From the IMG/VR virus record IMGVR_UViG_3300009370_000022: DNA of 20,000 nucleotides; one strand, given 5' to 3'. The notes beneath the pieces are model-generated. The model was not told where the DNA came from and searched no databases. It saw only the letters and a list, made by a program, of their open reading frames with translations. Below, piece after piece: positions 1 through 20,000 of the stretch; positions within the stretch are counted from its first letter, which is position 1, and every line of letters begins with the position of its first letter. The translations under genes were made by a program, and so were the position numbers. This DNA comes from an uncultured virus (IMG/VR IMGVR_UViG_3300009370_000022) (taxonomy: Duplodnaviria; Heunggongvirae; Uroviricota; Caudoviricetes).

Positions 1-2365
1 GTACACTCTTTAAATTTTTAAGAGTGGTCATGTCTAATCCTCTTAGATTATGTTGTTTCAACATATTAGCATAATAAGCTTCTGCTGCTTTTAAACTTTC
101 AGGACCTCTAATTCCTAAAGCCCATAATGCATTCAATGGATCCGTGATCATTTCTCCAGCTTCCATTCCTTGTTTCCATTGCCACATTTTTTCTGGAATC
201 ATCATGGCTGGAATCATGGCCGTCCAACTTGTTAAATATCTTCCTCCTGGTAATCCTGCTTTAGCTAATGCTTGTCCTGCTCCTAACATAACGGGTAAAG
301 CTGCAAATCCTGACTTAACTGGATTGTCTGCAATCCAGTTTAATATTCCTTCTTGAGTTTCTGGATCTCCTGTTTCTGTGTTTACAAATTCACCCGTTGT
401 TGAATTATATTTCATCGACTGGTCCGTGATCCCTGTTTCGTCAGCCTCCGCATCTCCCATCAGGGCTGCCGTACCAAGGCCCACGGCTCCCGCTCCTGCG
501 ACCAGGGCTCCAAGTCTTCCGCCTTTAGGGATCTTGGATAAAAGTTGTCTAGCTATAGTTCTGAATTTTGTATTTTCACCTGGTTTAACTTTTGAGTTAG
601 CAGCTTCTTGTATTAGTTGATCAGGGTTTTCTTGTAATGCTTGTTGCACCTGCTTAGCACATCCAGGTCCTTGAGGGCCTCCAGCTGCTTCTCCTACTCT
701 AATATTTTTAACAGATGAAAGATTACAAATTGGACCTCCAGCTTGTCCTTGAGCAATAAAGTCTCTTATGTTATCTTCTATTTTAAACATTGCAGGATCA
801 TTTAATTTTCTAAATGATGCGGGAAGAATACTTGCTTTTGGTCTAACAGCTTCACTTCCCTCTAACATAATTCTACTTACTTCTGCAAGATTAGTATCGG
901 TGGAAGCTGCTACAATATTTTTTCTAAGATCTAAATTATCAGCTAATTCGTTTATTAAATTTTTATTTTTATCTAAAATATTAGTTGCTCCAAAATCAAC
1001 AATTTTAGTGACTCCAATTTTTTTACCACCCGGTTGAACTCTAATTTTACCCAAACTAGATTTATCCCCGGTCATCGTTTTCCAAATACCTTCCAATTGT
1101 TCTTGATTAGTTAAATATTTTTTATAAGTAGACATGTCATTATTAGAAATAGCTTCTTGCATTCTTCTTAAATTTAATTGGGATCTTCGATCAAAAGTAG
1201 ATTTAATAGCATTAATATCTTTCATCATAGGAGTAACCGCTAAAAATTGAGTTAAATTCCCATTTTTAATAGCTCGATAGGAAGCTGCATGATCTAAGTT
1301 AATCCACTTACTATCTATTCCATTATTTTCCATGGCTGCTTTAAACATGTTGAACTCTCTTAATTTCTTGAGAGCTGCTTTTCTTTCAGGAGAACCATCT
1401 TGCGTGGAAGCTAAAATACTTTGAAGAATAGTTCGTTGATATGTTTTTTCTAAAGACTCAGATTCATAAACTTTTTGTCTAACTTTTTCTAATTCTTTAT
1501 CACTATATTGTTTTAAAAATAAAGGTTGATCTGCTCTATTAGTTTTAGCAAGATTTCTCATCAACTTATTCATGTTGCCTTTAAGACGACCTGAATTAAA
1601 TTCAAGTTTCTTCATTAAGGAATCAAAATCATTATCGCCTGCTAAGATAGCTTTAAATAATCTGTTTTGATTTTTAGTGTATTTTAAGCCACTAGTATAT
1701 CCAGTGAATTTAGCTCGTTGCTTTTCATTCAGTAAAGAAGTTTTTCCTTTATCAGTTCTTTGATACATAGTTTTGGCCTCTTCATTACCACCAAAAACCT
1801 TATCTAACCCTTTTCCTTCTTCTAAATTAATAGTTGGATTTTCTTTAACGATTCTATCGATTACAGCCCTATTTAAATCTGTTGGAGAAAAAGGATCTCC
1901 CTCTGCTGCTAATCTATTGAATTCATCTAAAAAAATAGGGTTATAACTCTCATGTAAAATTATTTTTTGGGCTTTGTTTAAAGGGGTAGTCTGTTTTTTA
2001 ATATTTTCTAATTCATAAGACTTATTCTCAATTAATTGATTTTTTATTCTTTGTTTTTCTTCTTTGAGTTTTATTTTTTCCTTAATCTTATCTAATCTTT
2101 TTTGTTCTTTTACCTCTTTTTTATTTTGTATAATTCTTAATTTTTGTTCTTTTTCTTTTTTCTTACGTAGTCTTGCTTTTTCTCTTCTTGCCGGTCCATA
2201 TTTTTTTTCATATTCTCTGGCTTTTTTAGATTCATTCTTTTTTCTTATCCCAGCAATCCACTCTTTGCTTCCTATATAATGAGTTTGAGTATCTCTTGGA
2301 CCTATATACGTGCTATAAGTACCAGAGTTTTTGCCAGTGCCTTTTATGGTTTGTTTAATGGCCAT
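1..2365 (-). CDS. Large virion/ejection-type protein (>788 aa, runs off window start); Lys-rich N-terminus, HNH-like motif, Gly/Ala-rich hydrophobic segments
   Basis: Not in ORF track; hand-translated from ATG 2365 (TAATG overlap with upstream stop): MAIKQTIKGTGKNSG... open to position 1. Contains WINLDHAASYRAIKNGNLTQFLAVTPMMKDINAIKSTFD (~1195-1306), QAGGP/EAAGGP and PKGGRLGALVAGAGAVGLG. Confidence 0.85.
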   Translation of the reverse strand, partial: MAIKQTIKGTGKNSGTYSTYIGPRDTQTHYIGSKEWIAGIRKKNESKKAREYEKKYGPARREKARLRKKKEKEQKLRIIQNKKEVKEQKRLDKIKEKIKLKEEKQRIKNQLIENKSYELENIKKQTTPLNKAQKIILHESYNPIFLDEFNRLAAEGDPFSPTDLNRAVIDRIVKENPTINLEEGKGLDKVFGGNEEAKTMYQRTDKGKTSLLNEKQRAKFTGYTSGLKYTKNQNRLFKAILAGDNDFDSLMKKLEFNSGRLKGNMNKLMRNLAKTNRADQPLFLKQYSDKELEKVRQKVYESESLEKTYQRTILQSILASTQDGSPERKAALKKLREFNMFKAAMENNGIDSKWINLDHAASYRAIKNGNLTQFLAVTPMMKDINAIKSTFDRRSQLNLRRMQEAISNNDMSTYKKYLTNQEQLEGIWKTMTGDKSSLGKIRVQPGGKKIGVTKIVDFGATNILDKNKNLINELADNLDLRKNIVAASTDTNLAEVSRIMLEGSEAVRPKASILPASFRKLNDPAMFKIEDNIRDFIAQGQAGGPICNLSSVKNIRVGEAAGGPQGPGCAKQVQQALQENPDQLIQEAANSKVKPGENTKFRTIARQLLSKIPKGGRLGALVAGAGAVGLGTAALMGDAEADETGITDQSMKYNSTTGEFVNTETGDPETQEGILNWIADNPVKSGFAALPVMLGAGQALAKAGLPGGRYLTSWTAMIPAMMIPEKMWQWKQGMEAGEMITDPLNALWALGIRGPESLKAAEAYYANMLKQHNLRGLDMTTLKNLKSV

Positions 2366-4839
2366 TAAACCCCCCTAAACATGGAGCCTACACCACCGCC
2401 TGCTGCGTTTTTAGTTCTTGGTGTTTTTTGAAATGTTTGTATAATCTCTTCAGGACCCATTCCTTTTTCTTGCATCTTTAATGCTTCCCTCATTGTTGCT
2501 TTAACTTCTGCAATTCTTTGAGGATTCTTATCTGCTAAAATATTATTAATTAAATCATCCGTAATTCCTGGGAATTCCATTTGTAACTGATATCTTTCTG
2601 CAGATTGAGGTAAACCTAAATCTTTAAGTTGTGAAATTTCTTTTTTAATTCCACTTAATTCATCTTTAACAATAGGAGAATCGGCTTTTCTAATATAATT
2701 ATTAATATCTAAAAATTGATCTGGCATACCTCTTTGAATTCTTAAAAAATCAAACATTGCAACATTACCCCCTAGTTCTTCAGTAATATCTAAAGCCACT
2801 AATCTATTTTTAACTCCCTGTCTGATTTGTCTCATATCTTCCCAATTAGGATGACGTCTTGATGGAAGGGGACCTAATTTTTTTAAAGTATCTTTTGCTT
2901 TAGCTCTTTCAAGCGCAATCCAATTTGATGGAACTTTCTTACCTAAATAATCTACCGCATCTGGTCTAAAAAATTTTTCTTGTAATAACCATGTTGTATG
3001 ATCTGTTGATTCGGGGTCCAAGAAGTGTTTATTTTTAGTTGGAGTTGCAATAGGCCCCATCACTTTAGCTTCAGCTGCGGTCATTAAATCTTGGGTATCT
3101 AATTTCATATTAAAATCTTCAAATAGTTTTCTAGTTGCTTCATCTTCAACTGCTGTTTCAGGTCGGTCTATATCTGCAGCTTTTTTCAAGGTTCCTTCTC
3201 CAAATTTATCGTCTACTTTTTTAATTAAACTTTGAATTCCTTTTTTTCCGGAACCTTTCCACATTCCTACTCTTCCACCTTCAGCTAATCCAAACATTTC
3301 CAATTTCTTTTTCAGAGTCTCCCACCAATCTGTTGTAGCTTTTTGTCTAGTTGATTTATCTAATAAAATATCACCTGGTCCAACAAAAGGGTTCTTTTCA
3401 AAATTTCTTTCAAGACCTTCTTGAACCTCCCATGGCTCAAGTTCTATTTTTTTAATCTTAGGTATTCCAGAGGTAGAAGCATAAGCTCTGGCTATGTCTT
3501 TATCAGGCGAAAAAAATCCTCCTTTTAAGTCTTCGTCAAAAGTAGATTCTTTCATATATTTACCCCATCCTGCATCCGTTTGATCTTTTATCAATTGGTC
3601 ATGAGTTTTTTTCCACTCAGGATCGTCTTTAAACTCCCCCAAATGACCTTCACTTTTATCACCTCTATAATACGTCTTTTTAGGACGTTTATTCCATTCA
3701 TCGATTTGATAAGCTAAAGATCTTTTATTCGCAAGAATTCTATTCTCATTAATCTTAGCACCACTCATTTCATCCGCTGTTGTTATAAAATCGTCAAGAA
3801 TTTCTTTTTCAAAAATTTTACCTTCATCATCAAGATCCCTTACTTTTTTAAACATACTTTCTAAACCTTTTTTTTCACTTAAATTTTTATTAGCCCAATC
3901 TTTAATTTTATGGACTAAATTTTTAGTAGCGTCTTTAGATCCATATTTTAATCCCACTCTTCCACCTTGATTAAATGGAATATCGTCGTCATCAGGTAAT
4001 TTTGGTTTAATTTCTTCTGCCTCTGTTAGAACATATCTCCCATCTCCAACATCTGCTTGATTTAAAGGTTTTAAAAACTGATCATCAACATTTTCTCTTA
4101 ATAATTGTTCATAATGTTTGTAGCTTTCACCTTTTTCGAAAACCGTTACAATATCTTCAACGTTTTTAATTGCATCATCTCCATAAAGTCTTTGAAACAC
4201 TAAAATAGGATCGTGTTCAATCATTGGCGAATATTTCAGAACTCTTTCTTTATCTAAGTCGTTTAATTTCAATCTTCCGTTTTTAAACTCGGTTTGAAGG
4301 AATTCTCTAAGTGCTGTTCTCATATTTCCTTCGGCATACATGCTACCACCAAAAGATTTGTTATCTGGAACTTTAAACGGGTCTCCTCCATGTCCAGCGG
4401 TTAATAAAGCCTTCTCCAGTTCTTTTTCTGCAAAAGTTTTAGCTTCATCAGTTGATGTTTTTAAATTTTTGGCAGCATCTTCTAAATCTGTCATAGCTTT
4501 CATCATAGAACCCACTCCTTGAGTGTCTACACCTCCTCCACCAATACTTTTGTAAGTATTAAGATTATTTAAAAAATTTACCGTCTCTGCATCATTAGCA
4601 TTCATGATGAATTTTGCTTCATTAGCAAAAGCATCTAATGCATCACCCATAGTTTTATTTTGAGAACGCATTGCCTCTAACATGTTGGGCTTAAATGGAT
4701 TAATGTCCTTACCGCTAGTAATTCTTTGAATATTAGTACCTCTACCCATGATATCACTTGCTTTGATACCAATTCCTTCTAAAGCTTCTAAAACTTTTTT
4801 CTTTAGGATCTCAGATGTGACTCCAGGTATTTTTGGCAT
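2365..4839 (-). CDS. 824-aa modular phage protein (putative injected/internal virion protein) with ART-like module between two GGRVG motifs
   Basis: ORF track; FNQGGRVG, LAEGGRVG and C-terminal NAAGGGVG; between the first two lies YYRG...GFFSPDKDIARAYA, resembling the ADP-ribosyltransferase fold. Confidence 0.8.
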   Translation of the reverse strand: MPKIPGVTSEILKKKVLEALEGIGIKASDIMGRGTNIQRITSGKDINPFKPNMLEAMRSQNKTMGDALDAFANEAKFIMNANDAETVNFLNNLNTYKSIGGGGVDTQGVGSMMKAMTDLEDAAKNLKTSTDEAKTFAEKELEKALLTAGHGGDPFKVPDNKSFGGSMYAEGNMRTALREFLQTEFKNGRLKLNDLDKERVLKYSPMIEHDPILVFQRLYGDDAIKNVEDIVTVFEKGESYKHYEQLLRENVDDQFLKPLNQADVGDGRYVLTEAEEIKPKLPDDDDIPFNQGGRVGLKYGSKDATKNLVHKIKDWANKNLSEKKGLESMFKKVRDLDDEGKIFEKEILDDFITTADEMSGAKINENRILANKRSLAYQIDEWNKRPKKTYYRGDKSEGHLGEFKDDPEWKKTHDQLIKDQTDAGWGKYMKESTFDEDLKGGFFSPDKDIARAYASTSGIPKIKKIELEPWEVQEGLERNFEKNPFVGPGDILLDKSTRQKATTDWWETLKKKLEMFGLAEGGRVGMWKGSGKKGIQSLIKKVDDKFGEGTLKKAADIDRPETAVEDEATRKLFEDFNMKLDTQDLMTAAEAKVMGPIATPTKNKHFLDPESTDHTTWLLQEKFFRPDAVDYLGKKVPSNWIALERAKAKDTLKKLGPLPSRRHPNWEDMRQIRQGVKNRLVALDITEELGGNVAMFDFLRIQRGMPDQFLDINNYIRKADSPIVKDELSGIKKEISQLKDLGLPQSAERYQLQMEFPGITDDLINNILADKNPQRIAEVKATMREALKMQEKGMGPEEIIQTFQKTPRTKNAAGGGVGSMFRGV

Positions 4840-5978
4840 TATATGTCCCTGCTTCTTCCTGAAAGTGGTATGTCCATTAATCCACCCCGAGCTAAACCAT
4901 AAGCTTTTACTTTTCCACCTGGTCCAACTCTGCTTGAAGTTCTTGCTACGTTTTGAGCTCTAGTTGTACGTGCTGGAGTGCTTTTTAAAAATGCACCTCC
5001 TGTTGGTTCTTCTTGTCTACCTGGACCAGCTTGAGTTACGTCTCCAGTTGCGCCACCTTTATAATCAAGGCCATGATACCAGTGAGTAGGTGCTCGTCCG
5101 CTTTCATAACTCTTTTTGTATTTTTTGTGTTTTGCAACTTGATCAAAATATCTGTTTACTAGTGGTTTAATTCGTTTCAAATAATTGTTCACGGCTCCCA
5201 CAGAGCCTAGTTGATCAATCATATATTTTTTACTTAAATCACTTCTGCTTGTACCAAACCAAATATCTGTAAAATTATCTGATTCTTCTTCATCAGGATT
5301 CATCATCTTTGCTCTTTCTATATCCCTAGCTCTGGTAAAAAATTCACCCATCTCATGGTCAGAAAGTTTATGCGGCCCATATCCAATTTCTATACCTTTT
5401 GCTTCATCAGCAATAGGTTTAAAACCACGTTGTGTATCTAAACCATGTGCAACCTCATGACTTAGTATATCTGTTATATATTTATTTATATCTGCCTGAT
5501 TTGCTGTTTGGTTTCTACTTGAAGTAGTCATATTACCCTCAACAATGTCTGTCATTCCAAAATCTTTTATTGGTCCAGGATACCAATCAGGAGCAGGAGA
5601 CAGTTCATTTCTAGGTGAAGTAGGAAAAGTTCCATAAGCTTCCATCAGCTTGGGTTTTATTGCTTGGCGCGCACCATAACTCGATCCGTGAGGAAACGAA
5701 CCAGCTGGCAGAAGTTCAACATTTAAAGGTTGATAAGGGTCTTCTACATCCCATTGTGAATAACTTGTTTTATCGGTATCAAAATCATAATCTTGGGAAT
5801 AATAATTTTCACCTTCAGGAACAAGAGTTGGGTCTATCTTATACAAAGGACCTTTTGGTGGACTAAAATAATCTTCAAATTGTAACTCTTGATATGGATA
5901 AAGCCCAGCGTCAAATTCTGGATATCCTTGTGATTGCAACTCCATAAGTTTATATTGTAAATCTGTAATTCCAGACAT
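4839..5978 (-). CDS. 379-aa protein with zincin-like metallopeptidase motif
   Basis: DILSHEVAHGLD (HEXXH at 5445-5459) with downstream HEMGEFF; C-terminal YGLARGGL motif; TAATG overlaps at both ends. Confidence 0.75.
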   Translation of the reverse strand: MSGITDLQYKLMELQSQGYPEFDAGLYPYQELQFEDYFSPPKGPLYKIDPTLVPEGENYYSQDYDFDTDKTSYSQWDVEDPYQPLNVELLPAGSFPHGSSYGARQAIKPKLMEAYGTFPTSPRNELSPAPDWYPGPIKDFGMTDIVEGNMTTSSRNQTANQADINKYITDILSHEVAHGLDTQRGFKPIADEAKGIEIGYGPHKLSDHEMGEFFTRARDIERAKMMNPDEEESDNFTDIWFGTSRSDLSKKYMIDQLGSVGAVNNYLKRIKPLVNRYFDQVAKHKKYKKSYESGRAPTHWYHGLDYKGGATGDVTQAGPGRQEEPTGGAFLKSTPARTTRAQNVARTSSRVGPGGKVKAYGLARGGLMDIPLSGRSRDI

Positions 5979-7447
5979 TAATAATACTCCCTTTTCATAG
6001 GTTCTCGTTTTTCATCTTTGTAATCTTCCGGGTGAGGAAGAAAACCGCCTTGTCTGAAGCGCATGATAGCCTGTGTTGTTGAGTCCACAAGGTCATCGTG
6101 GTCGCCATAAGGGAATGCTGCGCATTCTTCTATGACTTCCTCCGCAAACTTCTGTTCTGGCGCCCATATAATACCACTTTCGAACAAAGGTGCAACTGAA
6201 TTGACCCTTACGTGCTTGTCATTGCCCTTCGATGGTGTGAAGTTCACAACCGGAATATCCATCTGACGAAGTTCGTGAGTCAGCGGAAGGCCCGATGCTT
6301 TCGATTCGATAATTACAGTTTCAGGTTGCCAATATTTGTACTGTTCCAAGGCCCGTCGTCGAAGTTCCGGGAATTCATAACGACCTTTTAGTGAATCGAG
6401 TAAAATTAAGTTCAAAGGAGAGTCTTCATTTGGGTAAAAAACGCCCCAAGTCGTAATTGCACTAAAATCGGCCGTTTCTTTTTTCATAAATGCAGTATCG
6501 TAAGACTGAATTACGTGTTGAAGCGTTGGAATCCAATCTTTATCCCATTTTCGCCACCATTCTCGCTTAATTATTGCTCCTTCTTCAGAAGTGGGTCCTT
6601 GCATCCACTGTGCATTCCATTTTGCAACCGGAAGAGTTGCTTTAACTTTCTCTAATTCGTCCTGATTCCAGTATTCTGGCCACATTGGTTTTCCATCTTC
6701 CATGATTGCCGGAAATTCGATTACTTCCCATTGGTCTGCTTTAACTTCTTTTTGATTTTTTAGTAACATTCCCGTTAAATCTTTAGTACTCCAACGAGTC
6801 ATTACACAAACGATAGATCCCCCTGGTTGAAGACGTTGACGTGGTCCAGAAGTATACCATTCATACGCACTTTCTAACTTAGTTTCGCTTAATGCATCTT
6901 GTTCAGAATGAGGATCGTCAATAATTAATAAATCAGCACCCCGGCCGGTGATGGCACCGCCGACTCCAGCAGCGAAATACTCGCCGCCTTGTGCTGTCTC
7001 CCACCTCCCAGCGGCTTTGGAGTCCTCTTGTAATTTTGTAATAAAAATTTTTTTATATTCTTCGGAATCAATTAAGTGTTTTGCCTTACGACCAAAACGA
7101 ATTGCTAATTCTCCAGTGTGAGTTGCTTGAATGATTTTTAATTTTGGATTACGGCCCACCATCCACGATGGCAGAAGATAAGACGCAAATTCTGATTTTG
7201 TATGTCTTGGTGGCATATTGATGATTAATCGCTTAATTTCACCAGTAGCCAACTTATTAAATTTTTCTGCGACGTGTCTGTGATGAGCACCCTCAATAAA
7301 ATCAGGCCATACACACTTTACAAAGCTCAAAAAATCACTTTTAGCTTTATTCTGTATCTTTTTTTCAGCATGCATTACCTGATAACGCTTATAGGTCTTC
7401 CGGACATCCGCAGGTAATTTTGAAATATCTACATTATCTAGGTTCAT
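5978..7447 (-). CDS. terL: Terminase large subunit
   Basis: Walker A-like INMPPRHTKSE, Walker B LLIIDDP, GGAITGRGAD, nuclease motifs QSYDTA, IIESKASG and HDDLVDSTTQA; 489 aa. Confidence 0.96.
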   Translation of the reverse strand: MNLDNVDISKLPADVRKTYKRYQVMHAEKKIQNKAKSDFLSFVKCVWPDFIEGAHHRHVAEKFNKLATGEIKRLIINMPPRHTKSEFASYLLPSWMVGRNPKLKIIQATHTGELAIRFGRKAKHLIDSEEYKKIFITKLQEDSKAAGRWETAQGGEYFAAGVGGAITGRGADLLIIDDPHSEQDALSETKLESAYEWYTSGPRQRLQPGGSIVCVMTRWSTKDLTGMLLKNQKEVKADQWEVIEFPAIMEDGKPMWPEYWNQDELEKVKATLPVAKWNAQWMQGPTSEEGAIIKREWWRKWDKDWIPTLQHVIQSYDTAFMKKETADFSAITTWGVFYPNEDSPLNLILLDSLKGRYEFPELRRRALEQYKYWQPETVIIESKASGLPLTHELRQMDIPVVNFTPSKGNDKHVRVNSVAPLFESGIIWAPEQKFAEEVIEECAAFPYGDHDDLVDSTTQAIMRFRQGGFLPHPEDYKDEKREPMKREYY

Positions 7448-7585
7448 AGGAGTCCCAATAAGTTTTTAACAGCTATGACACTCTAAATCAAGCCATAAAG
7501 AGAAAAGCAGTGGGACCCCTTTTTAAAAAAAGGTTTTTAAGGTTAGGGTGGGGGGATTTTTGGAGCTGGGCCGGGGCCCGATATG

Positions 7586-7613
7586 AAAAGCAGGGCGCGT
7601 TAGCGCCCTGCTT
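7586..7613 (-). terminator. Rho-independent terminator for the minus-strand early genes
   Basis: 11-bp stem AAGCAGGGCGC-GTTA-GCGCCCTGCTT with a T-run on the minus strand, just past the stop of 7625..7864. Confidence 0.8.
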
Positions 7614-7624
7614 AGGGTTGATGA

Positions 7625-7864
7625 TTAGTCTAGCAAGACCATGTAAGCTTTGGCATTGTGTCTACGAAACCAATCAATGTTCTTACGAACAGTGTTCCAG
7701 TGTCTACTTGCACCGTAACCATGTAACTTGTCATCAGCAGTTGCTAACATCTCAGCTACAAATAACTCGTCATGTTTCTTTGCCTCTTCATCAGTTAACT
7801 GAATAGATTCACCATTAAATCTATTTGATCTGATGTTATGTGTTTGTGTGTTTGTTTTATTCAT
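7625..7864 (-). CDS. Hypothetical phage protein (79 aa)
   Basis: ORF track; own promoter immediately upstream and terminator downstream. Confidence 0.8.
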   Translation of the reverse strand: MNKTNTQTHNIRSNRFNGESIQLTDEEAKKHDELFVAEMLATADDKLHGYGASRHWNTVRKNIDWFRRHNAKAYMVLLD

Positions 7865-7870
7865 ATGGTT

Positions 7871-7898
7871 ATCCTACATTATCCATTGTTATTGTCAA
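7871..7898 (-). promoter_or_regulatory. sigma70-type promoter TTGACA-N16-TAGGAT
   Basis: Minus strand reads TTGACAataacaatggataatgTAGGATaaccatATG. Confidence 0.65.
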
Positions 7899-8247
7899 CT
7901 GATTTGATTGTAGTTCTTGTTGCCATATATGGTACTCGTCGTTCCTTACCAAAGTCATATCTTTCGCTTTCGTACTTTTCTTTCTCAACTTTGATTGGAG
8001 TTTCAAGAGCCTCGCGCCTTGGTGCAATGTTAGCAATAGTTGTTGCATGTAATTTTAAGAAATCATGTAGACATCTATTATTACAAAAATAATCCCAAAT
8101 ATTAGGCTGCTCGTCGCCGGAGTAATTATATCTGCCCCATTTAATTTTAATAGTTCTTAAAACTTTATTTGTACCTGAGCCACGAACTCTTGATTGTGTT
8201 TGTTGAGTATGACACTCAGGACCATGACACCAATTATAGTTGCTCAT
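7879..8247 (-). CDS. Hypothetical Cys-containing protein (CHGPEC...FCNNRC, possible Zn-binding)
   Basis: Track ORF 7879..8292; start revised to MSNYNW at 8247 because GGAGAGG SD precedes it. Confidence 0.8.
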   Translation of the reverse strand: MSNYNWCHGPECHTQQTQSRVRGSGTNKVLRTIKIKWGRYNYSGDEQPNIWDYFCNNRCLHDFLKLHATTIANIAPRREALETPIKVEKEKYESERYDFGKERRVPYMATRTTIKSVDNNNG

Positions 8248-8401
8248 TATTTTTCCTCTCCAAGTTATTATCAATATACAAAACCACATCACCTAATCTT
8301 AATTGTAGCTTGCCGATAACTTTTTCAAGTGTAAATATTCTTCTCTCTAACTTATCAACTATATTAAAAAGTGTTTTAATTTCTTCTTTAGATTTATTCA
8401 T
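8234..8401 (-). CDS. Small coiled-coil hypothetical protein (55 aa)
   Basis: Hand-translated MNKSKEEIKTLFNIVDKLERRIFTLEKVIGKLQLRLGD...; ATGA overlap with 8398..8625 fills the gap in the operon. Confidence 0.7.
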   Translation of the reverse strand: MNKSKEEIKTLFNIVDKLERRIFTLEKVIGKLQLRLGDVVLYIDNNLERKNNEQL

Positions 8402-8625
8402 GCTTTCCTCACACTATAATTTACTGCTGTTCTTGGGTGTTCACTATCAATATCCCAAAAGTTATAACAAGGATTTCCTTTTAAATCTGTCCATTGTTTT
8501 GATTTAAATGTTGTGAAATCGCCACTCCACTTGTCCTCGTATTCGTATTCATCAACACCTCTACAAGTCGCAAATTTATTTCTAGATTTCATAAACCAAG
8601 AAAAGTATTTTATTTGTTTTGTCAT
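8398..8625 (-). CDS. Hypothetical phage protein (75 aa)
   Basis: ORF track; promoter directly upstream; coupled to the next gene. Confidence 0.8.
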   Translation of the reverse strand: MTKQIKYFSWFMKSRNKFATCRGVDEYEYEDKWSGDFTTFKSKQWTDLKGNPCYNFWDIDSEHPRTAVNYSVRKA

Positions 8626-8648
8626 CTGTATTTCTTCTTTCTGTTAAT

Positions 8649-8684
8649 GAGGTTATCCTATCATAAATAGGATAACCTCGTCAA
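8649..8684 (-). promoter_or_regulatory. Promoter TTGACG-N18-TAGGAT overlapped by a perfect 13-bp inverted repeat
   Basis: GAGGTTATCCTAT-cataa-ATAGGATAACCTC at 8649-8679. Confidence 0.65.
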
Positions 8685-8687
8685 GTG

Positions 8688-9662
8688 TTAATTTACACTT
8701 GCATTTTGTTGTTGCTCGTACAACATTCTAGCCTTTATTTTATCCTCTCTTGTTTGGTTTTTGTTTTTCATACCTTTAATCCTATCAGCTAGGTTTTTAG
8801 GATTATATATAACAAGTCCGGTTGAGTTTGTTCTGATTATTTCTGCGTCAGAAATATTCAAACCAAGTTCTGTCGCTAACTCAATAGCCTCGTCAAGATA
8901 TTTATAACCTTTTAGACCAATTTTAATTTCTTTCATCTGATCTAAAATACTTTTTATCCAATTTCTATGTGCCATAACAAATTGACCTTTGGCTTGTTTC
9001 CATTGTTTAAGCATTAAAAATTGTTGTTCATTACAAGCAATAGAACGATCTCTACAATATTCTCTACCAATTAAATCTAATTGGTATTTTTCATTCCATT
9101 GTTTGCCATATCCACTATCATCACTTCCAAGATATTTAGTATTGTTGTCAGTATATTTTGTTAAATGTGGGTTGTTGTCTTTGCCCTCTTGTTCGATCAA
9201 AATATCTGGATTGCAATTATCTTGTGCCTTTAGTTCATCACGATACAAAGCATAGCCATACGCACTATCATCAGAATAACTATCGCTATTATTTTCCATA
9301 CTACCATTTAGTCTAAAATCAAAATGTTCTTCAATAGTATCTTGTTTCATGATTGGATTGTTGTCATAATCTCTATCTTCTTTCATACCTAAATAATGAA
9401 AATGAAAGCAACTATCTTTCGCAATAGTCGAAACATTCTCAAATTTATTCTGTAAGTGATATGCCATTTTGACATCTTCTGGAGTATAATGTTTTCTGAC
9501 AATAGTTTCTGCTAAATTCCACGCATTGTCATTTAACTCAATTTGATCTGCTTTGAGTTCATCATACTTTGTTTTTTCTTGTGTTGGTTCTTGTTCCAAG
9601 TGTACTCGCATACGATTTGCGATTTTATTTCTATACTCTTGGTTTAGTCTTATTCTACTCAT
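8688..9662 (-). CDS. Hypothetical early phage protein (~324 aa)
   Basis: Track ORF 8688..9689; AGAAAGG SD favours the MSRIRLNQ start at 9662; no recognised domain. Confidence 0.85.
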   Translation of the reverse strand: MSRIRLNQEYRNKIANRMRVHLEQEPTQEKTKYDELKADQIELNDNAWNLAETIVRKHYTPEDVKMAYHLQNKFENVSTIAKDSCFHFHYLGMKEDRDYDNNPIMKQDTIEEHFDFRLNGSMENNSDSYSDDSAYGYALYRDELKAQDNCNPDILIEQEGKDNNPHLTKYTDNNTKYLGSDDSGYGKQWNEKYQLDLIGREYCRDRSIACNEQQFLMLKQWKQAKGQFVMAHRNWIKSILDQMKEIKIGLKGYKYLDEAIELATELGLNISDAEIIRTNSTGLVIYNPKNLADRIKGMKNKNQTREDKIKARMLYEQQQNASVN

Positions 9663-9695
9663 TTTTGCCTTTCTGTTTTTATTTTGCATGATTTG

Positions 9696-9738
9696 AAATT
9701 AACACTTGACATTTATTCTGTCAAGCATTAAATAGGAT
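9696..9738. promoter_or_regulatory. Divergent promoter region with palindromic CTTGACA...TGTCAAG
   Basis: Minus strand TTGACA-N17-TAATTT with extended TG; plus strand TTGACA at 9706 and TAGGAT at 9733 (non-canonical spacing). Confidence 0.55.
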
Positions 9739-9759
9739 TAATTAATTATGTATGAGAAC

Positions 9760-10240
9760 TGATGGAATTCTAGGTTGTACGCCTCTGATTAATTGGGACA
9801 ACTTCTGGTTGTAGTACGTCACACCGACATTAGCCGTCCGTCTTCGTGCTATGAACTAGAACTGATCCCTGATCGCTGTTAGCTCAATGGCAGAATTTCG
9901 AATTCACCAATAGTCCAGCGATCTGGGATCAGATGTTGTAACTGCTGGATTTAAACGGCTATAGTACAGGTTGCAAGCGAAGTCACGCTGGCTATCAGTG
10001 TAGCTACGGAGGTAGCCTGCCTGCACAGGACAACAACTGATCCCTGGTCCATATTATTAGTTGCCAGTAGCAGATCTCAATGTGGTTGCGAAGAGTATGG
10101 GCCTGGGATCAGGAATAATGAGAAAAAATCAGCTGTCTGCGGCCGGCCTAAACATTCAGCCAGGTTTTGCTCATACGTGTTCTATAGTAAGCACGTATGG
10201 GTTAGTATGAAATTTTTAACCCGGCCGGAATTTTAAAAAG
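9760..10240 (+). ncRNA. Putative large structured non-coding RNA / hairpin-cassette array
   Basis: No ORF >=60 aa; GC-richer than flanks; abutting stems 9803-9818/9845-9861, 9862-9878/9916-9932, 9934-9939/10030-10035, 10037-10055/10094-10112, 10169-10181/10190-10202, with many G-U pairs only on the + strand. Confidence 0.7.
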
Positions 10241-10291
10241 CTTCAAGCAACGAGCAACAAGCTTGACAGGACCTGTAGGATAGTATAGGAT
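10241..10291 (+). promoter_or_regulatory. Promoter TTGACA-N17-TAGGAT preceded by heptad repeats
   Basis: TTCAAGC AACGAGC AACAAGC TTGACA(10263) ... TAGGAT(10286). Confidence 0.8.
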
Positions 10292-10365
10292 GTAATTGAT
10301 GACCTCGTTTGGTGCTTTTCCGGTCGATAAATTTGCCAAAGCACCACAACAAATAAAGGAGAAAT

Positions 10366-10548
10366 ATGAAAACAAAAAAATATAGAATACAGATGGACTT
10401 CGAAGGAATGCAGCATGAGCTGCAGCCCTACGACGGCCTGATTGTAGAAGCAGAAGACGAAGACCAGGCAGAACGTCTTCTATTAAAAAAGATTAAAGAT
10501 GATGACGTTAGCCCGCTTCCATACTTTGGGATCTCAGATGAAGAGTAG
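10366..10548 (+). CDS. Small acidic hypothetical protein (60 aa)
   Basis: ORF track; AAGGAG SD upstream. Confidence 0.8.
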   Translation: MKTKKYRIQMDFEGMQHELQPYDGLIVEAEDEDQAERLLLKKIKDDDVSPLPYFGISDEE

Positions 10549-10549
10549 A

Positions 10550-10606
10550 TTTAAGCCTGAAGCAACAAGCAGCAAGCTTGACAGCTGGTCCCGGAGATGA
10601 TAGGAT
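10550..10606 (+). promoter_or_regulatory. Promoter TTGACA-N17-TAGGAT preceded by heptad repeats
   Basis: TTTAAGC CTGAAGC AACAAGC AGCAAGC TTGACA(10578) ... TAGGAT(10601). Confidence 0.8.
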
Positions 10607-10624
10607 GGATTTAGAAAGGAATAT

Positions 10625-10801
10625 ATGACTGAACTTGAAAAACTTAAAAAAATGCTAGTAGACGCTCACAACGAGCTACGAGCACGTAAACAAAAAAACA
10701 CACCAACATTTGGCGCAATGATGTTTATGCTGGAGGCCATCGTCCAGTGTAACAAAGCAATAGGAGAAAAAAATGACCAGAATAAGATCCAATCACAATA
10801 A
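10625..10801 (+). CDS. Small hypothetical protein (58 aa)
   Basis: Hand-translated MTELEKLKKMLVDAHNELRARK...; AGAAAGGA SD. Confidence 0.75.
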   Translation: MTELEKLKKMLVDAHNELRARKQKNTPTFGAMMFMLEAIVQCNKAIGEKNDQNKIQSQ

Positions 10802-10949
10802 TTTATTAAATTATTTCATCCATGATAAGCAGGACCTGAGTCCTGCTTACGTGCGCAGCTGTGAAAAGTTTTTTAAAAGCCTGAAGTCTCAAGCAGCAAG
10901 CCGCAAGCCGCAAGCGCCACGAAAAAGACACAATCATGAATTAAAATAA
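10773..10949 (+). CDS. Small hypothetical protein (58 aa)
   Basis: Hand-translated MTRIRSNHNNLLNYFIHDKQDLSPAYVRSCEKFFK...; AGGAG SD; the 3' end is a heptad array. Confidence 0.65.
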   Translation: MTRIRSNHNNLLNYFIHDKQDLSPAYVRSCEKFFKSLKSQAASRKPQAPRKRHNHELK

Positions 10950-10960
10950 AATTAGAAAGT

Positions 10961-11557
10961 ATGAAAGTTAAAGAAGCTCAAGCAATCACCGGGTCCATGA
11001 CCCGCACGTCTAAGATGCCTGGCCTAAGCTACAGCCTGCCAGCATGGGAATGCCAAACGGGCTCTAAGCTCCGGAAGGTTAAAGGCACGCCCTGCTATGG
11101 CTGTTATGCCCTGAAAGGAAATTATTTAAGATATCCAGCAATTAAGAAGGCACAGTACTACAGGCTGGCAAGCCTGGTCCATGACTCATGGGTCGTGGCT
11201 ATGGTTGCACAGGTGAAGAGACAGAAATATTTTAGATGGCATGACGCCGGAGATGTACAGAGCCCCGAGCATATGAATAAAATTTTAACAGTTTGCAGGT
11301 TAACACCTGACACGAAGCACTGGCTGCCAACACAGGAGCGCGCGTACCTGCCAGATCCTGAAGAGGTGCCCGTTAACCTGGTGATCAGGTTGTCAGGGTC
11401 GAAGGTCGATGGACCACCACCGACGGCCTGGGCTCATACATCATCAGTCGTAACGAAGGGCGCAACATGCCCCGCGCCTCAACAGGGCGGCAAGTGTAAA
11501 GAATGCAGGGCCTGCTGGACAAAATCAATTAAAAATGTAAGTTACGGAAAACATTAA
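10961..11557 (+). CDS. GP88-like Cys-rich protein (radical-SAM-like Fe-S candidate)
   Basis: SKMP..SYSLPA.EC...CYGCYA, FRWHDAGD, C-terminal CPA...KCKECRACW pattern recalled for the phage gene-product-88 family. Confidence 0.8.
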   Translation: MKVKEAQAITGSMTRTSKMPGLSYSLPAWECQTGSKLRKVKGTPCYGCYALKGNYLRYPAIKKAQYYRLASLVHDSWVVAMVAQVKRQKYFRWHDAGDVQSPEHMNKILTVCRLTPDTKHWLPTQERAYLPDPEEVPVNLVIRLSGSKVDGPPPTAWAHTSSVVTKGATCPAPQQGGKCKECRACWTKSIKNVSYGKH

Positions 11558-11559
11558 TC

Positions 11560-11739
11560 ATGACACATGTATTCAAACACCCGAAGTACTGGGCAGAGTT
11601 AAGAAAAACATACAAGCAAGCACGGACCAACGAGCAACGAGCGAGCACCGATCAACAAGCGAGCAAAGTCTCGAGCACCGTGGACCACGAAGCACGAGCA
11701 ACGGACGAGCAAGCAAAGCCTTCCCTTAAAAGATCCTGA
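11560..11739 (+). CDS. Small hypothetical protein (59 aa) with repeat-derived tail
   Basis: Hand-translated MTHVFKHPKYWAELRKTYKQARTNEQRAS...; starts 2 nt after the GP88-like stop; overlaps the convergent nuclease gene by 88 nt. Confidence 0.55.
   Translation: MTHVFKHPKYWAELRKTYKQARTNEQRASTDQQASKVSSTVDHEARATDEQAKPSLKRS
11611..11720 (+). repeat. Strand-biased CAAGC/CGAGC/CACGG repeat tract
   Basis: About a dozen CAAGC/CGAGC-type units at the convergence point of the two transcription units. Confidence 0.75.
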
Positions 11740-12017
11740 ATCTTGGACCCTGGAACAAGTATCAAGCACCCTTGACCAAGGTGCTTGGCTAAGATGAAAG
11801 TATTCTTAGGATGTGTTGTATGAAAAGCAATTTGATGTGGAGAAAATCTTATTTTGTTACTCTTCGTAACTTTTAATTCTATTGTGAAAAAGGTGCCAGA
11901 ATCATTATAGCCCAATAAATCAGGAACACCAACGCCAGCGAAATTTTCAATTCTTGTCCACTTAATTTGAGGACAATTTTTCTTAAGTTCGTGCCATAAT
12001 TTTCTTTCGGGAGCCAT
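11652..12017 (-). CDS. VRR-NUC / PD-(D/E)XK Holliday-junction-resolvase-like nuclease
   Basis: PERKLW...RIEN..GVGVPDLL...FTIELKV...SPHQIAFH. Confidence 0.85.
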   Translation of the reverse strand: MAPERKLWHELKKNCPQIKWTRIENFAGVGVPDLLGYNDSGTFFTIELKVTKSNKIRFSPHQIAFHTTHPKNTFILAKHLGQGCLILVPGSKIQDLLREGFACSSVARASWSTVLETLLAC

Positions 12018-12032
12018 TTCATTTCAAAGTAA

Positions 12033-12260
12033 TTAAAGCTTAGTAATGACTTTACCAGGAGAAGCAATTTCCTTATTAATCCGAATAACAACCCGGTGGG
12101 TTTCCCTCACTCCAATGATTTTATTCTCTGCCAAAAATATTTGACCAATATCCCACATCGTACCATCAGGAGTTTCTACTGAAACTCTAGCGTCCATAGC
12201 TACAGGGCTACCATCATTAAACTTTCTAATTATCTTTTCTAATTCTTGCGACTTCAACAT
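12033..12260 (-). CDS. Hypothetical protein (75 aa)
   Basis: ORF track; TAATG coupling with the upstream gene. Confidence 0.75.
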   Translation of the reverse strand: MLKSQELEKIIRKFNDGSPVAMDARVSVETPDGTMWDIGQIFLAENKIIGVRETHRVVIRINKEIASPGKVITKL

Positions 12261-12541
12261 TACAATCCACCAGATTTTCTAAATCTATCTACTTGATCTT
12301 CTACTTGTTTAGCCAACCTTCTATTATCCTCTCTTAACTCTCCATTTAATTTCTGATGAGATTTATTAATTTCTTCTAGATCTTTTACTCTCTTTTGGAG
12401 AACTCTATTCTTATACTCAAGTTCTCGATAAGCAATCTCATCCATAGTATTTAAAGAGCGACTCTTTTTAAAATTTTTAATAGAGGTTTTTAAAATCTCT
12501 TTTTGCTTTTCTAATTGGTCTATTCTTTCTTCTAAATCCAT
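12260..12541 (-). CDS. Coiled-coil hypothetical protein (93 aa)
   Basis: ORF track; heptad Leu pattern. Confidence 0.8.
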   Translation of the reverse strand: MDLEERIDQLEKQKEILKTSIKNFKKSRSLNTMDEIAYRELEYKNRVLQKRVKDLEEINKSHQKLNGELREDNRRLAKQVEDQVDRFRKSGGL

Positions 12542-12542
12542 A

Positions 12543-12577
12543 CTTGACTTTTACTTTAATTTACTATAAAAGTCAAG
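12543..12577. promoter_or_regulatory. Palindromic divergent promoter CTTGACTTTTA...TAAAAGTCAAG
   Basis: 11-bp inverted repeat giving TTGACT on each strand between divergent genes. Confidence 0.6.
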
Positions 12578-12580
12578 CTT

Positions 12581-12631
12581 GGTCTTGTTTGGATGGACTC
12601 CACCACACGAAGTTCAAACAAGGCCTTTTTA
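12581..12631 (+). terminator. Hairpin plus T-run in the terS leader (terminator/attenuator or sRNA)
   Basis: GGTCTTGTTTGGA-N19-TTCAAACAAGGCC-TTTTTT directly before the GGAGG SD. Confidence 0.5.
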
Positions 12632-12641
12632 ATGGAGGAAT

Positions 12642-13247
12642 ATGGGCGTACCAAAAAGACTCACAGATCAGCAAAAAAGATTCTCAGAATTATATGTATA
12701 TAACGAAGGAAGAATGACTCCTTATGAATGTGCTAAAGAGGCCGGTTATGCCGAAGACTCAGCTCGAGTTAGAGCTAGTGAATTAAGAAATCCCAAAAGA
12801 TTTCCATTAGTAGTAAAATATATTGGAGAGTTAAGAGAGGAAGTACAAAATAAATATGAAGTCACATTCGAAAAACATATTAAAGAACTTGCAAGACTTA
12901 GAGAAGAAGCTCTCAAGAAAGGTAGCTTCTCATCAGCTGTTAACGCAGAAGTCGCTAGAGGAAAAGCTGGAGGCTTATACATTGAACAAAAAATTATTAA
13001 AACTGGTAAACTGGAAGATATGACTGAGCAAGAATTAGAACAGAGAATGAAAGAAATTGTAGATCAGTATAGTCCAATACTAGACGCGAAACCTCTTGAA
13101 CAACTTAAGAAAGAAGTTAAAGCAGGTCCTGCACCACTCCTGAAAAAATTGCCAGATACAACATATGAAGATACCACAGCAGTAGAGAAGAGCACCAACA
13201 ATCATCAAGGGGATGAGGACAAAAACGTAAAAAATATTACCCATTAG
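12642..13247 (+). CDS. terS: Terminase small subunit
   Basis: N-terminal LTDQQKRFSELYV...AKEAGYA..SARVRASEL HTH pattern of TerS proteins; GGAGG SD. Confidence 0.85.
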   Translation: MGVPKRLTDQQKRFSELYVYNEGRMTPYECAKEAGYAEDSARVRASELRNPKRFPLVVKYIGELREEVQNKYEVTFEKHIKELARLREEALKKGSFSSAVNAEVARGKAGGLYIEQKIIKTGKLEDMTEQELEQRMKEIVDQYSPILDAKPLEQLKKEVKAGPAPLLKKLPDTTYEDTTAVEKSTNNHQGDEDKNVKNITH

Positions 13248-13534
13248 ATCTTCTGAATTTTTTTAACAACCGATATTGGAATCATAGTTCTATCTCCAAA
13301 TGTGAAAGTACCATCATCTTCTCGATCATAACTTGCAAACAATTTAATTGCATGTCTATCTTTGTTATATAACCAACCTTCATTCACTGGAAAACTTAAT
13401 CTCATCTTATCAAATTCTTTATCACTGGCCCAGCCCGAATCGCTCAAAATATCGATCCACTCCACTCGGACTTTAGGAAAAGGTACTTCGGGAGTTGAAT
13501 GAGTGACGACTTGTTTTCTTCTTTTCTTAGGCAT
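13244..13534 (-). CDS. Hypothetical phage protein
   Basis: Track ORF 13244..13561; probable start MPKKRRK at 13534; VRVEWIDILSDSGW...GWL...GDRTMIP. Confidence 0.75.
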   Translation of the reverse strand: MPKKRRKQVVTHSTPEVPFPKVRVEWIDILSDSGWASDKEFDKMRLSFPVNEGWLYNKDRHAIKLFASYDREDDGTFTFGDRTMIPISVVKKIQKI

Positions 13535-13555
13535 ACTAGCTGTTAACATAGACTG

Positions 13556-13860
13556 CGACACCTATAAAGGAAAAATTTTTTTTCGCTGCGCTAAAAAATA
13601 AAAAAATAAAAAGGTGTCGAATTTCTCCTGAAAATCTCCTAGAACCCTTGGTATACAACACTAATACGTGAAATAGGGGGGGTGTCGGAAGGGTGTCGGA
13701 AGGGTGTCGGCAAAGTGTCGAAGTGTCGACATTTTGTGGCAGAATTGTGGCAAAAAGATGGCCAAAGTGCCTTATTTGTACACTTCTGTCGCAGTTTGCC
13801 AAAAAGTGCGACACCTCCCCGACACCCTCCCGACACCCTCCCGACACCCTAAGTGTCGAA
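13556..13860. repeat. Iteron-like inverted array with 11-bp phasing (candidate origin or packaging site)
   Basis: GTGTCG at 13682, 13693, 13704, 13715; CGACAC at 13809, 13820, 13831, 13842; A/T runs at 13571-13612. Confidence 0.85.
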
Positions 13861-13862
13861 GT

Positions 13863-14531
13863 TTAGGCTACTTGTTTGTTGTACATATCCAGGCGGTGAA
13901 GCCACTTGTGCTTCCAACTTCGGAGATCCGAGTCTTGGATTTTGAATTCTTGGTAGTATAAATCTGGAGTGCAGATCATGATAACGCCCTGTCTAATTTC
14001 AGATCTATACACATAGTCATGGGCCATGGCGTATGCAGCAATTTGTAAGAAATAGTCATCGATCCAATCTTTATTCTTGGGACGATTAGCCTGCTTAAAA
14101 TCTACAATAGTATCTAAACCGTTATGATTACATACCAAGTCAGTACTGCCAGCATATAACCCAGGATAATGCAACGTGACTTCCGAGCCGTAATACTCTT
14201 CAACAGGCGCAAGACCAATCTCAATAATTTTATTGGCCATGGCTTTCGCCTTTTGTCCGAGCCCTGTAAGATCATCGTAGCCAACTCCTTGGATATGAGA
14301 CTCAAGGAACTTGTGCATACTAGTCCCTCGCTTGCTAGATAGATTCTTAATTGATTCGGCTTTTTCATGTCCAACTTTATTTTTCCAGGCGGTTAGATAC
14401 TCCTGATTTTTAGTTTTTGCAAGTATTGTTGTGACTGAAGGTAATTTTTCTCCTGCTACATCATAGCTCCGTGAGCCGTGTTCCGTGGACCGTGATCCCT
14501 GCACGTACTTATACCGATCACTCTTCTTCAT
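13863..14531 (-). CDS. PD-(D/E)XK exonuclease (phage Cas4/lambda-exo-like)
   Basis: LPSVTTIL, RGTSMHKFLE, YAGSTDLV, IVDFKQ, YFLQIAAYA. Confidence 0.9.
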   Translation of the reverse strand: MKKSDRYKYVQGSRSTEHGSRSYDVAGEKLPSVTTILAKTKNQEYLTAWKNKVGHEKAESIKNLSSKRGTSMHKFLESHIQGVGYDDLTGLGQKAKAMANKIIEIGLAPVEEYYGSEVTLHYPGLYAGSTDLVCNHNGLDTIVDFKQANRPKNKDWIDDYFLQIAAYAMAHDYVYRSEIRQGVIMICTPDLYYQEFKIQDSDLRSWKHKWLHRLDMYNKQVA

Positions 14532-14628
14532 GCATCAATATTATTCTCTTACGCCAGGCCCAGTCACCAAGATGATGAGACTTCTCCTGAATCCATTTTA
14601 AAATATTAAGTTTTATTTTTTTTATCAT
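14518..14628 (-). CDS. Small hypothetical peptide (36 aa)
   Basis: Hand-translated MIKKIKLNILKWIQEKSHHLGDWAWRKRIILMHEEE; overlaps both neighbours. Confidence 0.5.
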   Translation of the reverse strand: MIKKIKLNILKWIQEKSHHLGDWAWRKRIILMHEEE

Positions 14629-14731
14629 TTTTTTTATTAAAAATTTCTTTCCATCTCTTACGATAGGTTTCAGTAGAAACTCGAGACTTGCCGTCCCACT
14701 TTCTTCCCTTACTTCTTCGTTTCTCGCTCAC
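14606..14731 (-). CDS. Small basic phage protein (41 aa, KWDGKSRVS motif)
   Basis: GTG start with AGGA SD; ...KGRKWDGKSRVSTETYRKRWKEIFNKK. Confidence 0.6.
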   Translation of the reverse strand: MSEKRRSKGRKWDGKSRVSTETYRKRWKEIFNKKNDKKNKT

Positions 14732-14945
14732 TTAATTTCCTACCAATTATATTCTCAACCAAGTCTCCATACTTTTTATTTAGGCTGATTTGCGTGATAG
14801 ATTTAATAATATCCTGCTTCAATTTAGGTAATGTTTTCAAGGATTTAGAAACTCTTTCCTTATTTTGTCGAACAGATTCTTTATAAGATTCTGCCAGTTC
14901 CTTTTTTTCTTTTTCCGCTTCTTCTAAAAAATCTTTTTCAATCAT
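14709..14945 (-). CDS. Hypothetical protein (78 aa)
   Basis: ORF track; ATGA overlap upstream. Confidence 0.7.
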   Translation of the reverse strand: MIEKDFLEEAEKEKKELAESYKESVRQNKERVSKSLKTLPKLKQDIIKSITQISLNKKYGDLVENIIGRKLSERETKK

Positions 14946-15025
14946 AATACAACTATTAACATATACAAAGAAAGAAGAGTCATCAACCCTAGAAATGTAA
15001 AGACCATTATAAAAATTTTATTCAT
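14942..15025 (-). CDS. 27-aa single-TM peptide
   Basis: MNKIFIMVFTFLGLMTLLSLYMLIVVL; ATGA overlaps on both sides. Confidence 0.6.
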   Translation of the reverse strand: MNKIFIMVFTFLGLMTLLSLYMLIVVL

Positions 15026-15456
15026 CGAGGCTCTATTCCTCTTATTTGTCGTTCTGCTTCTAGGTCTACTACATTATCCCCAAGATCCTGAATATTAGGT
15101 TCGTAATGATCTATAATTTGTTCTACCTTGTGGAGTTTAACCCGAGAGTACGGCCATATTAATTTAGCAACATACAAAGCGTCTCGGTGAGCCACTCGCC
15201 ATCGCCATTGTCGTTTATAACCCTTCTTAACTTTACGTTCACCAAAGGAGCCACATTGAAACAATTCATGACACCATTTAATAACTTCCTTATCAGTCAT
15301 AGCCATTTCCATTCTAACAACCCAGACCTTATGAACTGGTTTGCCTGGTCGCTTATGCTTCATCTGGTCCATTCTTTTAATGTAAACGGATCCTTCGCCA
15401 TCAAACAGTCCAGCAAAATAAGCTATATCATTTGTAGTAAGTGGTGACTCTTCCAT
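15022..15456 (-). CDS. Free-standing single-motif LAGLIDADG protein
   Basis: IAYFAGLFDGEGSVYI, then MAMTDKEVIKW..FQCG...WRWRV. Confidence 0.85.
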   Translation of the reverse strand: MEESPLTTNDIAYFAGLFDGEGSVYIKRMDQMKHKRPGKPVHKVWVVRMEMAMTDKEVIKWCHELFQCGSFGERKVKKGYKRQWRWRVAHRDALYVAKLIWPYSRVKLHKVEQIIDHYEPNIQDLGDNVVDLEAERQIRGIEPR

Positions 15457-15613
15457 CTTTATCTCTCTTTCTGTCTGGCCATTTTAATTTTAATACTAAT
15501 ATATCAGGATCATAAAAATCCCCCGAAACAATTCTAATTTCATGACCATCTTTGATACTATCACTCCAGTATCGGATATAATCTTTAATAACTATTTCTT
15601 TTTTTCTAGACAT
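15428..15613 (-). CDS. Hypothetical protein (61 aa)
   Basis: ORF track; fills the gap in the operon. Confidence 0.6.
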   Translation of the reverse strand: MSRKKEIVIKDYIRYWSDSIKDGHEIRIVSGDFYDPDILVLKLKWPDRKRDKDGRVTTYYK

Positions 15614-16167
15614 ATTTTAGTTTCTCCGGCTTCAATTGTTTTAAAGTCATACAGTGTTAAAGCATAAGCAATAACACTCATTTCATAGTGAGTATGATCA
15701 TCGAATATAAATCTCGTTCCGCGTCTACTTCTATTAGCGAACCAGATCGCTTCGGTCATGACATCTTTACTTAGGTGGGGACCATCGAAGAAAACTAAAT
15801 CAAACGGTCCCATCTCTGGGTGACTATTCATAAATTTAATATCGGTCATGTGATGAAACTTAAATTCTGGATAATTTTTAAAATCTATTTCCATTTGTTG
15901 ACGCATGTCATCAGTATAATCGGCAGTGTACGAAGGTGAATCATCGTAGTGTTTATACTTAAGATTGTTATAAGGATCGATAGCTATATGTTTATAGGGA
16001 ATTCCAGGAAGTCTTGCCTTGATTCCATCCATAATAATCTTAGATCCTAATCCTTCACGCACACCAATTTCACAAGTTAAAACTTGTGCTGGTGATTCAC
16101 TATAAAAAGGTACTGTCTTTACCCATTCAGTGAGTAATTCATATTCTTTACTATCACCGCTTATCAT
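15592..16167 (-). CDS. Class I SAM-dependent methyltransferase (Methyltransf_24-like)
   Basis: CEIGVREGLGS motif I, IAIDPY, FDLVFFDGPH, FIFDD. Confidence 0.85.
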   Translation of the reverse strand: MISGDSKEYELLTEWVKTVPFYSESPAQVLTCEIGVREGLGSKIIMDGIKARLPGIPYKHIAIDPYNNLKYKHYDDSPSYTADYTDDMRQQMEIDFKNYPEFKFHHMTDIKFMNSHPEMGPFDLVFFDGPHLSKDVMTEAIWFANRSRRGTRFIFDDHTHYEMSVIAYALTLYDFKTIEAGETKICLEKKK

Positions 16168-16220
16168 TTTGTATTATCCATTTCAGTGTTGAAGTAGTGG
16201 GATCCAACCCATCAAAATGT

Positions 16221-16442
16221 TTACTGCAGCTTAGTAGCATCACCTGTAACAGGATCAACATAATCATCAGGTTTAATAGACGGGGGCTCATATATATAAA
16301 ATTCTCCTTCCGAATCACAGTCCCAACATTGGTGGACATTAGACTCCTTTGGATCTTCTTCATCCTTTATTTTCACATAGCCATTGCCATTACACGTAGA
16401 ACAAATGGCCTTGTGAATTCTATTTGCTTTTATTTTTGCCAT
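16221..16442 (-). CDS. DnaJ-type zinc-finger small protein
   Basis: CSTCNGNG...CWDCDSEG. Confidence 0.8.
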   Translation of the reverse strand: MAKIKANRIHKAICSTCNGNGYVKIKDEEDPKESNVHQCWDCDSEGEFYIYEPPSIKPDDYVDPVTGDATKLQ

Positions 16443-16593
16443 TTAACTTTTTGGCTTTCTCATTAGCAATTTGCTCAATGGTTTTACTGATTGATAACTT
16501 TGCATCAGGTAATAAAACCTTCGACAAACTAATCAATGTCTTGTATGTTTCGTGTGTTAACGAAACATTTCTATATTTGGTAATATCAGTCAT
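16420..16593 (-). CDS. Ribbon-helix-helix-like DNA-binding protein
   Basis: YRNVSLTHETYKTLISLS...SISKTIEQI strand-helix-helix pattern; AAGGA SD before MTD at 16593. Confidence 0.6.
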   Translation of the reverse strand: MTDITKYRNVSLTHETYKTLISLSKVLLPDAKLSISKTIEQIANEKAKKLNGKNKSK

Positions 16594-16618
16594 AGTTCCT
16601 TTCATTTATTTCTGATGA

Positions 16619-16646
16619 CTATATAGGATTAAACTGGGTATTGTCA
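16619..16646 (-). promoter_or_regulatory. sigma70-type promoter (TTGACA ... TATATAGT)
   Basis: Minus strand TTGACAatacccagtttaatccTATATAGT upstream of the RHH-like gene. Confidence 0.6.
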
Positions 16647-16648
16647 AG

Positions 16649-16894
16649 ATGAAATTTATATTAAGTATGATTATTTGCACAAGTGTTTATAATACTTGTT
16701 TATCACCCCATCCAATGCCTGATTTATATGGCTCCTACTATAATTGTATAATAGCTGGATATGAAGAATCCCTTAGGAAAGCTAAGGAGATAGGGGCTCC
16801 AGAGATTAATAAGTATGGAATCGTTATAAAATTCTATTGTTTACCCCTGGAACAACATGAAAAAAAAATTGACATAAAGGTGGATACGTGGTAG
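16649..16894 (+). CDS. Small Cys-containing, possibly exported protein (81 aa)
   Basis: ORF track; hydrophobic N-terminus, 4 Cys; the only + strand gene in this block. Confidence 0.7.
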   Translation: MKFILSMIICTSVYNTCLSPHPMPDLYGSYYNCIIAGYEESLRKAKEIGAPEINKYGIVIKFYCLPLEQHEKKIDIKVDTW

Positions 16895-16947
16895 GGCTCA
16901 GTTTTCCCTTCACACCCGTCAAAACTATTCTTGTTGCGATGGGTTTA

Positions 16948-17160
16948 TTATCTACAAATACATCCAAAAAAATCACCACTACCATCATTCATCACGTGAG
17001 CGTTGATAGAGTCAGTATATGTTGTTAATTTTAACCTTAAAATCTCACACAATTCAAAACAATTAACTGGACTCATTAACTCTATGCCAGCCGTGAGTTG
17101 TTTTGTTACGGGTACGAGATGGTACAGGCCATCAGTTAAGATGATTAGATCCATTCTCAA
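16948..17160 (-). CDS. Hypothetical protein (70 aa)
   Basis: ORF track; CFELC and C-terminal GCIC. Confidence 0.7.
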   Translation of the reverse strand: MRMDLIILTDGLYHLVPVTKQLTAGIELMSPVNCFELCEILRLKLTTYTDSINAHVMNDGSGDFFGCICR

Positions 17161-17339
17161 TCTCGTGCATCATATCTTTTGGTGCCCTGATTTATAATTT
17201 TTTTATAACGAGCAGTGCTTATTTCTAATTTAGCAAAAGGTTTCCATGCTTGTTTTATCAAATTTAATTCAAGAACCAAGGCAGACCATTGCTTGGGTGT
17301 AATATTTTTACTTTTTATTATTAACTTTTTCTCTTTCAT
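17157..17339 (-). CDS. Hypothetical protein (60 aa), probably leaderless
   Basis: Track ORF 17157..17396; promoter TTGACA-N17-TATATA ends 6 nt before ATG 17339 (MKEKKLII). Confidence 0.7.
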   Translation of the reverse strand: MKEKKLIIKSKNITPKQWSALVLELNLIKQAWKPFAKLEISTARYKKIINQGTKRYDARD

Positions 17340-17370
17340 AACTGATATATAGGATATCAGAGGATATTTG

Positions 17371-17514
17371 TCAACGTCCTTTTCTACCTTTTCCACGATA
17401 TTTTCCCATTCTTTTTTCGTGCTTATTTCTACGTTTTTTATGCCTTCCAGGCCTTTTTCTAGGCTGGTCGCGTAGAGGTTTAGTAACTATTCCGAATTTA
17501 GCTCTGCGGCCCAT
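17371..17514 (-). CDS. Very basic 47-aa peptide
   Basis: Hand-translated MGRRAKFGIVTKPLRDQPRKRPGRHKKRRNKHEKRMGKYRGKGRKGR. Confidence 0.7.
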   Translation of the reverse strand: MGRRAKFGIVTKPLRDQPRKRPGRHKKRRNKHEKRMGKYRGKGRKGR

Positions 17515-17728
17515 CTTTTGGTAGAGAAGGTTTACTACACATAATAGGTAAATAACTTATTTTGCCATTAATATATTGTCTACAATCAGCACCACACGTT
17601 GTGCATCTAAATATTTCTGGAGTAAGAGATACAAAAATACTTAATTCCGTGCAATGAGGGCAAGTCCCATTAGTGACTTGAGCTTCCACATTTATTTTAC
17701 TTCCGAAGGGTCCTTGTCCGAATGCCAT
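17498..17728 (-). CDS. Zinc-ribbon protein (76 aa)
   Basis: CPHC...CTTCG. Confidence 0.8.
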   Translation of the reverse strand: MAFGQGPFGSKINVEAQVTNGTCPHCTELSIFVSLTPEIFRCTTCGADCRQYINGKISYLPIMCSKPSLPKDGPQS

Positions 17729-17826
17729 CTTTTTTTCCTATTATATGCTTTCTTATTCTTTACCACAAGTTGACGGTAACGTCTATCTCTTAAAAACTTT
17801 GCTATTGGATTTTTCTTTTTAGTCAA
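17692..17826 (-). CDS. ArfA-like basic peptide (44 aa)
   Basis: TTG start; MTKKKNPIAKFLRDRRYRQLVVKNKKAYNRKKRW; aligns by eye with E. coli ArfA [29 protein letters not shown]. Confidence 0.6.
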   Translation of the reverse strand: MTKKKNPIAKFLRDRRYRQLVVKNKKAYNRKKRWHSDKDPSEVK

Positions 17827-18034
17827 GGATTAATGAGAGAATTTTCTTCTCGCCCATATATATCTCGGTCTTAGCCTTAGATTTTATGCATTTATAGACC
17901 ACTCTATCTGTTGGCTTCTTGTCCCTCATCGATATACGCTTGGCCTTAAGGCATTTGGAGAGGCTGGGCTGGATACGATGTTCTTTAATTTCATGGTCCC
18001 AGATTAAAAGCAGGGCGAACACAGTCTCTATCAT
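17819..18034 (-). CDS. Hypothetical protein (71 aa)
   Basis: ORF track; ATGA overlap upstream; two Cys. Confidence 0.75.
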   Translation of the reverse strand: MIETVFALLLIWDHEIKEHRIQPSLSKCLKAKRISMRDKKPTDRVVYKCIKSKAKTEIYMGEKKILSLILD

Positions 18035-18445
18035 TGATGACCTCCATTTCCATTAGCAAATGTTCTTTGCTTATCTTTTAATTTTTCAATGTCAGATAAT
18101 ATCTTCTCTACGTCTTTTTGTAAACGTTCTATGTTAACGGTATTTGACATCATATCCTCCATCGAAGATTCTATTTTTTCTACTTGCCCACTCATATGTT
18201 CGATCAACATGAACTGCTCAGAATCAGCGGGGTAAGGATCCGAGTAATCCACGAGGCCATCCGATACGGAAAGCTGTGTTTTCTACGAGATCCTTCTCCA
18301 TTAGTTCTAGTTTTGTTGAGTGTCGATTTTGCGTCTCAATGATACCGAAGTAAGCCCAGGTCCCGATCGCAACCAGCGCGATCAACGAGGCGACCGTCTT
18401 CATAGGCATTTGAACTTTTGCTTCGTCTGAAATTTTGAGTGCCAT
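18031..18445 (-). pseudogene. TM plus coiled-coil protein split by a 1-nt insertion (or sequencing error)
   Basis: Track ORFs 18224..18445 and 18031..18252 fuse (...GLLGSLP|ADSEQFMLIE...) on removing one base from the G4 run at 18229-18232. Confidence 0.7.
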
Positions 18446-18446
18446 C

Positions 18447-18602
18447 TTAATTACAGTTCATTTTATCTAGGTCAGCTGGTTTATCTTTATAAAACCAGAC
18501 CCAAGATTGAATTTTAGTTCCTTCTTGGGTGTATGTGCATTTAGGTCCAATTGAACATGAACTTAATGCAAATACTACGACTATAAGAAATATTGTTTTC
18601 AT
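18447..18602 (-). CDS. Small lipoprotein (51 aa; o-spanin-like candidate)
   Basis: Hand-translated MKTIFLIVVVFALSS-CSIGPKCTYTQEG...; lipobox LSSC; TAATG overlap. Confidence 0.75.
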   Translation of the reverse strand: MKTIFLIVVVFALSSCSIGPKCTYTQEGTKIQSWVWFYKDKPADLDKMNCN

Positions 18603-18859
18603 TAGTTATAATTATATCCTGTTGAGGGTTGATTTGATTCTAGAGCTTCAAATAATTTTTTATGTTGTTCCATGATTTCTTCATCAGAGTCCATCATTTT
18701 ATCCATTTTATCTTGTAGCTTCTCGACTCTTACTTCTAGTTTCTGTACTTTATCTTCATGTACTGCCTGGATAGTTGACAGTTCAAAAGTTCTAGATAGA
18801 CTCCAGCCGGCTAAGGCCAACAAGATTCCAACAAGTAAAGTCATTAATTTTTCAATCAT
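18602..18859 (-). CDS. N-terminal TM plus coiled-coil protein (i-spanin-like candidate)
   Basis: MIEKLMTLLVGILLALAGWSLSRTFELS followed by heptads. Confidence 0.75.
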   Translation of the reverse strand: MIEKLMTLLVGILLALAGWSLSRTFELSTIQAVHEDKVQKLEVRVEKLQDKMDKMMDSDEEIMEQHKKLFEALESNQPSTGYNYN

Positions 18860-19106
18860 GTTTGCTCCATTTCCAGCTCTGAGTTATAAACTTTTTTTCC
18901 TGCAGCTTATCGTTCTTAGAGTCTGTTGCAGTTGTACCATACTCTATTTTTGTTTCATTTGGAACCATTTTGTAATTACATCCAACTAAAAGAACTAAGA
19001 CCAATGCTAGGCCAATTATCAAAGCCTGTACCGCCTTTTCAGTTGTCTGATTTCTTTTTCTTGCTTCTCTTCTTTTTTTTAATAGTTTTAATGTCTTGAA
19101 TTTCAT
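18852..19106 (-). CDS. Putative lipoprotein
   Basis: Within track ORF 18852..19229; likely start MKFK at 19106; basic n-region, ALIIGLALVLVLLVG-C lipobox. Confidence 0.6.
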   Translation of the reverse strand: MKFKTLKLLKKRREARKRNQTTEKAVQALIIGLALVLVLLVGCNYKMVPNETKIEYGTTATDSKNDKLQEKKFITQSWKWSKHD

Positions 19107-19233
19107 TTTCAATCCTCGATACTTTTTCTTTAATAAGGACCATATCTTGGGAGAGGGAGAAGGTGCGTGAAAGCGTCCATCCGCCGAGAGCAATGAGAAT
19201 AGCAAGAAGTGCGGTGATGATTTTGTCATGCAT
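19039..19233 (-). CDS. N-terminal TM plus coiled-coil protein, paralogue of 18602..18859
   Basis: MHDKIITALLAILIALGGWTLSRTFSLS. Confidence 0.75.
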   Translation of the reverse strand: MHDKIITALLAILIALGGWTLSRTFSLSQDMVLIKEKVSRIENEIQDIKTIKKKKRSKKKKSDN

Positions 19234-19399
19234 GTTTTACCTCATTCTCATAGGATATATCATTCCCATGATCCTTTTCTTTTTCATAAGTTCTTTTACA
19301 TTCACAATTCTCACAAGTGCATACGTCGCCATCATAGTGGTGTGTGTGAAGGTCGCCGTCGCAGTGACAATTGCAGTGACATTTTTTACATTTACTCAT
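19226..19399 (-). CDS. Metallothionein-like Cys/His-rich peptide (57 aa)
   Basis: MSKCKKCHCNCHCDGDLHTHHYDGDVCTCENCECK...; 9 Cys, 7 His; GAGGA SD. Confidence 0.7.
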   Translation of the reverse strand: MSKCKKCHCNCHCDGDLHTHHYDGDVCTCENCECKRTYEKEKDHGNDISYENEVKHA

Positions 19400-20000
19400 T
19401 TTTCTTTTCCTCAATTTTGTAGAAGAATCTATCAGTGTCTTCGGTTTTCCATTTACCTGTGTCTTCTACATTCCATTCAGATGTTTGAACCTTCCAGTCG
19501 GGTACTTCGTTCCTTACCGTGAATGAAGGTATATCCCAAAGTATACGATTGTTAGGTTGTGCTGCATAATTTCCATCCTCTAGAGCGAGAATGTGTGCGC
19601 ACTTATGTTCGTGCGGAATTTCTGAATGATCAGTATCTACTATATTACTCTCTGGGTGTGCCCAGTCAACCGTAAAAAGGTATGCACCTGGATGTAATTT
19701 TTTATCTTTTCCAAAAAATTTACCTGATTGTCCGTCTAGGATATCAAAAGAAGTGACAGCAGGATAATAACTAAAACAATTCCAAAGCTCCAGCTCGTCA
19801 AGTCGCATCCGAGGTACTTCTTTGACATCAAATCCTCTTTGAATGAAGGCTGAAATAGGGAGACGATAGAACACAGCACCATTCTCCATAACAGCATGAA
19901 AGAGGATAGGACGTCCTGTAATAGACGCCAGGCCAAAAATAATGCAGTCTTCAACTTCTCCATGGTGTTCTTTAAGATCATAGAGATATTCTCTCCTGAT
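19392..20000 (-). CDS. Phage protein of unknown function (start lies beyond the window)
   Basis: Frame is open from 20000 (IRREYLYDLKEHHGEVEDCIIFG...) through the track ORF; EHKCAHIL..DGNYAAQPNNR. Confidence 0.85.
   Translation of the reverse strand: MRREYLYDLKEHHGEVEDCIIFGLASITGRPILFHAVMENGAVFYRLPISAFIQRGFDVKEVPRMRLDELELWNCFSYYPAVTSFDILDGQSGKFFGKDKKLHPGAYLFTVDWAHPESNIVDTDHSEIPHEHKCAHILALEDGNYAAQPNNRILWDIPSFTVRNEVPDWKVQTSEWNVEDTGKWKTEDTDRFFYKIEEKKNE

Follow-up and report, generated by a model that had tools for sequence, protein, structure and literature searches.

The window (the whole 20,000-nucleotide stretch analyzed, from the uncultured virus record IMGVR_UViG_3300009370_000022) carries at 9740–10215 one array of ~480 nt that comprises about six separately folding RNA modules. 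The array is conserved, modular, structured, and strand-specific. Its exchangeable repertoire is very large and, on the evidence of alignments, its loops are selected for self-complementarity. We interpret the array as a recombination-shuffled arsenal of natural dimerizing RNA aptamers or decoys made early in infection, a reading on which our judgment is evenly poised. That HTVC027P-type pelagiphages carry several hundred dimerizing aptamer families in one frame, as an RNA-only arsenal for host takeover or anti-defense, is a proposal that we hold tentatively, at a little under even confidence.

The array phage is HTVC027P-like and probably a SAR11 phage. The terminase large subunit of the window is 72.5% identical to that of Pelagibacter phage HTVC027P and 61% identical to that of HTVC023P, and among annotated relatives of the 333-aa gene to the left of the tract the best is that of HTVC027P, which points to SAR11 as the probable host of the window phage. 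This phage group is reported to be among the most abundant in the sea.

Modules and Surroundings of the Array

The tract sits between divergent genes, behind a TTGACA/TGTCAA pair that, read by eye, is probably a two-way promoter. A putative sigma-70 promoter of the array lies on the plus strand at 9706–9738 (TTGACA at 9706, with a −10 that is weak here; by eye) and overlaps a divergent putative promoter that would serve the 333-aa gene (minus strand, 9696–9724; TTGACA at 9724–9719, also by eye). The inverted TTGACA pair is conserved in relatives, which show TTGACA, 17 nt, and TATATT or TATATA at the place of the array promoter. A consensus promoter scan of the window did not list the 9706 site; the next promoters that it listed are at 10263 and 10578. 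The array ends on the plus strand at 10238–10291, with CAAGC repeats (repeat family D1) and the next promoter, TTGACA-17-TAGGAT at 10263–10291. Short-period CAAGC repeats occur at 10238–10268, 10553–10583, and 10877–10919, directly upstream of TTGACA boxes, as they do in most relatives read; they are possibly a binding site or the mark of a promoter cassette.

Arrays of this type alternate two slots: A, inside the frame CTGATCCC-T...T-GGGATCAG, and B, from one GGGATCAG to the next CTGATCCC. A frame unit consists of 8 bp, a U.U mismatch, and then mostly 8–12 bp, with a unit length of 45–140 nt. The slot-B register, GGGATCAG with the next CTGATCCC, can also pair (z −4.97 in the window), so the frame has two possible pairings. 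Arms abut, joined by linkers of 0–1 nt, and the slots contain no ORFs. The first-pass annotation had reported two units with the same T.T mismatch at 9862–9932 and 10037–10112, and both are present; the frame-unit pattern matches twice in the window and never in 200 shuffles. It had begun the array at 9760, and the region that it recognized holds, with a start ~20 nt earlier, near 9740.

All modules read on the plus strand, and each has family members elsewhere in other phages. Module 1 (9740–9794) has an AT-rich closing stem and the palindrome GAATTC at 9765–9770; its 4 distinct variants carry GAATTC or TTCGAA, and alone it folds weakly (z 0.27). At 9795–9861 the 5′ frame GGGACAAC-N5-GTTGT is combined with module 2, which has a CACACC/CGTCTT internal loop (z −3.54). 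Among the matches listed, the module 2 family occurs in 64 distinct contexts and the 5′ frame begins 92 of 192 arrays. In 91 of 99 distinct contexts, the N5 can pair with the five bases that immediately precede the first CTGATC, a distal partner with which it covaries. A GTTGT...ACAAC stem had been described twice: the one at 9935/10030 stands (paired in 33 of 33), while the one at 9774/9798 is probably a lowest-energy artifact, because relatives swap the module at 9774 while GGGACAAC-N5-GTTGT stays, its N5 pairing elsewhere.

Frame unit A1 (9862–9932; fold z −5.35) comprises the 8 bp, the U.U, an inner stem, and an insert at 9879–9915, whose family is found in 4 distinct contexts with compensatory changes (among the matches listed). 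By eye this insert resembled a tRNA loop, but we discarded the likeness since the variation among relatives is that of a hairpin with internal loops; a tRNA scan of the window returned none. Slot B (9934–10036) holds a CTATA three-way-junction module with a nested insert and the palindrome TAGCTA at 10001–10006. In an alignment of 33 sequences of this junction, 99.4% of cells are paired and 5 pairs have changed on both sides, with covariation as high in 4 of 500 shuffles; 105 of 192 arrays (among the matches listed) have this junction in slot B.

Frame unit A2 (10037–10112; fold z −5.28) carries an insert of the TATTAGT...GAAGAG family with the palindrome AGATCT at 10072–10077. This is the largest A family, with at least 21 members, and it appears in A, B, and other slots in 29, 18, and 16 contexts (among the matches listed); its inner parts contain a palindromic hexamer in 36 of 43 cases (7 in the mirror control). 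The terminal module (10113–10168), weak alone (z 0.70), carries the 8-nt palindrome GGCCGGCC at 10141–10148, and all 13 distinct copies have a palindrome at that place, comprising five different 8-mers. The final 12-bp hairpin (10169–10215; z −4.74) has the loop palindrome CTATAG at 10182–10187; the loop is CTATAG or CTTAAG in 12 of 13 copies, and the stems covary.

The usual upstream neighbor is the gene for the 333-aa protein (minus strand, 8688–9689). Of 102 independently identified arrays with 650 nt or more of upstream DNA, 57 have it there (among the matches listed). It is at most a candidate partner of the array, and some phages carry the gene without the frame. The protein has no Pfam, PHROG, PDB sequence, or Atlas match; its alignment-based model (pLDDT 82) has a best Z of 5.4 and no PDB match at E 0.001, and one weak row (E 0.11) leads to a phage nucleotide-modification-associated protein. 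As a candidate array partner it gained no support either way from sequence and fold searches. Downstream, a GP88-family gene (plus strand, 10961–11557; PF17338, E 6e-27) accompanies 45 of the 49 arrays whose downstream DNA is long enough to show it (among the matches listed).

Other features of the window include two tight hairpins and a promoter-like site at 8644–8701, just past the 333-aa gene, where one hairpin arm repeats the sequence of 9696–9710. A non-coding inverted block of 11-nt repeats at 13656–13857, with GGGTGTCGGAA facing CCGACACCCT, sits between divergent genes near the small terminase and could be an origin or packaging site. A LAGLIDADG-like endonuclease gene is found at 15022–15456.

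Distribution, Repertoire, and Covariation

A search with the neighbor protein identified 275 related stretches, of which 80 were kept, 67 with upstream DNA. Pattern scans of viral and metagenome contigs added loci, and all counts are lower bounds. At least 597 loci, chance pattern hits included, yielded at least 496 distinct framed units; stem and family statistics use only the at least 443 distinct units in relatives that have the T.T mismatch of the frame and an unambiguous strand. In 185,579 cellular genomes there are at least 3 frame matches, all on short contigs that also carry genes of the array phage. Among cultured or complete relatives, the frame is present in HTVC027P and 023Pt_psg01 and absent in HTVC023P, which indicates that the array is not needed by all relatives. 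An intergenic gap of HTVC023P (L202, 6880–7310) contains three TTGAGA(A/T)TAACAACGAAA-like repeats and hairpins. Four related loci lack the frame and instead have, ahead of the 333-aa gene, other hairpins and T-rich GGGTGGGCCCGCC repeats.

Among the matches listed, complete arrays are 168–856 nt long (median 414, 185 arrays) and contain 1–4 frame units, in keeping with the variable unit number expected by the first-pass annotation. Its central observation, a fixed scaffold with a variable insert, is supported by the framed units of relatives. The nearly equal loops of 37 and 38 nt are a coincidence, as inserts range from under 10 to ~110 nt, mostly 20–50 (at least 496 units). Nor are the loops unconstrained in sequence; for each of them, other phages contain members of the same structured family. 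That annotation did not describe the second slot, which lies between frames, or the self-complementarity of the loops, or how large the repertoire is.

That inner stems differ yet still pair is borne out as covariation across at least 443 units. Inner-stem positions 1–7 are 95–99.5% paired against 45–97% with shuffled partners, and positions 5–7 are 95–99% paired against 45–58%; relatedness inflates such contrasts, and the variety of pair types is wide. Eight inner-stem positions give 3544 appositions, of which 3269 are Watson-Crick, 225 G.U, 8 A.C, and 42 other (among the matches listed). The excess of G.U over A.C upholds the plus-strand structure proposed earlier, as does the folding of the whole tract (z −5.75 on the plus strand, −3.56 on the minus strand). 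Among the matches listed, GNRA loops number 24 on the plus strand against 10 on the minus strand, and UNCG loops 6 against 0. The array is thus structured as a single strand, most likely as RNA.

The array is probably transcribed. Four marine RNA libraries contain low-depth contigs over parts of related arrays, one of them spanning 9923–10034; such contigs give no strand and may hold DNA, so they are weak evidence for transcription. RNA runs contained 0.05–0.10 of the array words or none, and absent cover in contigs is uninformative. In HTVC027P, the two genes directly downstream of the array are reported to be highly expressed at 6–9 h in the available text of PMC12753301, in which the words “intergenic” and “non-coding” do not appear.

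At least 431 slot-A cores fall into at least 282 families, 209 of them singletons. A Chao estimate from 327 arrays (among the matches listed) suggests ~620 slot-A families, a rough figure that depends on the clustering threshold. The at least 364 slot-B sequences form at least 129 clusters, a few of which are flanking DNA. The same family occurs twice within only 7 of 133 multi-unit arrays (among the matches listed). Among 46 phages, an A family is common to both members in 3 of 41 pairs whose neighbor protein is at least 90% identical, and in 13 of 174 pairs at 85–90%. Turnover of inserts is therefore very fast, and inserts move between slots. Inverted units are absent from 203 multi-unit loci (among the matches listed), which speaks against inversion at the inverted frame. 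The sharing of families between slots, their low sharing between phages, and the lack of inversion indicate that modules are gained, lost, and moved as units. As judged from these comparisons, modules are swapped between phages, probably by recombination.

Palindromic hexamers occur in 284 of 413 inserts against 182±8 in shuffles, and palindromic 8-mers number 149 against 58±7 (both among the matches listed). Among families with at least three members, 23 of 36 A families retain a palindrome at the same alignment position (6–8 for three control symmetries), and in 12 of 36 its core has changed yet is still palindromic (controls 0–1). Among B families, counted without the largest one and a flank cluster, it is kept in 6 of 18 (controls 2–4) and core-swapped in 2 of 18 (controls 0). 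Conserved palindromes are lacking in 13 of 36 A families and in 12 of 18 B families. In 41 of 185 arrays (among the matches listed) no predicted loop contains a palindrome, although lowest-energy folding hides some. At the sequence level, these comparisons demonstrate selection for self-complementarity of the loops. Core-swapped palindromes are, as an alignment pattern, the mark of an intermolecular kissing loop, and the modules may dimerize.

Proposed Function and Alternatives

Under the preferred interpretation, host RNA polymerase would transcribe ~480 nt from the promoter at 9706. Each insert folds on its own within a strong closing stem, as covariation shows. The binding surface may be a conserved internal loop or junction, while the self-complementary loop of 6–8 nt would let two copies pair as a kissing dimer suited to two-fold symmetric host proteins, possibly defense enzymes or regulators. 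The near-invariant frame may provide short DNA homology for module swapping between co-infecting phages. Host RNase III, found in 5 of 5 SAR11-like genomes, may liberate single units by cleaving the ~19-bp frame stems.

In favor of this interpretation, RNAs of 38 nt obtained by selection can act as competitive inhibitors of a restriction enzyme; against it, these KpnI aptamers bind as monomers and lack the recognition site (PMC4551934). A defense system was detected in only 19 of 172 Pelagibacter genomes, all restriction-modification, according to the part of PMC11066056 available. This leaves few known targets for hundreds of families and counts against aptamers or decoys; families and arrays that lack palindromes likewise count against dimerization. 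If the modules bind proteins, they would constitute a large natural aptamer collection and a handle on the intracellular conflict between SAR11 and its phages. If the interpretation as a whole is correct, the arrays would be in effect a SELEX run in the ocean, and their targets would expose SAR11 defense systems missed by current tools. The proposal is testable now, as HTVC027P, a phage in culture with its host, has an array at 17,739–18,139 of MN698241, and stranded infection reads are public (BioProject PRJNA1253180).

One alternative, which we regard as unlikely, is that the intact transcript is a multi-armed RNA that networks by kissing loops into a condensate or cage, serving as a compartment or a trap for host machinery. 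Such a network would suit arms that abut with 0–1 nt linkers and a load of 1.8 loop palindromes for each array, compared with 0.57 after shuffling (60 arrays), and synthetic four-armed RNAs condense via palindromic 6-nt kissing loops (PMC11567899, available text). However, a network would not need hundreds of families with conserved non-pairing cores, and in 107 of 185 arrays (among the matches listed) no more than one loop palindrome is predicted. The tendency of an array not to use the same palindrome twice is no more than suggestive (6 of 211 pairs against 11.3±3.3, P 0.055).

It is rather improbable that the modules bind small molecules (immune signals, cofactors, or metals) or are catalytic, in the manner of riboswitches or ribozymes. 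Such functions would accommodate the multi-way junctions, pseudoknot-like pairings, and invariant unpaired bases, as well as the large and well-conserved Flavobacterium-1 module of some arrays (discussed below), but none of 60 related loci matched a riboswitch or ribozyme family. Moreover, families far outnumber plausible ligands, and no expression platform lies beside a gene.

A further possibility, quite improbable in our assessment, is that the palindromes mimic restriction or methylation sites and that each module decoys the enzyme reading that site. The words are palindromes of 4–8 nt, many of which we take to equal common type II sites. Against this idea, one scaffold carries up to five different palindromes, and enzymes for different restriction sites are structurally unlike. 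The phage DNA would itself carry the sites, and palindromes are not clearly avoided elsewhere in the window (664 hexamers observed, 702 expected). In its favor, restriction-modification is the only defense reported for these hosts in the part of PMC11066056 available.

The first-pass annotation suggested a guide, antisense, or decoy RNA array. Of these, decoy fits best, whereas guide and antisense roles are disfavored by covarying inserts and the lack of host or phage matches. That the inserts pair with host or rival-phage nucleic acid is very unlikely, even though a constant frame with a variable insert would suit such a function. The host set consisted of 1.0–1.5 Mb alphaproteobacteria-like genomes of one order, with SAM-V riboswitches in 16 of 41, and is probably SAR11. 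Against 121 of these genomes (best five candidates per genome; tally including G714), the window array reached at best E 0.003, in its AT-rich first 28 nt, and the two loops, put forward earlier for a search of host genomes, reached only E 0.09 and 0.3. Four other arrays behaved similarly, three of which reached at best E 0.001 over 41 genomes each. One array (L153) matches G665 C1 269237–269277 over 41 nt (81%, E 0.001, 2 of 41 genomes), probably by chance. In a nucleotide search of 50,697 annotated phages, the window array and one other (L462) had no match, and the HTVC027P array matched only itself. Hfq was found in 0 of 5 SAR11-like genomes, and Pfam and PHROG scans of 20 window proteins identified no guide effector family. 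The inserts carry covarying stems and conserved internal loops. Within the reach of these searches, which does not extend to seeds of 8–12 nt, the inserts are not guides.

We consider it equally unlikely that the structures act as single-stranded DNA, as attC-kind recombination sites, origin hairpins, or DNA decoys. A single DNA strand would accommodate the strand-biased G.T pairs as well, and the frame is an inverted repeat of nearly fixed sequence, but the RNA tetraloop bias, the upstream putative promoter, the lack of inverted units (0 of 203), and slots without ORFs argue otherwise. In addition, reverse transcriptase (PF00078) is absent from 5 records (3 complete genomes, two of them with the frame; control 3 of 14). 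Least plausible is neutral or selfish hairpin clutter kept by recombination, which would explain the very fast turnover and the absence of the array in some relatives but not the compensatory changes in stems and palindromes or the invariant loop motifs across diverged stems.

Comparison with Known Systems

We found no description of the array in the literature; subscription papers and supplements may list some motifs, and the available main text of two genome-language-model preprints does not mention SAR11 or pelagiphages. As the first-pass annotation had supposed, the window units match no Rfam family: nothing reaches a gathering score, and four sub-threshold rows are due to chance. Across 60 related loci, Flavobacterium-1 RNA (RF02976) is the one true family, above the gathering cutoff in 5, where it is the last module of the array; HTVC027P scores 90.2 bits, and no match in the window exceeds 58.9 bits. 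The motif, a large and well-conserved module, is present in 8 of 192 arrays (among the matches listed) and in 0 of 151 SAR11-like genomes. In Rfam it is a single sRNA family, without the array, frame, or other modules.

Flavobacterium-1 was reportedly described by Weinberg et al. in 2017. The name does not appear in the main text of PMC5737381, as far as available. In one locus (L599, 652–771), the RNA is on a Flavobacterium single-cell contig, inside a pelagiphage-type array beside phage genes. This contig encodes the GP88 and terminase small subunit of the array phage (66–69% identity), so the name probably reflects a viral contig in the assembly and, as far as gene content can tell, probably denotes the wrong host. 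Flavobacterium-1 RNA thereby gains a probable true home in pelagiphages.

CRISPR, TIGR, and VIPR guide arrays likewise have a constant repeat and a variable insert in one precursor transcript, the latter being probable here. CRISPR arrays have direct repeats and even, unstructured spacers that match foreign DNA. Here, the frame is an inverted pair and the inserts are structured, under 10 to 110 nt, and match nothing beyond chance; the earlier exclusion of CRISPR therefore holds, given structured, uneven inserts without target matches. The 20 window proteins include no cas genes; the exonuclease at 13863 has a Cas-associated PHROG as a weak second hit. TIGR and VIPR arrays have short regular repeat units and an adjacent Nop-domain or RRM effector, while units here are 45–140 nt and no such Pfam effector is found among the 20 window proteins. 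These guide arrays are named in the abstract of 10.64898/2026.10.21.760802.

The ncRNA arrays of UG27 reverse transcriptases (bioRxiv 10.64898/2026.09.22.753630, available text) are also intergenic in phages, structured, and subject to single-unit gain and loss. However, the units of UG27 systems have a common ~150-nt fold and serve as cDNA templates of the adjacent RT, whereas the folds here differ and belong to at least 282 families. In integrons, attC hairpins flank ORF cassettes and are accompanied by an integrase; here the slots lack ORFs, and no integrase is found among the 20 window proteins. T7-type RNase III sites resemble the frame stem (8 bp, U.U, 8–12 bp) in having a ~20-bp helix with a small internal loop, but lie between protein genes, whereas frame stems flank RNA modules. 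Phage RNA decoys, such as RNA anti-CRISPRs (Racr) and the pseudo-ToxI repeats of PhiTE, each copy one known host RNA. They are also phage ncRNAs for which neutralization of a host protein by mimicry is proposed, but here there are hundreds of families and no host counterpart was found.

ROOL and GOLLD multimers provide a kissing-loop comparison. The HIV-1 dimer initiation site and synthetic RNA nanostars (PMC11567899, available text) likewise present self-complementary 6-nt loops on helix arms; here such loops are on exchangeable modules of a natural phage array, for which dimerization is predicted. Whereas known phage non-coding arrays repeat one fold or carry the guides of a protein, the array described here accommodates hundreds of unrelated folds in a plug-in frame.
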